In this document: positions 1 to 64,000 of the stretch, one piece after another
How the letters are laid out: each line of letters starts with the position of its first letter
Numbering within the stretch: the stretch's first letter is position 1
Origin: Defluviitaleaceae bacterium
GTDB lineage: Bacteria > Bacillota > Clostridia > Lachnospirales > WRAX01
Direction: 5' to 3'
Length of the DNA stretch: 64,000 bases
NCBI GenBank assembly: GCA_009780415.1
Contig: WRAC01000004.1
Coordinates: 10,512 to 74,511, forward strand
The notes under the pieces: generated by a model
The model's input: only the letters and a program-made list of their open reading frames with translations
Databases searched by the model: none
Told to the model about the DNA's origin: nothing
Made by a program: the position numbers and the translations under genes

Positions 1-1364
1 AGCTCTTCGACGAAATCATGTTCGACGATTTTTACTTCACCAACTGCCGGTGCGAGCTGTGCATACAGGCAAAGGGGGAGCGCGATTGGGCGTCCTTCAG
101 AATGGATTTAATGAACGACGTTTCGGAGAACATCGTTATCAAGCGCGCGAAGGAGGTTAACCCCGGCGTTCATTTAATAATCAAGTACCCTAACTGGTAC
201 GAGAGCTTCCCGGCCTGCGGCTATAACCCCGAGGACGAGACGCGTATGTTCGGCAGCATCTACACCGGGACCGAGACCCGCGACCCCCACTACACCCACC
301 AAAATTTGCAAAGGTACCTGAGCTATTTCCTGCCGCGCCTGATGGAGCGCGTAAAGCCGGGATTAAACGGCGGCGGGTGGTATGATTTGTTCGAATGCGA
401 TTTGGACGATTATGTGCAGCAGGCATACCTAACGATTTTCGCCAAATGCCGCGAGAACATGCTTTTCTGCCTGCCCCTGCTGGCGAGGTTCCCCGCCGTT
501 TACGCGGCCGCCGCGGGCGCGGCGTTTGACGAAACAGATATGCTTATGGGCAAAATGGGCGAACCCATAGGCGTGGCGTGCTATAAGCCATACCATTCAT
601 ACGGTGAGCGGCATTTGTACGATTTCCTGGGAATGCTGGGCATCCCCCTTGACCCTTATCCCGAGTATCCCCTAAACGCGCCGGTTATCATCCTAACCGC
701 GTCAGCCGCTTGGGACGGCGATATCATCAGTAAAATCAAGCAAAGCCTGCTGGACGGCAGCCGCGTTTTCGTCACTGGCGGCCTGTACGATAAGCTTAAA
801 CACAAGGGAATGCAGGATATTCTGCCCCTTGAGGTTACGGGAAAGAGCGTCACCGCCGATATGTTCTCAAATAACGGCTACGGGAGAAACTATGAAAGCA
901 GCGCAAAAGCCGCCGGTTCCGTAACGATGCCGCGCATTACATACAGCACCAACGATATCTGGGTGCTTTCGGCGGGACTGACGCCATACGCCAGCCATCC
1001 CCTCCTGCTGTGCGGTTCTTACGGGAAGGGTTTTATGTATGTGCTGAACATCCCCGATATGCCCGCCGATTTATACAAGCTCCCCGCCGAAACGCTAACG
1101 CTGCTGCGCGGTGAAATGAAGCTGCCCGTTACCCTCGAAAGCGGCGCGCACGTAGGCCTGTTCCTCTACGACAACAGCGCGTTCATCTTACAGTCATTTT
1201 TAGACAAGCCGGAAAAGGCGCGCTTACGCATAAGCCTGCCGGGCGTTGAACTGGAATCCTTGACGGGCGTTAAAGCATCAAAAGCGAGAAGCGGCGAAGG
1301 TGAAAGCGTATTTGAAATTACCCTGATGCCGGGTTGGTATGGGGCGTTCAGGGTAAAAAGCTAA
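1..1364 (+). CDS. hypothetical protein, 5'-truncated by window edge (possibly glycoside-hydrolase-like)
   Basis: ORF 18..1364. The frame stays open upstream of the first Met to base 3 (..LFDEI-MFDDFYF..), so the N-terminus is probably outside the window. I cannot name a family with certainty. Confidence 0.5.
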   Translation, partial: LFDEIMFDDFYFTNCRCELCIQAKGERDWASFRMDLMNDVSENIVIKRAKEVNPGVHLIIKYPNWYESFPACGYNPEDETRMFGSIYTGTETRDPHYTHQNLQRYLSYFLPRLMERVKPGLNGGGWYDLFECDLDDYVQQAYLTIFAKCRENMLFCLPLLARFPAVYAAAAGAAFDETDMLMGKMGEPIGVACYKPYHSYGERHLYDFLGMLGIPLDPYPEYPLNAPVIILTASAAWDGDIISKIKQSLLDGSRVFVTGGLYDKLKHKGMQDILPLEVTGKSVTADMFSNNGYGRNYESSAKAAGSVTMPRITYSTNDIWVLSAGLTPYASHPLLLCGSYGKGFMYVLNIPDMPADLYKLPAETLTLLRGEMKLPVTLESGAHVGLFLYDNSAFILQSFLDKPEKARLRISLPGVELESLTGVKASKARSGEGESVFEITLMPGWYGAFRVKS

Positions 1365-1402
1365 TCCGTGCCAGTGGTTCCGCTAGCCAGATCATAAGCA
1401 AA

Positions 1403-1435
1403 AACCGGCAGCGCAATATGTTTGCACTGCCGGTT
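1403..1435. terminator. bidirectional terminator-like hairpin between convergent genes
   Basis: AACCGGCAGCGCA / TGCACTGCCGGTT forms a 13-bp stem with one mismatch and a 7-nt loop. It is flanked by an A-run on one side and ATTTA on the other. Confidence 0.45.
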
Positions 1436-1631
1436 ATTTATCAAATCCTAATAAATCGTTTGGCGTAACATCCAGTATTTTACAAATTCTGACAAATGTT
1501 TCAATTTCCATTTGCCGCTGACGTGTTTCATATAATCCATACGCGGACTCACTCAAACCTAATTTCTTACTCATTTCAACTTGCGTTATGTTTTTCTTTT
1601 TCCTTAGTTCCTTAATTTTTTCAATATACAT
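1434..1631 (-). CDS. XRE-family helix-turn-helix transcriptional regulator
   Basis: 65 aa with an HTH_3-type pattern: KKKNITQVEMSKKLGLSESAYGLYETRQRQ. Confidence 0.8.
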   Translation of the reverse strand: MYIEKIKELRKKKNITQVEMSKKLGLSESAYGLYETRQRQMEIETFVRICKILDVTPNDLLGFDK

Positions 1632-1657
1632 AGAGGCATATGGATTTTATGGTACGG

Positions 1658-2353
1658 CTAAACCGTATCATCCAGCGGCAGCCCCAACTCAACATACAGC
1701 TTCCTGCGGGAAACGCGGTCAGAGTTCATCTCCCGCGACGCCCATTTCGCGACGTCCGCGATTAGCTCAGACGGCACAACAACAACGCCGTCGCCGTCAG
1801 CCACTACCAAGTCCCCCGGCGACACGCACACGCCGTCGCAATTAATCCGGGTGTTGTGGCTTTCGTATTGGATCCGGGCCTGATCCATGGGCTGCGCGAC
1901 CTTTGTTGACCAGAACGGTATCTTTTGCAAAATAATCTCATCGGTATCGCGCACCCCGCCAAAGGCCACGTATCCCGCGGCTCCGGAACGGATGCCTTCA
2001 AGGGTATTGTTGGAACCCATCAGCCCGACGGCAAGGTTCGACATGTCTATAACGGGAAAATCGTATTTTTCCAGCTCATTCATCCATGGATAAATGCATA
2101 TATTACCGTAATACCAGTTTGACCATTCCGTATACCGCTCTCCGGTTACGTCCGGGCGCGGTTTGTCATAGGGTATGTAACGCGCCGTTTTCGCAAAGCC
2201 TATGGCGCGCGCCCGCCACAACGGGCGCATATCGCAGCTCATGCTGCCGTAATGATGGTATCCCATCCAATCCAAACCGTCGCGCGTATCGGTGACGCGC
2301 AGCTTTTCATAAAGGTTTAAGATTTCCTCCCGCTGTGATTGCGTCCGTTCCAT
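1658..2353 (-). CDS. RraA-family protein (RraA / aldolase-like fold)
   Basis: 231 aa. Motifs GAAGYVAFGGVRDTDE and GDLVVADGDGVVVVP are typical of the RraA/dimethylmenaquinone-methyltransferase-like family. Confidence 0.65.
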   Translation of the reverse strand: MERTQSQREEILNLYEKLRVTDTRDGLDWMGYHHYGSMSCDMRPLWRARAIGFAKTARYIPYDKPRPDVTGERYTEWSNWYYGNICIYPWMNELEKYDFPVIDMSNLAVGLMGSNNTLEGIRSGAAGYVAFGGVRDTDEIILQKIPFWSTKVAQPMDQARIQYESHNTRINCDGVCVSPGDLVVADGDGVVVVPSELIADVAKWASREMNSDRVSRRKLYVELGLPLDDTV

Positions 2354-2453
2354 AAAAGCCCCTCCATAGTTTTAATTATAACAGTATAGCATATTTCTTG
2401 TTTTAAATAAAGACGCGTGTTAAAATATAGCAAATAAGTCAAGGAGGAACAGG

Positions 2454-3659
2454 ATGATTTCCATAAACAATGCGTACAGCCACAGGATTGGGAAAAAATC
2501 CCTGCGTGTAATGCGCGGGGACGGGAGCCCGGTTTTAAACGGGGATGTAGTCGTCCGCCATGAAAAGCACAAGGTGCTGTTCGGATGCTCCGCGTTCGAG
2601 TCCGTACGGCTGATAAACAATGAGCTTGAGGGTCCGGAAAAAGAGCATGCCTCCGTACATGTACAGAAGATAAAAGAACTGTTCAACTTTGTAACGATGC
2701 CTTTTTATTGGGGGCGGTTTGAGCCGCGGCGGGGCAAGCCGGACACGGAGCGGATAATGAAAACGGCCCGGTATTGGAATGAACAGGGCATGGCGGTTAA
2801 GGGTCACCCGCTTTGCTGGCACACGGTCTGCGCGCCGTGGCTGTTGGATATGACGGACGAGGAGATCCTGCAAACGCAAATAGCGCGTATAGAACGCGAT
2901 GTGGCCGATTTTGCCGGGGTTATCGGCATGTGGGACGTTATAAACGAGGTTGTCATCATGCCTGTTTTCAACAAGTATGATAACGGTATCACGCGCATAT
3001 GCAAGAGCGAGGGGCGTATCGGGCTTGTGAAAAAAGTTTTTGAGGCGTCGAAAAGAACGAACCCGGAAGCGGTGCTGCTGATAAATGACTTCGATATGAG
3101 CGTTTCCTATGATATCTTACTGGAAGGGCTGCTCGAGGTTGGAATCCCTATAGACGCCATTGGTTTGCAGTCCCATATGCATCAGGGATATTGGGGGACG
3201 GAAAAAACGGAGGAGATACTGGAGCGCTTTTCCCGTTTCGGGCTGCCGCTGCATTTTACCGAGATTAATATGGTTTCGGGGGAAATAATGCCCAGGCATA
3301 TCGAGGATTTGAATGATTTTATTGTTGACGAGTGGCCGTCCACTGCCGAGGGTGAAGAACGTCAGGCCGCTGAGGCTTCGGCGTTTTATAAGCTGCTTTT
3401 TAAATGCCCGCTGGTCGAGGCGGTCACCTATTGGAATTTTACCGACGGCGCGTGGCTTAACGCCCCCGCCGGGCTTATGACGAAAGACGCACGCGTCAAA
3501 CCCGCATACGAAGCCCTGCACAGCCTCATCAAGGGCGAATGGATGACTCCGGAGCAGAGGTTAACCGTCGGAACGGACGGCTATATTGAGGTAACCGGCT
3601 TTAAGGGTGAATACACCGCCGAGTTTGACGGGGGTGAAATGCGGTTTGTAATAGACTAG
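2454..3659 (+). CDS. glycoside hydrolase family 10-like protein (intracellular xylanase-like)
   Basis: 401 aa with no signal peptide. GH10-type acid/base motif WDVINE and nucleophile motif FTEINM, plus GHPLCWH and GLQSHMH. Confidence 0.7.
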   Translation: MISINNAYSHRIGKKSLRVMRGDGSPVLNGDVVVRHEKHKVLFGCSAFESVRLINNELEGPEKEHASVHVQKIKELFNFVTMPFYWGRFEPRRGKPDTERIMKTARYWNEQGMAVKGHPLCWHTVCAPWLLDMTDEEILQTQIARIERDVADFAGVIGMWDVINEVVIMPVFNKYDNGITRICKSEGRIGLVKKVFEASKRTNPEAVLLINDFDMSVSYDILLEGLLEVGIPIDAIGLQSHMHQGYWGTEKTEEILERFSRFGLPLHFTEINMVSGEIMPRHIEDLNDFIVDEWPSTAEGEERQAAEASAFYKLLFKCPLVEAVTYWNFTDGAWLNAPAGLMTKDARVKPAYEALHSLIKGEWMTPEQRLTVGTDGYIEVTGFKGEYTAEFDGGEMRFVID

Positions 3660-3756
3660 GTCATTGGACTAGCCGGCATCAAGCATATAATTCCTTCTGG
3701 ACATTTTTTACATTTAGGGGTAGAATGAAAGGTGCATAAAAAAGAGGAGGTCCATA

Positions 3757-4632
3757 ATGATTAAATTATTTACTGATTCCGCCGCTGATATGCCGCGCGA
3801 ATATTTTGACAGGTACGGCGTGAGCGTCATCCCCTTTGGCATTTCGTACGGCGACGAGGTATACCACACAGACTTTTATGATTTAAGGCCCGACGAATTT
3901 TACAGAAGATGCATAGAGATAGACGCGTGGCCAAAGACCTCTCAGCCCGCCGCCGCCCAGTATGAGGACAAATTCCGCCCCGCTCTTGAGGAAGGCCACG
4001 ATGTTTTTTGCCTGTGCATAACAAGCAAGTTCAGCGGCTCGTACCAAAGCGGCGTGATGGCTATGAACAAACTGAAGGAAGAGTTCCCGGAGCGTAAGAT
4101 ACTGGTTATGGATTCCCGCCGCTGCACGGCGCAGCAGGGTTACCTTGTTTATCAGGCCTGCCTTATGATTGAGGACGGCATTGATTTCGACGGGCTTGTA
4201 TCGCAAATGGAAGCGGTGCGGGACGGATGTTTCACCTTCTTCTCCGTCGGCAGCCTTGAATACCTGAGGAAGGGCGGGCGTTTAGGCAAGGCAAGCGCGC
4301 TCTTGGGCAGCCTTCTCAACATTAAACCCATAATTTCATTTACGGACGCCGAATTGAAACCCCATTCAAAGGTGCGCGGCACAAAAAACTCTATCGCGGA
4401 GATCGTCAAAGCCCTGAACAAAAGCGCGGGCGAGATTAAAGATAAGTATACGGCAATGGTTTTCGTCAGCAACATGCACGAGGAAGGCGCGGTGTTGTTT
4501 AAGGAATTGAAAGCAAGCGGCTTTGACCCGGTCCACAACTGGAACATAGGACCCGTTGTAGGCGCTCATTTAGGCCCGACGGGTTACGCGGCCGGTTTAT
4601 TATTAAAATACGAAGGACAGAAGGTTTTCTAA
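3757..4632 (+). CDS. DegV family fatty-acid-binding protein
   Basis: 291 aa. The N-terminus IKLFTDSAADMP and overall pattern are typical of DegV. AGGAGG RBS upstream. Confidence 0.8.
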   Translation: MIKLFTDSAADMPREYFDRYGVSVIPFGISYGDEVYHTDFYDLRPDEFYRRCIEIDAWPKTSQPAAAQYEDKFRPALEEGHDVFCLCITSKFSGSYQSGVMAMNKLKEEFPERKILVMDSRRCTAQQGYLVYQACLMIEDGIDFDGLVSQMEAVRDGCFTFFSVGSLEYLRKGGRLGKASALLGSLLNIKPIISFTDAELKPHSKVRGTKNSIAEIVKALNKSAGEIKDKYTAMVFVSNMHEEGAVLFKELKASGFDPVHNWNIGPVVGAHLGPTGYAAGLLLKYEGQKVF

Positions 4633-4655
4633 ATTTTTATTTAGGAGGGAAATAC

Positions 4656-5705
4656 TTGGACACAAAGAAATTCCTGATGTCAATCTGCGACGCCTCCGGT
4701 GTCGCGGGGTACGAGGAAGAGGCAGCCGGGCTGATAAAATCGGCCTTTGCCGAAGCGGGCTGCGAAACCTCTATCGACAAATTGGGTAATGTTATTGCGC
4801 TTAAAAAGGGCAGGGGTAAATTTAAGGTAGCTTTTTTCGCCCATATGGACGAGATCGGCCTTGTGGTTATAAACCTTGATAAAAACGGGTTTATCCGGTT
4901 TTCGCAGATCGGGGGCTATGACCAGCGGACGCTTCTCGGGCAGGAGGTTATCATACACGGGCGCGAGAAGGTTTACGGCGTTATCGGCATAAAGCCGCCG
5001 CATTTAACCCCATCCGGGGACGCGATGAAATCCGTAAAAATGAGCGATATGCTTATAGATACCGGATACGGCGAGGAAAAGCTGAAAGAGCTTGTTAACG
5101 TCGGGGATATTATTACTATAAAGAGAAAGACAATTGAATTGAAGGGCGACGTCGTTTCCGGCAAGGCCATTGACGACCGCGGATGCGTCGCCGTTATGTT
5201 TGAATGCCTGAAAAACCTCAAGGACTTCAACCATGACGCGGATATCTACTTTGTGTCCACAACGCGGGAGGAAGTCGGCTCTCAGGGCGCGATTGTGGCG
5301 GCATACGGGATCGAGCCGGACATCGGCGTCGCGCTGGACGTTGATTTTGCCAAGACGCCGGAGCTTAAACCCACGCGGACATGCGAAATGGGAAAAGGCA
5401 CGGTTATCCAAATGGGGCCGAATATTCATCCAAAGGTGTTTGAGTTGTTTAAAAATGCCGCGAAAGATAACGGCATCCCATATCAGGTGGATGTTATGAC
5501 CACAGGCCAATCCGGCACGGACGCGCGTGTTGTGCAGATATCGAGGGAGGGCGTGGCCTCCGGGCTTTTAGGGCTTCCGCTTAAATACATGCATACGTCC
5601 GTGGAATGCGTGGCGATGAAGGATGTAACCAATATGGGCAAGCTTATGTCCGCCATGATCATGGGGCTTAACGGCAAAGATTTGGAGGAACAGTTATGTC
5701 TGTAG
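4656..5705 (+). CDS. M42 family metallopeptidase (glutamyl aminopeptidase / FrvX-like), paralog 1
   Basis: 349 aa with a TTG start after a GGAGGG RBS. Motifs AHMDEIGLVV, IDDRGCVAVM, TREEVGSQGA. Confidence 0.85.
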   Translation: MDTKKFLMSICDASGVAGYEEEAAGLIKSAFAEAGCETSIDKLGNVIALKKGRGKFKVAFFAHMDEIGLVVINLDKNGFIRFSQIGGYDQRTLLGQEVIIHGREKVYGVIGIKPPHLTPSGDAMKSVKMSDMLIDTGYGEEKLKELVNVGDIITIKRKTIELKGDVVSGKAIDDRGCVAVMFECLKNLKDFNHDADIYFVSTTREEVGSQGAIVAAYGIEPDIGVALDVDFAKTPELKPTRTCEMGKGTVIQMGPNIHPKVFELFKNAAKDNGIPYQVDVMTTGQSGTDARVVQISREGVASGLLGLPLKYMHTSVECVAMKDVTNMGKLMSAMIMGLNGKDLEEQLCL

Positions 5706-6739
5706 ACAGAACCGCGCTTATTAAAAAATTGACGGACGCGAACGGCCTCCCCGGCGACGAGGGCGAAATCCGCAATATAATTCGTACTGAACTTGAAGGC
5801 CATACGGACAGCATAATAACTGACCGCCTGGGCAACCTTATCGTAACCAAAAACAGCGGCAGGCCCGGTTTGCATATAGGGCTGTCAGCGCATATGGACG
5901 AGGTTGGCATGGCGGTTTTGCGTATAAACGAGGCCGGGCTGCTTACCATTGGCACATTCGGCGTTGACCCGCGCCTGCTGCCGTCTAAAATCGTTAGCAT
6001 CGGCAAAGACAAGGTGAAGGGCGTAATCGGCACGAAGCCCGTACACATGACAAAGCCGGATGAACGCGAGCGCGCCATTGATCTGGACGCACTGTACATT
6101 GACATCGGCGCTTCAACCAAGGAGGAAGCGGAAAAATCCGTTTCATTAGGCGATTTCGTTTATTTTGACAGTGAGTTTGTTGAATTCGGCGAGCGGAAAA
6201 TCAAAGCAAAGGCCTTGGATGACCGCCTCGGCTGCGCCGTGATGATTGAAATATTAAAATCCGACGTAAAAACGCCGATTACCGCCATTTTCTGCTCCCA
6301 GGAGGAAGTTGGGCTGCGCGGTTCAGCCGTTGCCGCCAACCGCGCGCATGTGGATGTGTATATAAACCTTGAAGGCACCGTTTCGGCGGACATGCCCTCA
6401 ACAGACGCGCATGAGAGGGTTACGGTTCTGGGCAAAGGCCCCGCGCTGTCGCTGATTGACCGCACTTCCGTTTATTTGAAAGAATATATAAATAAAATAG
6501 TGGCTGCGGCGGAAGAGAACGGAATACCGTACCAGTACCGCGCAACCGGAGCGGGCGGCACGGACGCCGCCAACTACCATGTAGCGCATGGCGGGACGCC
6601 CGTCATTGGATTGGCGACGCCTTGCCGCTACCTGCATTCTCCGGTAAGTGTCTGCGATTTACGCGATTATGAGAACACGGTTAAGCTGGTAAGAGCTTTT
6701 ATACAAAAATATGGAAATTCCGCTCGCGCGGAATCTTGA
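5696..6739 (+). CDS. M42 family metallopeptidase, paralog 2
   Basis: 347 aa. Overlaps paralog 1 by 10 nt. Motifs AHMDEVGMAV, LDDRLGCAVM, SQEEVGLRGS. Confidence 0.85.
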   Translation: MSVDRTALIKKLTDANGLPGDEGEIRNIIRTELEGHTDSIITDRLGNLIVTKNSGRPGLHIGLSAHMDEVGMAVLRINEAGLLTIGTFGVDPRLLPSKIVSIGKDKVKGVIGTKPVHMTKPDERERAIDLDALYIDIGASTKEEAEKSVSLGDFVYFDSEFVEFGERKIKAKALDDRLGCAVMIEILKSDVKTPITAIFCSQEEVGLRGSAVAANRAHVDVYINLEGTVSADMPSTDAHERVTVLGKGPALSLIDRTSVYLKEYINKIVAAAEENGIPYQYRATGAGGTDAANYHVAHGGTPVIGLATPCRYLHSPVSVCDLRDYENTVKLVRAFIQKYGNSARAES

Positions 6740-6793
6740 TTTATATTCTTTTTGGATTGCCAGCAAGAATCAAAAAACAGGGAGGATAAATAA

Positions 6794-7789
6794 ATGCCTA
6801 TAAACACGGCTGTATTAAAAAAAGTCTGCGAAGCCTTCGGGCCTTCGGGCCACGAGTGCCAAGTCCGTGAGGTTATCCTTGAGGACCTCAAGGGCTGTTA
6901 CGATGATTACCAGGTGGATGTCCTGGGTAACCTGATCGTTCATAAAAAAGGCGACGGGCCGAAAATTATGCTTGCCGGGCATATGGACGAAATCGGGTTC
7001 ATCGTGACGTATATTGAGGACGAAGGGTTTATCAGGTTTTCAAACATCGGCGGGTTCGACCCCTTCATGCTTGTTTCACGCCGCGTCATTTTCGCCAACG
7101 GCGTACAGGGCGTTATCCGTTCCGAGCGTCTGGAGAATTTCCGAACCGAGCTGAGCCAGAGCAAACTGTACATCGACATCGGCGCGCCAAACAAAGAGCA
7201 CGTGGAAAAGCTGGTAAAAGTCGGTGATGTCGCCGTTTATTCAGCTTCTTTCTACGCTGACGAATACAAAGTTATGACCCCGGCGCTGGACGACCGGGTT
7301 GGCTGTTTCATTATGATGGAAACCCTGAAACAGCTTAAAAACCCCAAATTTGACTGTTACTTCGTGTTTACCACCCAAGAGGAGGTCGGGCTGCGCGGCG
7401 CGAAAACCTCCGTCTATACAGTTGACCCCGATTACGGCCTGGCCTTCGACGTGACCGGCGCGTTCGACACGCCCAAAGCCCTCAAGTACTCCATGAAAAT
7501 GGGTGGCGGCGCGTGCATAAAAATCAAGGACGCAAGCGTTATCTGCCACAAGGCCATGATAGATTTCCTCACAAAAGTAGCCGTGGACAACAACATTAAA
7601 TACCAATACGAAATCCTCGATATGGGGGGCACCGACACAGGAGCCATCCATGTCCACAAATCCGGCGTTATCTCCGGCTGTATCTCAGTTTCGTCCCGCT
7701 ATATCCACGGCGACGCCGAAATGTGCGCCCAAAGCGATATAGAGGATTGCATAAACCTTACGGTCAAGGCGTTGGAGACGGGGATATAA
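6794..7789 (+). CDS. M42 family metallopeptidase, paralog 3
   Basis: 331 aa. Motifs GHMDEIGFIV, LDDRVGCFIM, TQEEVGLRGA. Confidence 0.85.
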   Translation: MPINTAVLKKVCEAFGPSGHECQVREVILEDLKGCYDDYQVDVLGNLIVHKKGDGPKIMLAGHMDEIGFIVTYIEDEGFIRFSNIGGFDPFMLVSRRVIFANGVQGVIRSERLENFRTELSQSKLYIDIGAPNKEHVEKLVKVGDVAVYSASFYADEYKVMTPALDDRVGCFIMMETLKQLKNPKFDCYFVFTTQEEVGLRGAKTSVYTVDPDYGLAFDVTGAFDTPKALKYSMKMGGGACIKIKDASVICHKAMIDFLTKVAVDNNIKYQYEILDMGGTDTGAIHVHKSGVISGCISVSSRYIHGDAEMCAQSDIEDCINLTVKALETGI

Positions 7790-7816
7790 ATATAAAATCA
7801 AAGCAGGCGCCGCGGC

Positions 7817-7852
7817 AAAAACCCCGCAAATCATCAATTTGCGGGGTTTTTG
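7817..7852. terminator. bidirectional rho-independent terminator
   Basis: CCCCGCAAAT (7822-7831) pairs with ATTTGCGGGG (7837-7846) around a 5-nt loop. An A-run precedes it and a T-run follows. It sits between convergent genes. Confidence 0.8.
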
Positions 7853-7857
7853 GTATT

Positions 7858-8736
7858 CTATATATCCAGTAAACCAATCAGAGTTCCCATACCCCCGATT
7901 TTCCGTGCAAGCATTGCCGACAAATCCTTTGCGTGTTCGCCGGAGCTTTTCTCAAGAAGTGAGGAGATTTCACTAAGCGCCAGCCCTTCCTCGCGGATTG
8001 CCCATTTCAAGCCCTCGCGAAGATTTACCGATGTGTTTATCTGCGTATCGCGGATTTCAAATTCCTTGCCCCTGTGGTTTTTATAAAATGAATTAAATAC
8101 GCGGCTGTTTTTACGGCAAGAATCCGCAACCCCGGTCAGAATGTTTCTTGTGGCTCCATTGCTAACGGCGGCCAGATGCTCGTAAAACAACGCCGCGTTC
8201 CGTTCGTTTTGCACACATTCGCCAAGCAGCTTAATGTCCGCTTCGTCTGCCCCGGGCATTTGGCCGGACATGGCGGCACTTGGCGGAGCAGGCAAAGGCT
8301 TGGATTGGTTTGCCGGATTATTTTGAGCCGGGGCGCTTTGAGCCGGAGCATTTTGAGCCGGTATACTTTGAGCGGGTACATTTTGAGCGGGTGCGTTTTG
8401 AGCCGCACCGCCTTGGGGCATGTTTCCAAACAATGATTCCACCGGCTCAAATGTAATGCCCATTTCCTCCGGTGTAGCCATTCTCTGGCCATGCTGGCCG
8501 GGCTGGCCATGTTGGCCGGGCTGGCCTTGTTGGCCTTGCTGCATGAACTGACCCGGCATCATTTGCTGCTGGCCTTGATTCCTCATATTCATCATGTTTT
8601 GATTCTGGTTTTGGTTCCTATATGGCGAAGGCTGCCTCTGTTGCGCGTTATATCTGTTATGCATGTTATATCCGTTCTGTCTATTATAGCTTGTGTTATT
8701 ACTTCCGCGGCTATTCGCGCGATATCCCGCCGCCAT
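7858..8736 (-). CDS. Q/N/P-rich repeat protein with helical ferritin-like C-terminal domain (possible spore/coat-associated protein)
   Basis: 292 aa. The N-terminal ~160 aa is low complexity (QNQNQNMMNMRNQGQQQ, GQPGQHGQPGQHGQ, 6x AQN[AV]P-type pentapeptides). The C-terminal ~130 aa is ordered (..ECVQNERNAALFYEHLAAV..). The function call is tentative. Confidence 0.55.
   Translation of the reverse strand: MAAGYRANSRGSNNTSYNRQNGYNMHNRYNAQQRQPSPYRNQNQNQNMMNMRNQGQQQMMPGQFMQQGQQGQPGQHGQPGQHGQRMATPEEMGITFEPVESLFGNMPQGGAAQNAPAQNVPAQSIPAQNAPAQSAPAQNNPANQSKPLPAPPSAAMSGQMPGADEADIKLLGECVQNERNAALFYEHLAAVSNGATRNILTGVADSCRKNSRVFNSFYKNHRGKEFEIRDTQINTSVNLREGLKWAIREEGLALSEISSLLEKSSGEHAKDLSAMLARKIGGMGTLIGLLDI
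8321..8410. repeat. coding tandem repeat, 6 units of 15 nt
   Basis: The core TTGAGC[CG]G recurs at 8323, 8338, 8353, 8368, 8383 and 8398, an exact 15-nt period. It encodes the PAQN(A/V/I) pentapeptide repeats on the minus strand. Confidence 0.85.
8485..8538. repeat. coding tandem repeat, 3 units of 18 nt
   Basis: CTGGCCATGNTGGCCGGG repeated three times (third unit degenerate). It encodes the GQPGQH repeats on the minus strand. Confidence 0.8.
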
Positions 8737-8799
8737 TGCACGACCTCCACGTCTTGCTGCTGTTTATTTATATGTATTCGTTGCGGATAGATTATGCTA

Positions 8800-9843
8800 C
8801 TATATTATGGTGCCGCCGCCCAGCACTATATCGCCATCGTATAGGACAACCGCCTGTCCCTTCGTTATGGCCCTTTGCGGTTTGTCAAACTCGATATATG
8901 CGGTTTCCGGCCCGGTTTGCCAGACCGTCGCCGGCTGCTCTTGCTGTCTGTATCGTGTTTTGGCATAAACACGCATGCTTCCTTCGAGGCAGTCAAACGC
9001 AATCCAATTCACACCGCGCGCAGACAGTTTTTTTTCGTACAAGTCGTCATTTTCACAAAGAGTTACGGTGTTTGACGCGGCATCCTTTCCCCCCACATAC
9101 ATGGGCTTGCCAAAAGCCGTCCCAAGCCCTTTCCTCTGCCCTATCGTATAACGCTGCTGCCCGGAATGCTTTCCCAGGTAATTTCCGCGCATATCAATAA
9201 AATCGCCTTCCTCAAACATCTGCCCTGTGTGTTTCTCGATAAATCCGGCATAATCGCCGTCCGGCACAAAGCATATGTCCTGGCTGTCCTGTCTGGAAGC
9301 CGCGCTGAGACCCAAGGCCGCCGCCATCTCGCGAATCTCGGCCTTGCGGCGTGTACCCAGCGGAAAAACCGCGCACCGAAGCTGCTCCTGACTTAGTCCG
9401 TACAACATGTAACTCTGATCTTTCCCGCCGTCCGCGGCTTTCTTCAGAATGACCCGGCCGCCGTCGCGGACGATAACGGCGTAATGCCCGGTAGCTATCT
9501 TATCAATGCCAAGCTCCGATGCGTAATTAAAAAATACCCCGAATTTTATATGTTTATTACAATCAACACAGGGATTGGGCGTAAAACCGTCCGTATAACC
9601 CCGGACAAAGCGCCTTACGACTTCTTTTTCAAATGATTCGGAGCAATCCGCTGCATAATGGCGCAAGCCCAGCTCCGATGCCGCCCGAGCCGCGTCCGCC
9701 ACAGCCGCCCGCGATTCCGGGGAATCAAAAAGCGCCATGGTCGCGCCGGAGCAGTCGTACCCGCCTTCTTTCAGCAAATATGCCGCAATTGTGCTGTCTA
9801 AGCCGCCGCTCATCGCCACTAGGATTTTCTCATTCGTTTTCAT
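8800..9843 (-). CDS. mnmA: tRNA 2-thiouridine(34) synthase MnmA
   Basis: PP-loop VAMSGGLDSTIAA. I moved the start to Met26 of the ORF (MKTNEKILV..), which gives an ATGA overlap with the maf stop at 9840-9843. Confidence 0.9.
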   Translation of the reverse strand: MKTNEKILVAMSGGLDSTIAAYLLKEGGYDCSGATMALFDSPESRAAVADAARAASELGLRHYAADCSESFEKEVVRRFVRGYTDGFTPNPCVDCNKHIKFGVFFNYASELGIDKIATGHYAVIVRDGGRVILKKAADGGKDQSYMLYGLSQEQLRCAVFPLGTRRKAEIREMAAALGLSAASRQDSQDICFVPDGDYAGFIEKHTGQMFEEGDFIDMRGNYLGKHSGQQRYTIGQRKGLGTAFGKPMYVGGKDAASNTVTLCENDDLYEKKLSARGVNWIAFDCLEGSMRVYAKTRYRQQEQPATVWQTGPETAYIEFDKPQRAITKGQAVVLYDGDIVLGGGTII

Positions 9844-10421
9844 TCTTGGCGGATCCTCTCCATCGCGCTCCACAACGCGCAAAGCGGCAGGCCGATTACC
9901 GTTGAGTAATCCCCACAAACACGCCGGACGAAAACCGCGCCAAAACCTTGCAAGCCGTATGAGCCGGCTTTATCCATAGGTTCGCCGGTTTTTATATAGG
10001 CATGTATTTCTTCGGGGGCAATTTCGCGCATATGAACATCGGCTTGTTCAGAAAAGATTATTTTTTTCGGGATACCGGAACGGAGATAGAGACAGACCCC
10101 TGTATGCACAGTATGCCGCTTGCCGGACAACCGCGACAACATTGAAAACGCGTCATTATAACCGCCAGGCTTTCCTAAAACAACGCCGTCTAACTCAACA
10201 ACGGTATCCGCGGCTATGATGAGCGCGTCTTCCATCAGGGTTTCCGCGGCGTCCACGGCTTTTTTTTCAGCGTTTGCGACAACAATATCATGCGCGCTTT
10301 CGCCCGAATCCGTTTCCTCAGTGTTTAAGGAAAGGACTTCAAAGCTTAGGCCAATCTGATCAAGCAGCGCTTTTCTGCGCGGCGAAGCTGATGCAAGTAT
10401 AATTTTCATAAATACCGCCAT
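9840..10421 (-). CDS. maf: Maf-like nucleoside triphosphate pyrophosphatase / septum formation protein
   Basis: 193 aa with the ILASASPRRK motif. The start could instead be Met5 at 10409. Confidence 0.85.
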   Translation of the reverse strand: MAVFMKIILASASPRRKALLDQIGLSFEVLSLNTEETDSGESAHDIVVANAEKKAVDAAETLMEDALIIAADTVVELDGVVLGKPGGYNDAFSMLSRLSGKRHTVHTGVCLYLRSGIPKKIIFSEQADVHMREIAPEEIHAYIKTGEPMDKAGSYGLQGFGAVFVRRVCGDYSTVIGLPLCALWSAMERIRQE

Positions 10422-10437
10422 CTTTCAAAATTAATCA

Positions 10438-10466
10438 TTGACTTAGGTAAAATATTGTGATATGAT
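10438..10466 (+). promoter_or_regulatory. sigma-A type promoter of the tRNA cluster
   Basis: -35 TTGACT (10438-10443), 17-nt spacer, -10 TATGAT (10461-10466). It lies about 45 nt upstream of tRNA-Thr. Confidence 0.6.
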
Positions 10467-10509
10467 ACATTAGGTTGGCGGGAATGAGTGCCGGACTGCT
10501 TGTTTAGCC

Positions 10510-10582
<73 letters not shown>

Positions 10583-10619
10583 TTTGCTGGTTTAAGCCCA
10601 GCCAATTATATCATTACCA

Positions 10620-10691
10620 GGCCCGTTGGTCAAGTGGTTAAGACACGGCCCTTTCACGGCTGTAACAGGGGTTCGAATCCCCTACGGGTCA
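10620..10691 (+). tRNA. tRNA-Glu (anticodon TTC)
   Basis: Acceptor GGCCCGT/ACGGGTC, anticodon arm CGGCC-CTTTCAC-GGCTG, T arm AGGGG-TTCGAAT-CCCCT. No encoded CCA. Confidence 0.9.
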
Positions 10692-10726
10692 CTTTTTATA
10701 TGGTTTGTTAATATAATATATTATTC

Positions 10727-10798
10727 GGCACCATAGCCAAGCGGTAAGGCGGAGGTCTGCAAAACCTCTATTCACCGGTTCAAATCCGGTTGGTGCCT
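10727..10798 (+). tRNA. tRNA-Cys (anticodon GCA)
   Basis: Acceptor GGCACCA/TGGTGCC, anticodon arm GAGGT-CTGCAAA-ACCTC, T arm ACCGG-TTCAAAT-CCGGT. No encoded CCA. Confidence 0.9.
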
Positions 10799-10806
10799 TA
10801 CTTGAA

Positions 10807-10840
10807 AGCTCTAGAATTCAAAGTTCTAGGGCTTTGTTAT
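10807..10840 (+). terminator. terminator-like hairpin after the tRNA cluster
   Basis: AGCTCTAGAA / TTCTAGGGCT forms a 10-bp stem with one G-T pair and a 7-nt loop, followed by TTGTTATTT. Confidence 0.5.
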
Positions 10841-10970
10841 TTCCTCAGATGTATGCGTATCGTTAGAAATCTGTCCTTTTATCTTATCAATACTTTTGGC
10901 CATAAATTTACGTATATTTTCATTGAAACATATTCAATGCGCAGAATATCTTTTATCAGAGGTGAAAGAA

Positions 10971-11450
10971 ATGGAAATTATACTGTTAATTTTATCGTTT
11001 GTGTTACTTATAGCCGGGCTCTTGGGTTCCGTTCTGCCGATTATACCGGGTCCCCCATTAAGCTTTACAGGCTTGCTTGTTTTGCATTTTAGCGGGCGCG
11101 GAAACTTAACCGTGGCTTTTTTGCTGATATGGGCGGGCATAACTCTGGTTGTTACGGTAGGAGACTATTTTCTTCCATCATTGATGACAAAGCGTTTCGG
11201 CGGCTCGCGCTTTGCAGCAATAGGTTCTTTTCTGGGGCTTGTGACAGGTATTATTTTCTTTCCGCCTTTCGGGATGATTTTAGGGTCTTTTCTCGGCGCG
11301 TTCATAGGAGAGTTGATTCTTAGCCGCGCGCAGAGCAAAAAGGCGCTTAAAGCCGCGTTAGGCTCGTTACTCGCTTTTGCTATTGGTACAGGAGCCAAGC
11401 TGATAATATGTTCGATGATGCTATTCTATGCAATAAGAACATTGCTTTAG
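10971..11450 (+). CDS. DUF456-family membrane protein
   Basis: I moved the start to ATG 10971 (MEIILLILSF..), which is preceded by AGAGGTGAAAG. The protein has four hydrophobic segments. The ..LPIIPGPPLSF.. and ..KRFGGSRFAAIGSFLG.. pattern is typical of DUF456. Confidence 0.7.
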   Translation: MEIILLILSFVLLIAGLLGSVLPIIPGPPLSFTGLLVLHFSGRGNLTVAFLLIWAGITLVVTVGDYFLPSLMTKRFGGSRFAAIGSFLGLVTGIIFFPPFGMILGSFLGAFIGELILSRAQSKKALKAALGSLLAFAIGTGAKLIICSMMLFYAIRTLL

Positions 11451-11471
11451 GGCTTGCCGTAGAATAAAAAT

Positions 11472-11999
11472 CTAAAAATTGCGTACATAATCAATAATAG
11501 GCGTTATCGTGTCCTTATCCATGAAATCCAATTTTATACCATATGTTTCCAAGAACAGCTTATCTTCCTCGGTGCGCTCAGACTCGGCTTTTTTCATATC
11601 CATTTTCCGCAGCATTGCCATCATGCCTCTATGAGCTAAATTAAGATTCTTATAATCCATAGCGCCTCGCAGATGAAAAATCTTTGTTTTCTCAAGCTGC
11701 TCCTGCGTAAAATTCATATTCAAAATAGCCGAATAATCCGTGGTTTCGGGATCGGCAAGCCCCACGGTGTAAACAACTAGGTTTTTGCAAGGGTTTTTCG
11801 TGACCAATCGGACACCGTCAATACCCCCGGCGTATAGACCGCCTCCATAAATCACAGCGTCATAAGACATCAACCGGGCAGGCTTAATGCCGGACACCTC
11901 AAACAGGTCAGCGTTCAATTCCCGCGCTATCCATTCCGCGTATTGCTTTGTCGTACCGTATTTGGATTTGTAAATAACCGCGATATTGGTTTTCATCAT
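11472..11999 (-). CDS. flavodoxin-domain protein
   Basis: 175 aa. The N-terminus IAVIYKSKYGTTKQYAEWIA and ..YDAVIYGGGLYAG.. are flavodoxin-like. A 4-nt ATGA overlap links it to the upstream MarR gene. Confidence 0.7.
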   Translation of the reverse strand: MMKTNIAVIYKSKYGTTKQYAEWIARELNADLFEVSGIKPARLMSYDAVIYGGGLYAGGIDGVRLVTKNPCKNLVVYTVGLADPETTDYSAILNMNFTQEQLEKTKIFHLRGAMDYKNLNLAHRGMMAMLRKMDMKKAESERTEEDKLFLETYGIKLDFMDKDTITPIIDYVRNF

Positions 12000-12463
12000 T
12001 TTTGCCCTTTCTCAATGCGTTCAACGCCTGTATATAGTTTTTTGTATAATTGATAAAACAGCGATATTTCTTTTTCGGTAAAGTCAGAAAAGAGCAAGCG
12101 CAGGATTTCCTCGTGTTTCCCACCCATCCTTTTTTCATATTCACCGAGCTTTTCGGTTAATTCGATATTAACCGAATTACCCTCACCCAGAATAAGGCGG
12201 ACATATCCCTTTTTCGATAAAGCCATCGCAAGCTGCTTTGTGTTCTGCCGGGAACAACCCATGTAAACGCTGACATTCGTAAGCGTATGCGGTTTCGGGC
12301 AGATTTGAACCATAGTCAGCAGAAGCCATTGCTTTATCGTAAGGTCGTCTTGCTCTTTTTCATACGCCGTTCCGAAACGGTTTTGCAATATAAAAATACT
12401 CGTAAAAATGGCTTGCATCTGCGTTATTGTGTTTTTTGCGTAATTCTCGTAAAGTTCTTTCAT
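11996..12463 (-). CDS. MarR-family transcriptional regulator
   Basis: 155 aa. Winged-helix region ..LTNVSVYMGCSRQNTKQLAMALSKKGYVRL... Confidence 0.75.
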   Translation of the reverse strand: MKELYENYAKNTITQMQAIFTSIFILQNRFGTAYEKEQDDLTIKQWLLLTMVQICPKPHTLTNVSVYMGCSRQNTKQLAMALSKKGYVRLILGEGNSVNIELTEKLGEYEKRMGGKHEEILRLLFSDFTEKEISLFYQLYKKLYTGVERIEKGQK

Positions 12464-12481
12464 TACGTATACCTTTCTAAT

Positions 12482-12495
12482 CGTAATATATTACG
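12482..12495. promoter_or_regulatory. perfect 14-bp palindrome, candidate MarR operator
   Basis: CGTAATATATTACG lies 19 nt upstream of the MarR start codon. Confidence 0.5.
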
Positions 12496-12677
12496 GTATT
12501 AGTTTAGCAATATATAACTATGATGTCAAGTACAATTTATACATTTGCTTAAATAAAAAAATATGACAAGCAAAGCAGAAACAGAAAGCACAAGCGCGCT
12601 TCCGGTTCGCTCAAATGCCCGCCCATAATAGATATGGCAAAGCCTGTCATGGCGTGCCTAACGAGGACACGGATTGT

Positions 12678-15600
12678 CTAATTAATCATTTTATCAATCA
12701 ACAGCACAGCCTCGTCATACTCGCCGGCAAGCTTGTGTTGCAGAATTCGGCCTATATCCTTGCCGAAATCAGGGTCGCGCGCGAGGTTTTGTAAATTACC
12801 GGATGCCTCGTTTATAACAGGGGTATCGTAGATGTCCAGAGCTTCCTTTAGCTTGACAAGCTCGGATTTAAGCGCATCCATGTCAATGGGGCCCGCGTCG
12901 GCGGATTTATCTTTTTCACGTGAAAGCACATCGCTGATGTTTTGCAACAGCTCATCCAGCTCCGTCAGGAATTTTGGCGCGCCGGCATCAATGAAATCCA
13001 TGTCTCCGCGCAGTCCGGCCATCTCCAGTGTTTCGGCGAAAGCGGATAAATCTTCAGCTCCGATACTTGCGGACGCGCTTTTCAAGGCGTGAACATGCGT
13101 GGTAAATAACTTGATATCTTTATTTACTAAACAGCTCTTTATCTCTTTAAGCTTATCAAGCCCGTTGGCGCGGTATATGTCAAGGGTATCAAGATAACTG
13201 TCAGCCGTCCCGCCCGTCATAAAAATGCCTTTGCTTACGTTAACCCCGGCAATTTCAATACCTCTGCCGGCATCGGGTTTAGGTGCGGGGAAATATGTTT
13301 CGTTTGATGCTATTTTCTTTTCCCCCGATATCCATTTTTCTAAAACAGCGTTCAGCTTCACCGTGTCGATGGGTTTTGACAGAAAATCATTGAATCCGTT
13401 CTCCAGGAACATCTCCCTTGTGCCGGTTACGGCGTTGGCGGTCAGCGCTATAATCGGCACCTCCGCGTAATAGGGGTCGTCAGCCGCCATTCCCCTGATC
13501 CGCGCCACCGTCTCAATTCCGTCCATTTCAGGCATCATATGATCCATAAACACCAAATCATAACGGCCAGTCATCATGGCCTCAATAGCTTCCGCGCCGC
13601 CGGAGCATAAGTCTACCTGCATGTCGTACGGCTGCATAAGCCCCCTGGCTACGACCAGATTCATACTTATGTCGTCAACAATCAAAACCTTGGTGTCCGG
13701 CGACAAAAATCCCGTCTCCGGTTTTTTACTCCATGTCCGGTTATAGCCGTCGGACAGGCCGTTGAAAATCTGAGCGAGTGAAATGGAGAATACCGGCGTG
13801 GTAAGGACGCTTATATTATTTTCAGACACCGTCTCGCCAAATTCCGCCACAAGCACAATCACGGCGTCGGTTTCCACATTTTCGTATATTTTCTTAATGC
13901 TGCCATACAAAGGAGCGGCCACGAAAACGTAGGAATAATTATTACCGATTAATTCATTGTGGAATTCGGATACGGAAGAGACAACCTTGTGTTTTACGCC
14001 CAAATCGTCCATTGCGCGCGTTATGGAATTTACGCAGATTTTACGCCGCTCGAACAATAGGACGTTTTTATTCTCAATTTGATTTACCTCGGCTACTTTC
14101 CGGCTGCTGGCAATGCCTTGCGGTAAGGTAACGGTAAAAACCGTTCCTTTGCCGTATTCGGACTCAACATGAATAGTACCGTTCATCGTTTGAACAAAGC
14201 TGTATGTTATGGCAAGGCCCAGCCCCGTCCCCTCGTTATTTTTATTTTTATTCATATCGAACCGCGTAAACTCGTCAAAAAGCGTCGTAAGGTGCTCTTC
14301 CTTAATGCCTCTGCCGCTGTCCTCAACTTTTATTATCAAATTTAAGCTGTTCCCGTCAACAGGCTCTCCCGATACCGTAAAGTAAACATGCCCTTTCTCC
14401 GTATATTTCACGGCGTTGCTTAGAATATTCAACATAATCTGCCTGATTCTAACCATGTCGCCTTTCAGGATGCTGGGCATGCCGCAATCTATATCCACCG
14501 CTAACTGCAGCCGGGAGTCCAGGGCCTTCGTCTTTATTATATTAATTACGTCGTTGACCAGCGACGAAAGCGCGTATTCCTCGGAAAGGACATCCAGCGC
14601 CCCGCTTTCAATTTTCGATAAATCCAATATGTCGTTGATTATATCAAGGAGGTTTACGCCCGCTTGCTTAATGGTGGAGGTAAATTCCATAGCCGCGCCG
14701 GACATCTCCTCCCTCAGGGCAAGCTCCGCCATACCCAGGATCGCGTTCATGGGCGTGCGTATCTCGTGGCTCATCCGGGCAAGGAAATTGCTTTTGGCGC
14801 GGTTTGCCTGTTCCGCTTTTTCTTTCTTCGCAATGTCCGAAACATCGTTGGTCACAATTATATAGCCGCTTTTTTCACCGTTTTGGTCAAGGAGGTAATT
14901 CGCGGTGCCTTTGTAATATTGCCCGTTGCTTTCCCTGTATATTATCCCGGCCTCTCTGCCTTCGTGCAGCGCGGAAATGGGATCGTATTCCGAACCCGGC
15001 GGATATATGCTGACTTCGCCGTAAGGCATGCCCGCAACATCATCAAGCGTCTTGTTGATTATGGCTAAAGCCGTATTATTTATGTAAATAATTTTATGGT
15101 CAATATCAATGATTACCAGCAAGCCGCTCATGCTGTCCACTATGTTGTCCGCCATTTCGTCAAAGGAGCCGGCAAGGATGCCGAATTCGTCCTTGATGTC
15201 CGCGCGCAGCCGGAACTGCCGCTCCCCCGAACGGAACCGGGATATGCCGCTGAGCAGCAGGTTAATATTCCCCGTCAGATAAGACGACAGGAGAATAGCG
15301 ATCATAACCACCACCGCGAAAAGACCAACGGCTATTACGGCAAATTGGATTATATTCCGCGTCATGTTGGCGTTTATCGCGTTTGTGATTTTCTCCTCCA
15401 TGTAGTTGGCCGGCGCGGTGAAGTCCTCGATGCCCGCCCCGATGGTGACAAAGGCGAATCCGCGCCTATTGCCCTGAACATCGGGGTGGTACTGGCCCGT
15501 GTAGTACGGGATTGCTCCGGCGGTCGTCGGCTTTTCAATGCCGCTCCATAATATATAGAACGAACCCGAGCCGCCGTTTTCCGTAAGATTCATCCAGCCC

Positions 15601-17288
15601 GTACACTGAGGGGCATTATTCAGGTACCGTCCGTCAAGCCCGACAAACCCGGCGGCGGTAAGCGCTCTCGCCGGTGTCTTGTCGCGCGACTGGTAATCCA
15701 GGATATAGTTGCCTTCCGCGTCTCTTACGTCATTGCCGTCAAAGTCTTTTAACCTTCTTTCTCCGAATTGCGGCAATACCTCCCTGTTTTCGGCGTTTGC
15801 CGCGTAAAATTCACCCCAGCTCGTTCCGGCCGCAACATCGGGGCTGTCCCATTCCCACCAGTTTTTGCCGTTGTGCTTGATGCTGCTCAGGTTATATAAT
15901 TCCCATGTATAATTCTCCGCAAGCCAATCATTGCCGCCGCCCGAGTACCAATAAAAGAAAGGCGTATCATGCGCGGGCCGCGTATTGCCGTCCGCGTCAA
16001 GAATGGGAATGGTGCGGTTTGCTCCATCCCTTAAAAATCCGCCGTGCGCATAGTCCCTCTCAAGCGCTATAGTGCCTTCCAGCCACGGAACCTGCGGTTC
16101 GCCGGTAAGCGGGTTATATCCGACGATGGAATTATGCCGGGGATGGCATATGCTGCGGTTTTTATAGTCCCAAATGAAGGCATAGTTGCCGTCCTGGGGG
16201 CTTGGCAGCAGGGAATAACGCTCAAGCATGGGGTTTACGTAGTCCACAAATTCCATGATGTGATCATGGTTCAGAGCCATTGTAACATACCCGGTCCGCA
16301 CATCGTCCTCGTATACCGGAGTAGCCCACCGCACTATGCCCTCAAACCGCTGGCCGTGTGGGTTTTCCAAGCCCGCGAAGGCTTGCCGTCCGGCATATTC
16401 CATAAACTCATCCGCCGGCAGATTCCCTATCCTCACCAGTTCGGCGTGATTCGGATGCGCCGCGGGCACGTTTTTCAACACTTCCGGCGTAAACATCCCT
16501 ATGAAATTTGTTCCAACATACGCGCCGATAACATCCGACACATAAATTTCGCCGCGTTTCAATCCCTGCAGCCCGTCCCAATAATTCTCCGCCCTGATAT
16601 ATGTATTCGTCCCGTCGGCAACGTTCACCGCATCGGGGTTTAAGGGATAATGTATTTTATTTGAATTCGGATTGACATATTTAAAAACTTCATTTCCGTT
16701 TAGGTCAATAAACGTAATTTCATCATATAACGGCACATTTGCCTGATACTTCCCGAAAAATTCAGGCGGCCTGTTGCGGAAGGCGCTGCCGTACAGCTCA
16801 TCGTTGTTCTCCCTGTTCCGTGACATGTTATCCGCTTGGGCAAATTGGAAAGGCTCCTTCTCCACCCAGGACATACCGTCGTCAGAAATCACCCATTCGC
16901 CCGGCTGTACCAACCTGCCCAGCTTGTTATCGGAAAAAGCTTCAAAAGCCTGAAAACCGGCGGGAACAAGGCTTGCCAGCATCAAAATATCGTTGTCGCG
17001 CTGATAGAGGAAATCCGCCACGGACATAGCCAAATCGGTGGTCAGCCTTTCCTTGCTCTCCCTGGCGCCGTCATTTAACGCGTTTGTTGAATCTGTAACC
17101 GCAATATCCCGTAATATATTACCAAGTGATACGATCTGCGTAAGCGCGACAGCCGTGAGCAGAATAATGGGTATAGCCTTAGCCGCAAGGAATATTAAAA
17201 TCAACTTTGGGCGCAGCTTCAGGTTCATCCTGTTAAGCAGCCGCCCTAACCCCTTTGAATGCCATTCGGAAGAGTTTTTAATATTCAT
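12678..17288 (-). CDS. hybrid sensor histidine kinase/response regulator (Cache-like ectodomain-HAMP-PAS-HisKA-HATPase-pseudoREC-REC-HPt)
   Basis: Two TM segments flank a ~590-aa extracytoplasmic region. H-box SHEIRTPMN, G2 box GTGLGLAI, REC (LIVDDISMN..VFMDHMMPEMDG..ALTANA), HPt (HALKSASASIGA). I moved the start to Met20 (ATG 17288, AAGGGG RBS) because the first 19 ORF codons run into the repeat element. Confidence 0.9.
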   Translation of the reverse strand: MNIKNSSEWHSKGLGRLLNRMNLKLRPKLILIFLAAKAIPIILLTAVALTQIVSLGNILRDIAVTDSTNALNDGARESKERLTTDLAMSVADFLYQRDNDILMLASLVPAGFQAFEAFSDNKLGRLVQPGEWVISDDGMSWVEKEPFQFAQADNMSRNRENNDELYGSAFRNRPPEFFGKYQANVPLYDEITFIDLNGNEVFKYVNPNSNKIHYPLNPDAVNVADGTNTYIRAENYWDGLQGLKRGEIYVSDVIGAYVGTNFIGMFTPEVLKNVPAAHPNHAELVRIGNLPADEFMEYAGRQAFAGLENPHGQRFEGIVRWATPVYEDDVRTGYVTMALNHDHIMEFVDYVNPMLERYSLLPSPQDGNYAFIWDYKNRSICHPRHNSIVGYNPLTGEPQVPWLEGTIALERDYAHGGFLRDGANRTIPILDADGNTRPAHDTPFFYWYSGGGNDWLAENYTWELYNLSSIKHNGKNWWEWDSPDVAAGTSWGEFYAANAENREVLPQFGERRLKDFDGNDVRDAEGNYILDYQSRDKTPARALTAAGFVGLDGRYLNNAPQCTGWMNLTENGGSGSFYILWSGIEKPTTAGAIPYYTGQYHPDVQGNRRGFAFVTIGAGIEDFTAPANYMEEKITNAINANMTRNIIQFAVIAVGLFAVVVMIAILLSSYLTGNINLLLSGISRFRSGERQFRLRADIKDEFGILAGSFDEMADNIVDSMSGLLVIIDIDHKIIYINNTALAIINKTLDDVAGMPYGEVSIYPPGSEYDPISALHEGREAGIIYRESNGQYYKGTANYLLDQNGEKSGYIIVTNDVSDIAKKEKAEQANRAKSNFLARMSHEIRTPMNAILGMAELALREEMSGAAMEFTSTIKQAGVNLLDIINDILDLSKIESGALDVLSEEYALSSLVNDVINIIKTKALDSRLQLAVDIDCGMPSILKGDMVRIRQIMLNILSNAVKYTEKGHVYFTVSGEPVDGNSLNLIIKVEDSGRGIKEEHLTTLFDEFTRFDMNKNKNNEGTGLGLAITYSFVQTMNGTIHVESEYGKGTVFTVTLPQGIASSRKVAEVNQIENKNVLLFERRKICVNSITRAMDDLGVKHKVVSSVSEFHNELIGNNYSYVFVAAPLYGSIKKIYENVETDAVIVLVAEFGETVSENNISVLTTPVFSISLAQIFNGLSDGYNRTWSKKPETGFLSPDTKVLIVDDISMNLVVARGLMQPYDMQVDLCSGGAEAIEAMMTGRYDLVFMDHMMPEMDGIETVARIRGMAADDPYYAEVPIIALTANAVTGTREMFLENGFNDFLSKPIDTVKLNAVLEKWISGEKKIASNETYFPAPKPDAGRGIEIAGVNVSKGIFMTGGTADSYLDTLDIYRANGLDKLKEIKSCLVNKDIKLFTTHVHALKSASASIGAEDLSAFAETLEMAGLRGDMDFIDAGAPKFLTELDELLQNISDVLSREKDKSADAGPIDMDALKSELVKLKEALDIYDTPVINEASGNLQNLARDPDFGKDIGRILQHKLAGEYDEAVLLIDKMIN

Positions 17289-17322
17289 TCCTATGTAACC
17301 CCTTCGCCGCTTGTTTGTTGGA

Positions 17323-17445
17323 TAGGCTCTAATACCAAGTTGCAATCTAAATCACACTAACTCCGGACGGATGATCCAGTGCGCTCACGCTCAGGCCGGC
17401 TCATCCGCCCAGAGTAAGTGTTGCTTTGATTGCAACTTGGTATAA
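17323..17445. repeat. ~120-nt imperfect-palindrome (long hairpin) repeat element, copy 1
   Basis: Positions 17331-17445 match 27531-27645 at 113 of 115 positions by my reading (differences at 17367 and 17381). Outer stem is a 16-bp perfect pairing ATACCAAGTTGCAATC/GATTGCAACTTGGTAT. Inner stem is ~20 bp. Confidence 0.9.
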
Positions 17446-17529
17446 GGATAAGTATATCATACAATATATGACAAAGGTATAGAAAAAAAATCCTCCGAAA
17501 GTTTCACCAAATGTGCCTCTAAAATTATG

Positions 17530-17544
17530 TATAGTGTACAAGAG
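17530..17544. repeat. left arm of a 15-bp perfect inverted repeat
   Basis: TATAGTGTACAAGAG is the exact reverse complement of 17841-17855. Confidence 0.9.
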
Positions 17545-17576
17545 CGTTGACTAACCCTTATCTGCAGAACTAATAC

Positions 17577-17816
17577 CTATGCAACGCGTAATAATTCCAA
17601 TGCTTTTTTATACTTAGGGTCACAATCGCAGCCGCAGCTTCCGCATTCCGCGTCGGCTTTTTCTATAGCCGCGGCCAAGGCCGGTGTGGCCTCCTTTAAT
17701 TTGGCGCAGTCATCTTTAACGCTTAACCACTCTTTGGCGGGGCCATCCAGTACATCCCATCCCATTTCCGCAAATTCCTTAATGATATCCGTTAATTCCT
17801 GATTTTTACCTAACAT
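17577..17816 (-). CDS. small Cys-rich hypothetical protein (79 aa)
   Basis: I moved the start to the ATG at 17816, preceded by AGGAGG with a 7-nt spacer. The C-terminus carries a CGSCGCDCD cluster. I recognise no family. Confidence 0.6.
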   Translation of the reverse strand: MLGKNQELTDIIKEFAEMGWDVLDGPAKEWLSVKDDCAKLKEATPALAAAIEKADAECGSCGCDCDPKYKKALELLRVA

Positions 17817-17840
17817 TTTAAACCTCCTGTGTTTTAGTAA

Positions 17841-17855
17841 CTCTTGTACACTATA
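17841..17855. repeat. right arm of a 15-bp perfect inverted repeat
   Basis: CTCTTGTACACTATA lies between an extended -10-like TGTATAAT (minus strand, 17859-17866) and the RBS of the small gene. Confidence 0.9.
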
Positions 17856-17945
17856 GCGATTATACAAGCGTTAATATGACAATAGTATGTCTTATTATAA
17901 TCATAAAGCGATATTTAGCGCATAAAGAAAAGGTGCTGAAACTAC

Positions 17946-17974
17946 TTAACAATTTCTTGCGGATGAGGTATAAT
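17946..17974 (+). promoter_or_regulatory. sigma-A type promoter for the glycerol-3-phosphate dehydrogenase-like operon
   Basis: -35 TTAACA (17946-17951), 17-nt spacer, -10 TATAAT (17969-17974). This leaves a leader of about 85 nt. Confidence 0.5.
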
Positions 17975-18062
17975 ATGTTCGGATAATTATCGGCGTGTTA
18001 GGAAACCATTGATGTGTTGAACAAATGCGTATATATGTATAAAGAGGGGATTTTAGAAAAGA

Positions 18063-19511
18063 ATGGTTGACGTTGTAATAATAGGCTGCGGTATAGTTGG
18101 CGCGGCGGCGGCGTATGAGCTTTCGCGGTATAAATTGAACATTACCGTGCTTGAGCGTGAAAACGATGTCGCCATGGGATCCACCAAAGCCAACAGCGCC
18201 GTAATCCACGCGGGTTACGACCCTGAGCCGGGCAGTCTGATGGCGCGGCTGAATGCAGAAGGCGCAAGACTTGCCGATGAATTATGCGATAAGTTGGACA
18301 TTCCGCATAAGCATTGCGGCGCGCTGGTGCTGGCTTTTTCAAAGCGTGAAGAGCTTTTATTGGAACGTCTGTTGCAAAACGGTATAAAAAACGGCGTGCC
18401 GGATTTGAGAATCCTGCCCCGGGAGCTGGTTTTGGAAATGGAACCGAACCTCAGCGGGGAGGTTGCGGCAGCATTGCACGTCCCGTCCACAATGGTGGTC
18501 GATCCGTGGGAGTACACACTGGCGCTGGCCGAAACGGCGGTTAGAAACGGCGCCGAAATCCGGCTGGAATGTCCGGCGGAGGGGATTACGCGAATTCCGG
18601 GCGGCTACAGGATACATACCGGGAAAGGCGATGTTGAGGCACGCACGGTTATAAACGCGGCTGGGTTGTACGCGGATAAGATACATAACATGGTGTCGGA
18701 GCCCGCGTTTACCATCATGCCGGTTAAGGGCGAATATTACCTTTTAGATAAAAACGAGGGGGCGCGGATTTCTCAAGTCATTTTCCAATGCCCGACAGAA
18801 GAAGGCAAGGGTGTGCTGGTTGCGCCCACGGTACACGGAAATTTGATTGCCGGCCCCAATTATGTTCCGTCAAAGGATTGCGGAGATTTTGCTACTACCG
18901 CCGGCGGACTTGCCTTCGTGATGAAAACCGCCCGGAAATCGGTGCCGGAAATCAATTTTGACGCGAATATCCGTAATTTTGCCGGTAACCGTGCCATTTC
19001 GGATTATAATGACTTTATCATTTCGGAAGCTAAAGGCGCAAAAGGCTTTATCGACCTTGCGGGCATTAAATCACCGGGCCTTTCAGCCGCGCCCGCTATC
19101 GCTAAAATGGCCGCCGGGTTATTGACGGCAGCCGGGCTTCATCTAACCTTAAAAGATAATTTTGTTGACAAACGCAAACGTATACGCTTCCTGGAACTTA
19201 CGCCGGATGAAAGGAAAGCGCTTGTTGCCGCCGATCCCGCTTACGGGCAGGTTATTTGCCGCTGTGAAACGGTTACGGAGGGGGAGATTCGCGACGCGTT
19301 GCAATCACCCGTCCCGCCGCGTTCCATTGACGGCGTCAAGCGGCGGCGCGGCGCGGGCATGGGGCGGTGCCAGGGCGGTTTTTGCGGGCCGCGCGTGTTG
19401 GAGCTTCTGGCGGCGCATTACAAACGTCATTTTACCGAGGTGTTGCAGGATGGCGCGGGCAGTCATGTCCTTGTTTCGGAAACGAAAAGGAACCCCTTAT
19501 GCATGAATTGA
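18063..19511 (+). CDS. FAD-dependent oxidoreductase, glycerol-3-phosphate dehydrogenase/oxidase-like with BFD-type [2Fe-2S] domain
   Basis: 482 aa. Dinucleotide fold VVIIGCGIVGAAAAYEL. C-terminal Cys pattern ICRCETVTEGE..GRCQGGFC. Confidence 0.8.
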   Translation: MVDVVIIGCGIVGAAAAYELSRYKLNITVLERENDVAMGSTKANSAVIHAGYDPEPGSLMARLNAEGARLADELCDKLDIPHKHCGALVLAFSKREELLLERLLQNGIKNGVPDLRILPRELVLEMEPNLSGEVAAALHVPSTMVVDPWEYTLALAETAVRNGAEIRLECPAEGITRIPGGYRIHTGKGDVEARTVINAAGLYADKIHNMVSEPAFTIMPVKGEYYLLDKNEGARISQVIFQCPTEEGKGVLVAPTVHGNLIAGPNYVPSKDCGDFATTAGGLAFVMKTARKSVPEINFDANIRNFAGNRAISDYNDFIISEAKGAKGFIDLAGIKSPGLSAAPAIAKMAAGLLTAAGLHLTLKDNFVDKRKRIRFLELTPDERKALVAADPAYGQVICRCETVTEGEIRDALQSPVPPRSIDGVKRRRGAGMGRCQGGFCGPRVLELLAAHYKRHFTEVLQDGAGSHVLVSETKRNPLCMN

Positions 19512-20455
19512 TAGTCATCGGCGGAGGGCCCGCCGGGCTTGCGGCGGCGTACGGCGCATGGCGGGACGGGCTTCGGAAAATATTGATAATAGAGCGTGAC
19601 AAGGAACTTGGGGGAATCCTGAACCAATGTATCCATACCGGTTTCGGTTTGGAATACTTTAAGGAGGAGCTTACCGGTCCCGAGTACGCCGGGCGTTTTA
19701 TCAAGCTTTTGCAAACAACGCAAATTGAAACCGCTTTAGATACCATGGCGCTGAAGATAACGCGGTCACGAGAAGTCCACGCTTCCGGCAAGCAATTTGG
19801 ATATGCCGTACTGCCCGCCAAAAGCGTCATACTGGCTATGGGCTGCCGTGAACGCGCCCTTGGCAGTCTGGGTATCCCGGGCACAAGGCCCGCGGGTATT
19901 TTCACCGCGGGAACGGCCCAGCGGTATATAAATATCGAAGGTTTTATGCCGGGAAAGCGAGTTGTTATTTTGGGGAGCGGTGATGTCGGGCTTATCATGG
20001 CGCGGAGGATGACGCTGGAGGGCGCGGAGGTTTTGGCTTGTGTTGAAATAATGCCTAAACCCGGCGGGCTTTTAAGAAATGTCGTCCAATGCCTGCATGA
20101 TTTTAACATACCGCTTTACCTTTCACACACCATCACCGAAATACGCGGCAGCAAGCGGGTGGAACAAGCGGTTGTGAGTAAGGTTGACGAAAAGCGGCAG
20201 GCGGTTAAAGGGACGGGGTTTGCTGTTGATTGCGACACTATTTTGCTTTCGGCAGGGTTAATACCCGAAATTGAATTACCAACGGCAGCCGGTATTAAAA
20301 TAGACCCGAAAAATATCGAAACCTCTGCGCCCGGCGTGTTTATATGCGGGAACGCGCTCCGCGTCCACGATATTGTCGATAATGTGACAACGGAAGCCCT
20401 GCGGGCGGGAAGCGCGGCCGCGGCGTTTGTATTGTCGGAGAAAATCCATGACTAA
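19499..20455 (+). CDS. NAD(P)/FAD-dependent (pyridine nucleotide-disulfide type) oxidoreductase
   Basis: I moved the start to ATG 19499 (MHELIVIGGGPAGLAAAY), a 13-nt overlap with the upstream gene. A second GxGxxG is present: ILGSGDVGLIMA. Confidence 0.8.
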   Translation: MHELIVIGGGPAGLAAAYGAWRDGLRKILIIERDKELGGILNQCIHTGFGLEYFKEELTGPEYAGRFIKLLQTTQIETALDTMALKITRSREVHASGKQFGYAVLPAKSVILAMGCRERALGSLGIPGTRPAGIFTAGTAQRYINIEGFMPGKRVVILGSGDVGLIMARRMTLEGAEVLACVEIMPKPGGLLRNVVQCLHDFNIPLYLSHTITEIRGSKRVEQAVVSKVDEKRQAVKGTGFAVDCDTILLSAGLIPEIELPTAAGIKIDPKNIETSAPGVFICGNALRVHDIVDNVTTEALRAGSAAAAFVLSEKIHD

Positions 20456-20786
20456 CATTATATGTATAATCTGCCCTAAGGGCTGTAATCTAATTGTGAG
20501 TGAAAACGGCGGTACTATAGGCCATTCATGCGCGCGGGGGGAGATTTACGGACGCGAGGAGCGGATAAATCCCGTCCGGATTGTGACGTCCACTGTTAAA
20601 ATCTCCGGTGCGGTACACAGCCGGATACCGGTTAAAACTAAGACACATATTCCTAAACACTTAATTTCCGACGCCATGCGCCTTTTGGATGATGTGGAGC
20701 TTACCGCTCCGGTTGACGAAGGCTTTACGGTGATCGCGGATATTTGCGGCACCGGCATACCTTGGGTAACAACGCGCGGAATGTGA
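20448..20786 (+). CDS. DUF1667 domain protein
   Basis: I moved the start to ATG 20448 (MTNIICIICPKGCNL..), an 8-nt overlap with the upstream gene. This is the usual third member of this oxidoreductase trio in anaerobes. Confidence 0.7.
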   Translation: MTNIICIICPKGCNLIVSENGGTIGHSCARGEIYGREERINPVRIVTSTVKISGAVHSRIPVKTKTHIPKHLISDAMRLLDDVELTAPVDEGFTVIADICGTGIPWVTTRGM

Positions 20787-20789
20787 AAT

Positions 20790-22292
20790 TTATGCGGGCG
20801 GGACGCCCGCGCTCCCAGGGTCAGCCCAGCCAAGGCTTCTGCCGACAGCCTTTTTCCAGCCGTTCAGCAGTCTTTCGCGGGTTGTCTCCTCCATTTTGGG
20901 TTTAAATACAATATCACATCTCCATAATTGTTTCAGTTCATCCAAATCCTTCCAAAATCCGGCGGCAAGGCCGGCTAAATAAGCCGCGCCCAAAGCGGTC
21001 GTTTCCCGGATAACGGGCCGGCACACGGGCTTGTTCAGGATATCAGCCTGAAATTGCAATAAAAAAGCGTCGCGGCTTGCGCCGCCGTCTGCTTTTAATT
21101 CCCGGAGCGTTATTCCCGTGTCCCGCTGTATCGCGTCCGCCAGCTCGCAGCTCTGGTAGGCTATGGATTCCTGCGCCGCGCGGATTACATGCTCTTTTTT
21201 AGTGCCGCGGGTGATGCCGATTATCAAGCCTCGCGCGTACATATCCCAATACGGCGCGCCCAGCCCCGTGAAAGCGGGGACAAGGTATACCCCGCCCGTA
21301 TCGCTTACCTTTGACGCGTAGTATTCGGAGTCGCTGCTTTCGGCAAAAAAGCGCAGCTCGTCGCGTAACCATTGTATTACCGCTCCGCCGGTGAATACGC
21401 TGCCTTCCAGCGCGTAGCATGTTCTTCCGCCGATACCCGCGGCGATGGTGGTAATCAAGCCGTTTTTACTGACGCATGGGTTTTTACCCGTATTCATCAG
21501 AAGAAAACAGCCGGTGCCATAAGTATTCTTAGCTTCGCCCTCGTTAAAACAGCATTGGCCGAACAATGCGGCTTGCTGATCCCCCGCCGTGCCCGCGATA
21601 GGCACTTTTACGCCTTGAATCTCCGTATATCCGTATATTTCACTTGATGGGCGCGGCTCCGGCAGCATCGCCCTCGGAATATCCAACGCTTGCAGCAGGC
21701 GTTCGTCCCAATCCAGGGTCTTTATATCAAAAATCATTGTACGTGAAGCGTTTGTATAGTCCGTGACATGTATGCCGTTTGTCAGCTTCCATATAAGCCA
21801 GCTGTCAACCGTGCCGAACAGTATCTCGCCCCGTTTTGCGCGTTCGCGCGCTCCCGGCGTATTGTCCAGTATCCACTTTATCTTGGAACCGGAGAAATAC
21901 GCGTCAGGGACAAGACCCGTCGTTTCGCGTATGTATTCACCATGCTCCAGCGTAAGCTCCTCCACAATCCGCGCGGTACGGCGGCATTGCCACACAATAG
22001 CGCTGCAAATGGGAAAACCCGTATATTTGTCCCACACCACCGTTGTTTCCCGTTGGTTAGCAATTCCGACGGCGGCAATCTCCCCGGCGGAAACCCCTGT
22101 CCGCGCCAATACTTCCATCATTACCGCGTATTGTGACGAGTATATTTCCATAGGGTCATGCTCGACCCAGCCTTCGCGCGGATAAAACTGCGTCAATTCC
22201 TTTTGCGCGGCGCCGATTATTTTCTGCTCATGGTCAAAAAGAATCGCGCGCGAACTGGCGGTGCCCTGATCCAGCGCTAAGATATAAGGCAT
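20790..22292 (-). CDS. glpK: glycerol kinase
   Basis: 500 aa. N-terminus [18 protein letters not shown] and FGGY-kinase pattern throughout. Confidence 0.95.
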
Positions 22293-22356
22293 ATAATTCC
22301 CTCCGGCCTATCTCTTTCGCATTTCATCCGGATATTTAAGGATTTCAGAAAGGGGC

Positions 22357-23763
22357 CTATTCCGCAAACTGTCCGGAAAGCGCCGATATTGTAGCCTTTG
22401 CGTCACCATACAGCATCAGCGTATTCGGCATATAAAACAACTCGTTTTCGATACCGGAAAAACCGCGGCCTTTCCCGCGCTTCAGAACAAACACGGTTCT
22501 TGCTTCATAGGCCTTGATTATCGGCATTCCATATATGGGTGAGGATGTATCCGTTTCCGCGGCCGGGTTGACGACGTCGTTCGCGCCGATTATGATCGCC
22601 GCGTCCTGTACGGGCATTACCGGGTTCATTTCTTCCATGGTTTTCAACTGCTCATACGGGATATCCGCTTCCGCCAGCAGGACATTCATATGCCCCGGCA
22701 TACGCCCCGCGACGGGGTGTACGGCAAAGCTTACCTCCGCTCCGTTTGCCATAAGCTTTTCCGCCAGCTCCTTAACAACGTGCTGGGCCTGGGCAACAGC
22801 CATGCCGTAACCCGGTATAAACACTACGGAGCCGGCGGCCTCCAGCACGGGATAAGCGTCCTCGGCGGATACGGACTTGGGCTCGGAACCGGGGCCTTGC
22901 TTGGATGATGTTTGAACCGCGCCGAATCCGCCGAATAAAAGGTTCGCGATAGAACGGTTCATCGCCTTGCACATTATCAGCGTTAAAACCACGCCCGACG
23001 CGCCGACCAGCGCGCCCGACACTATCAGCGCCGTGTTGGAAATAATGAACCCCGCCGCGGCGACGGCTACTCCGGTAATGCTGTTTATTAAAGAAATAAT
23101 AACGGGCATATCGCCGCCGCCTATGGGTAAAACGAACGCAAGGCCAAATACAAGGGAAATTGCCGATAATATAAGGATTGCGGAAGCTTTAACAGAGGCT
23201 TCGACACCGGGCAGAATTATACATACCGATACGGCGGCAACTGCCAGGAAAAGAATCAAATTTATTAATTTTTGTCCCCTGAACACGATTGCGCGTCCCG
23301 TTATTTTTTCCGAGAGCTTGCCCCACGCAAGCATCGAGCCTGAAAAAGCCATCGCGCCGATAAAAATCGTTACGCATATTGCCGTAAGGCCGATAATATC
23401 ATGTCCGCCGGGGTTGTTATGAAACTGCGAAAACGCCACCAGCGCCGACGCCAGCCCGCCAAAACCGTTATACAGAGCCACCAGCTCGGGCATCCCGGTC
23501 ATCTTGACCTTCTTCGACCATATAAGCCCTATAACCGCGCCCGCGGCGATACCGACAAAACACCATAAAATACCGTTTTGCGCCCAGTCCGCGGAACTCC
23601 GGCTCTGAACCACATCGTTCTCAAAAAACACGGCGGCAGCCGCGATAAGCATACCAATGGCGGAGATCAGGTTCCCCTGACGCGCGGTTTGCGGTTTGGT
23701 CAGCTTCTTTATGCCCATAATAAACAATACGCAGGCTATGATATATGCAATATTAATAACCAT
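22357..23763 (-). CDS. pntB: NAD(P) transhydrogenase subunit beta
   Basis: 468 aa. Polytopic N-terminal half plus a soluble C-terminal dIII-like domain (..IPGYGMAVAQAQH..GANDVVNP..). Confidence 0.9.
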   Translation of the reverse strand: MVINIAYIIACVLFIMGIKKLTKPQTARQGNLISAIGMLIAAAAVFFENDVVQSRSSADWAQNGILWCFVGIAAGAVIGLIWSKKVKMTGMPELVALYNGFGGLASALVAFSQFHNNPGGHDIIGLTAICVTIFIGAMAFSGSMLAWGKLSEKITGRAIVFRGQKLINLILFLAVAAVSVCIILPGVEASVKASAILILSAISLVFGLAFVLPIGGGDMPVIISLINSITGVAVAAAGFIISNTALIVSGALVGASGVVLTLIMCKAMNRSIANLLFGGFGAVQTSSKQGPGSEPKSVSAEDAYPVLEAAGSVVFIPGYGMAVAQAQHVVKELAEKLMANGAEVSFAVHPVAGRMPGHMNVLLAEADIPYEQLKTMEEMNPVMPVQDAAIIIGANDVVNPAAETDTSSPIYGMPIIKAYEARTVFVLKRGKGRGFSGIENELFYMPNTLMLYGDAKATISALSGQFAE

Positions 23764-24056
23764 CAGTCTTTATTCTCCTTTTTCTTGCGGAACATGCCCA
23801 GCATCCGTTCCGTAACCATATACCCGCCCACCACGTTTATGGTTGCCAGTATAATGGCGATAAAGGATAACACCATGCCCAAGGAACCTCTGACAGTTAT
23901 TGCGCATACGACCAAAGCGCCTAAAACCGTTATGCCCGATATGGCGTTTGTCGCCGACATGAGGGGGGTGTGAAGCTGGGACGGCACCTTGGATATAAGC
24001 TCCCTGCCCAGAAACGCCGCAATTACGAAGATGAAGAGAAGTAGTATCTTATCCAT
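23763..24056 (-). CDS. pntAB: NAD(P) transhydrogenase subunit alpha, part 2 (membrane)
   Basis: 97 aa with three hydrophobic helices. Its stop overlaps the pntB start by 1 nt. Confidence 0.85.
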   Translation of the reverse strand: MDKILLLFIFVIAAFLGRELISKVPSQLHTPLMSATNAISGITVLGALVVCAITVRGSLGMVLSFIAIILATINVVGGYMVTERMLGMFRKKKENKD

Positions 24057-24073
24057 ATGTATCGCTCCTAGTT

Positions 24074-25213
24074 TTAGATAAACCGTTCATGCACAATCCG
24101 TCCATCCGCCGTAATCAGGCAGCCCTTCATTATTTCATCGGCAGCAGTCAGTTTTATTGATTTGCTTTCGGCATCCCAGAAATGCGTCAGGAACGCCGCT
24201 ATATTACCGGAGAACATATTTGAGGCGTCTTTAGGGATAAAACGCTCCAGGCTGTCCCCGCCGATAATCAGAACGCCATTGTCCAGCATAACATCGCCTT
24301 TGGGGTCCGAACCCTCAACGTTACCCCCTGTCCCAACCGCCATATCTATTATAACCGAACCCGGCTTCATGTCAGCCGTCATTTCCTTTGTCAGCAGAAC
24401 GGGGGCTTTGCGCCCGAAAACCTTCGCCGTCGTTATAACCACATCCGACTGCGCGCAAACCTTGGCCTGGGCTTTCCGCTGTATCTCAATCTGCTCCGGG
24501 GTAAGTTCCTTCGCGTAGCCCTGCTCCGTCTGCCCCATCTCTCCCAAATCGATTTTAACGAATTTCGCGCCCAAGGACTTTACCTGCTCCTCCACAACCG
24601 GCCTTGTGTCGAAAGCTTCAACCCTCGCGCCCAGACGCTTCGCCGTGGCAATGGCCTGCAAACCCGCGACGCCTACCCCTATAATAAAAAACCGCGCCGG
24701 AGAGATAGTGCCGGACGGCGTCATCATCATCGGCAGAATCTTCGGCAGTCTGGACGCGGCTAACACCACTGCGTAATACCCCGCCAGCGAAGCCTGCGAA
24801 CTCAGGATATCCATTTTCTGAGCCAGTGTCGTGCGGGGAATCATCTCAAGGCTCACAAGCCTAATACCGGCTTCGGCATATGCCTGTATCGCGGCCTTTT
24901 CGTTGAAGACATCAAAAGAGCTGATATGCAGCGTGTTTTTACGTATGCCGTTTATATCCTCAGGTTTGTTTATACGTACAATAATATCGGCAAACCCGTA
25001 CCCGGCTTCAAGGGACGGCATAACCGCGGCCCCCGCAGTTTCGTATTCACCGTCCGTATAACCGGTTACCGCCCCCGCTCCGCTCTGTACCGCGCATTCG
25101 TACCCCAGCGCGGTCAGAGCCTTTATATCCGCGGGAATAAGCGCAACCCGGGTCTCGCCTTTTTGAGTTTCCCTGCACAAAAAAACCTTGTTCATCGCTT
25201 CATCCGCTTTCAT
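24074..25213 (-). CDS. pntAA: NAD(P) transhydrogenase subunit alpha, part 1 (dI)
   Basis: 379 aa. Alanine-dehydrogenase/PNT fold with Rossmann motif IIGVGVAGLQAIATAKRLGA. The start may instead be Met7. Confidence 0.9.
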   Translation of the reverse strand: MKADEAMNKVFLCRETQKGETRVALIPADIKALTALGYECAVQSGAGAVTGYTDGEYETAGAAVMPSLEAGYGFADIIVRINKPEDINGIRKNTLHISSFDVFNEKAAIQAYAEAGIRLVSLEMIPRTTLAQKMDILSSQASLAGYYAVVLAASRLPKILPMMMTPSGTISPARFFIIGVGVAGLQAIATAKRLGARVEAFDTRPVVEEQVKSLGAKFVKIDLGEMGQTEQGYAKELTPEQIEIQRKAQAKVCAQSDVVITTAKVFGRKAPVLLTKEMTADMKPGSVIIDMAVGTGGNVEGSDPKGDVMLDNGVLIIGGDSLERFIPKDASNMFSGNIAAFLTHFWDAESKSIKLTAADEIMKGCLITADGRIVHERFI

Positions 25214-25218
25214 GAGTA

Positions 25219-26211
25219 TTATTCTTTAGCCAACGCCGAGTCGAACGCTATATTGGAAGCGCTGAAATTCAACCTTCTTATGAAGGCGCAGGCTTCCGTC
25301 GCGCCGAATACCCGCTCCATGCCCGAATCTTCCCATTCTACGGAAAGCGGCCCTTCGTAGCCGGCTTGGTTAAGCTCGCGTATAATGCCGTCAAAATCGA
25401 CGGCGCCATGCCCCGGCGACACAAAGTTCCAGCCCCGGCGCGTATTGCCGAACTCGATATGCGAGCCCAGAATACCGTTGCGCCCGTCAAGGTTCAGCTT
25501 AACGTCCTTAACATGCACATGGTAGATTTTTTCGGCAAAATCCCTGGCGAAAACAAGGGGGTCAACCATGTTCCACAAAAGGTGGCTCGGGTCGTAGTTA
25601 ATGCCGAGTGTCGGGCGGTCTTTAAATTTCCCGAATAATTTTTTGGTTGTCCAGTAATCGAAGGCTATTTCTGTGGGATGCACCTCCAGGGCGAATTTCA
25701 CGCCAACCTCGTCAAACACGTCAAAAATCGGCGTCCAAAGCCTTACAATCTCGTCAAAACCCTCCTCAACCATCGCTTCGGTTGTTTGCGGGAAGGAATA
25801 CCAGTATTTCCAAATGGGGCTGCCCATAAACCCCGTGACAACCTTGCAGCCCATTGCGGCGGCGGCTCTCGCCGTCATTTTTACTTCCTCTATGGCCCAT
25901 TTGCGGATTTCTTCCGGTTTTCCGGCCAGTGAGGCGGGCGCGAAGCCGTCCAGACGCGGATCCCATAGGTCGCCCACGCACTGTCCTGTCAGATGGCCGC
26001 TTATCGCCCAGCATTTCAAACCGTATTTCTCCAGAATTTCTTTGCGTCCGGCGACATACGCGGGATCGGAGGCCGCTTTATGCACGTCCATATGATCGCC
26101 CCATGTCGCCAGCTCCGCGCCGTCGTATCCCATGGAGCCAATCAATTTACACGCTTCTTCAAAAGGAAGATCGGCCCATTGGCCTGTGAACAAAGTTACG
26201 GGTCTTGGCAT
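25219..26211 (-). CDS. sugar phosphate isomerase/epimerase (xylose isomerase-like TIM barrel)
   Basis: The track ORF begins with TTG at 26229. The ATG at 26211 (MPRPVTLFTG..), preceded by GAAAGGATGGG, is the more likely start. The pattern is AP-endonuclease-2/xylose-isomerase-like. Confidence 0.75.
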   Translation of the reverse strand: MPRPVTLFTGQWADLPFEEACKLIGSMGYDGAELATWGDHMDVHKAASDPAYVAGRKEILEKYGLKCWAISGHLTGQCVGDLWDPRLDGFAPASLAGKPEEIRKWAIEEVKMTARAAAAMGCKVVTGFMGSPIWKYWYSFPQTTEAMVEEGFDEIVRLWTPIFDVFDEVGVKFALEVHPTEIAFDYWTTKKLFGKFKDRPTLGINYDPSHLLWNMVDPLVFARDFAEKIYHVHVKDVKLNLDGRNGILGSHIEFGNTRRGWNFVSPGHGAVDFDGIIRELNQAGYEGPLSVEWEDSGMERVFGATEACAFIRRLNFSASNIAFDSALAKE

Positions 26212-26235
26212 TTTAACCCATCCTTTCAAGCATTA

Positions 26236-27396
26236 TTAATCAAAATCCACCCAAATATTGCCTTTTGCTGAGCTTTCCACGCAGCGGTGAATGAACTTCA
26301 CACCGTTTAAGCCGTCCTCCAGACCGGGGTAATCGATGTCCTCCGGTTTTAAAACCCCTGCATTATGCTTGCAAACACAGTCTATGAAATTTGAATAGAT
26401 ATTTGCCATGGCCTCGAAATACCCCTCGGTATGGGCGGAGGGCAAACGGCTGTACCGCGCGGCTTCTGGCCTTATGGCGCTGTATCCGCGGCGCACGGTT
26501 TTGCGGATGCCGTCCTCACCGGTGATTGTAGCTTCCTCGGAGGTATAGCAGCCCCACTCAATTGCGCCTTTGGAACCGAATATGCGCACCTTCAGGTCGT
26601 TGTCGCAGCCAAGGGCAACCTGGCTGGCCCAGTATGCGCCCGAAGCCCCATTTTCATATTCTACCAGAACTACGCTGTTGTCGTCAAGGACGCGCCCGTG
26701 GACTATTTTGTCCATTTTTGCCAGCACGCGCTTGATTTTTAGCCCCGTCATCATGGCTACGGTATTCTCGATGTGGGTGCCGAGATCGCCCAGCGCGTTG
26801 CTTATCCCGGCTTCGGCGGGGTCTCTCCGCCACGCGCCCTGCTTGCCGCCGTCGCCGTCGTAGAGCCACCCCTGCGGGTATTCGCCCATCACCATGCGGA
26901 TATCCCCTATTTCCCCGGCCCTGATCAGCTCGCGCACATGTCTGAACGTGACGTTCCCGCTGTAAGAATATGTAACCGCGAAGAGCAGCCCCTTTTCCTC
27001 CGTGATGCGTATCAGCTCCTCGGCCTGGGCAATCTCACAGGCCAGGGGCTTGTCGCAGACTACGTGGATACCGGCTTCAAGGAACGCCTTGCATATGGCG
27101 AAGTGCGAGGTGTTCGTCGTAACCACAACGGCAAAGTCGATTTTGCCGCTTTCCGCCTTTGCCATTTCCTCATAGCTGTTATAAAGCCGCCCGGGGTCTA
27201 ATCCAAGCTTTCTTCCTGTTGTGAGGGTATTGTCCGGGTTCCGGGAAAAACAGCCCGTAACCAGCTCCGCCTTACCGTCAAGATTGATCGCCTTGCGGTG
27301 TACGCCGCCTATGAACGCTCCATCGCCGCCGCCAACCATGCCGTATTTCAAAACGCCCGCGGTAAAGCTCTCCGAAATAGTCGCCGAAATGCTCAA
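26236..27396 (-). CDS. Gfo/Idh/MocA family oxidoreductase
   Basis: 386 aa. N-terminal Rossmann fold (YGMVGGGDGAFIGGVH) and the family-typical ..VVCDKPLA.. segment. Confidence 0.85.
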   Translation of the reverse strand: MSISATISESFTAGVLKYGMVGGGDGAFIGGVHRKAINLDGKAELVTGCFSRNPDNTLTTGRKLGLDPGRLYNSYEEMAKAESGKIDFAVVVTTNTSHFAICKAFLEAGIHVVCDKPLACEIAQAEELIRITEEKGLLFAVTYSYSGNVTFRHVRELIRAGEIGDIRMVMGEYPQGWLYDGDGGKQGAWRRDPAEAGISNALGDLGTHIENTVAMMTGLKIKRVLAKMDKIVHGRVLDDNSVVLVEYENGASGAYWASQVALGCDNDLKVRIFGSKGAIEWGCYTSEEATITGEDGIRKTVRRGYSAIRPEAARYSRLPSAHTEGYFEAMANIYSNFIDCVCKHNAGVLKPEDIDYPGLEDGLNGVKFIHRCVESSAKGNIWVDFD

Positions 27397-27487
27397 AGCA
27401 TAACCTCATTTCAAATAATATAATTATACCACAAATATTTATGTTCTGCCAAAAGATCTTTTAATTATACCTTTAAAGAAGAGGCCA

Positions 27488-27516
27488 TTGCAGGAGCGGA
27501 TACGTTGTGATATAAT
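27488..27516 (+). promoter_or_regulatory. strong sigma-A type promoter (extended -10) of the lipoprotein/Sia-like operon
   Basis: -35 TTGCAG (27488-27493), 17-nt spacer ending in TGA, -10 TATAAT (27511-27516). The predicted transcription start falls at the left edge of repeat copy 2. Confidence 0.6.
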
Positions 27517-27522
27517 GGCTGG

Positions 27523-27645
27523 GTAGGCCTAATACCAAGTTGCAATCTAAATCACACTAACTCCGGGCGGATGATCCAGTACGCTCACGCTCAGGCCGGC
27601 TCATCCGCCCAGAGTAAGTGTTGCTTTGATTGCAACTTGGTATAA
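27523..27645. repeat. ~120-nt imperfect-palindrome (long hairpin) repeat element, copy 2
   Basis: Same orientation as copy 1, offset exactly 10,200 bp. Its inner stem pairs better than that of copy 1. Confidence 0.9.
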
Positions 27646-27685
27646 ACCGCGCATACCTCTCTTTGGCGCGGCTGGATTGGAGGCA

Positions 27686-28891
27686 ATGCAAATGAATCAT
27701 TTTCAAGGAAAGGCATGGGCTGCTTCCCGCCTTGCCGCCGTTTTTTTGACCATACTGCTTTTGTTAAGCGGCTGCGCGGCCCATGGCGGGTTCAAAACGG
27801 CTACGGCGGGCAACACCCCCGTCACCCGCGCCGGACAGCGCCACAGCTTCCCGCCTATCGTGGCAATAGATATAGGCGGCCCGGCCAGCGCGGCGCAATC
27901 CGACCTTAAAGTCGGGTTTATCTTCAACGGCAGGGTGGGCGACTTCGGCTTTACATACGCGCAAAACCAAGGCGCGCTTGCCCTTATCAGGGAGCTTGGA
28001 GTTGATGTGCTGACGAGGGAAATGGTTCCCCCCGACGAACAAAGCATGGACATTATGCAAGAGCTTATAGATGAAGGCTGCACCGTGATATTCTCGTGCA
28101 GCTTCGGTTTTATGGAATTTACGTACGCCATGGCGGAGAGGAACCCCGGCGTCCGCTTCTTCCACTGCTCCGGATATATGACAAGCGATAATATGTCAGC
28201 CTATTTCGGCAGGATGTACCAGATGCGGTACCTAACCGGCATCGTCGCGGGTCTTCGGACTGAAACAAACTTAATCGGCTACGTGGCGGCGCATCCCATA
28301 CCGGAGGTGCGCAGGGGCATTAACGCCTTCGCGCTGGGTGTGAAAAGCGTGAACCCGGACGCGGCGGTCAACGTTATTTGGACAAACTCGTGGCTGAACA
28401 CGGGTTTGGAGAGGGACCTCGCGCTGGAGCTGGTGCGGATAGGCTGTGACGTAATCGCCCAGCATCAGGACTCCCTGCTTCCCCAAATCGTCGCCGAAGA
28501 AGAGGGCATATGGGGAATAGGGTACAATTCCCCCATGGGCTTCTTTTCCCCGAACGCGTACCTGACCGGCGCCGTATGGAACTGGGGGCCGTATATGGTG
28601 GGCGAGGTCCGGAAGATAATCGACGGCACATGGGAAGCGTCGAATTATTGGGGCGGCCTTGAAACAGGCATTGTTATGCTTGAGGAACTGACGGAAAACG
28701 TCGCGCCCGGTACGCAGGAAGCCGTGGATGAGGCCATGCGGCGCATAATAAGCGGCTTTGACGTCTTTACCGGCCCGATATACGACAATATGGGCGGAAT
28801 ACGCGTCCCCGAAGGGCAAATCATGCCGGACAGCGAGAAGCTGTCAATTACTTGGTTTGTTGACAATGTAACGGAGGTGGGCGCCCCATGA
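27686..28891 (+). CDS. BMP-family (PnrA/Med-like) substrate-binding lipoprotein
   Basis: I moved the start to Met21/Met23 of the ORF (27686/27692, GGAGG RBS). Lipobox LLLLSGC. BMP-type pattern ..KVGFIFNGRVGDFGFTY..GYVAAHPIPEVRRGINAF... No ABC permease or ATPase gene is adjacent. Confidence 0.85.
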   Translation: MQMNHFQGKAWAASRLAAVFLTILLLLSGCAAHGGFKTATAGNTPVTRAGQRHSFPPIVAIDIGGPASAAQSDLKVGFIFNGRVGDFGFTYAQNQGALALIRELGVDVLTREMVPPDEQSMDIMQELIDEGCTVIFSCSFGFMEFTYAMAERNPGVRFFHCSGYMTSDNMSAYFGRMYQMRYLTGIVAGLRTETNLIGYVAAHPIPEVRRGINAFALGVKSVNPDAAVNVIWTNSWLNTGLERDLALELVRIGCDVIAQHQDSLLPQIVAEEEGIWGIGYNSPMGFFSPNAYLTGAVWNWGPYMVGEVRKIIDGTWEASNYWGGLETGIVMLEELTENVAPGTQEAVDEAMRRIISGFDVFTGPIYDNMGGIRVPEGQIMPDSEKLSITWFVDNVTEVGAP

Positions 28892-30480
28892 GTACGATGA
28901 TCAAGAATCTGAGCATCGGCAGGCGTTTGGCGCTTATAATGTGCTTTGCGTTTGTGATGATTATTATAACCGAAACAACGGGCCTGGTTAACAGCCGCCG
29001 ACTGGCGAATGAGATTAATCTGGGGTATGAGGCTATCACCCTTCCGCTGAAGGCAATCGCAAACGCCCGCGGCGAATTTAACGCCATGCGTACGGCTCTG
29101 CATGATCTGGCCTTCGATTTTAACACGGACGAGCAGAACCGCCGGTTTACGGCGGAAATCCTGCGGAATTTAAGCAATTTCGAGGATAATATAATACTTT
29201 ACAAGGAAATACTGGATATTTACGGCACAAACGCTCCCTATGAGCAGGAGGCTGTTGATTACCTGTACGGGATGCTCCTTCCCCTGCGCGAGTATGTGGA
29301 GCATATCATCCCGGTTGCGCAGAGGACGGGCTTTGAGGCCGACGTGGTACGAATCCTCCGGGGCGGCTTCCATGACGCTGCCGAGGATATATCGCTGGAG
29401 CTGATGCTTTTGACGGACATACTTGAGGCGCAGTCCAACGACGCGAACCTCCGCGCGGAAGCCCAGTTCAGGGATACGGTCATACTTTTCGCCGTCGTCC
29501 TCGCGGTCAGTATGATTATCCTCACATTAGGCACTTTGGTATTCGCCCGTTCCATAATAAAGCCCCTCCGCGAAATCACGGATACCGCCCTTGATTTGTC
29601 CAACGGGAACCTTGACACCGCGGACATCGGCTTCCACTCGAAAAACGAGCTGGGTATCCTGGCGGACAGCTTCCGGCATATGATACACGGCTTGAAGGCA
29701 AGGGAACTGATGATTTCCGGCATAACATACGCAAGCCAGATACAGCGGAGCCTTCTGCCGGCGGACAGCGTCTTTGCCGAAGCTTTTGCCGATCATTCCG
29801 TCATATGGGATCCCAAGGACATAGTGGGCGGCGATATCTACTGGATCAAGAATTTCGACGGCGGCGCAATCCTGTGCGTGTGCGACTGCACGGGCCACGG
29901 TACGCCCGGCGCGCTCCTGACGATGCTTGTCGTGTCAACCTTTGAAACCTCCGTGAACGAAACCAATTATATGGACACCGCCGCCGTTATTTGGGAGCTG
30001 GAGAAGCGGCTTACGGCGACGCTGAAGGTTGACGCGGACTCGGATGTAAAGGACGGCTGCGACCTTGCCGTTGTGTTTATCGCCAATGACGGAACCGTCA
30101 GCATATCGTCGGGGAACACCAACGTCTTTGTCTGCGACGGGCAAAAGGTTTCGCGGCTCAGGGGCCAGAGGATACGTGTGGGCGAGGGTTCGGTCAAGGG
30201 CAAGGATAAGATAAAGGTCACCACCGTCCCGGCGGATCCCGCGAATAAGTTCTATATCGCCTCCGACGGGCTGTACGAGCAGGTCGGCGGTGAGGAAAAT
30301 ATACCCTTCGGGTATGATATCATCAAAGAGATTATCCTTGAAAACCACGCCGAGACGCAAAGCGTTATATCGGAAAAGATATGGCGGGCGTTTGAGGCTT
30401 ACAGGGGTGATAACGCAAGGCGCGACGATCTTGAGCTTATAACCTTTATACCAAAAAACGGCAAGGAGGGCACAAACTAA
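28888..30480 (+). CDS. SiaA-like membrane sensor: four-helix-bundle ectodomain-HAMP-PP2C (SpoIIE/RsbU-type) phosphatase
   Basis: 530 aa. ATGA overlap with the lipoprotein stop. Two TM segments, HAMP (..IIKPLREITDTALDLSNGNL..), PP2C motifs ..VGGDIYW.. and ..CDCTGHGTPGALLTM... Confidence 0.85.
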   Translation: MSTMIKNLSIGRRLALIMCFAFVMIIITETTGLVNSRRLANEINLGYEAITLPLKAIANARGEFNAMRTALHDLAFDFNTDEQNRRFTAEILRNLSNFEDNIILYKEILDIYGTNAPYEQEAVDYLYGMLLPLREYVEHIIPVAQRTGFEADVVRILRGGFHDAAEDISLELMLLTDILEAQSNDANLRAEAQFRDTVILFAVVLAVSMIILTLGTLVFARSIIKPLREITDTALDLSNGNLDTADIGFHSKNELGILADSFRHMIHGLKARELMISGITYASQIQRSLLPADSVFAEAFADHSVIWDPKDIVGGDIYWIKNFDGGAILCVCDCTGHGTPGALLTMLVVSTFETSVNETNYMDTAAVIWELEKRLTATLKVDADSDVKDGCDLAVVFIANDGTVSISSGNTNVFVCDGQKVSRLRGQRIRVGEGSVKGKDKIKVTTVPADPANKFYIASDGLYEQVGGEENIPFGYDIIKEIILENHAETQSVISEKIWRAFEAYRGDNARRDDLELITFIPKNGKEGTN

Positions 30481-31049
30481 TGTTTGATATGATGGAATAC
30501 CACAAAACATTGCGGGATCATAAAGTCACGCTTGTTTACACCGGGCCGTTATGGGCCGAAGGTATAGGCGGCGTCGCGACTACGCTGAAAAAACGGCTGG
30601 AGTACGATAACCTGCCTTTAGAAACGTCACAGGAAGTGTTTTCGGTTTTTGTCGAGCAGATGAACAATATGCTGATGTACTCAAAGGAAAGCGAACTGTT
30701 TACAGCGCCGGATGACCTGCATTCCGCCGCTCCCAAGGGGACATTTATACTGGGGACTCTGGGCAAGGCGTATTATATCCATACCGGAAACATAATGAAG
30801 AATGACAGCGCGGAGCTTATCAAAAACCGCATCGACCATTTAAACACGCTGGATAAAAAGGAGCTGCGCAAATTCTTTAAGGAGCAGACGCGCCTTGAGG
30901 ACGACAACCCCGACAGCAAGGGCGCGGGCCTTGGGTTTATCGAGATAGCGCGGCGCATCAGCTCAAAGATAGAGTATGATTTCAAGCCTTATGAAGATGG
31001 GTATACGTTTTTTACGATGTACGTCACAATAGGAGGAGGGGCCGAATAA
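30480..31049 (+). CDS. SiaB-like small protein kinase (GHKL/anti-sigma-kinase-like)
   Basis: 189 aa. TAATG overlap with the upstream gene. ATP-lid-like GAGLGFIEIARR. Confidence 0.7.
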   Translation: MFDMMEYHKTLRDHKVTLVYTGPLWAEGIGGVATTLKKRLEYDNLPLETSQEVFSVFVEQMNNMLMYSKESELFTAPDDLHSAAPKGTFILGTLGKAYYIHTGNIMKNDSAELIKNRIDHLNTLDKKELRKFFKEQTRLEDDNPDSKGAGLGFIEIARRISSKIEYDFKPYEDGYTFFTMYVTIGGGAE

Positions 31050-31426
31050 TGCCATACCACTTGGAGAGAGCAAAGACCGATTTGACCCCTTACGTCCTTA
31101 TAGATGAGGAAAAAGGGTATATGAAGCTTGAGGGCGAAAGCTACCACGAGAATGTCTTCGAGTTTTTTCAGGAAATCCGGTCATGGCTCAGCACGTACCT
31201 AAAAACTGATTTTGATTCGTTTACCTTTGACTGTGAGCTTAAATACTTCAACAGCTCCACCGTAAAAATCCTCCTGGGTATGCTGCTGGAAATGGATGCC
31301 GCGGATAATAGCGGAAACATCACCGTGAACTGGATCACCACCAGAAACAACATGATTATCATTGAGTGCGGCGAGGACTTTGAAGAGGATTTGGAAAACC
31401 TTACGTTTAATCTTATTGCGAATTGA
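31049..31426 (+). CDS. SiaC-like DUF1987 partner-switch phosphoprotein
   Basis: 125 aa. TAATG overlap with the upstream gene. GESYHEN..FF and YFNSSTVK segments match my recollection of the DUF1987/SiaC signature. Confidence 0.75.
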   Translation: MPYHLERAKTDLTPYVLIDEEKGYMKLEGESYHENVFEFFQEIRSWLSTYLKTDFDSFTFDCELKYFNSSTVKILLGMLLEMDAADNSGNITVNWITTRNNMIIIECGEDFEEDLENLTFNLIAN

Positions 31427-31458
31427 TTTTTTACCGTTATTAACGGGGGGTCATTGAA

Positions 31459-32193
31459 GTGCCGGATATATTTGACCGTGAACAGGGCGTACTCGACGAT
31501 GCCTTGAACCATATCAGCGAGATCCGCGGCGGCGCGCCCGTATGCGCCGAGATGTTTGAAACCCTTGCGAAAGAGTACAGGATGCTGTTGAAGCAGCACC
31601 GGAAGGTTATCAAGATTTCCGACAGGGCCTCGTCGAACATGATAACCGACCAAAAGGGCCAGATTACCGATTTATCGGGAAAAGTACATATAGATATGCT
31701 TACGGGTATCTTCAACAGGCGTTATATGGAGGAAGCCCTGAACAGTGTTGTGAAAACAATGCAGCGTGCCGGCGGCGGGCTGCTCAGCGTTCTGATGATG
31801 GACGTTGATTATTTCAAGAAATACAACGATACGTACGGGCACGCGGATGGGGATGTCTGCCTTAAAGCCGTGGCCGGGGCAATCAAGGGCAGCCTGACGC
31901 GGGAGGACGATTTTACCGCAAGGTACGGCGGGGAGGAGTTTGCCGTCGTTTTGCCCAACACCGACGAGGACGGCGCGTGCATGATAGCCGAGAGGATACT
32001 CGAAAACGTAAGAAGCCGCAGAATTCTCCACGAAAAAAGCGAGGCGGCCCCTTATGTCACCGTGTCGATAGGCATTGCCACGGGGGATGTGCTGAACATA
32101 CAGACCGGCATGGAGTATATCAAATTCGCCGACGACGCTTTGTACCAATCGAAAGGAAACGGGCGTAACAGGTATACCGTAGGCAGACAGTGA
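31459..32193 (+). CDS. GGDEF diguanylate cyclase (SiaD-like)
   Basis: 244 aa with a GTG start after GGGGGG. Helical N-terminus, then DMLTGIFNRR, A-site GGEEF and an upstream I-site REDD (RxxD). Confidence 0.9.
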   Translation: MPDIFDREQGVLDDALNHISEIRGGAPVCAEMFETLAKEYRMLLKQHRKVIKISDRASSNMITDQKGQITDLSGKVHIDMLTGIFNRRYMEEALNSVVKTMQRAGGGLLSVLMMDVDYFKKYNDTYGHADGDVCLKAVAGAIKGSLTREDDFTARYGGEEFAVVLPNTDEDGACMIAERILENVRSRRILHEKSEAAPYVTVSIGIATGDVLNIQTGMEYIKFADDALYQSKGNGRNRYTVGRQ

Positions 32194-32211
32194 TTGTAAG
32201 GAGATCATCCT

Positions 32212-32909
32212 ATGCCGGCAGAAAACATGACACGCCGCCAGCGCGTACTGGCCGCCGTTAACCGCCAGATTCCCGACAGAATGCCCATCGACCTGGGTAT
32301 GCATTTTTCAACCGGGATATCGGCGTTCCCGACCATGTACAGATGCTGGCACGCGTACAGCGCGACGTCCTCGAACATTTCCGATGCGATACCATACTGC
32401 TTAACCCCGCATGCAAAAGCCCCGTCAAATGGGATGTACGCGAGGATTATTCGTTCTAGGTCTCCGATAAATCGGTGCCGGTTTTAAACGATAACGGCGA
32501 CTGGATTGTGTCCCGAAACGGCTTGTCCATGCGTATGCCCAAAGGCGGGTACTTTTTTGACGGCGATTGGCTGTCTGCAAATGAATATGCCGGTGAGGAC
32601 GATATCAAGGTATTCCTGCACGCATGCGGTTCTATCGAACCCCTGATTCCTTACATTATAGAAGCGGGCGTTGATATCCTGAACCCCGTGCAGATATCTG
32701 CCGCCAATATGGATCCCGCCGTATTAAAGGAGCGTTACGGGGATAAAATATGCTTCTGGGGCGGTGGCTGCGATACGCAAAGTATTTTGCCCAATCCCTC
32801 CCCCGATGAAATACGGGGGCATGTCCTTACGAAAACATTGCCGCCATGCTGGATACGGCTTATGAGGGGAGTTTTTATTAACCATCCTGTCAACGGAAAT
32901 AAATACTAA
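32212..32909 (+). pseudogene. decayed uroporphyrinogen-decarboxylase (URO-D) family gene
   Basis: An N-terminal fragment (RQRVLAAVNRQIPDRMPIDLG) ends in a frameshift near 32325. The homologous frame resumes (DHVQMLARVQRDVLEHF..) and hits an in-frame TAG at 32457-32459. It continues (..FLHACGSIEPLIPYIIEAGVDILNPVQ..) and shifts again near 32830 (ENIAAMLDTAYE in another frame). Total length is far below the ~340-370 aa expected. Confidence 0.75.
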
Positions 32910-33028
32910 TGTAAACCCATATACCGGACGATAGAATGTATATGACACGGAATGTAAATTTCTCCACGGATGGATGAGTCCGGGAGTCGTTTTTTTATAC
33001 GACAATTCTAATTCGGGGGTTGAATAGT

Positions 33029-34285
33029 ATGTTAATCAATAACCATTTCACCAGTTTCGCAAGCTTCAGCAGCATGAGTAAGCTGCATATGCAAAAAACG
33101 CAGTCCGTAACAAGCATCGGTAATTTTTTCGGGGCCAACGCCTCTTCATTAATGAAAAGCGCGCAGAACTTTGTTTCCGTGACCACTGTCCAAATGACGA
33201 GGATCAGCGTCACAATGAGCGCGTTTACCAGCAGCAGCCGCACTCTTTACGACAATAAAACCGCGGTGTCCGGCGACCCGGATTTATTGGAAATCAAATC
33301 CCATGACGGGAAAGGGTTTCAGGATAAAAAGGTAAAGATAGACCAGATTGCCACATCGCAGCAAAACACGGGCAAGATGATGAACGTGAACGCGAACCCC
33401 GGAACTCAAAAAGACAGTGTGTACCGTTTTGAAATTGAAGTGGACGGCGAAAGGCATGAACTGTCTTTTGAGGTTGATCATAAAGAAACAAACAAGGGCT
33501 TCCAGCAAAAGATGGCCGACGCGGTAAACGCGGCGGGTATAGGCGTCACCGCCTCCGTCATCACCGATAAAGACGGCAAAAACAGCATGCTTAGCCTGGA
33601 AAGCAAAGCCACGGGCGCAAACGAAAGCGGCGGCCCTCATTTCACCGTAAGGGATATACAAGGAAACGCGGTGGAGTATACGGGCGTCGGCACGGCGGCG
33701 CAGGAAGCAAAGGACGCCGTATTTTCCGTAAACGGCGAAAAGCGCACTTCCAAATCGAATGACGTTGACCTGGGCGACGGCGTTACCGCGACGTTGAAAA
33801 AGGCGTCAGACAAAGAGATTTCCGTAACACTTCAGAAGGATACCCAAGCCATGCTGGACGGGATGCACACTATGGTGAACAGTTATAACAAGATACTGGA
33901 AGCCGCAAGGAACAACCAAGGCGATAAGCACACAAGAATGTTTATGATGAGCTTTGAGCTGACGGTGGTATCCTCCAGAACCGTGCTTAAAGAAGTCGGC
34001 GTAAACGCAGACGAAAAGGGCTTCCTTTCCGTCGATTCCAAGAAGATGAAGGAAGCGGCGGAAAGCGGCGCGATAGAGCGGTTCTTTACGGGCGAAAAGG
34101 CAACCGGGCGCGGTTTTATCGGTCAGCTGGGAAAACTCATCAACGATTTCCATAAAAACCCGTGGCAGTTTGTAAGCCCGGCATTGGGCAGGCTGCCTAT
34201 GCACGGCACGTTGATTGGCGATAACGGGTTTAACGGTTCAAGCCCCTTTGAATTACTGCATAGGATGCTTGATATAAAAGGATAA
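33029..34285 (+). CDS. FliD-like (flagellar cap / hook-associated protein 2-like) protein, paralog 1
   Basis: The start is probably ATG 33029, with GGGGG 9 nt upstream. FliD-type central and C-terminal pattern: ..KIDQIATSQQNTG.., ..AVFSVNGEKRTSKSNDVDLGDGVTATL.., ..VNSYNKILEAA.., ..GVNADEKGFLSVDSKKM... The canonical FliD N-terminal segment was not recognised. Confidence 0.5.
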   Translation: MLINNHFTSFASFSSMSKLHMQKTQSVTSIGNFFGANASSLMKSAQNFVSVTTVQMTRISVTMSAFTSSSRTLYDNKTAVSGDPDLLEIKSHDGKGFQDKKVKIDQIATSQQNTGKMMNVNANPGTQKDSVYRFEIEVDGERHELSFEVDHKETNKGFQQKMADAVNAAGIGVTASVITDKDGKNSMLSLESKATGANESGGPHFTVRDIQGNAVEYTGVGTAAQEAKDAVFSVNGEKRTSKSNDVDLGDGVTATLKKASDKEISVTLQKDTQAMLDGMHTMVNSYNKILEAARNNQGDKHTRMFMMSFELTVVSSRTVLKEVGVNADEKGFLSVDSKKMKEAAESGAIERFFTGEKATGRGFIGQLGKLINDFHKNPWQFVSPALGRLPMHGTLIGDNGFNGSSPFELLHRMLDIKG

Positions 34286-34311
34286 TTTACGGTTAAAGGG
34301 TGTTTTAAAGG

Positions 34312-35142
34312 GTGAAGAAAGGGTTTATATCATTTGCAATGGCGTTGTTGAGCGTACTTATTCCCGCCGCGGAAATCGCGGCGGGTTATCCCGTTATCCC
34401 GGAAGCCGGCGAACACTTTGAAATTTACAGCATTGAGGGAACCGCCGGTTCGGTGACGGGCCAAAGATGGGTGAATATGCTTGCGTGGCGCGAACAGGCT
34501 CGCGTATTGGCGCAGCGGTACCGCGATATCGTGTTTGTAAACATGGATCCCGCCGATAACGCCGTATACCTCACATTCGACGACGGCCCCGACACCGCGA
34601 ACACGGTCAAGGTAATGAGCATATTGAAAGAATACGGCGTTACGGCCACTTTCTTCTTCACGGGGTCGAACATCGAGAGGCACCCCGCCGTGGTTAAGCA
34701 AGCCCATGACGCCGGGTTCGCCATAGGGCTTCACAGCTGCAGCCACGCCCGCATGACAGAGCTTACCGAAGATGAAATACTGTCCGAGCTGAACAGGAAC
34801 AATGATTTACTGGAGACGGCAACAGGCGCGCGGTCTGGGATTATGCGCCCTCCCTTCGGGGCTTTGGGCGATAGGGAGATAGAAATAATAGATAATTCAG
34901 GCCTCCGGATATATCTGTGGTCAATTGATACCTTGGATTGGGCGCAGAGCGACCCTTCCGAAATTCTGCGAAACATAAAGGATTACATCCGCCCCGGCGA
35001 CATAATCCTTATGCACAGCGGCCCGGGCCAATCCAAGAGCGCTGAGATACTGCCGTCTGTTATTGAGTTTATACGGGACGCGGGCTATGAAATGAGGGCG
35101 CTCCCGGTTACAGCCCCGCCTTCTTCATGTTATCAAAACTGA
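34312..35142 (+). CDS. polysaccharide deacetylase family protein (NodB domain), secreted
   Basis: GTG start and a signal peptide. NodB motifs YLTFDDGPD and GLHSCSH. Confidence 0.85.
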   Translation: MKKGFISFAMALLSVLIPAAEIAAGYPVIPEAGEHFEIYSIEGTAGSVTGQRWVNMLAWREQARVLAQRYRDIVFVNMDPADNAVYLTFDDGPDTANTVKVMSILKEYGVTATFFFTGSNIERHPAVVKQAHDAGFAIGLHSCSHARMTELTEDEILSELNRNNDLLETATGARSGIMRPPFGALGDREIEIIDNSGLRIYLWSIDTLDWAQSDPSEILRNIKDYIRPGDIILMHSGPGQSKSAEILPSVIEFIRDAGYEMRALPVTAPPSSCYQN

Positions 35143-35866
35143 GCTTCAAGGATTCAAACGGATCCCTGCCGTTGCAATCGTCCTGCTCCACAACCGCCCA
35201 TTCCACGCCTGTTTCCTTACAGGCGGAAATTATCGCGTCCCAGTTCAGGTTTCCTTCCATAACCTCCGCGAATTTCCTTTGTTTGGCGATTATACTGTAA
35301 TCCTTGAAATGGATCGTCTCTATCCTGCCTTTTAGTTTTTTAATCCAAAAAACGGGATCCGCGCCGCCGGCCTGTACCCAGAACACATCAAGTATAATAC
35401 CCAGCAGCTCCGCCTCAAACGCGTCCAGCAAATAATCCAGCATCAATTTACCGTCAAATTTCTCAAACTCAAAATCATGGTTATGGTACATAAACCGGAA
35501 ACCGTTTTTACGCAATGTTTCCGCGGCGGGTTTATAGTCGCTGATAAATTGTCTGACCGTTTCGGCGTTTTCCCTGTATTTGTCCGGCATAGAGCCTATG
35601 CCTATGCGTTTTGTGCCGAAAACCTTATGATCGCTGATAACTTTCTCCGTATTTTCCAGCAGCGCGTCGCTGCCGCAATGCGTCACGGCGATTTCCAGGC
35701 CGTATTTATCGGCTGTTTTCCTAATGTTGTCCGCCCCGTAATCCCAAATGGGTGACAATTGAACGCCGCTGTAGCCGATTGCGGCCACCTTTCCCATGCT
35801 TTCCTCAAAACCTTCAAAGGTCTTGCAAAAATCCCTGACCGTGTACATCTGTGCGCCCAGTTTCAT
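35108..35866 (-). CDS. sugar phosphate isomerase/epimerase (xylose isomerase-like TIM barrel)
   Basis: 252 aa. Typical pattern ..YSGVQLS.., ..FMYHNHDFEF.., ..IHFKD... Its 3' end overlaps the convergent deacetylase gene by 35 nt. Confidence 0.75.
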   Translation of the reverse strand: MKLGAQMYTVRDFCKTFEGFEESMGKVAAIGYSGVQLSPIWDYGADNIRKTADKYGLEIAVTHCGSDALLENTEKVISDHKVFGTKRIGIGSMPDKYRENAETVRQFISDYKPAAETLRKNGFRFMYHNHDFEFEKFDGKLMLDYLLDAFEAELLGIILDVFWVQAGGADPVFWIKKLKGRIETIHFKDYSIIAKQRKFAEVMEGNLNWDAIISACKETGVEWAVVEQDDCNGRDPFESLKLSFDNMKKAGL

Positions 35867-35951
35867 AATCAGACCATACCTTTCTATTTTTTAAATTAAT
35901 ACCGCGTATACCATGATTCCGTTAATATTATCTCTGCCGTTTTGCATAAAT

Positions 35952-36689
35952 TCATCTGTTTCTGCTTTGTTTTTTTGACAAATGGAACGGCAGGGTTGTA
36001 ATAAAAATAAACGGCGCGAACAGCAGCAGCGACGGAAGTAAAAAGAAAAACTCATACGGCAGGATACGCCAGAAAAGTTCGGTAAAGAAATCCCCTTTCA
36101 AGCCGTATGTAAAGAAATAATTGGATTCGGGCGCAATACCCGACGTCCTGAGAACTATATTTACAACATGTATGATAAAAGTCAGCGCGGTCAAAACCGC
36201 CGCGGGCTGCCAAATAACCTTAAAGGACGGCGTGTAGAGCTTAAACCTGACCAGCATTACCGGAATAACGGCTAACATGCTGTGGTAGTAAAAGTAGACG
36301 ATGCTTGTGAATTCAAACAACGGGCGCGATCTGAACGCAGGGTCCACGGTGACAAGGGCAAGCGCGGCTAAAACGGTTCCGAAATAAAACTGATAAGCCA
36401 TGAGATGCTTGTTCCTTGTAAAAATTGCCAAAGGAAGGAGAATAAGGTTGATATTGCAAAAATGCAGGGGCAGATTCATAAAAATATCAAAATCATATGC
36501 GGGGTCACGGGCCTGTACAATTTTATAAGAGAGATAGAGCAAGGCATTGAAACAGCATATCAGCAGCAAGTTATTTCTCAGTCTTTTTTCATTGCTTTTC
36601 TTTAACGCGAAATTCAAAGCCAAATAGCAAATGCCGGGTATGGCGGTAAAAGCAAGTATATGCATTAGGTTAAACGCTTCTATTATCAT
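35952..36689 (-). CDS. YwaF-like (TIGR02206-type) integral membrane protein
   Basis: I moved the start to ATG 36689 (GAGAGGGG RBS). Polytopic membrane protein. ..LPLHFCNINLILLPLAIFTRNKHL.. resembles the YwaF family. Confidence 0.6.
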   Translation of the reverse strand: MIIEAFNLMHILAFTAIPGICYLALNFALKKSNEKRLRNNLLLICCFNALLYLSYKIVQARDPAYDFDIFMNLPLHFCNINLILLPLAIFTRNKHLMAYQFYFGTVLAALALVTVDPAFRSRPLFEFTSIVYFYYHSMLAVIPVMLVRFKLYTPSFKVIWQPAAVLTALTFIIHVVNIVLRTSGIAPESNYFFTYGLKGDFFTELFWRILPYEFFFLLPSLLLFAPFIFITTLPFHLSKKQSRNR

Positions 36690-36828
36690 AATGCGGACCC
36701 CTCTCAGCAAGCACTCCAGCATTCGAACCATTTTTTGTTACAAGGGAATTATTTGAATAACCGTACATTTAACTTAGTAATTTAAGTATACAGTTGATGA
36801 ACCTCAAACGCAAGAGGATACCTTATTT

Positions 36829-39462
36829 TTATTCAGTCCTTAAAGCCACGACGGGGTCTTTCTTCGCCGCCATTTTCGAGGGGATAAAACCCGCTATAAC
36901 TGTTAGGATTATGCTTATTACAATCAAACCGGCGGCGCCGTAAGCGGGCAGGGAGGATAATCCCGAAACGCCCGCTAAGGAACTGATAATGGCGTTAACC
37001 GGGATGTTCAGCAAAATTGTGACGCCAACGCCCAACGCTCCGGCTACAAACCCCTCAATAACGGTTTCGGCGTTGAATACCCGCGTGATATCCTTCTTTG
37101 ACGCGCCTATGCTTCGCAGGATTCCGATTTCCTTGGTGCGTTCCAGTACGGAGATATAGGTGATAATCGCGATCATAATGGACGACACCACAAGGGAGAT
37201 GGCGACGAAGGCGATTAAAACGTAGGATACAATACCTATAATTGACGAGATGGAAGAGGTCATAAGCCCGACAAAATCCGTGTAGTTAATGACATATTGT
37301 TCGCTTCCGGCAAGTTCATGGGCATTGTTATAATCCTCAATAAGCGCTTCCAACCTTGTTTTCGAATCAAAATCCCTGGGGTAAAGCCTGACGGAGCTTG
37401 GGTTGTCGAAATCCGCTATGCCCAAAACCGTTATATTGTCCTCAAATGTTGATGCGTCCGCGGCGGAGTTCGCCCTCATCCGTTCGGCAAACATAGCGAT
37501 AACCTGCTCCTCGCTCATCACCGCAAACATCATTTTAGCCTGTGTTTGCTCAGCTTCGGGCAATTCAGAGATAATTGCATTGATATCGTCAATAGTCAAA
37601 TTGTCAATGAAATCCTCTATATCAAAGGCATGGCCTGTGAAAACATTGATTTCGGGGTCGGCAAGCTGCGCTTTCGCTATATCCGTTTCAAGGACCGCGC
37701 CGATAACATATTCGGTCAGGGCGGAGGTATATCCGACAGAACCGCTGATTGAAGCGGCGGCCGCATCGCCGGACGGCTTGATAATGCCCACAACCCTCAG
37801 TTCAAGGGCATTCCCGACAGCCGATATCATAAACTCCTCATTATCACGCATATCTTCCCAACCGTTGTCCCTCCGCTCATAAAAGTCCGTATTTAGCAGA
37901 AGCTTGAACGTAAGCGAAAGCAGCTCGTCGAAGGTAAAGCTGGTTTCCGGGCTGTCCTCAATTTCCTCTCCGCGCATTACCTTTCTCATCAGTTCGTCGA
38001 TTTCACCCGAATCCATCAACCCAAGGGCATAAAGGGTCATATCGCTCAGCTCGTTATTCCGGCTTGCTACCAGCACTATTTCATTAAAGGCTTGCGGCCA
38101 GCGCCCCGCCAAAACGTCGTATTGAGAGCTAAGCAAATCTTTATTGTCCAGCATCTCCGTCCAAATCTCCATACCGCCGCCCATACCCATGTTCATGCCG
38201 CCTATGCCGCCGCCGTTCATGCCCGTATTTGCGAAAACCTCGCTGGGGTTGACCTGCGTAATGCCGCCGGACGTGTCCGCTTTGAATATTTGAAGCTCCA
38301 CATCATACCCGTATTTTATCGTGTTCGTCAGATTATGGAATTGCCCGTCCGAATCATTCTCAATGTGCCGTTTGAACGCGGCAAGGTCGTTATGTTGAAT
38401 TTGCGCGCTTACCGACTGTACCATATTTGTCGCTATTTTGTTGGCGTAAATCCTGTCGGGCTCGCGTTCGCCCGCTGCCCCGCCCCTGCTGCTGTCCATC
38501 ATTAAAGCCATCATGCCGCCCATGTCCATTGAATGGCTCAAAATCTCAATAGGATATGTAGACAGTGTATCCCGTTCTAAGTTATTCACATATCCCTGCA
38601 TACCGCTTGAAAGGGATAGGATCAGCGCTATGCCGATTATTCCGATGCTTCCGGCAAAGGCGGTGAGGATAGTCCGGGTCTTTTTCGTCAGCAGATTCTT
38701 AAAGCTTAATCCCAGAGCCGTTGTAAAGGACATGGAGATTTTCCTGCGTTTAACTTTTTCTTTTTTTACCGCCGGCCTTTCGCTTATATAAGGGTTCGAG
38801 TCGTCTACTGCCTTACCGTCCAGCAGCTTAATGATACGCGTGGAATATTTCTTCGCTATGTCAGGGTTGTGCGTAACCATGATAACCAGGCGGTCTTTAG
38901 CGATTTCCTTCAAAAGCTCCATAATCTGCAAGCTTGTTTCCGAATCCAGCGCGCCCGTCGGCTCGTCCGCCAAAAGAATCTCGGGGTTGTTCACAAGGGC
39001 CCGGGCAATGCTCACCCTTTGCATCTGCCCGCCTGACATCTGTGTGGGCTTTTTGTTTATTTGGTCGCCAAGGCTTACTTTTTCCAGCGCCTCGATTACC
39101 CGCCTGTGCCTTTCCGCGCGCGAAACCCCGGCTAAAGTCATGGCAAGCTCGACGTTGGTATAAACGGTCTGATGGGAAATCAAATTATAGCTTTGGAACA
39201 CAAAGCCGATGGAATTATTACGGTAGATGTCCCAGTCCACGTCTTTATATTCCTTCGTTGAAACGCCGTTTATAACGAGGTCGCCGCTTGTATATCTGTC
39301 AAGGCCGCCGATGATGTTAAGCATTGTGGTCTTTCCGCATCCCGACGGGCCTAGGATGGACACAAAATCACTTTTGCGAAATTCCAGGCTTACTCCCTTT
39401 AACGCTTCAATGCGCGTATCGCCCATGATGTAGGTTTTTACGATGTCATTTAATTGCAGCAT
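36829..39462 (-). CDS. fused ABC transporter ATP-binding protein/FtsX-type permease (MacB-like)
   Basis: 877 aa. Walker A GPSGCGKTT, signature MSGGQMQRVSIARAL, Walker B LLADEPTGALD. A large extracytoplasmic domain lies between TM1 and the C-terminal FtsX-like TM bundle. Confidence 0.9.
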   Translation of the reverse strand: MLQLNDIVKTYIMGDTRIEALKGVSLEFRKSDFVSILGPSGCGKTTMLNIIGGLDRYTSGDLVINGVSTKEYKDVDWDIYRNNSIGFVFQSYNLISHQTVYTNVELAMTLAGVSRAERHRRVIEALEKVSLGDQINKKPTQMSGGQMQRVSIARALVNNPEILLADEPTGALDSETSLQIMELLKEIAKDRLVIMVTHNPDIAKKYSTRIIKLLDGKAVDDSNPYISERPAVKKEKVKRRKISMSFTTALGLSFKNLLTKKTRTILTAFAGSIGIIGIALILSLSSGMQGYVNNLERDTLSTYPIEILSHSMDMGGMMALMMDSSRGGAAGEREPDRIYANKIATNMVQSVSAQIQHNDLAAFKRHIENDSDGQFHNLTNTIKYGYDVELQIFKADTSGGITQVNPSEVFANTGMNGGGIGGMNMGMGGGMEIWTEMLDNKDLLSSQYDVLAGRWPQAFNEIVLVASRNNELSDMTLYALGLMDSGEIDELMRKVMRGEEIEDSPETSFTFDELLSLTFKLLLNTDFYERRDNGWEDMRDNEEFMISAVGNALELRVVGIIKPSGDAAAASISGSVGYTSALTEYVIGAVLETDIAKAQLADPEINVFTGHAFDIEDFIDNLTIDDINAIISELPEAEQTQAKMMFAVMSEEQVIAMFAERMRANSAADASTFEDNITVLGIADFDNPSSVRLYPRDFDSKTRLEALIEDYNNAHELAGSEQYVINYTDFVGLMTSSISSIIGIVSYVLIAFVAISLVVSSIMIAIITYISVLERTKEIGILRSIGASKKDITRVFNAETVIEGFVAGALGVGVTILLNIPVNAIISSLAGVSGLSSLPAYGAAGLIVISIILTVIAGFIPSKMAAKKDPVVALRTE

Positions 39463-39476
39463 TTTACTACTCTCCT

Positions 39477-40061
39477 TTATTTATTCACTTTTTCATGAAT
39501 TTCCGAATCTGTCCCGTATTCCGGTTTTGGTTTATTTAACCGGAAAAATATAGTAACACTATTGATTCCATGCGTTATAAACATGAACGCAAGGGAATAA
39601 ACCACGACAAAAGCCGCCAACTGCCGGTGGAACAGGATCAGGAACCCGAAAGCGATTCCCAAAACGCCGAAGCCAAACAGCCAAACCCACCACGGGGAGC
39701 CTTTTTTTCTGTGTGATAACGCGTTGATTATCCGCGGTATGCTGGCGGACATAATCCAAACGGTAAAGGCGAAGGGAAGAACCAAAGATATCATATCTAT
39801 CCCGCTGCCGAATACAATCCAGGTACCCAGCAGCACCGATACGGCGCCGTTTGCCGGCATTGCATATGTCCGCTTCCCTTTTTCTTTACCGAAAAAGGAT
39901 GCCATTTCGGAAATTCCGGTAAAGATCATAGCAAGGCCGATATATACGCCAAGGGCTGAGAAGTTCTCAAACGGCGTAAAAATAAGCGTTATGCCTAAAA
40001 TAGCGACCATCGTACCGGTTAAAAGCAGCAGCCACTTAATTGCTTTAAGGATTTTTTTCAT
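39477..40061 (-). CDS. DUF308 / HdeD-like membrane protein
   Basis: 194 aa with six hydrophobic helices in the repeated DUF308-like pattern. Confidence 0.6.
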   Translation of the reverse strand: MKKILKAIKWLLLLTGTMVAILGITLIFTPFENFSALGVYIGLAMIFTGISEMASFFGKEKGKRTYAMPANGAVSVLLGTWIVFGSGIDMISLVLPFAFTVWIMSASIPRIINALSHRKKGSPWWVWLFGFGVLGIAFGFLILFHRQLAAFVVVYSLAFMFITHGINSVTIFFRLNKPKPEYGTDSEIHEKVNK

Positions 40062-40085
40062 GTAAATACACCTCTTTTTATTTTT

Positions 40086-41606
40086 TTATAGAAGCGGGGC
40101 GAATAAATTCAGGATTGCGTCAACAAGCTCACCCCAAAACGCTCTTTTCTTGCCGCCGGGCAATACCTCGCGGCTTCCGGCAAATGTTGCGGCGGCATCA
40201 TCCCTGATATCCTTTACTGAGCTTGTTTTATATAAAAGCGCCGCGCATTCAAAATGCAGGTAAAGGCTTCTGTAATCAAGGTTGATTGTCCCGACAACCG
40301 CGATTTCGTCGTCACATACAAAGCTTTTGGCATGAATGAAGCCGGCGGTGTATTCAAAAAACCTTACCCCTGCCTTTTGTAATATTTTGTAATAGGAGCG
40401 GGTTAAGCGGTGTGTGAGTATATTTTTGTCAACGCTGGGTACGGCGATTTTGATATCGACACCCCGTTTTGCCGCCATTTGCAACGCGTAAACCATTTTT
40501 TCGCCGGCAATCAGATAGGGTGTGAATATGTAGACGTAGCGCTTGGATTGGTTAAGGATATCTATATATATATTTTCTCCCAAGCGCTCATCGTTAAGGG
40601 GCGAGTCGCTGTAGGGCAATACGAGGCCGTCATTCCCGGGGGCTCCGTTCCAAGTTTTATTAAGGGCTTCGTAATCGTTTATCCGCTCATCAACTTTGCA
40701 AACCGTATTCCATGTTTCGATGAACATCAGCGTAAAACTCCAGACCGCCTCTCCGCCCAGCCTTATGGCGGTATCCTTAAAATTCTTAAAACGGCTGTCC
40801 ATATTGATACTTCTGTCAACCATGTTGATGCCGCCGGTAAAAGCGGCGCGGCCGTCAACAACCGTTATTTTCCTATGGTCACGGTGGTTCATAAACAATG
40901 AAAGCAATGGCCTTATAGGGTTAAACCTTAATACCTTAATATTTTTTGACCTAAGATATGAAAAATAACTCTTTGAAAAAAGCGCATACGATCCCAAATC
41001 GTCGAAAATAAGCCTTACATCCAAGCCTTCCTCAGCTTTTGCAATCAATATTTCGGTAATCCTATCCCACATTCTTCCTTCGTTAATTATAAAATATTGC
41101 ATATAAATAAACTCTTTGGCGTTTGAAAGTTCGGTGAGCATATCGTCAAACATCAGATCACCGTAAGGATAATACTTAGATTCCGTGTTTTCATAAGCGG
41201 GATATGATGAAACGTCCTTAACATAATTAATGAGACTCGCGATCCTTACATCGTTAACCTGCCCGTTTCCGCTGTTTTGCAAGTGTTTCGCCGTAATATC
41301 CTGCTCCTTTTTCAAGCGCCCTTTCGTTCTTTTTAACAGATGCCCGTTCCCGAACAGAAGATATAAAATCCCTCCCGATATCGGCAATGCCAGAATGACG
41401 ATAATCCAAGTCATTTTATAAACGCAGCTTTCCCTTTTCTTAACAAGCAATAAAATAATCAGGATGCTGATAACATAACTGGCGGCGGAGATAATCGGAA
41501 CAAAATTAACAAATCTGCCAAGAAAACGCGCAAAAAGAAAAATCTGTACGGCAATAAGCCCAAGGGTTATTACAGCTCTGGTGATAAGGGATTTTGAGAT
41601 TTTCAT
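40086..41606 (-). CDS. cls: cardiolipin synthase
   Basis: 506 aa. Two N-terminal TMs and two HKD motifs (HRKITVVDG, HAKSFVCDD). Confidence 0.9.
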   Translation of the reverse strand: MKISKSLITRAVITLGLIAVQIFLFARFLGRFVNFVPIISAASYVISILIILLLVKKRESCVYKMTWIIVILALPISGGILYLLFGNGHLLKRTKGRLKKEQDITAKHLQNSGNGQVNDVRIASLINYVKDVSSYPAYENTESKYYPYGDLMFDDMLTELSNAKEFIYMQYFIINEGRMWDRITEILIAKAEEGLDVRLIFDDLGSYALFSKSYFSYLRSKNIKVLRFNPIRPLLSLFMNHRDHRKITVVDGRAAFTGGINMVDRSINMDSRFKNFKDTAIRLGGEAVWSFTLMFIETWNTVCKVDERINDYEALNKTWNGAPGNDGLVLPYSDSPLNDERLGENIYIDILNQSKRYVYIFTPYLIAGEKMVYALQMAAKRGVDIKIAVPSVDKNILTHRLTRSYYKILQKAGVRFFEYTAGFIHAKSFVCDDEIAVVGTINLDYRSLYLHFECAALLYKTSSVKDIRDDAAATFAGSREVLPGGKKRAFWGELVDAILNLFAPLL

Positions 41607-42271
41607 TCCGTACCTCCCGATATATTATTTCTGCCCAGCCGTTTAAAGATGATAAAAACGGCAAGCGAGATTGACAGGCTGATTCCAAAGGGCAGTAAGA
41701 ATTCGAGTGATAAGGGATTGGCAATAGACGACCCCGCGATTACCAAAGGAATCATTGCAGGCGACAGCCCCAGCAGCGAGATACAAATATATTTGCCAAA
41801 CGGCATTTTCACCGCACCGTGAAATAAATTGGTAACTTTTTCCGGAATCGGTAAAATACGGGATATAAAACACAATGAGGACAGGTTATCCTTTTTACCA
41901 TATAAAAAATCCGCTACTTTTCCTCTTCGCTTGAGTATCTTCTCTATTTTATTCTCCCCCAGCGTTTTACCTATAAGGTACCCTATGCTTATCATTACGG
42001 TTATACCGCAGTATGATACTGCAATACCCCAAACCGCCGGGAAAACAATGCCGGCTGATACATAAAGAACCGCTATGGGAAAAAAGGGGATTATGGCTTT
42101 TAAAAAATAAAGCAGCAGAAAGACGAGCGCTGCCAGCGGAAATGAGGTTGGTACGAAATTTACAATGTCTTCGATTGACATAGAGCCGGTTTTGGAAAAT
42201 AATAAAGATACTGTAACTAAAACAATTATTGTAAAAATCCACATTTTTCTTTTTTTCAACCTTGCTGCCAT
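41603..42271 (-). CDS. TVP38/TMEM64 (DedA-related) family membrane protein
   Basis: 222 aa. Polytopic with a ..LYVSAGIVFP.. type motif. A 4-nt overlap links it to cls. Confidence 0.7.
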   Translation of the reverse strand: MAARLKKRKMWIFTIIVLVTVSLLFSKTGSMSIEDIVNFVPTSFPLAALVFLLLYFLKAIIPFFPIAVLYVSAGIVFPAVWGIAVSYCGITVMISIGYLIGKTLGENKIEKILKRRGKVADFLYGKKDNLSSLCFISRILPIPEKVTNLFHGAVKMPFGKYICISLLGLSPAMIPLVIAGSSIANPLSLEFLLPFGISLSISLAVFIIFKRLGRNNISGGTE

Positions 42272-42309
42272 ATAGCATCCCCCCTTATCTAAGAAAATGA
42301 TACACCACG

Positions 42310-42364
42310 AACTTCAACTCAACTTCAATTTTTCTTACCTTTTTGTTGAAGTTCAGTTGAAGTT
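42310..42364. promoter_or_regulatory. 19-bp-stem hairpin built from four copies of the octamer AACTTCAA/TTGAAGTT
   Basis: AACTTCAActcAACTTCAA (42310-42328), a 17-nt spacer, then TTGAAGTTcagTTGAAGTT (42346-42364). 18 of 19 positions are complementary. Confidence 0.6.
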
Positions 42365-42397
42365 TCTGCACGGCAGCCATAAAACACCCGAATCACT

Positions 42398-42432
42398 CAA
42401 AACCCCGTAAACTTAACATTTACGTGGTTTTT
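42398..42432. terminator. bidirectional terminator-like hairpin in a divergent intergenic region
   Basis: CCCCGTAAA (42403-42411) pairs with TTTACGTGG (42419-42427) with one mismatch and a 7-nt loop. CAAAA precedes it and TTTTTCTC follows. Confidence 0.5.
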
Positions 42433-42587
42433 CTCAATTTTGAAAAATGTAGGAAAACGGAGAAATATGGAGATTAATGAAGGGTACATGTATTTTTTGC
42501 GGAAATAAGATATAAAAAAATGATTGCGAAATTATTAAGATAGTGTTACAATATTAATTGAAAATGTAAAAAATGAGGTTAAACAGC

Positions 42588-43970
42588 ATGAAAAAAGCAT
42601 TCTTTAAACTTGCCATAACACTTATCATAATCCTTTTAATTCCAGTTCATGTTTTCGCGGAGGAGATTGAAGAAGAGGATTTTGAATATTCTAATGAGGA
42701 GATAACGGAAGAAATAACGGAGGAAATCGAACATTCAGTATACGCCTCTATTGTAGACAACGGCAACACGGTGTTTACAAACACCACAGCCGCCACGGTG
42801 GGCGAATTTCTGGCGGAACACCGGGTCAGGGTTCACCCGCGGGACCTTATCAGCCACTGTATGGACGAGCCGCTGACAAACGGCACGCGCATTATTATAG
42901 AACGCGGTTACGAAATCACCTTTCAAATCCGTTACGTTACCCCATGGGATATTTTCACGCGTTTTGAAACCATATATGTTTCTCCCGGGCAAAGGATCCG
43001 CCAGGTTGTGCAGTGGTATATGGACGAGACAGGCGAAGACTACGCGTATGACGAAACCATAGCCAGGCAGGAGGTTACGCCGGACATGGTAATTGTGCTG
43101 CATGAAGCCGAAACCGTACGTATCAGCACAAATGAGGAAGTCCCTTACGAAACGGAATATGTGTACGCGGGAAACCTTCCCGAGGGATACCGCCTTACCA
43201 TAACGGAGGGCGAATCCGGCACAAGGTTTGTTATTAAGGAAATCCGGTATGAGATCGGCGTCGAGGTATTCCATACGCGCATTCATGAGGAAATAACATT
43301 TTTTCCGGTGAACGAGGTTATAGCCATAGGAACGGGGCCTGCGGATCTTCCCGCGCCGGATCATCACCAGACCGGGGGTTCCGGCGACAATAACGCGCAG
43401 ACGGAATTTGCCGGTAACTTTAACTATGTAAACCATACGGATAACGGTTCGGAACGCTACGAAAGCCTGTACCAAAACGTAGTTTCCGCCCCGATTATAA
43501 TGCCCGATGACGAAACATACGTCGCCGCGGTGCCCTTGGGTAATTTTTCGGTGGCCCAGATTACTCTGCCGGAATCCGCGTCCGCTTTCTTGTCTGACGA
43601 TAGTTTCTTCTATGTAGATGGCATGGCGCATGAGTTTTCGCGCCAATTCAATATGTCGGCCACGGCATATACGGCGGATTTCGCGTCAACGGGCAAGCGC
43701 CCCGGCGACAGATACTTCGGAATCACAGCCTCCGGCCTTAAAGCCCAGGTGGGTGTGGTAGCCGTTGATCCCAATGTTATCCCGCTGTTTACAAAGCTTT
43801 ACATTGAGGGCTACGGTTTTGCCATAGCCGGCGACACAGGCGGCGGCGTAAGGGGCGAGGTTATCGACCTTTACTTCAATACATCAAGCGAGGTGCGCCA
43901 GTTCGGACGCCAAAGGCGCAACGTATATATTCTGGCTGACCAGGATTTTGAGATTGCGATAATACGATAG
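42588..43970 (+). CDS. secreted 3D-domain cell-wall protein (YabE/Rpf-like, with G5-like central region)
   Basis: The start is probably ATG 42588 (GAGG 9 nt upstream); the track ORF begins at 42573. Signal peptide present. C-terminal 3D domain ..VAVDPNVIPLFTKLYIEGYGFAIAGDTGGGVRGEVIDLYF... Confidence 0.8.
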   Translation: MKKAFFKLAITLIIILLIPVHVFAEEIEEEDFEYSNEEITEEITEEIEHSVYASIVDNGNTVFTNTTAATVGEFLAEHRVRVHPRDLISHCMDEPLTNGTRIIIERGYEITFQIRYVTPWDIFTRFETIYVSPGQRIRQVVQWYMDETGEDYAYDETIARQEVTPDMVIVLHEAETVRISTNEEVPYETEYVYAGNLPEGYRLTITEGESGTRFVIKEIRYEIGVEVFHTRIHEEITFFPVNEVIAIGTGPADLPAPDHHQTGGSGDNNAQTEFAGNFNYVNHTDNGSERYESLYQNVVSAPIIMPDDETYVAAVPLGNFSVAQITLPESASAFLSDDSFFYVDGMAHEFSRQFNMSATAYTADFASTGKRPGDRYFGITASGLKAQVGVVAVDPNVIPLFTKLYIEGYGFAIAGDTGGGVRGEVIDLYFNTSSEVRQFGRQRRNVYILADQDFEIAIIR

Positions 43971-43972
43971 AT

Positions 43973-44686
43973 TTACAGCTTTTTCAGGTACGCCACCTCA
44001 TCCGCGGATAGGTGGCGGTATTTTCCTTCCGGCAGTTCACCCAGATAAATACGCCCGGTGGCGACGCGTTTTAAGGCCAGTACCTTGCAGCCCACGGCGT
44101 CCAGCATTTTACGCACCTGACGGTTGCGGCCTTCGTGGATAGAGATTTTGAGGCTGGCGGAGCCGCCCCAGTCCTTAACGATTACGGCCTTTGCGGAGGC
44201 CGTTTTTTTACCGTCGATTACAACGCCGTCACGCAAATCAGACAAAACCTGTTCATTAACCTGGCCGCTTACCCGCGCTATGTAAACTTTAGGCACCTCA
44301 TGCTTCGGGTGGGTCAGCCTATACGTCAGATCGCCGTCGTTAGTCATCAGCAAAAGCCCCGAAGTATCATAATCCAGCCGCCCAACCGGGAACAGCCGCG
44401 CCGGTATCCCCGCCACAAGGGCCGCCACATCCGGGCGCCCAAACTGATCCTTCGCCGTTGTGATATAACCCTTGGGTTTGTGCAGCATGATATAAATCTT
44501 TTCCCCGGGCGGAACCAGAATACGCCCGCCCAGTTCAACCCTGTCAGTTCCGGGGTCGATTTTATATCCCATTTCGGTTATTACGCCGCCATTTACGCTA
44601 ATCTGTCCGGCGGCGATAAGCTCCTCGGCCTTGCGCCTGGACGCGGCCTGGCAGTCCGCGATGTATTTCTGAAGTCTTATTTGCAT
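43973..44686 (-). CDS. rluB: pseudouridine synthase, RsuA/RluB family
   Basis: 237 aa. S4 domain at the N-terminus and catalytic motif GRLDYDTSGLLLMTNDG. Confidence 0.85.
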   Translation of the reverse strand: MQIRLQKYIADCQAASRRKAEELIAAGQISVNGGVITEMGYKIDPGTDRVELGGRILVPPGEKIYIMLHKPKGYITTAKDQFGRPDVAALVAGIPARLFPVGRLDYDTSGLLLMTNDGDLTYRLTHPKHEVPKVYIARVSGQVNEQVLSDLRDGVVIDGKKTASAKAVIVKDWGGSASLKISIHEGRNRQVRKMLDAVGCKVLALKRVATGRIYLGELPEGKYRHLSADEVAYLKKL

Positions 44687-44697
44687 GGGTATCTCCT

Positions 44698-45876
44698 TTA
44701 AAATTCGGGCAATGTAATGGCTATCTCATCAACGGTGAATATTTCAAGCAAAGCCGATATCACTTTTTCCATGGATGTTTTAAGGTCGTGGCGGCTGGCG
44801 GCGCCGGCTGCTAGCACGTCTATTTCGGCAAGTTTTTCGTCATCCAAATAGATACTGCAAACACCGATTTTATCGCCGATGTTAACCGGCGCGCGTACCG
44901 AGCCCGGCAAATCCGGGAACAGCCTTATCCGCTCTTTTTCCTGCGCGGTCAAAGGGAATTTTACGGTCTCATCGTAAACAACGGATACCGCCGGGGTTTT
45001 TGAACGTTCTATGCCGACGCTCCCCGCCGTGTTTCCTTCATGCAGGATGGTTTCCACGGAATAATTATTAAAGCCGTAATTTAACAACTGTCTCGTGTCG
45101 GCCCATCTCTGCTCACGCCCGCGCCCGCCCCAGCCGCTGCCCAGCACAACGGAAATAAGCCACAGGTCGTCACGCTTTGCGGAGCCGACAAAGCAATACC
45201 CCGCCTTGCCGGTAAAACCCGTCTTTATGCCGTTTGCGCCGCTATATTCGGAAAGCAGGCGGTTTTTGTTGTGGATAAAATAGGTGCGGCGATTGCTGTT
45301 TCCCGTGTATTCCCGGGTGTTTATAAGATTGACGAACTGTTCGTTATTCATGGCATATCGCGCGATAACCGCCAAATCATAGGCCGTCGAATGATGGTCG
45401 CCGGCGTCAAGGCCGTTGGGCGTTTCAAAAACCGTATGAACCGCGCCGATAGAACGCGCCTTTTCCGTCATCATAAGGCAAAACTCCTCCACGGAGTCCG
45501 CCAGATGTTCCGCGATAGCGACGGCGGCGTCATTTGAGCTTTGCAGCATTAATGCGTATAAAAGCGTTTCCAGGGAAATTTTTTCGCCCTCGCTCAAATA
45601 CATTTTGACCTTGGGCGCCGCGGCGGCTTTACGGCTTACGGTCACGGTGTCGCTTAGATTGCCATTTTCCAGGCACAGTATTGCCGTCATGATTTTCGTT
45701 GTGCTGGCCATGGCAAGCTCGGTGTCCGAGTTCCTTTCCCACAGCACGCGGCCTGATTCAAAGTCCACCAATATCGCGCCCCGCGCTTCGACTCTAGGCG
45801 GCGCGGCCCCTGAAACGGCATCATAATCAAATAATAATATAAGTAACAGCACAACACAAGCAATTAAGGGCTTCAT
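44698..45876 (-). CDS. D-alanyl-D-alanine carboxypeptidase (S11 family)
   Basis: 392 aa. Signal peptide, SxxK (ASTTKIMTA), SxN (SSNDAA), KTG (IKTGFTG). Confidence 0.9.
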   Translation of the reverse strand: MKPLIACVVLLLILLFDYDAVSGAAPPRVEARGAILVDFESGRVLWERNSDTELAMASTTKIMTAILCLENGNLSDTVTVSRKAAAAPKVKMYLSEGEKISLETLLYALMLQSSNDAAVAIAEHLADSVEEFCLMMTEKARSIGAVHTVFETPNGLDAGDHHSTAYDLAVIARYAMNNEQFVNLINTREYTGNSNRRTYFIHNKNRLLSEYSGANGIKTGFTGKAGYCFVGSAKRDDLWLISVVLGSGWGGRGREQRWADTRQLLNYGFNNYSVETILHEGNTAGSVGIERSKTPAVSVVYDETVKFPLTAQEKERIRLFPDLPGSVRAPVNIGDKIGVCSIYLDDEKLAEIDVLAAGAASRHDLKTSMEKVISALLEIFTVDEIAITLPEF

Positions 45877-45924
45877 AGGGGCCTCCTGTTGCGTTTTGAT
45901 TATTCTGTGCTGTTTTTACTTCCT

Positions 45925-46485
45925 TTATTCCTCAGTTAATGATGAAATATCCATATTTTTTAACTCGTCCAAACTGGCTATGCCAAACCGCTTCATAAAT
46001 TCGTCGGTTGTCTCAAATAATATAGGACGGCCCGGCGCGTCCAACCGCCCGCATTCCCGCACCAAATCCAGCTCCACCAGCCTGTTTACGGCGTGGTCGG
46101 CGCTAAGTCCGCGGATTTCCTCAATCGCGGCCTTCGTAACGGGCTGCTTGTAAGCGATAATCGCCAGCGTCTCCAGCAAAACCTGGGTAAGCGTTTTCTT
46201 TTCGGGAATCCTCATCAAAGCGTTTACAGGGCCGTAAAAAGCCGGGTTTGTGCGCATCTGGCACTTGCTCCCCAACCTGATGATTTCCGCGCCCCGCTTA
46301 CCGCCGTAATCCTCAATCAAATCCTTGATATACGCGTCCGCGTCGTTTACGGTTATGCCTATAGCCCTCGCCAGCGCGGAAACCTCCACAGCCTCGCCGG
46401 AAGCAAACAACATCGCCTCAAGCGCTCCTTTTATGTACGCGCCATCGTATAATACGGCTTCACTCACTGGTTTATACCCTCGCAA
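45925..46485 (-). CDS. scpB: segregation and condensation protein B
   Basis: 186 aa. ..LEAMLFASGEAV.. and ..LETLAIIAYKQPVTKAAIEEIRG... An alternative GTG start at 46467 would give a GTGA overlap with the scpA stop. Confidence 0.9.
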   Translation of the reverse strand: MRGYKPVSEAVLYDGAYIKGALEAMLFASGEAVEVSALARAIGITVNDADAYIKDLIEDYGGKRGAEIIRLGSKCQMRTNPAFYGPVNALMRIPEKKTLTQVLLETLAIIAYKQPVTKAAIEEIRGLSADHAVNRLVELDLVRECGRLDAPGRPILFETTDEFMKRFGIASLDELKNMDISSLTEE

Positions 46486-47216
46486 AAAATATCGTTGAAC
46501 AGCCCGTCCTGTATAATGGCAACGCGGCGCTGCCTTATCAATTCCAGCAAGGCAAGGAAGGTAACAACCCTTTCACCCCGGGTAGACGAGCAATCAAACA
46601 GCGCGTAAAAGCTGATACGCCCTCCGCGCCTTAATTTTTCCGTTATATGCGCCATCCGGTCAGATATGGTGAAGCGTTCCACGGTTATCGCGCCAAAGCC
46701 TGAGCGTATTTTATCCGTACGGCGTTCGCGCCTGGCAAGGACTTCCTCGAAAATCGCGCGGAGGCGCTCTATTGATACTATGCCCGTAATCGGCTGGTAC
46801 GCGGACATCATCGCCGAACCGCTCCAGTCGATACTCCCGTCCCTGTCCCTATACAAGGCCAAAATCCCGGTTTTTTCACGCTGGGCGAACAGCTCGGCGC
46901 GTTCTTTATATTGCTTGTAATCAATCAGCCGGTTTACCAATTCCTGGCGGGGATCGGATTCTTCTTCCGCGGCGTTACCAACCGTCCGGGGCAGAAGCAT
47001 ACGCGCCTTTATGCTCAATAGCGTAGCCGCCATCACCAAAAATCCGCTCAGCGCGTCCATATCAAGCCCGTCCATAGATTTAACATAAAGCAAATACTGT
47101 TCGGCGATCGGCGCGATAGGTATGTCAAAGATATCCACTTCGTGCTTGTCCAGCAGATGCAGGAGCAAATCCAGCGGCCCGTCAAAGATATCTATTTTAA
47201 CATTAAAGCCTGCCAT
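46464..47216 (-). CDS. scpA: segregation and condensation protein A
   Basis: I moved the start to Met43 of the ORF (MAGFNVKIDIFDGPLDLLLHLL), giving a TAATG overlap with the upstream gene. Confidence 0.9.
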   Translation of the reverse strand: MAGFNVKIDIFDGPLDLLLHLLDKHEVDIFDIPIAPIAEQYLLYVKSMDGLDMDALSGFLVMAATLLSIKARMLLPRTVGNAAEEESDPRQELVNRLIDYKQYKERAELFAQREKTGILALYRDRDGSIDWSGSAMMSAYQPITGIVSIERLRAIFEEVLARRERRTDKIRSGFGAITVERFTISDRMAHITEKLRRGGRISFYALFDCSSTRGERVVTFLALLELIRQRRVAIIQDGLFNDIFCEGINQ

Positions 47217-47848
47217 TAGATGTAAATAAAACGCAATATCCCGCCGGCAAAGTAACCGATAAACCCGCCCAGAATGTTGAAGAACAACAGGATCAGCAAT
47301 ATGGTCTGCGCCATGCGTTCCCTGTTCAGGAGCTTCACCCACCAGCCCGGTTTTACGATGGCGATAAAACGCGCCCCGTCCAGCGGGCTGACCGGTATCA
47401 GGTTAAAAAGCACGAAACACAGATTATAATACGCCCCGGCCGCCACAAGGTCAAAAATCAACCTGTGCCCGCCGCGGGCATTCATTACGTCGCCGGGGAC
47501 GCCGGCCAGCATCACATGTGCGATAACGGCAAAAACAGCCGCCGCCAGCAGATTCACGGCAAGCGGCAAAACTGCAACGATCAACTCGCTTTTCCTGCGG
47601 TCCTTCGTATACGCGAAAGGCCTTGTCTCCACCGGTTTGCTCCAGCCCAGCCTGAAAAACAGAAAACATAGAAAACCCACCGGCTCGATATGCCTGAGCG
47701 GGTTGAGCGTAAGCCGCCCCTGGTTCGCCGGATACTTATCCCCAAGCGCCAAGCTCGCCGCCGCCCTTGCATACCCGTGCAGCGTAAAAGCGATAATACC
47801 CGCCGGGACATGTATGAATATCCTGATCAATTGATATAATGCCGTCAT
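47216..47848 (-). CDS. site-2 protease (M50) family membrane protein with degenerate HExxH
   Basis: 210 aa. The family pattern ..GRLTLNPLRHIEPVG.. and ..FNLIPVSPLDG.. is present, but HGYAR stands where HExxH is expected. Confidence 0.7.
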   Translation of the reverse strand: MTALYQLIRIFIHVPAGIIAFTLHGYARAAASLALGDKYPANQGRLTLNPLRHIEPVGFLCFLFFRLGWSKPVETRPFAYTKDRRKSELIVAVLPLAVNLLAAAVFAVIAHVMLAGVPGDVMNARGGHRLIFDLVAAGAYYNLCFVLFNLIPVSPLDGARFIAIVKPGWWVKLLNRERMAQTILLILLFFNILGGFIGYFAGGILRFIYI

Positions 47849-48951
47849 ATGCCGCCTCTTCCCGGGGCAAATGGCTGGTTATACTGCCTCTGTGCCTCCA
47901 GATGTTCATCGTAGTTGTTTGAGAAGAAGTGCGCGCCTGTCTGTTCGTCTTTCAATACCATAAAGATATAGTTGGTGTCGGCCGGGTGCAGCGCCGCTAC
48001 TATTGCCGCCCTCCCCGGGCTGCAAATAGGGCCGACGGGCAGGCCCGGGTTTCTGTACGTGTTGTAGAGGGAATCAACCTCCAGGTCGGCGAAAGTCAGC
48101 CTGTCCCTTGGCGTATCCAGCGCGTACAGGACGGTTGAGCACATCTCCAGCCTTCTGCCCTGCCTCAATCGGTTATATATAATTGCCGAGCAAATGGCGC
48201 GTTCGGCGGGTACCCTTATTTCCTTCTCAATAATGGAAGCCTTGATTATAACCTGGTCAATCGTCAGACCCAGTTCCTCGGCGCGTTCTTCCATCTCATA
48301 ATCGAAAACCCTTTGGAACTCTTGCAGCATCATGTCAATCAGATCCCTGGGGGTGGGATTTTCGGGCAGATGGTATGTGTTGGGGAAAAGGTAGCCCTCA
48401 AGGAAATTCGGGCGCCATCTCACGGGTTCAAGGAAGAAAAACATTCGGTCATACTCCGCGCAGGCCTCCAGCCATTCCTCAACCGTGAACAGCCCCATGC
48501 TCTGGCACAGCTCGCCGATCTGGCGCAGGTTAAGGCCCTCCCGGATTGTTATGCGCGTATAGCTGGCGGGGGCGAACCTTGCGCTCTGTATAATATCCAT
48601 AATATCGCCGTTGCTCATATGGGTGGTAAACTCATAAATTCCGGGGCGGAATTTATTATGCGTCCCGTTCAGCCGCGATTCGACATAGAAAATCATAGCG
48701 TTTTTGGTAAGTCCGGCTTCCTCCAATATCCTGCCGATGGCCATGGCGTCAGCCCTGCCCGGCACGTCGCCCTCGGGTATCTCAATGGTAAATTCCTCGA
48801 AGGGGACGTTCAAATCCTTGCGGAACATATCTATGCCGTACGCGTAGGCGCGTGTGCCCACAAAAGAAATGGCGATAACAGCCAGAACGATAAAAATAAT
48901 GTTAAACAACGCGCCGGTCAGGTATTCGATTACATTATAGAAGGTTTTCAC
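47845..48951 (-). CDS. mltG: endolytic transglycosylase MltG (YceG-like)
   Basis: 368 aa. N-terminal TM and ..YNTYRNPGLPVGPICSPG... Confidence 0.9.
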   Translation of the reverse strand: MKTFYNVIEYLTGALFNIIFIVLAVIAISFVGTRAYAYGIDMFRKDLNVPFEEFTIEIPEGDVPGRADAMAIGRILEEAGLTKNAMIFYVESRLNGTHNKFRPGIYEFTTHMSNGDIMDIIQSARFAPASYTRITIREGLNLRQIGELCQSMGLFTVEEWLEACAEYDRMFFFLEPVRWRPNFLEGYLFPNTYHLPENPTPRDLIDMMLQEFQRVFDYEMEERAEELGLTIDQVIIKASIIEKEIRVPAERAICSAIIYNRLRQGRRLEMCSTVLYALDTPRDRLTFADLEVDSLYNTYRNPGLPVGPICSPGRAAIVAALHPADTNYIFMVLKDEQTGAHFFSNNYDEHLEAQRQYNQPFAPGRGGI

Positions 48952-48966
48952 GTTATCACCCCCCGA

Positions 48967-49305
48967 TTAAATCTCGACCTGAATATCATCCCCGGCGACG
49001 ATATCCATCACATCGCAGACAAGCGAAACAACCGCGCGTTCCGCTTCCAAAAACCGCAAAAGCCTCCTGTCGGAAGCCGCGGCGAAATAAGCGGCGGACA
49101 CGCGCTGCCTGTACGGCAGCAAGTCCGGTTCGTTCCTATCCTCGGCGTGCGCCAGCTCACGAACCAGCCGCTGGTATTCTGATAACAGCGACGAAAGGGC
49201 CGGGCGCGCGTTCACGTCGTTCCTCGCCGCGTGATATTCCCTGTACGGGCCGCTTTCACGGATTACCGCCGCCAGTTTCCTTGCGTCGTCAAAGATGTGT
49301 TCCAT
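48967..49305 (-). CDS. YlbF/YmcA-family regulatory protein
   Basis: 112 aa, helical. The position upstream of mltG and downstream of RNase J fits, and the pattern is YlbF-like. Confidence 0.5.
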   Translation of the reverse strand: MEHIFDDARKLAAVIRESGPYREYHAARNDVNARPALSSLLSEYQRLVRELAHAEDRNEPDLLPYRQRVSAAYFAAASDRRLLRFLEAERAVVSLVCDVMDIVAGDDIQVEI

Positions 49306-49308
49306 AGT

Positions 49309-50982
49309 CTACACTTCCATAATAACCGGCAGAATCATCGGGCTGCGCTTTGTTTTCTGCCAAACGTATTCCTTCAACGTGTCGCGGATTTCGGTCTTGA
49401 TGTAAGACCATTCCACTATATTGCGGTTCTCGCATTTAACCAGCGCCTTTTTAACAACGGCGCGGGCTTCATCCATCAGGTTTTCCGATTCGCGCACATA
49501 AACGAAACCGCGCGAAATAATATCCGGCCCGGCCGCGATATTACCCTCCTCACCGTTGAAGGACAGGACAACTATGATAATGCCGTCCTGGGAGAGATGG
49601 CGGCGGTCCCTCAGCACAATACTGCCCACATCGCCCACGCCCAGCCCGTCAACCAGCACCTGCCCGTGCGGCACGGTTCCGTTGAGCTTCGCGGCGTCGG
49701 CGTTAAGCTCAAGCACATCGCCGTTGTTCGTTAAGAACACGTTCTCGCGCGGCATACCCATGGTAACCGCCAGCTCGCAATGATGTTTAAGGTGCTTGTA
49801 CTCGCCGTGTACGGGCATGAAGAACTTGGGCTTTACCAAGGCGTGCATAAGCTTGATTTCTTCCTGCTTCGCGTGGCCCGAGACATGTATTTCGGCAAGT
49901 CCCTCGTAAACAACGTCCGCGCCTTTTTTAAATAACTCGTTAATCAGCCGCGTGATTGACTTTTCGTTGCCCGGGATGCTTGACGCGCTGATGATGATTT
50001 TATCGCCGGGCTTAATCTCAACCTGGCGGTGTTCGTTTATTGCCATGCGCGACAACGCGGACATAGGCTCGCCCTGGCTGCCCGTGGTAATTATTACAAT
50101 CTGCCCGTCAACATAGTTGTTTATCTCCGAAATGTCGATCATAACATGGTCGGGGATAGTCAGATAACCCAGTTCGGACGCGGTTTTAACCACGTTAAGC
50201 ATACTCCTGCCGACAAAAGCGACCCTTCTGCCATGCCTTTTAGCCGCGTTAACAAGCTGCTGTATCCTGGGAATATTTGAGCTGAAGGTAGCCACCATAA
50301 TGCGGTGGTTCTGGGTCTGGTTGAAAATACTCTCGAAGGTTTCGCCCACCTGCCGCTCGGAGATGGTGTATCCCTTTAACTCCACATTGGTAGAATCGCA
50401 TAGGAACAATAGAACGCCTTGCCTGCCCAGTTCCGCGAAACGCTGTAAATCAATCCTGTCGCCCTGCACGGGCGTATGGTCGATCTTAAAGTCGCCGGTG
50501 TGGACTACAATGCCCGCGGGCGTTTTGATGGCAAGCGCCACGGCCCCGGCTATGCTGTGGGTAACGCTGATAAACTCCACCTTGAAATGCTTGCCAAGCT
50601 CAACGGTTTCGCCGGCTTTTACGTATTTGCGCGTGGTTGTGCCAAGGAGGTTATGCTCTTTAAGCTTTAACTCCGCAAGCCCCAATGTCAATGTTGTGCC
50701 GTACAGCGGAACATTCAGCTCCCTGCAAAAATACGGCACCGCGCCGATGTGATCCTCATGCCCGTGCGTTAAAATTACGCCGCGTACTTTGTCCTTATTC
50801 TTTGTAAGGTACGAGAAATCGGGAATAACCAAGTCTATACCGAGCTGGTCGTCCTCGGGGAACATAACCCCGCAGTCAACGATGATGATATCGTCGCCAT
50901 ACTCAAGCACATACATGTTCTTCCCTATCTCCTGGACGCCGCCAAGGGAAAACACCCTTAATTTAGTTTTTTTTGAAGCCAA
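49309..50982 (-). CDS. rnj: ribonuclease J
   Basis: 557 aa. Metallo-beta-lactamase motif THGHEDHIGA with a beta-CASP organisation. Confidence 0.95.
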   Translation of the reverse strand: MASKKTKLRVFSLGGVQEIGKNMYVLEYGDDIIIVDCGVMFPEDDQLGIDLVIPDFSYLTKNKDKVRGVILTHGHEDHIGAVPYFCRELNVPLYGTTLTLGLAELKLKEHNLLGTTTRKYVKAGETVELGKHFKVEFISVTHSIAGAVALAIKTPAGIVVHTGDFKIDHTPVQGDRIDLQRFAELGRQGVLLFLCDSTNVELKGYTISERQVGETFESIFNQTQNHRIMVATFSSNIPRIQQLVNAAKRHGRRVAFVGRSMLNVVKTASELGYLTIPDHVMIDISEINNYVDGQIVIITTGSQGEPMSALSRMAINEHRQVEIKPGDKIIISASSIPGNEKSITRLINELFKKGADVVYEGLAEIHVSGHAKQEEIKLMHALVKPKFFMPVHGEYKHLKHHCELAVTMGMPRENVFLTNNGDVLELNADAAKLNGTVPHGQVLVDGLGVGDVGSIVLRDRRHLSQDGIIIVVLSFNGEEGNIAAGPDIISRGFVYVRESENLMDEARAVVKKALVKCENRNIVEWSYIKTEIRDTLKEYVWQKTKRSPMILPVIMEV

Positions 50983-51032
50983 AAATAAAACTCCTCCTGA
51001 ATCCCCGGGGTTCTCCCGCGGGGCATTAATCT

Positions 51033-51779
51033 CTAAAACTCGATATCATAATCCTCAAGCCGCGCGTCAAAGAGCTTTGCGACCTCCTCAAACTCATCGT
51101 CGTCAAGCTCCTCAAACACCATTTCGTCCTTGTCGCCGCCGACTTCCTTGAAGATGACGGCCTCCGCCTCGTCATCATCTATCAGGTCCGTTTCAACAAC
51201 AAGCATATAACGCACGCCGTTCCGCTCCAGCTCGTCAACCACGCAAAACTCGATTTCTACGCCGTTATCGTCTTTTATGCGGATGATTGAGTCCTCCATG
51301 CCGAAATCGTTATTATCTTCGTCTTTCTTAATGCTGACCGCCTCTTTTTTCTTATAGTATATTTCGTCCAAATAATTTTGCAAGATAATAACCGCCGCCA
51401 TCCGGTCAACCACCTGACCGCGGCGTTTGCGGGAAATATCCGCTTCCAGCAGCACACGGCTGGCGATTGCTGTGGTAAAACGTTCATCCTTTAGTATTAT
51501 ATCAGCGGCGGGAAAAGTCTTTAGAAGCAGCTCCTTGAATTCCAGGGTTTTTTCCGCCTGCTGCCCGATGGTGTAATTCTTGTTTATCGGGTAACCAAGA
51601 ATAATCGTACTTACATTATACTTTTCCACGATTTCAACAATTTGCGGCATGAACGACCACTTTTTTTTTGCGGGGTCACGGCGGATTGTGTCAAGGCCTT
51701 GCGCGGTAACTCCCAGTTCGTCGCTGATTGCGGCGCCTATCGCCCGCTCCCCGTAATCAAGGGCCAGAATCCTCGTCAA
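51033..51779 (-). CDS. ruvX: Holliday junction resolvase-like RuvX (YqgF) fused to a DUF1292-like acidic C-terminal domain
   Basis: 248 aa. N-terminus [18 protein letters not shown]-terminal ~95 aa (..[30 protein letters not shown]..) resembles DUF1292. Confidence 0.8.
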
Positions 51780-52072
51780 TTCTGATCCGGGTCAAACAAA
51801 TAAAAGTTTAAAAGCTCTTCCAAAAGCTCGTCCCGCTCCACGCGCCCGATGATCTTACGCGCGTCGCGCGAGCTTGTTATATACGTCGGGTCGCCGGACA
51901 GTATATAGCCTGTAAGCTGGTTTATGGGGTTATATCCTTTTTCCTCCAAAGCCTCGTAAACCTGCATAATAACATCCCGCGCGTTCTGCTTGCGCGTCAG
52001 CATGAGCTTTTTTAACTCATGTCGCGGTATCTCCTGCGTATCATACGCATTCGGGACATACTTTTCCGGCAT
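51776..52072 (-). CDS. IreB family regulatory phosphoprotein (UPF0297)
   Basis: 98 aa. ..[23 protein letters not shown]... Confidence 0.85.
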
Positions 52073-52090
52073 TTTGGCTCACTCCTCTTA

Positions 52091-52107
52091 CTGTAATAAT
52101 ATTACAG
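52091..52107. promoter_or_regulatory. 17-bp perfect palindrome between mtaB and ireB
   Basis: CTGTAATA-A-TATTACAG. It shares the GTAATA..TATTAC core with the palindrome at 12482-12495. Confidence 0.4.
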
Positions 52108-52151
52108 CGGATATAAAAAAGCAATAGATAAGGTCTATTTGAAACATAATC

Positions 52152-53462
52152 TTAACATAAAATCCCATAAACTTGCCCGTTTTCGACTGTTTTTAAGCAA
52201 ACCGGCAATATTTTACCGCGTATGTCCGTTTCAGAATCCGCCGATACCTCAATATAATTGGGGGTAAGCCCGGTATACGCGCCGGATTTTAGCCGGCTCT
52301 CAAAAAGAACCGGGGCTGCCGTCCCTAGATTTCGCGCCGTAAAATCCGATTTAAGCCTATTACCCAGCTCAATCATCCGGGCTGCGCGCTCTTCCTTTAT
52401 TTTTTTCGGAATTTGATCCGGCATATCCGCGGCCGCGGTTCCTTCCCTCCGCGAAAACGGGAAAACATGAAGCTGGGCAAACCGTATATGCCGGGCAAAA
52501 GCCAGGCTTTCTTCAAAGTCAGATTCCGTCTCGCCGGGGAATCCGGTTATCACATCCGTGGTAATGGAAGCATCCGGTCTGATGGAGCGTATGGCTTGTA
52601 CAGCCCCCATATATTCATCCGTCGTATACTTCCTGTTCATACGCGCCAGAGTCCTGTCACAGCCAGCCTGCAGAGACAGATGCACATGCCCGCATAACGC
52701 CGGAAACTCACGCAACGCGCCAAGAAACCCCGGAGTAACCGCTCCCGGCCCGATTGAGCTGACCCTTACACGCTCTATACCCGCGGCATTGGCGGCGGCA
52801 CGGATAACGGCAGGCAACGATAAATCAGGTAAATCCTGCCCGTATGAAGCCACCGAAATACCGGTCAGCACCACTTCCTTAACGCCCGCGGCGGCCACGG
52901 CTTTGATTTCGTCTGCCACATCGTCAAGAAGCCTGCTCCTCACCGGCCCGCGTATATGCGGAATAACGCAATATGAGCAGAAATTTTCGCAGCCGTCCTG
53001 TATTTTGACGAAGGCGCGCGTCCTGCCCGTAAGCCCTTTCACGGGCATATTCTCAAATAACAGCTTATCCCTATTATATCCTGTAACAAGGTTAATAATG
53101 CCGTTCGCCCCGGAATAATTATCGTGATAATTCTCCACCAGCCGCACTATTTCCCCGCGTTCCTTCACCCCGGTTACAATGTGCACGCCCGGTATATTCC
53201 GGGCTTCCTCCGCCTTGTTCTGGGCGTAGCATCCGGTCACCACCACAATGCCGCCCTTGGAAGCCGCGCGGCGTATCATCTGGCGCGACTTCTTATCGCT
53301 TACGGCCGTAACGGAGCAGGTGTTGACAATATATACGGCGGCTTTGTCTTCCCAGTCTTTAACCTCATATCCCGCCTCACGGAACCGCGCCAAAACCGAC
53401 TCCGTATCATAAGCGTTGACCTTGCAGCCAAGCGTAACCGCCGCCACGGTTCTTCTATCCAT
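52152..53462 (-). CDS. mtaB: tRNA threonylcarbamoyladenosine methylthiotransferase MtaB
   Basis: I moved the start to Met23 (MDRRTVAAVTLGCKVNAYDTE), an 8-nt overlap with the trmD-GNAT stop. Radical-SAM motif CENFCSYCVIP. Confidence 0.85.
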   Translation of the reverse strand: MDRRTVAAVTLGCKVNAYDTESVLARFREAGYEVKDWEDKAAVYIVNTCSVTAVSDKKSRQMIRRAASKGGIVVVTGCYAQNKAEEARNIPGVHIVTGVKERGEIVRLVENYHDNYSGANGIINLVTGYNRDKLLFENMPVKGLTGRTRAFVKIQDGCENFCSYCVIPHIRGPVRSRLLDDVADEIKAVAAAGVKEVVLTGISVASYGQDLPDLSLPAVIRAAANAAGIERVRVSSIGPGAVTPGFLGALREFPALCGHVHLSLQAGCDRTLARMNRKYTTDEYMGAVQAIRSIRPDASITTDVITGFPGETESDFEESLAFARHIRFAQLHVFPFSRREGTAAADMPDQIPKKIKEERAARMIELGNRLKSDFTARNLGTAAPVLFESRLKSGAYTGLTPNYIEVSADSETDIRGKILPVCLKTVENGQVYGILC

Positions 53463-54720
53463 TATTCCTTTTAAAATATTCGTCCGCAAGCAGAGCGTAT
53501 ACCGCCCCGTCGATCCATTCCTTGTCAACGCGCGCCCAGTGTCCCTTTACGTGCAAGGCTTCACGGCGCATTCCGTTTCGCTCCATAACACGGCAGGAGC
53601 CATAATTCACCGCCGCGCAGGGAGCGGAGACACGCCTCAGCCCCAAGTCCTCAAAACCATATCGGATCAACTCCGCGCCGAGTTCCGTGCCGTAACCGCG
53701 CTGCCAATAATCCAAATGGAGAATCCAGCCAAGCTCACCGGTGTCATTATCATCGTCCGGGTATATTCCGCAAGTTCCGATAACCCTCCCGGTTTCCTTC
53801 AAAACAACGGCGAAATCCCTTCCGGCCTGTGCCGATGTTAAGAAATCCCGCGTCTGCTCCTCGCTGTTCGGCCCCCAGCACATATACCGCGTGTTTACGG
53901 GATTGCCGCACCATGAATGGACGGCTTCAAAATCCTCCGTTCCAACAGGCCGCAGAACCAGCCGCTCAGTTTCCAGTGTGTCCGTCTTTGTTGATTTATT
54001 ATTTTTATTTTCCAACATATCCGGCCTGCTTTCCCTGGTAATTTCCAATGATTTTAACCGACGCCACTCATCTATCTTGCCATGGTCGCCGGAAAGAAGC
54101 ACCTCCGGCACCTTTAACCCCATATATTCGGCCGGGCGCGTGTATTGCGGGTATTCCAACAACCCATTTGAAAAACTCTCGTCCAGGGCTGAGCCTTCAT
54201 TTTTCAAAACGCCGGGAATAAGCCGCGCCGCGGCGTCGATAACAGCCATGGCCGGAATCTCCCCGCCCGAAAGCACGTAATCACCAATGGAGACGCATTC
54301 CGGCTTAATCAATTCCATAACGCGCTCGTCGATGCCCTCATAATGCCCGCATAAGATGACAACCGCCCGCTCCCGGGACAGTTCCCGCGCCATATTTTGG
54401 TCAAAACCTTTGCCGCGCGGTGTCATAAGCAAAACGCGGGGGGGATTATAACCGGCGGCGTTCAGGGTTTCCAGCACATGCGTATATGCCGCGTAAACCG
54501 GCTCCGGCTTCATAACCATACCGCAGCCGCCGCCATATGGGTAATCGTCGGCCTGACGGTGTTTATTCCCGGTATAATCACGTATATCAACGGCTTCCAG
54601 GTTTATTATCCCTTCGCGGACCGCGCGCCCTATAACACTGTGCGATAACCCTTGGGCAATCATATCGGGAAACAGCGTCAATACGGTAAATTTCGGCGTT
54701 AAGCCCTCATTTCCTGCCAT
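53455..54720 (-). CDS. trmD: tRNA (guanine37-N1)-methyltransferase TrmD fused to a C-terminal GNAT N-acetyltransferase domain
   Basis: 421 aa. TrmD part: ..VLTLFPDMI..DDYPYGGGCGMVM..HYEGIDERV... From about aa 255 a RimJ/RimL-like GNAT domain follows: ..LVLRPVGTEDFEAV..WQRGYGTELGAELIRYGF... Confidence 0.85.
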   Translation of the reverse strand: MAGNEGLTPKFTVLTLFPDMIAQGLSHSVIGRAVREGIINLEAVDIRDYTGNKHRQADDYPYGGGCGMVMKPEPVYAAYTHVLETLNAAGYNPPRVLLMTPRGKGFDQNMARELSRERAVVILCGHYEGIDERVMELIKPECVSIGDYVLSGGEIPAMAVIDAAARLIPGVLKNEGSALDESFSNGLLEYPQYTRPAEYMGLKVPEVLLSGDHGKIDEWRRLKSLEITRESRPDMLENKNNKSTKTDTLETERLVLRPVGTEDFEAVHSWCGNPVNTRYMCWGPNSEEQTRDFLTSAQAGRDFAVVLKETGRVIGTCGIYPDDDNDTGELGWILHLDYWQRGYGTELGAELIRYGFEDLGLRRVSAPCAAVNYGSCRVMERNGMRREALHVKGHWARVDKEWIDGAVYALLADEYFKRNNG

Positions 54721-55724
54721 ACGGTCGCATTACCATCCTCAAATTCAACCCTGCCATACGCGCCGTTGATAATCTGTATCTGCGGCGGGATATGGCCGAT
54801 ATCGGCGTCGTAAATCACGGGAACGCCTAAATCGCCGAGGCCGCTTTTCAACGCGTCGGTAAGCGTGAAATCATACGTATCTGAATATCCGTCAACCCGC
54901 CCGTATAATACGCCTTTGCAATGTTCAAACCATCCGCATTCGCGCATCTGCCACAGAGTACGGTAAATATCACCCGCGCTCATCTCACAGCTTTCAAGAG
55001 TCCAGATAAATCCGTCGCTTTTGTACTTCTCTAAAAACGCGGGGACAGGCGCAAACCGCGTTCCAAGTAATTTACACAGCGTGTCTGTACAACCGCCGAT
55101 TATGCGCCCTTCAAACTTATGGATTTTTTCGCCTGAAAGGGATTTCCAGACGGTTTTTTCGGTAAGGTCATATATGGGTTTTGAAATATCGTTCCAGTCT
55201 GTAAATTTACCCCAGAATCCTGAATTCCGCTGTGATAACTCAGGTTTGGACATCGCCTCAAACACCGCCATGTCGTATTCGTGGATACCCGCGAATCCCA
55301 TGTTCATAAAGTTTGCGCCGTGTATGGCAGCCATATCGCAAATCAAAGTCAGCGGAAAAATTAAAGTTGTGATGTCGGAATAACCGCAGACCCATTTCGG
55401 CGGCAGTTCTGACAGGCGCGCAAAATCCATATATGGAAGCACATCTATCAGGAACTCGCCGCCCCAAGGCGGGATTATTGCCGCCACATCGGGATTTTCG
55501 TAAAGGCTCATAAATTCGGCGGCACGGGTTTTGGCATCGGCGCTTACACATTTAACGCTGTTCCGTACTGATGCTGTTTCCAGCGTATTATATCCAAGCG
55601 AACGTACGTTTTCATGCGCTTTGTCAAGCTTTTCATGCCTTACAGGGACGCTACCGTCAACGCCGGACGACGGCGCGCAAACGCCGATTGCATCGCCTGT
55701 TTTTAATAATTTAGGATAACGCAT
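54699..55724 (-). CDS. LD-carboxypeptidase (S66 family)
   Basis: I moved the start to ATG 55724 (MRYPKLLKTGDAIGVCAPSSGV, AAGAGG RBS). It overlaps the trmD start by 22 nt. Confidence 0.8.
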   Translation of the reverse strand: MRYPKLLKTGDAIGVCAPSSGVDGSVPVRHEKLDKAHENVRSLGYNTLETASVRNSVKCVSADAKTRAAEFMSLYENPDVAAIIPPWGGEFLIDVLPYMDFARLSELPPKWVCGYSDITTLIFPLTLICDMAAIHGANFMNMGFAGIHEYDMAVFEAMSKPELSQRNSGFWGKFTDWNDISKPIYDLTEKTVWKSLSGEKIHKFEGRIIGGCTDTLCKLLGTRFAPVPAFLEKYKSDGFIWTLESCEMSAGDIYRTLWQMRECGWFEHCKGVLYGRVDGYSDTYDFTLTDALKSGLGDLGVPVIYDADIGHIPPQIQIINGAYGRVEFEDGNATVWQEMRA

Positions 55725-55788
55725 ATAAGACCTCTTTTCAACCGCAGGTACGATGCGCGCGCCGTGAGAAATCAAAAAAACACAAAAA

Positions 55789-56295
55789 CTACATTAAACC
55801 CGGCAACAGCTTTACCGTCATGCGCTTGTCCGGCACGTTAACTTTTAATATGCACTGTTTTATGGCGGGAATCAAAAGCTCCCCACCTTCGCTTAAAGCC
55901 ACGGTATAAACGTCGTTCGCCCCGGTTTGAAGCACTTTTGTCAAAACGCCCAATTCACGCCCATCATCATCGACAACGCTCATGTCCAGCAGGTCACGGT
56001 GGTAATACTGGCCTTCCTCAAGGGGCAAAGCAAGCTCGGGGGGTATTTTCAGCACTGTTCCGCGCAAGGCTTGCGCCGCTGCTGCGTCTTCTACCCCCGT
56101 AAACTTAATTATCACCAGATTTTTATGAAAGCGCAGGCGCTCAATGGCATAGCACATCGGCCCGGCATCCGAATCAGCGTATAATTCACGCAAAAGCCTG
56201 AACCGTTCCGGTTCGTCGGTGGTCGGAAATACCTTGACCTCGCCTTTAAGCCCGAACGCCCCGGTTACTGCGCCCACCTCAAAGTACGCGTTCAT
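55789..56295 (-). CDS. rimM: 16S rRNA processing protein RimM
   Basis: 168 aa. ..GAVTGAFGLKGEVKVFPTTD.. with a PRC barrel at the C-terminus. Confidence 0.9.
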   Translation of the reverse strand: MNAYFEVGAVTGAFGLKGEVKVFPTTDEPERFRLLRELYADSDAGPMCYAIERLRFHKNLVIIKFTGVEDAAAAQALRGTVLKIPPELALPLEEGQYYHRDLLDMSVVDDDGRELGVLTKVLQTGANDVYTVALSEGGELLIPAIKQCILKVNVPDKRMTVKLLPGLM

Positions 56296-56528
56296 TGCCG
56301 TCCGCCGATCTCCACCGTTACACGCACATTTTTATGGATAGCCGCCGCTTTTATCAGAGAACGGATAGACTTCGCTATGCGCCCCTGTTTGCCGATAACC
56401 TTGCCCATGTCCTCTTCCGCAACGTTCAGCAGCAGAACAGTACCCGACTCGGTCTGGCTTTCGGTAACCTTTACATTGTCCGGCTTGTCAACCAATTCCT
56501 TCGCGATAACCTCTAATAATTCCTTCAT
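56292..56528 (-). CDS. KH-domain RNA-binding protein (YlqC-like)
   Basis: 78 aa. ..MGKVIGKQGRIAKSIR... Confidence 0.85.
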   Translation of the reverse strand: MKELLEVIAKELVDKPDNVKVTESQTESGTVLLLNVAEEDMGKVIGKQGRIAKSIRSLIKAAAIHKNVRVTVEIGGRQ

Positions 56529-56537
56529 GCCCGCACC

Positions 56538-56783
56538 TTAATCCAAAGCGCCTTGCTTTTTAAGAAGGGCTCGGACGGTATCCGTCGGCTGGGCGCCGTT
56601 TTTAAGCCAGCGTTTCGCGGACTCAACGTCCAGCTTAACGTCGGCGGGGTTTTTGATGGGGTCGTAGTAGCCCAGTTCCTCAAGGACGGTGCCGTCTCTG
56701 GGAGTGCGGGAATCCGCGACCACGATACGGTAAAACGGGTTTTTCTTCGCGCCCATGCGCTTCAGCCTGATTTTTACTGCCAT
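56538..56783 (-). CDS. rpsP: 30S ribosomal protein S16
   Basis: 81 aa. [26 protein letters not shown]. Confidence 0.95.
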
Positions 56784-56853
56784 GTTGCATTCCTCCGTGT
56801 TGTGTGTTATATATTTTAGACCTTGGGGCAGGGCCCCACGGTTTTATCACCGC

Positions 56854-58194
56854 TTAAAACGGCAAATTAAACTTCCCCTTCTTACCCTTGCCGAATTTCG
56901 GCCCGTCGGTAAACTGCTTCATCATCTTTTTCATGTTATCAAAATTTTTAAGGAGCTGGTTGATTTCCTGCACCGTGCGCCCGCTGCCGGCCGCTATGCG
57001 CCGCTTGCGCGAGGCGTTCAGTATATCGGGGTCGCGGCGCTCCTTAGGGGTCATGGAGCGTATGATGGCCTCTATGCCGCCCATGCTCTTGTCGTTTACG
57101 TCAACGTCGCCGATGTTCATCTGGTTCATCCCGGGTATCATGCCAAGTATATTCTTGAGCGGCCCCATTTTTTTAAGCTGCTGTATCTGGCTTAAAAAAT
57201 CTTCCAGGTCAAACTCGTTTTTTCGCAGCTTCTTTTCAAGCAAAACCGCTTCTTCCTCGTCGATTACGCTCTGAGCCTTTTCAATCAGCGTAAGCACGTC
57301 GCCCATGCCAAGGATACGGTTCGCCATCCTGTCCGGGTAAAACGGCTCCAGCTCGTCCATCTTTTCGCCCATACCCACGTATTTGATGGGCTTGCCGGTG
57401 ATTTTGCGCACGGAAAGCACCGCGCCGCCACGGGTGTCCGAGTCCAGCTTCGTGACGATTACGCCGTCGATGCCCACCTTTTCCGAAAAGCTCTCGGCGA
57501 CGTTAACGGCATCCTGACCGGTCATGGCGTCAACAACAAGTAAAATCTCCTGCGGGCGTACGGCGGCCTTTATGTTGATCAGCTCGTTCATCAATTCGTC
57601 GTCAATGTGCAGGCGCCCCGCGGTGTCAATAATCACCACGTCGTTGCCCATATGCTCGGCGTGGGCTAAACCGGCTTTCGCTATATCCACGGGGTTCTTG
57701 TCCGTACCCTGCTCAAAGACGGGGACACCGTACCCCGCGCCGACGACTTGAAGCTGCTTCACCGCCGCGGGCCTGTATATATCGCATGCCACAAGGAGCG
57801 GCTTTTTGCCCTGTTTACGCAGCTGCCCCGCTATTTTCCCGCCGGTGGTGGTCTTACCCGCGCCCTGTAAGCCCGCAAGCATATAAACCGTGGGCGGCTT
57901 TGACGAAAACGTCAGCTTCGCGTTTGTGCCGCCCATAAGGGCGACCAGTTCCTCGTTAACAAGTTTTATAACATGCTGCCCGGGCGTCAGGCTCTTCATA
58001 ACCTCCTCGCCCACGGCTTTGGCGGACACATTGTTTACGAATTCCTTAACGATCTTAAAACTGACGTCCGCCTCCAGCAAAGCCAGCCGTACATGGCGCA
58101 TGGCCTCGGCAACGTCCTTTTCCGTCAGTTTCCCCATTCCCCTAAGCTTTTTGAACACTTCGGACAGTTTACCGGACAAGCCGTCAAACGCCAT
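56854..58194 (-). CDS. ffh: signal recognition particle protein Ffh
   Basis: 446 aa. GLQGAGKTTT and DTAGR motifs, with a Met-rich M domain. Confidence 0.95.
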   Translation of the reverse strand: MAFDGLSGKLSEVFKKLRGMGKLTEKDVAEAMRHVRLALLEADVSFKIVKEFVNNVSAKAVGEEVMKSLTPGQHVIKLVNEELVALMGGTNAKLTFSSKPPTVYMLAGLQGAGKTTTGGKIAGQLRKQGKKPLLVACDIYRPAAVKQLQVVGAGYGVPVFEQGTDKNPVDIAKAGLAHAEHMGNDVVIIDTAGRLHIDDELMNELINIKAAVRPQEILLVVDAMTGQDAVNVAESFSEKVGIDGVIVTKLDSDTRGGAVLSVRKITGKPIKYVGMGEKMDELEPFYPDRMANRILGMGDVLTLIEKAQSVIDEEEAVLLEKKLRKNEFDLEDFLSQIQQLKKMGPLKNILGMIPGMNQMNIGDVDVNDKSMGGIEAIIRSMTPKERRDPDILNASRKRRIAAGSGRTVQEINQLLKNFDNMKKMMKQFTDGPKFGKGKKGKFNLPF

Positions 58195-58415
58195 GAAATC
58201 ACCTCATCACTACTAATTTTGAATAAATAACAATGCCCGGTAAAGATATTAGTATAATGCAGAAAATGCTTATATTAGGTACGCCGTTACCATGAAACAG
58301 CTTTAACTACTTGTTCATGCGTTTTTTCTTTAATTTGTTTTTCTTGTTCTGGTGTTAGTTCTGCTTGCATTATTTTCTTCCTCTATCCTGTCTAAAATTC
58401 GGACATTTGCTTTAC

Positions 58416-58550
58416 TTATAAGCTTTCTATTAATTGTTCCTTAATAATAAATTGGATAAATTCCGAGGGTGATAATGACATTGCCTGAGCTTTCATATTA
58501 ACAATGCGCGCATACTCAGGGGGTAATAGCTTTGTTATAAGCGTTATAAA
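58416..58550 (-). pseudogene. remnant of a ribbon-helix-helix (CopG/antitoxin-like) gene
   Basis: An open frame reads ..LLPPEYARIVNMKAQAMSLSPSEFIQFIIKEQLIESL*. Its only ATG (58496) leaves 26 aa, and no start codon exists for the N-terminal beta-strand part. It lies in an AT-rich insert. Confidence 0.35.
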
Positions 58551-58584
58551 TTATCTGCATATAAATATCGCTTTCCGGTAAAAT

Positions 58585-59175
58585 CTAGGAAATACAATCC
58601 CCAATATTGATATCAAAAGGCAGAACAAGCAGTTTCATGATTTCTTTCGAATAATTGGCGAAAAACCACTCATTGGCTTTCCCGTAGCTTTCTTTTCCGT
58701 CAAACTCCCAATACGAATAATACTTCACGCATTTTACGGCCTTCGTCAGCTCCCGGGGCGGGCTTCCCGGTTCAACCCCGTCAATTGCGTAAAACCGCTT
58801 CATGTACCTTATATTTACGGCTCCGGGCTGCTTTAGCTGCCCCTCCGCCGCCTTTGCCGCCAAATCCTCAAACTCCTCAAGCTTATCCGGCTTTACTTGA
58901 AACAGCTTGATTTCCGCAAACACAGCCCTGTTCCTTTCGGTTGCGGCATGAAAAGCCATATACCCGACCTTTTTTTCGCAATTCAACAGCTTTTTTTTAA
59001 CCCGCGTTATTATATCAAAAACCGCTTGACGGCTTGTTTCCTGAATTTCTGAAATCTCACCCAGACTGAGGTTATCCATATAATACATCTCAAACAGCGT
59101 ACGCTGCTTTTCCGTCAGCAGCCCGCCGTAAAAATCATATAACATAACAATCTCAATATGATCGTCCATATACAT
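58585..59175 (-). CDS. ylxM: YlxM-like putative DNA-binding protein (UPF0122) with extra ~90-aa C-terminal domain
   Basis: 196 aa. The N-terminal ~105 aa are ..LYDFYGGLLTEKQRTLFEMYYMDNLSLGEISE... The C-terminal part (..EIKLFQVKPDKLEEFEDLA..) looks like an alpha+beta (ABM-like) fold. Confidence 0.7.
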   Translation of the reverse strand: MYMDDHIEIVMLYDFYGGLLTEKQRTLFEMYYMDNLSLGEISEIQETSRQAVFDIITRVKKKLLNCEKKVGYMAFHAATERNRAVFAEIKLFQVKPDKLEEFEDLAAKAAEGQLKQPGAVNIRYMKRFYAIDGVEPGSPPRELTKAVKCVKYYSYWEFDGKESYGKANEWFFANYSKEIMKLLVLPFDINIGDCIS

Positions 59176-59239
59176 ACCCTTACCGCTGTAAAATATTTTT
59201 ACTTGTCGGGCTTTGCTATTTTACTATAATCTTAATCTG

Positions 59240-59268
59240 TTGTCAAATATTATTTTTTTTGGTATACT
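59240..59268 (+). promoter_or_regulatory. sigma-A type promoter of lepA
   Basis: -35 TTGTCA (59240-59245), 17-nt spacer, -10 TATACT (59263-59268). Confidence 0.5.
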
Positions 59269-59285
59269 ATAGAATGCTTAATTGA

Positions 59286-61109
59286 ATGGAGGCATATATG
59301 ATTAACAGACAGAATTCAATCCGCAATTTCAGCATTATAGCGCATATAGACCACGGCAAGTCCACCCTTGCGGACAGGCTGATCCAGCGTTCGGGGCTTT
59401 TGACAAAACGTGAGATGCAGAATCAGGTTCTTGATAATATGGATTTGGAACGCGAACGCGGCATAACCATCAAGGCCCAGAGCGTCCGGCTTGTCTACCG
59501 GGCGAAAGACGGGCAGGAATATATTTTGAACCTTATAGACACGCCGGGCCATATAGACTTTAACTACGAGGTTTCGCGCAGCCTTGCGGCCTGCGAGGGC
59601 GCGGTGCTTGTGGTGGACGCGGCACAGGGCGTTGAGGCTCAGACCCTTGCCAACGTTTATCTCGCAATTGACGGCAATCTGGAGGTCATCCCGGTTATAA
59701 ACAAGATCGACCTCGTAGCCGCCGACCCCGAACGCGTAATCAAGGAAATCGAGGACGTAATCGGCCTGCCCGCCGACGGCTGCCCTTTAATTTCCGCCAA
59801 AAACGACATCGGCATAGACGATGTGTTCGAGCAAGTCGTTTCACGCATACCGCCGCCGTCGGGCGACCCCGAAAAGCCCCTGCGCGCGCTTATATTCGAC
59901 AGCCTGTTCGATCCGTATAAAGGCGTAATCGTATTCCTGCGCGTTGTGGACGGCTCGTTCAAAAAAGGCGACCGCGTGCGGTTTATGGCTACGGAAAAGG
60001 ATTTTGACGTGACGGACGTTGGCTTCTTCGGCCCGGGACGGTTTATATCTTCCGGCGGGCTGCAAGCCGGCGAGGTGGGTTATTTATGCGGCAGTATAAA
60101 AAACGTGGCGGACACGCAGATAGGCGATACGGTTACACTGGCCGATAATCCTACGGATCAGCGGTTCCCCGGTTTTAAGGCCGCCGCGCCCATGGTATTT
60201 TGCGGCGTTTTCCCCGCCGACCGCTCCAAATACCCGGATTTACGCGACGCGCTGGAAAAAATGCAGTTGAACGACGCCGCGCTGTTCTTTGAGCCGGAGG
60301 TGTCCATCGCGCTGGGTTTTGGTTACCGCTGCGGTTTTCTGGGCCTTCTGCACTTGGAAATCATCACCGAACGCCTGGAGCGGGAATTCGGCCTTGAGCT
60401 GATATCCACCGCGCCCAGCGTTATATATAAGATCTATAAAACCGACGGTTCGATGGTTGAGCTGTCCAATCCCGCGAATTATCCCGAGGTAACGTCCATA
60501 CTGAAAACCGAGGAACCCGTAGTAAAGGCCGAAATCCTGCTGCCAACCGAATATGTCGGGCCGATAATGGAGCTGTGCCAGAACAGGCGCGGCGAGTATT
60601 TGGGCATCGAGTACCTTGAAGCCACACGCGCCAAGCTTTTCTACGAGCTGCCCCTGAACGAGATTATTTACGATTTCTTCGACGCGCTGAAATCCCGCAG
60701 CCGCGGTTATGCTTCTTTTGACTACGAGCTGTCCCACTACAAGGAATCCCCGCTTGTAAAGCTGGATATCCTGTTGAACCACGATATGCTTGACGCCCTC
60801 AGCTTCATTGTCTTTTCCGGCAGCGCGCAGGAACGCGGGCGCAAAATGGTGGAGAAACTGAAGAAGGAAATACCGCGCCACATGTTTGAAATACCGATAC
60901 AGGCCGCCATCGGCTCAAAGATTGTCGCCCGCGAAACAATCAGCGCATTGCGCAAGGACGTTCTGGCAAAATGCTACGGCGGCGACATAACCCGCAAGAA
61001 AAAGCTGCTGGAAAAGCAAAAAGAGGGCAAGAAGAAGATGCGCTCCATTGGCAGCGTGGAGCTTCCGCAGTCCGCGTTTTTGAGCGTGTTGAAATTGGAT
61101 GAGGAGTGA
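59286..61109 (+). CDS. lepA: translation elongation factor 4 (LepA)
   Basis: 607 aa. [20 protein letters not shown] and NKID motifs. The start may instead be Met5 at 59298. Confidence 0.95.
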
Positions 61110-61722
61110 TTTTTTGGCAATTCTTAAAAAAATACTGGAATACATTAAAAAAATCCAATACAACTCCCCGGTGATCCTGACATACGCCTTGGTTTCGCTT
61201 GCCGTCCTTGGCATATCGGCCTTGACGGACGGGCAGTCCAACCTGCTGCTGTTCAGCGTTTACCGCGCTTCTTGGAGCGATCCCCTGGCGTATATCAGGG
61301 TTATCACCTACGCTCTGGGGCATATGCACATCCAGCATTACTTTAACAATTTCCTGCTGATACTCCTTGTCGGGCCGCTGCTTGAGGAACGTTACGGCAG
61401 TAAAAAGCTGCTGATAATGATAGGCGCGACATCGCTGATAACGGGCATCGCGTTTTTATTAATCGGCCCATCAAACACCGCCGGGCTGGGAGCCAGCGGC
61501 GTGGCCTTTATGCTGATACTCCTCGCGTCGGTAACAAACGCCGCGAAAGGGCGGCTGCCGCTGACCCTGTTGTTTGCGCTGGCCGTGTATGTCGGCGCGG
61601 AAGTATTCAATGAGGTGAGGCCCAACGAAACAGGTATTTCGCATGTTTCGCATATTATAGGCGGTTTGTGCGGAGCAGCGTTCGGGTTGTTTTTGGGAAA
61701 AGAACGGGATAAAAAATCATGA
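61099..61722 (+). CDS. rhomboid family intramembrane serine protease
   Basis: 207 aa. GASGVAF (catalytic Ser) and [12 protein letters not shown] (catalytic His). A TTG start at 61114 after GAGGAG is an alternative. Confidence 0.8.
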
Positions 61723-62189
61723 CGGTGGAAGGCGTAATTACCGGGTTTCTGAAAAACGGCGATAATTACTTGCTAATGAAAAGGGCGGATAACCGTCGGT
61801 TTTATCCCGGCATGTGGTCGGGCATAGGCGGGCATATGGAAGAAAGTGAGATGAACGCGCCCGAACGCGCCTGCCTGCGCGAGATTTTTGAAGAAACAGG
61901 CATAGCCGCCGGCAGCATAGACGGTTTAAAACTGCGTTACATCCATGTTGCCCCCCGGGATACCTATATTGTCATCCACTACATTTTCTTCGGTGATACA
62001 ACGGAATCAAATCTTATCCAAACCGACGAGGGCGAAACCCTGTGGGTGCCTGAACGCGAGGTTCCGGGAAAGGATTACACCCCTGTCATGCGCCGTCTTG
62101 TGGAGCATTATTTTACATACGCAAAGGATAACGGCACGCTTTTTTTATTTAACGAAAGTGATATGTCAATAACCCCGTTAATGGAATAA
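61719..62189 (+). CDS. NUDIX hydrolase
   Basis: 156 aa. Nudix box GGHMEESEMNAPERACLREIFEETGI. ATGA overlap with the rhomboid gene. Confidence 0.85.
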   Translation: MTVEGVITGFLKNGDNYLLMKRADNRRFYPGMWSGIGGHMEESEMNAPERACLREIFEETGIAAGSIDGLKLRYIHVAPRDTYIVIHYIFFGDTTESNLIQTDEGETLWVPEREVPGKDYTPVMRRLVEHYFTYAKDNGTLFLFNESDMSITPLME

Positions 62190-62190
62190 T

Positions 62191-62748
62191 ATGAAAAAAA
62201 CTATTTTGAGCATGCTGTTTCTGATAGCCGTTGATCAAGGGATAAAATTGATTATCGCAGGCTCTTTTATGGACGCGGACGCGGTTATAATTCAAAACTT
62301 CCTGCGGTTCAAGCCGGTTCAAAACACCTATTTGTCATGGATAAACTCAATGCGGGGCGTTACGCCGCCCGTTTATGTTATGGTAATCTCGAATCTTACG
62401 GCCATGGCGGTGACATTAATTTGCTTCAGGTATCTTTTCTTTTCCTATGCCGGCCTTGGCTTGCACAAGCTGTTTACCGCATCCTTTCCGATAGTGGTTT
62501 CCGGTATTGTCTGCGCTTTTATAGATGTTGTGTACTGGGGCGGCAGCATAGATTATATATGTCTGTTCAATTGGTTTACCTTCGATTTAAAAGACTGCTA
62601 CATGACGGTAACAATGACGGCGGTGCTGATAATTATCCTCATCCATACGCCGCGCTGGTATAGGCTTTCCAAAGAAGAACGCAGGCGCCGCGGTTTTATA
62701 AGCTGGGCCAGACTGGGATTCCCTGTTTCATTGCCAAAAGATTTTTAG
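62191..62748 (+). CDS. divergent signal peptidase II (LspA)-like membrane protein
   Basis: 185 aa. AVDQGIKLII, ..AFIDVVYWGGSIDY.. and ..FTFDLKDC.. align by eye with LspA blocks and retain both Asp positions. The N-x-G-A-A-F/W block is degenerate (NTYLSW). Confidence 0.5.
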   Translation: MKKTILSMLFLIAVDQGIKLIIAGSFMDADAVIIQNFLRFKPVQNTYLSWINSMRGVTPPVYVMVISNLTAMAVTLICFRYLFFSYAGLGLHKLFTASFPIVVSGIVCAFIDVVYWGGSIDYICLFNWFTFDLKDCYMTVTMTAVLIIILIHTPRWYRLSKEERRRRGFISWARLGFPVSLPKDF

Positions 62749-62844
62749 TAAAATCAACCAAATCCCCCGCATTATTTTACTTGCATTTCCTCCGATAATA
62801 TAATATACTAAATAATGGATTAGTTTCCGTAAGGAGGTGTCATT

Positions 62845-64000
62845 ATGATCAGTAATATTAATTCCGGGCTGGGAGCCGGCTTTTTTTCGCAAGGGATAGG
62901 CGGTTCCGGCAGGTTCAGCCCTAATACGATGATGGGTATAGGCGGCGGAAGCAGCCCTTGGTATATGATGCCAAGCTTAGGTATAAACACGTCGCAGACG
63001 CTTCCGAAAACCCGCGAGTATGTAAGCGGCATTAAACAAATGTCCAACCAGCTGCTGAAAGCCGCCAACGAAATGGCTTCGGGCCATATGTCGAAATTAA
63101 ACCAGGTTTTGGGTTCTTCCAGTAACAATAATGTGGTCGGCAAGGTTGAGGCCAGGCCTACGGCGAACGCAAACAAACCTATAGATTTGAACGTAGCGCA
63201 AACCGCGTCGGGGCAGGTTAATACGGGTAACAGCGTAAGCTCCGAAGGGAATGATTTGTCCGTCGGCATGAATTCCATCAGAATCGAGAGCGGCGGCAGA
63301 ATGTTCGCGGTAAACGTGAATGTAACGGCGTCAGACGATAACGAGTCCGCGGTGAACAAGATAGCGGATGCCATCAACAGGAGCGGCGCGGGGCTTAACG
63401 CCGCCGTTACCACTAACGAAAAAACAGGTGAAAGCTCAATCACAATTGAAAGCAGGAATACGGGCGCGGGCCGCGGCTTTACCATTTCGGATGTTTCGGG
63501 CAATGCCGTTTCCGCCCTGGGCCTTGATAACGTAACAACCCAGGCGCGCAACGCTATTTATAGCGTTAACGGCGGCGTAAACCGTGAATCCGCCACAAAC
63601 AGCGTGTTCCTTGGGAACGGCGTGAACGCGGAGCTGGAGGGAACGGGCCAAACCAGAATTACCGCCAAGGCCGATACCGGAGCCGCTCTTGACGCGGTTA
63701 AAGACATGTTGAAATCTTACAACGATCTGCTTAGGACAGCCCGTTCTTTCGATTCCACTGGTTCGGACAGGATTTCCGAAAGGCTGACCGGAGCGGCGCG
63801 AATGTTCTCAGCCAGCTTAAATTCCGTAGGCATCAGCGCGGACAGGAACGGTTTCCTTACGCTGGATGAAACAAGGGCTTCGAGAGCCGTTGAAAGCGGG
63901 GCAATGCAGCACACCATGCGGCCCGGCGGCGGGTTTATGAGCTCGGTAAGCCAAACGGCCCGCGCGGTAGATTCAAACCCCAACCAATTCATAGGCTGGC
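62845..64000 (+). CDS. FliD-like protein, paralog 2 (3'-truncated by window edge)
   Basis: This gene is not in the ORF track because it has no stop in the window. ATG 62845 follows AGGAGG with an 8-nt spacer. My translation stays open to base 64000: MISNINSGLGAGFF..NVAQTASGQVNTG..AIYSVNGGVNRESATNSVFLGNGVNAELEG..LKSYNDLLRTA..GISADRNGFLTLDETRA... It runs parallel to the 33029-34285 protein. Confidence 0.65.
   Translation, partial: MISNINSGLGAGFFSQGIGGSGRFSPNTMMGIGGGSSPWYMMPSLGINTSQTLPKTREYVSGIKQMSNQLLKAANEMASGHMSKLNQVLGSSSNNNVVGKVEARPTANANKPIDLNVAQTASGQVNTGNSVSSEGNDLSVGMNSIRIESGGRMFAVNVNVTASDDNESAVNKIADAINRSGAGLNAAVTTNEKTGESSITIESRNTGAGRGFTISDVSGNAVSALGLDNVTTQARNAIYSVNGGVNRESATNSVFLGNGVNAELEGTGQTRITAKADTGAALDAVKDMLKSYNDLLRTARSFDSTGSDRISERLTGAARMFSASLNSVGISADRNGFLTLDETRASRAVESGAMQHTMRPGGGFMSSVSQTARAVDSNPNQFIGW

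Follow-up and report, generated by a model that had tools for sequence, protein, structure and literature searches.

Two nearly identical long hairpins lie in the window analysed here, a stretch of 64,000 nucleotides (C4:10512-74511) from a termite-gut MAG (2.53 Mb, 85 contigs, 100% complete), each of them next to sensory genes. Are they mobile DNA, or RNA structures that control the genes beside them? A first-pass annotation, made from the letters of the window, described a two-copy element and placed two readings side by side, a non-autonomous mobile element and a cis-regulatory hairpin shared by signalling genes. It proposed a survey of flanking target-site duplications and of any preference for 5′ leaders, together with an Rfam search and a test for covariation across copies, and held that many scattered copies with target-site duplications would mark an ordinary MITE. 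Copies were located by BLAST and with an nhmmer profile across the whole MAG. We conclude that the window hairpins are very probably copies of a 110-nt MITE, a gene-less DNA transposon present at ~30 intergenic sites; the grounds are that it forms a repeat family with terminal inverted repeats (TIRs) and target-site duplications (TSDs), that it is restricted to intergenic DNA without bias of orientation or function, and that MITEs of related bacteria carry the same ends.

The two hairpins of the window

Window positions 17329–17445 and 27529–27645 are direct repeats with 98% identity over 117 nt and a start-to-start spacing of exactly 10,200 bp, in agreement with the near-identical, same-orientation pair first described. 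The copies are distinguished by two mismatches, A/G at 17367/27567 and G/A at 17381/27581. Each forms a long imperfect hairpin whose previously proposed architecture is borne out: a 16-bp outer stem, an inner stem of ~20 bp and a 26-nt loop. The predicted RNA folds reach −57 to −71 kcal/mol on either strand, with z-scores of −8.8 to −12 against dinucleotide shuffles.

The element had been put at ~115–120 nt. The repeat is real, but alignment of the copies with their flanks fixes the ends of the biological unit at 110 nt, between TAA duplications, and shows perfect 15-nt TIRs, TACCAAGTTGCAATC...GATTGCAACTTGGTA. Copy 1 (17333–17442, + strand; full-length nhmmer match C4:27844-27953) is antisense to the kinase gene described below. 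Its left TIR (TACCAAGTTGCAATC, 17333–17347, +) is the perfect reverse complement of its right TIR (GATTGCAACTTGGTA, 17428–17442, +), and outside these lie the left TSD (TAA, 17330–17332) and the same triplet on the right (TAA, 17443–17445). Copy 2 (27533–27642, + strand), delimited by repeat comparison, genome search and unitig breaks, is sense to the downstream operon and is flanked by TAA at 27530–27532 and 27643–27645. Both belong to family 1 of the two families defined below. The arms of the element, ~46 nt long (46–49 nt paired), are complementary at 82–85%; both derive from a single transposon end, as inverted copies that have diverged, and this is sufficient to account for the hairpin. 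The 110-nt unit has no coding capacity, its sole open reading frames (ORFs) being spurious extensions of neighbouring genes.

The locus is present in termite-gut metagenomes. Across three of these, unitigs break at the element, where the summed depth is 10–40 times that of the flanks. Loose unitig ends begin at 17330–17332 and 27530–27532, which is the TSD/TIR junction, and thereby provide an independent mark of the repeat boundary. Logan contigs from three termite-gut metagenomes revealed no empty site or insertion polymorphism at four copies, a comparison that is weak because unitigs break at the repeat.

Beyond the left end of copy 1 lies a hybrid histidine kinase gene of 1,536 aa (12678–17288, − strand), with Pfam HAMP, PAS, HisKA, HATPase_c, Response_reg and Hpt domains; its ATG, at 17288, is 41 nt beyond the left TSD. 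On the 3′ side of copy 2 is an operon that begins with a gene for a Bmp/PnrA-like lipoprotein (27692–28891, + strand; PF02608, E 5e-51), whose ATG is 46 nt past the copy, TSD included, followed by genes for a 4HB_MCP-HAMP-SpoIIE phosphatase and a DUF6272 protein. The Pfam domains thus sustain the earlier description of a hybrid kinase and a lipoprotein operon as sensory neighbours. The same annotation had suspected that the element creates spurious N-terminal extensions, and this too is correct: a TTG start at 17345, inside copy 1, extends the kinase gene to an artefactual ORF at 12678–17345 (−), and a TTG start at 27626, inside copy 2, extends the lipoprotein gene to one at 27626–28891 (+).

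Both copies lie just downstream of predicted extended −10 boxes. Near copy 1, an extended −10-like box, TGaTATACT (17451–17459, − strand), was read by eye immediately upstream of the copy in the direction of the kinase gene, and a promoter consensus scan lists an overlapping TTGTCA-18-TATCCT site (17474→17445); either predicted site would place copy 1 inside the kinase 5′ leader. Upstream of copy 2 is a promoter-like site, also read by eye, TTGCAG-17 nt-TGaTATAAT (27488–27516, + strand), with a perfect extended −10 and a −35 that matches at 3/6 positions, for which reason the consensus scan does not list it. Transcription from this predicted promoter would be expected to start near 27523, 10 nt ahead of copy 2. 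No terminator-like site is predicted at either window copy, and the locus was found in no RNA-seq run. Given these predicted promoters, both copies are probably transcribed as 5′-leader hairpins, copy 2 in the sense and copy 1 in the antisense direction.

Elsewhere in the window, at 8312–8401, are six tandem 15-nt units (GCCGGnnnnnTTTGA-like) with 67–80% identity, which would make a 5-residue repeat if coding.

Copies across the genome and alternative readings

The description of a two-copy element holds inside the window only, as the genome contains ~30 copies of two families, spread over 22 contigs, with several copies each on contigs C2, C10, C27 and C34. Family 1 comprises 18 full-length copies, in both orientations and with 93–100% identity, and six derivatives that have kept their ends through internal deletion (two of 68 nt, three of 43–47 nt and one half copy). 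Family 2 has six members, three full (132–162 nt) and three miniature, with nearly the same ends, TACCAT[G/C]TTGCAATC, and a different interior. The family has TNA duplications and an interior unrelated to that of family 1, and in the 162-nt forms ~30 nt of this interior are duplicated in tandem; its full copies are at C1:92926-93057, C24:6411-6572 and C54:3099-3260, its miniatures at C7:27914-27955, C23:38027-38061 and C14:21712-21739. Exact matches to the TIR number 43 in this genome, against none for a reversed-pattern control, and the unpaired, solo TIRs on C21, C48 and C44 are remnants without an adjacent transposase.

A third, unrelated palindromic family of ~105 nt is also present, with the TIR GTCCATTGACC (C27:16568-16672, C5:969-1073, C18:44274-44378, C50:16441-16545, C6:25103-25214 and C54:12449-12554). 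Several of its copies have apparent TA flanks, which suggests an IS630/mariner-type MITE. One copy lies 137 nt from a family-1 copy, and another directly adjoins an IS630-like fragment with which C18 ends. A 114-nt bin between family-1 and family-3 copies (C27:16440-16553) has zero depth at an identity of at least 97% in the contigs of each of the three metagenomes, all of which cover C27 otherwise; this may reflect a strain difference or a mis-join between the two repeats.

The proposed search for flanking duplications gave a clear outcome, a perfect 3-bp TSD at 23 of the 28 copies that could be scored. Among the 23 flank pairs of the form TNA/TNA, the middle base is identical on the two sides in 22 (binomial P = 1e-12): TAA/TAA occurs 13 times, TGA/TGA five times, TTA/TTA three times and TCA/TCA once. 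Duplications of 4 or 5 bp are unsupported across the scored copies. The base before the duplication is C or T in 24/28 copies and the base after it G or A in 19/28, so that the target can be written Y|TNA|R. In 6/28 insertions (C15:39833, C30:7259, C24:6411, C54:3099, C34:24768 and C1:125082) the target was the stop codon of a gene, TAA or TGA, against 6.2% expected (P = 0.007); the duplication keeps the stop, and these cases fit tolerated insertion at Y|TNA|R sites. With the outward TTGGTA end taken as the putative −35 of a hybrid promoter, a −10-like hexamer is found 16–18 nt away in 13/56 flanks, where random intergenic DNA has a rate of 9.4% (P = 0.0017); in these flanks, however, such hexamers also occur at other offsets, in 2–12/56 cases.

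All 30 copies are intergenic, in a genome in which non-coding DNA makes up ~9.7% according to crude gene calls (90.3% coding). The gaps that hold the 18 full copies are tandem in 11 cases, divergent in four and convergent in three, and the orientation relative to an adjacent 5′ gene is sense nine times and antisense ten times. Among the neighbours are genes for an AI-2E transporter, a beta-lactamase-family protein, a GFO/IDH oxidoreductase, a Mur ligase, an Fpg/Nei-like glycosylase, CdaA, a PilZ protein, a GNAT protein, an HD protein and valyl-tRNA synthetase, a set that is no signalling regulon. Three crude ORFs, C32:24815-25420(−), C16:37524-38675(−) and C51:17038-17565(−), take their last codons and stop from a MITE copy; these may be MITE-altered C-termini or merely over-long ORF calls.

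Such positions bear on the reading of the hairpins as structured cis-regulatory RNAs, or as a small RNA gene, under selection for the control of signalling operons. It draws on the fact that each window copy follows a promoter-like site and precedes the start codon of a sensory gene or operon, on a fold that is very stable on both strands, and on two other copies upstream of the CdaA and PilZ-domain genes. Yet convergent gaps and the 3′ ends of genes hold copies as well, sense and antisense orientations are about equally frequent and the neighbours are mostly housekeeping or unrelated genes, so that the proposed shared hairpin for signalling genes is not supported. The Rfam search returned no family at the gathering threshold, the best scores of 27–28 bits (threshold 90 bits) being chance matches to eukaryotic miRNA precursor models. 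Among 17 distinct copies, compensatory changes were found in none of 44 predicted stem pairs and substitutions mostly break pairs, a comparison with little power at 98% identity. TIRs and TSDs account for the architecture without any RNA function, and an origin as regulatory RNA is very unlikely. We regard as similarly improbable a composite transposon, of which the two direct copies would be the ends, in a 10.2-kb MITE-flanked unit carrying a glycerol/redox gene block. The same-orientation copies do bracket one metabolic gene block (window 17333–27642), and it is known that a pair of MITEs can mobilise the DNA between its members (PMC10969869). The TAA duplications match at each copy, as they would after separate insertions, but all four flanks are TAA and this is uninformative; the genome holds no second copy of the block, metagenome contigs contain no joint across it, and with ~30 copies in 2.5 Mb two that lie 10 kb apart are unremarkable.

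A REP/BIME-like repeat spread by RAYT (Y1 transposase), or an IS200/IS605-derived palindrome-associated element, would share with the present repeat that it is intergenic, palindromic and multi-copy. REPs and IS200/IS605 derivatives lack TSDs and true TIRs, however, and the present repeat has true TIRs and a 3-bp TSD, in a genome with no match to Y1_Tnp (PF01797); the TSDs rule this reading out for practical purposes. The MITE reading, by contrast with these alternatives, is carried by the generic features of such elements: the present one is small and non-coding, it has 15-nt TIRs and a TSD of fixed length, and its many similar copies are dispersed. The first of the two readings originally offered, a non-autonomous mobile element, is thereby upheld, and the many scattered copies with TSDs are what had been named as the mark of an ordinary MITE.

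Related bacteria and the mobilising enzyme

Among 41 relatives, the full element is present in this genome alone. The exact TIR occurs 0–4 times per genome in the other 400 genomes of the order, and where it is paired it bounds elements of 40–190 nt whose interiors differ and whose flanks are often TNA. MITEs of this kind, with the TIR in common, are found in other genera of the family (six further genomes) and in three more families of the order; the relatives with same-ended MITEs are entered at NCBI as Defluviitaleaceae bacterium MAGs from termite guts. A TIR scan of genome contigs yielded five loci, four of them in Defluviitaleaceae MAGs. Since the same TIR bounds many interiors, a single transposase specificity has moved many distinct MITEs among these related gut bacteria.

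The absence of a transposase from the window, as first reported, is borne out for the five transposase families searched across the whole genome, none of which has a match on the contig of the window. DDE_Tnp_4 (PF13359), Y1_Tnp (PF01797) and DUF4096 (PF13340) have no match anywhere in the MAG. Matches to DDE_Tnp_1 (PF01609), DDE_Tnp_1_3 (PF13612) and DDE_3 (PF13358) are truncated or frameshifted remnants with other ends; they resemble IS5, IS982, IS1182, ISAs1 and IS630, and none has the MITE TIR. The PF01609 fragment on C50, for example, ends ...AGAACCTGTCTTCA, unlike the MITE TIR. The decayed remnants lie mostly at contig ends (C50:16800-17804, C5:79594-80625, C27:1-930, C26:36576-37205 and C6:19520-20272) and include an IS3-type orfA beside a truncated IS5-like DDE gene, a frameshifted IS982-like gene (DDE_Tnp_1_3), a frameshifted IS630-like gene (DDE_3), and ISAs1-like and IS1182-like fragments.

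An autonomous IS with the same ends, a usual though non-obligatory companion of a MITE, was found neither in the MAG nor in 465 related genomes, nor in genome, metagenome, viral or plasmid collections. A TIR-agnostic search of the MAG for TIR pairs 0.5–4 kb apart with a matching TNA duplication gave chance matches only. A scan for the TIR in 20 genomes of the family and 401 of the order, with 21 regions retrieved, gave nothing but MITEs and chance matches within genes. In metagenomes, a scan set up to leave out the MITE interior gave a single locus, already known, and no autonomous element; a scan of viral contigs returned eight unpaired TIR matches and no autonomous element, and a plasmid BLAST returned nothing. 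The smallest contig of the MAG is 2.77 kb, so that a collapsed multi-copy IS of ~1 kb would probably have been lost at binning, which makes absence from the MAG weak evidence.

The ends of bacterial IS5-family elements are typically G-rich and usually start with G, as against the TACC of the present element. The TNA target and duplication point to an IS5/PIF-Harbinger-type DDE transposase as the mobilising enzyme, a class taken solely from the TSD. A 3-bp duplication of the form T-N/W-A characterises the IS5/PIF-Harbinger (PHIS) DDE superfamily (PMC4482050).

On the MITE reading, a transposase encoded elsewhere would act in trans on the 110-nt element, binding its two 15-bp TIRs (TACCAAGTTGCAATC) and excising or copying it. 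Insertion at Y|TNA|R would proceed by 3-nt staggered cuts, a cutting geometry deduced from the duplications, and gap repair would then leave the 3-bp TNA duplication. The hairpin would be a by-product of diverged inverted transposon ends, with no selected RNA structure, and the window copies would be independent insertions at TAA sites that came by chance to lie in the leaders of the kinase gene and of the Bmp-SpoIIE-DUF6272 operon.

Two further ideas are speculative, and we consider them unlikely. Conserved TACC...GGTA ends, found in several families of termite-gut Clostridia on many unrelated MITE interiors and, in the collections searched, on no autonomous element, may mark an undescribed bacterial lineage of TNA-duplicating transposases. 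Separately, copies at the head of 5′ leaders, such as those of the hybrid kinase gene and the SiaA-like operon, may have been co-opted as RNase III-sensitive or 5′-end-stabilising hairpins that reset expression.

Comparison with known elements

The Correia elements of Neisseria (CREE/NEMIS) resemble the present element in being MITEs of ~100–150 nt whose inverted arms are long, whose intergenic copies run to tens and whose size varies through internal deletion. They duplicate TA (2 bp), and their TIRs appear unrelated to TACCAAGTTGCAATC. With a 3-bp TNA duplication rather than TA, the present element is not a member of the Correia/NEMIS group. The settings differ as well, Correia elements occurring in Proteobacteria in more than 100 copies, whereas the present element, with its 3-bp TNA TSD, belongs to a MAG of termite-gut Clostridia. 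As is predicted for the copies in the window, Correia elements are often inserted between promoter and start codon and are co-transcribed as hairpins; they can act as a source of promoters, IHF sites and RNase III cleavage sites (PMC10969869).

MITEs of the IS630/Tc1-mariner type, such as the pneumococcal RUP and the cyanobacterial Nezha, share with the present element their size, hairpin arms, intergenic location and movement in trans. These duplicate TA only, whereas the present element duplicates a variable middle base too (TAA, TTA, TCA and TGA). An IS630/Tc1-mariner derivation fails on this point, and the IS630-like genes of the MAG are decayed and without these ends.

In target and duplication the element resembles IS5/PIF-Harbinger (PHIS) transposons and their MITEs, for example the plant Tourist elements, which have a 3-bp T-N/W-A TSD and AT-rich targets, as does the present element. 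The MITEs are in both cases short, non-autonomous derivatives in which only the ends have been retained. The IS5 target, YTAR, resembles Y|TNA|R, and so does the target of NuwaII, C|TNA|G (PMC4482050). The present element differs in its TACC ends and in that no transposase of this class was found in association with its TIRs; of the two marks of PHIS membership, the 3-bp T-N/W-A TSD is present, and TIRs in common with a DDE_Tnp_1/DDE_Tnp_4 element were not found.

The TIR strings themselves were not found in the searchable literature. The element is a new family of a well-known kind, which behaves like the Correia, RUP and Tourist MITEs and is a member of no named family. As such it leaves the current understanding of MITEs unchallenged and its practical value is modest: it accounts for spurious N-terminal ORF extensions and assembly breaks in the MAG, serves as a marker repeat for a termite-gut lineage, and flags genes with a hairpin of about −60 kcal/mol in the leader or at the 3′ end. 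The mobilising transposase, if found, would add a bacterial group of TNA-duplicating IS elements with unusual ends, and the leader copies, if they alter expression, would give the Firmicutes a counterpart of the Correia elements.

Follow-up and report, generated by a model that had tools for sequence, protein, structure and literature searches.

A Bmp-family lipoprotein as the proposed dedicated partner of a membrane sensor in a Sia-type cyclic di-GMP operon

Introduction

Sia systems control aggregation and biofilm formation. SiaABCD of Pseudomonas aeruginosa (PA0172-PA0169) comprises a HAMP-PP2C phosphatase, a SiaB-family kinase, a SiaC/DUF1987 protein and a GGDEF cyclase with an I-site, and HMM searches identify all four parts in the operon described here, as a first-pass annotation claiming the same four-part logic had proposed. 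The operon lies in a 64-kb stretch of DNA (the window) and differs from that of P. aeruginosa in having a gene for a substrate-binding protein (SBP) of the Bmp family translationally coupled upstream. Activation of P. aeruginosa SiaA has been tied to surfactant stress, carbon availability and membrane perturbation, to the last in a 2025 JBC paper (PMC12834913), and no chemical ligand is named in the available portions of this literature. Does the Bmp lipoprotein provide the operon with such an input?

Signalling from SBPs to four-helix-bundle (4HB) ectodomains is known from Tar-MBP, LytS-XylFII and GlnX-GlnH, and XylFII and GlnH are signalling SBPs encoded beside their receptors (PMC8050422). 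Bmp proteins are unmentioned in the same review of SBP-receptor pairs, which also lists no SBP-stimulated PP2C phosphatase or partner switch (PMC8050422), and our literature search for Bmp with a sensor or c-di-GMP, for SBPs with a PP2C partner switch and for PF02608 in signalling returned nothing relevant. From comparison of sequences, we propose that a transporter-type purine-binding lipoprotein has become the dedicated partner of a membrane sensor driving a c-di-GMP switch.

Organization of the operon

Five co-directional ORFs, annotated as such from the outset, are present on the + strand of the window (Table 1). Translational coupling is seen at three overlapping junctions, which lie exactly where they had been placed (ATGA, 28888-28891; TAATG, 30478-30482; TAATG, 31047-31051), each with a GGAGG upstream. 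The SiaC and SiaD genes are separated by a gap of 32 nt, the latter having a GTG start at 31459. The first gene does not begin at 27488, the first position of the annotated region; its longest ORF begins at 27626, and the best start is the ATG at 27692, which lies 8 nt past a GGAGG (27679-27683) and is preferred for this spacing and for its agreement with the 399-aa product in public assemblies. The motifs quoted for genes 2-5 were all located: VGGDIYW (29824-29844) and CDCTGHGTPGALLTM (29881-29925) in gene 2, GAGLGFIEIARR (30921-30956) in gene 3, GESYHEN (31133-31153) and YFNSSTVK (31244-31267) in gene 4, and REDD (31900-31911), five residues ahead of GGEEF (31927-31941), in gene 5.

Upstream of the operon, TGATATAAT may serve as its promoter element; the consensus promoter scan omitted it because it has no -35 hexamer match. 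A riboswitch ahead of the Bmp gene was considered and rejected, since the leader hairpin matched no Rfam family at threshold and is a dispersed repeat, whose second copy (17329-17445) is 98% identical to 27529-27646.

Table 1. Features of the operon and its 5′ leader, in window coordinates
Feature	Position	Strand	Basis
Candidate extended -10-like promoter element TGATATAAT	27508..27516	+	Upstream of operon, read from sequence
Imperfect palindrome, ~117 nt, 5′ leader	27529..27646		Dispersed repeat; fold z-score -6.9
Bmp-family lipoprotein, 399 aa	27692..28891	+	PF02608, 3S99/AtzT matches, sensor-linked clade
Lipobox LLSGC, Cys28, end of signal peptide	27761..27775	+	Sequence
Clade-specific tether motif FKTATAGNTPVTRAGQRHSFP	27791..27853	+	After lipobox; alignment of clade
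SiaA-like phosphatase: TM1, 4HB ectodomain, TM2, HAMP, PP2C	28888..30480	+	HMM, 6k4e match
4HB ectodomain, about residues 36-196, proposed Bmp docking site	28993..29475	+	Ectodomain comparison
SiaB-family protein kinase (DUF6272)	30480..31049	+	NF038262, PF19788, 6kko_A
SiaC-family phosphoprotein	31049..31426	+	PF09345, 6k4f
SiaD-like diguanylate cyclase: 76-aa N-terminal segment, GGDEF domain	31459..32193	+	GGDEF HMM

The partner-switch genes

The layout read for gene 2, in which two transmembrane (TM) segments enclose a four-helix ectodomain and are followed by HAMP and PP2C domains, agrees with the HMM assignments, namely 4HB_MCP_1 (residues 7-193), HAMP (218-270, 48.5 bits) and SpoIIE (325-518, 48.9 bits). 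SiaA-PP2C of P. aeruginosa (6k4e) matches the product at 1.2e-33, and the residues aligned to its published catalytic D457, D474, G477, D600, G601 and D653 are conserved; like SiaA, the protein is a membrane PP2C with a HAMP domain and intact metal-binding Asp residues. The SiaA equivalog model reaches 175 of 700 bits and aligns with the C-terminal part only, so that the window phosphatase is not an orthologue of full-length PA0172. Its ectodomain, unlike that of P. aeruginosa SiaA, is a 4HB_MCP_1 domain of a distinct subfamily.

Gene 3, annotated as a kinase, falls in the SiaB family: NF038262 (SiaB_fam_kinase) reaches 162.9 bits (cutoff 85), PF19788 (DUF6272) scores 130 bits, and P. aeruginosa SiaB (6kko_A) matches at 7.3e-15, with the SiaB equivalog at 91, below its cutoff of 225. 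Gene 4, annotated as DUF1987-like, is placed in the SiaC/DUF1987 family (PF09345, 116.2 bits; 6k4f, 6e-13). The phospho-site position of SiaC is conserved along with the catalytic Asp/Gly residues of SiaA: Ser69 (31253-31255), a phosphorylatable residue, aligns with T68 of the P. aeruginosa protein, Ser replacing Thr. The motif YFNSS[TS] is kept in 14/15 relatives; L006 has YLNSST instead, and none of the 15 departs from the Ser.

The product of gene 5 matches the GGDEF HMM at 157.9 bits and has both the GGEEF motif and the RxxD I-site (REDD) attributed to it. The SiaD equivalog aligns with residues 31-239 and scores 160.8, below the cutoff of 290; SiaA and SiaC (84.7 against a cutoff of 150) likewise differ from the P. 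aeruginosa proteins in lying below their equivalog cutoffs. The N-terminal 85 aa of the cyclase alone had no significant match in the PDB, the P. aeruginosa SiaD stalk included, so it is context that suggests activation through a SiaC-stalk contact. The gene order A-B-C-D is common to the window and P. aeruginosa, whereas most relatives have A-D-B-C.

The Bmp protein and its ligand pocket

The first gene product (PF02608, 173.7 bits) has the two-lobed Bmp fold, a signal peptide and a lipobox, whose Cys28 is at least 90% conserved (alignment A2). Its closest solved relatives are 3S99, a Brucella Bmp protein with adenine modelled, and AtzT (6PI5), which binds guanine with a Kd of 110 nM and has been described as a binding protein of the periplasm with a presumed role in uptake. 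They match in sequence at 1.4e-74 and 1.8e-65, respectively, and the AF2 model of the window protein (pLDDT 88.7) superposes on both with a TM-score (target-length normalised) of 0.95 and an rmsd of 1.3-2.0 Å. Residues contacting the ligand in AtzT correspond to F87, S137, F138, E205, W234, H258 and D260, and this pattern is that of adenine-modelled 3S99, with pocket Ser, Phe, Glu, Trp, His and Asp matching; residue mapping thus predicts a pocket of the purine or nucleoside type. With PnrA the TM-score, normalised in the same way, is lower (0.77-0.83), and PnrA, BmpD and Lbp together are 17-24% identical with TM-scores of 0.77-0.86. A purine base, and not a nucleoside, is therefore the likely ligand. 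The suggestion of a purine nucleoside in the first-pass annotation accordingly keeps its purine class and loses its nucleoside, which becomes the less likely candidate.

A clade of Bmp proteins linked to one ectodomain

An NJ tree built from 120 homologues of Bmp groups all sensor-linked Bmps in a single clade. Downstream DNA was readable at 12 clade loci: the window, L001, L002, L003, L014, L020, L021, L023, L024-L026 and L028. These loci are phylogenetically related, and a count of 12/12 among them does not stand for 12 independent events.

Directly downstream of Bmp, a TM-4HB-TM-HAMP sensor with the same ectodomain is found in 12/12 clade loci, whereas ABC ATPase/permease genes follow 6/6 informative Bmps outside the clade. 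The absence of ABC permease and ATPase genes near the window Bmp, claimed earlier, extends across the 64 kb: no Bmp-type ABC ATPase/permease is present in the window, where the sole ABC match is MacB-like (36829-39462, 24% identical), and no Bmp-type ABC genes occur within the flanks read at the 12 clade loci, so that partnering with an ABC ATPase and BPD_transp_2 permeases is seen at none of them. Transporter genes behind the Bmp of close relatives had been named as grounds for dropping the idea, as had lack of co-conservation; clade members have the sensor in that place, and Bmp and sensor co-diversify (Mantel r = 0.61, p = 0.001). The SBP gene thus adjoins, and is co-inherited with, the gene of a receptor with an extracytoplasmic sensor domain in 12/12 clade loci. 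A 4-nt ATGA overlap joins the two in the window, L001, L003, L025 and L026, L023 has a 4-nt overlap with a GTG start, and in L021 the overlap is 20 nt. Flanking genes differ at every clade locus, with only the Bmp and sensor pair kept.

Bmp-linked sensors share 45-73% identity in the ectodomain regardless of output, and no significant similarity extends to the ectodomains of Bmp-less 4HB SiaA proteins. Relatives of the ectodomain number only 10 at E ≤ 1e-10 in an exhaustive phmmer search of 1.84 billion representative proteins; a word-index homology search with a 215-aa ectodomain query returned nothing, probably because of the index limit for a short divergent query. Members of this family end in SpoIIE, GGDEF, His_kinase or MCPsignal domains, and across the PP2C, GGDEF and HK versions the N-terminal part of the sensor retains 50-54% identity. 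A sensor with MCP output was predicted beforehand to have a clade Bmp upstream and was found so (L028), and the outputs joined to the ectodomain are thus four: PP2C/Sia, GGDEF, LytS-type kinase and chemoreceptor. A monophyletic Bmp clade is strictly co-inherited with one ectodomain subfamily, with four outputs and unrelated flanks.

The proposal that Bmp is an input to Sia systems is supported for this operon, none of the three grounds named for dropping it having been borne out, of which the third was a placement of genes 3 and 4 outside the SiaB and SiaC/DUF1987 families; it does not stand as a Sia-specific feature, since the same pair feeds GGDEF, histidine-kinase and MCP outputs. By these sequence relationships, the conserved unit appears to be a rare two-gene Bmp and 4HB input cassette that is not specific to Sia, and the partner of Bmp would be the 4HB ectodomain rather than the Sia module as such. 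A metagenome scan with the Bmp protein gave six loci, one a clade member and the rest ABC-linked or uninformative. A genome scan with SiaA gave nine Sia loci, all without Bmp, which makes Bmp one among many inputs to Sia systems.

The clade differs from 3S99 and AtzT, besides the lack of a nearby ABC partner, in its invariant stacking Phe, in clade-specific surface substitutions and in a tether motif after the lipobox. This tether (consensus K-x-x-[TS]-x(2,3)-[TSI]-[PF]-x-x-[RLK]-x(2,3)-R) is present in 26/26 full-length clade members, L028 having a one-residue variant, and in 0/91 transporter-type Bmps; it is a new, clade-specific feature without an assigned role. The region is predicted to be disordered (pLDDT < 50 at residues 27-41 and 50-62).

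Proposed mechanism and alternatives

It is rather probable, in our judgement, that the five genes specify a partner switch of the Sia type that depends on an SBP. The lipid-anchored Bmp would bind a small purine-like ligand, most likely a purine base, in its inter-lobe pocket and then dock on the 4HB ectodomain of the SiaA-like phosphatase, the product of the overlapping next gene; the conserved flexible tether peptide may aid this docking. From there the signal would cross TM2 and HAMP and reach the PP2C domain, which, by analogy with P. aeruginosa SiaABC, would set the phosphorylation state of SiaC Ser69 against the SiaB-family kinase. As in SiaC-SiaD, unphosphorylated SiaC may bind the GGEEF cyclase at its N-terminal stalk and switch on c-di-GMP synthesis, the RxxD I-site providing product feedback. 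The wider view, that the Bmp clade, together with a 4HB ectodomain private to it, makes up a self-contained purine-sensing cassette, docked through a disordered tether and plugged into four outputs, has in our estimate an even chance of being correct.

Two other functions for the lipoprotein were weighed. It could have a dual role, feeding purines to an ABC importer encoded elsewhere while signalling to the sensor, like MBP, RBP and ChvE. Many of the signalling SBPs known are shared with a transporter (PMC8050422), and transporter-linked relatives have pocket residues identical to those of the sensor-linked clade, so that the pocket does not tell their ligand specificities apart; however, Bmp-type ABC genes are absent from the flanks read at 12/12 clade loci, and eighteen positions conserved in the clade, including the tether, are different in the transporter-linked relatives, pointing to an altered partner surface, and we consider a dual role unlikely. 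Quite unlikely, too, is a ligand-independent accessory lipoprotein on which the stability, localisation or basal activity of the sensor depends, while the 4HB domain or the membrane perceives the actual signal. Its precedent is Bacillus subtilis Med, a member of the same family (PDB 2hqb, 6e-21, about 24% identical), which is said, from work of Banse in 2011, to be required for KinD activity. The response of P. aeruginosa SiaA to membrane perturbation, reported in PMC12834913, is also in keeping with an accessory role. Against it, the purine-contacting pocket residues of AtzT and 3S99 are all kept across the clade, the stacking residue being an invariant Phe, which is hard to explain without a ligand and argues for ligand binding and against a purely structural role. 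A meaningless adjacency, with an orphaned transporter gene upstream of a Sia operon by chance, might be expected from the abundance of Bmp genes (3982 homologues at E ≤ 1e-10) and the frequency of operon rearrangements, but it is extremely improbable and effectively refuted by the neighbourhood survey, given a sensor downstream in 12/12 clade loci versus 0/6 informative loci outside, conserved stop/start overlaps, unrelated flanks, four output classes and the confirmed chemoreceptor prediction, while identities of 50-80% and differing gene orders oppose the clade being one recently spread mobile fragment.

Relation to known systems

Med and KinD offer a precedent for a Bmp-family co-sensor, in that the lipoprotein serves a membrane sensor and not a transporter, although the window Bmp is only distantly related to Med. 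The sensor domain of KinD is not a 4HB, and its output is a histidine kinase; we know of no conserved gene adjacency or ligand established for Med/KinD. The operon also resembles Tar-MBP, LytS-XylFII and GlnX-GlnH-PknG, in which the ectodomain is a four-helix bundle that receives its signal from a two-lobed binding protein (PMC8050422), but the SBPs of these systems belong to other families than the window Bmp.

The operon would provide a biofilm switch of the Sia type with a chemical input open to testing. As the binding protein proposed for this input is soluble, easy to purify and predictable in its class of ligand, its ligand, docking and control of the phosphatase are testable in vitro. 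The Bmp family would join the SBP families that signal to receptors, and PP2C phosphatases would join the receptor types under SBP control. Were the cassette reading true, the operon would supply the first chemical input defined for any Sia-type switch, along with the first PP2C phosphatase under the control of an SBP, and the Bmp clade with its 4HB partner would be a previously unrecognised cassette. One input cassette reused with four outputs would be a clean natural example, useful for chimeric sensors. The Gram-positive setting stressed in the first-pass annotation is not a defining feature: the cassette occurs in monoderms and diderms, examples being the record titled Deltaproteobacteria bacterium Smac51 and loci that also carry Mla genes.

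Organization of the operon and identity of its products

The five co-directional genes proposed in the first-pass annotation are confirmed as five ORFs on the + strand, and the three junctions that it had read between genes 1 and 4 are all present, each preceded by GGAGG; the peptide motifs quoted there were also found at the expected places. Gene 1 had been placed from 27488, but no gene begins there. Its best start is an ATG 8 nt after GGAGG, which is also the start of a 399-aa product on public contigs, and the protein carries an N-terminal lipoprotein signal peptide ending in LLSGC.

Features of the window and of related loci (L001, L009)
Feature	Sequence	Position	Remark
Three clustered tRNA genes	window	10510-10798	
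Imperfect palindrome, copy	window	17329-17445	intergenic leader
Imperfect palindrome, copy	window	27529-27646	intergenic leader
Gene 1, longest ORF	window	from 27626	
Gene 1, best start	window	27692	ATG
Tether motif of gene 1	window	27791-27853	FKTATAGNTPVTRAGQRHSFP
Junction, genes 1 and 2	window	28888-28891	ATGA
Junction, genes 2 and 3	window	30478-30482	TAATG
Junction, genes 3 and 4	window	31047-31051	TAATG
Gene 5, start	window	31459	GTG, 32-nt gap before
Sia-type genes	window	30480-32193	order A-B-C-D, as in P. aeruginosa
ORF after gene 5	window	32212-32487	own AGGAG
ORF overlapping the preceding one	window	32475-32909	
FliD-like and polysaccharide deacetylase genes	window	33020-35142	just downstream of operon
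Polysaccharide deacetylase gene	L001	6209-7156	upstream of Bmp gene
NlpA/MetQ-like protein gene	L009	6757-7347	196 aa
SiaA-like 4HB-HAMP-PP2C gene	L009	7344-8921	

Pfam and NCBIfam profile searches identify the products as Bmp (gene 1; PF02608, 173.7 bits), a protein with 4HB_MCP_1 (residues 7-193), HAMP (218-270) and SpoIIE/PP2C (325-518) matches (gene 2), DUF6272 with the SiaB-family kinase subfamily model (gene 3; 162.9 bits, cutoff 85), SiaC (gene 4; PF09345, 116.2 bits) and GGDEF (gene 5; 157.9 bits). The earlier assignments of gene 2 to a HAMP-PP2C phosphatase with a four-helix-bundle (4HB) ectodomain, of genes 3 and 4 to the SiaB and SiaC/DUF1987 families and of gene 5 to the GGDEF proteins are thus borne out. 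The best or sole PDB sequence matches of genes 2, 3 and 4 are P. aeruginosa structures, namely SiaA-PP2C (6k4e, 1.2e-33), SiaB (6kko_A, 7e-15) and SiaC (6k4f, 6e-13). Gene 2 keeps all six positions aligned with the catalytic residues of SiaA PP2C, D457, D474, G477, D600, G601 and D653 (PMC7647112), and Ser69 of gene 4 aligns with the SiaC phospho-site T68 and is invariant in 15/15 collected relatives. The cyclase has GGEEF and, five residues upstream, the RxxD of the proposed I-site; its N-terminal 85 residues alone have no significant similarity to any solved structure. Scores against the equivalog-level SiaA, SiaC and SiaD models are all below cutoff. Judged from their sequences, genes 2-5 are a Sia-type module and not an orthologue of PA0172-PA0169.

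A two-gene input cassette

The Bmp lipoprotein had been described as lacking a nearby ABC permease or ATPase, and indeed none of the Bmp type lies within the 64-kb window. The DNA around its relatives was read, and an NJ tree was built from 120 Bmp homologues together with 3S99 (Brucella) and AtzT, two solved purine-base binders of the family. Every Bmp adjoining a gene for a 4HB-HAMP sensor falls into one clade of ~30 sequences. A sensor gene lies downstream in 12/12 clade members with readable downstream DNA (L024 and L025 counted separately), whereas ABC ATPase and permease genes follow Bmp in 6/6 informative loci outside the clade (L004, L015, L016, L017, L019 and L022), which argues against the adjacency being a recent accident. 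The sensor is a 4HB-HAMP-PP2C protein followed by Sia genes in the window (SiaB, SiaC and SiaD), L001/L002, L003 (Deltaproteobacteria bacterium Smac51), L023, L024 and L025, and by the contig end in L026. It is a 4HB-HAMP-GGDEF protein in L020, a 4HB-HAMP-LytS-type kinase with two response regulators in L021 and a 4HB-HAMP-MCP chemoreceptor in L028; in L014 the contig ends after the first 88 aa of a sensor. The flanks of the pair hold different genes in every locus, and its stop/start overlap is kept in seven of nine fully read pairs.

The N-terminal 270 residues of the window phosphatase are 50-54% identical to those of the L020 (GGDEF) and L021 (kinase) sensors, and the ectodomains of nine pairs are 45-73% identical and have long motifs in common; no significant similarity links them to the 4HB ectodomains of the Bmp-less Sia phosphatases L007 and L009. 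Distances among Bmps and among ectodomains correlate (Mantel r = 0.61, p = 0.001), and the lipoprotein and sensor genes are co-conserved. Exhaustive phmmer searching of 1.84 billion representative proteins yielded only 10 ectodomain relatives at E <= 1e-10, and the nine strongest (P0121-P0129) carry SpoIIE (four), GGDEF (two), His_kinase (one) or MCPsignal (two) outputs. A clade Bmp upstream of the chemoreceptor version was predicted beforehand and then found in L028, 34 nt upstream, its product sharing 70% identity with P0020 and P0024 of the clade. From the shared ectodomain, the four outputs and the outcome of this prediction, the conserved unit is therefore a rare pair of genes, encoding Bmp and a 4HB/HAMP sensor, that serves as an input cassette for four output types. 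Its hosts include a record named Oscillospiraceae, a record named Deltaproteobacteria and loci with Mla genes, and it thus spans monoderm and diderm hosts and is not confined to the Gram-positive context first proposed.

The gene order is A-D-B-C in all other Bmp-linked Sia loci (L001, L003, L023, L024 and L025). The siaC gene of L001 shares its last 4 nt with a hybrid histidine kinase gene, after which comes a response-regulator gene.

Inputs of other Sia modules

Bmp is absent from a further nine Sia loci in genome MAGs, which look like termite-gut bins to judge by their isolate names. Their phosphatase inputs comprise dCache (L005), EAL-CBS (L011), PAS (as HAMP-PAS, L012), HAMP arrays (L008 and L010) and unrelated 4HB domains, and the 309-aa protein of L013 has no sensor domain. 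Sia modules thus show modularity on their input side, where Bmp is one option among many. In the Treponema loci L005 and L006 the genes run A-C-B, a 1400-aa hybrid kinase is encoded upstream and no cyclase gene is adjacent. In L009 (Fibrobacteria MAG LIUI01000009), the gene for an NlpA/MetQ-like protein, whose match to the Lipoprotein_9 profile is confined to the first lobe, overlaps the SiaA-like gene start by 4 nt; here a Sia phosphatase may have acquired a partner from a second substrate-binding protein (SBP) family.

Likely ligand and tether motif of the Bmp protein

In sequence, the nearest relatives of known structure are 3S99 (1.4e-74) and AtzT (1.8e-65). An AF2 model of the Bmp protein (pLDDT 88.7) superposes on both with a TM-score of 0.95 (target-length normalised; rmsd 1.3-2.0 A), against 0.77-0.86 at 17-24% identity for the nucleoside binders PnrA, BmpD and Lbp. 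The affinity of AtzT is 110 nM for guanine and 2.5 uM for adenine, and adenine was modelled in 3S99 (PMC6834077). The AtzT contacts Y45, S97, F98, E165, W194, N218 and N220 correspond to F87, S137, F138, E205, W234, H258 and D260 of the window protein, a 3S99 pattern kept throughout the sensor clade with an invariant Phe as the stacking residue. Because of this match in sequence, fold and pocket, a purine base is a more likely ligand than the purine nucleoside suggested earlier. The pocket is not peculiar to the sensor clade, being shared by transporter-linked relatives.

A few residues after the lipobox, 26/26 full-length clade members carry a tether motif, K-x-x-[TS]-x(2,3)-[TSI]-[PF]-x-x-[RLK]-x(2,3)-R, with a one-residue variant in L028; it occurs in 0/91 transporter-type homologues and is not known to have been described before. 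Most of this segment is disordered in the AF2 model, in which the core is confident. Conservation without predicted packing suggests a linear motif for binding a partner, most simply the sensor. Some clade Bmps, P0032-P0034 and P0010, lack the lipobox Cys yet keep the motif, which is therefore conserved irrespective of lipid anchoring; P0033 comes from the Mla-bearing locus L024.

Proposed mechanism and relation to known systems

By homology with the SiaABCD circuit (PMC7647112, PMC8457831), the phosphatase and the SiaB-family kinase would determine whether SiaC is phosphorylated, its unphosphorylated form would activate the cyclase, and the I-site of the cyclase would bind its product. The new element relative to SiaABCD is the putative input, in which the Bmp protein, liganded or unliganded, would dock on the 4HB ectodomain and bias HAMP-PP2C output. 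The proposed SBP input is supported in amended form, with a purine base as the likely ligand, the ectodomain as the putative partner and no restriction to Gram-positive hosts.

SBP-stimulated receptors are a familiar class, and among those of the 4HB type are Tar-MBP, LytS-XylFII and GlnX-GlnH. A sequence match also relates the window Bmp to Med (2hqb), a distant Bmp-family lipoprotein. Med was reportedly found by Banse in 2011 to be required for KinD activity in B. subtilis, and to our knowledge it is the sole precedent for a signalling Bmp protein. A 2021 review sorts these systems into thirteen families of SBPs and four classes of receptors; in a term search, its text contains neither 'Bmp' nor 'PF02608', and 'phosphatase' only once, in the introduction (PMC8050422). 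Neither a Bmp-sensor cassette nor an SBP-controlled PP2C partner switch was found described in the literature searched.

Other features of the window

The two copies of the ~117-nt palindrome are 98% identical and resemble dispersed repeats of the MITE or REP kind, with no Rfam family match and no copies in related loci. The overlapping ORFs directly after the cyclase gene, which have no Pfam match at 1e-3, resemble a single frameshifted gene. The FliD-like gene (partial FliD_C match) and the polysaccharide deacetylase gene, the latter also present in L001 (Oscillospiraceae), are possible c-di-GMP-relevant neighbours.
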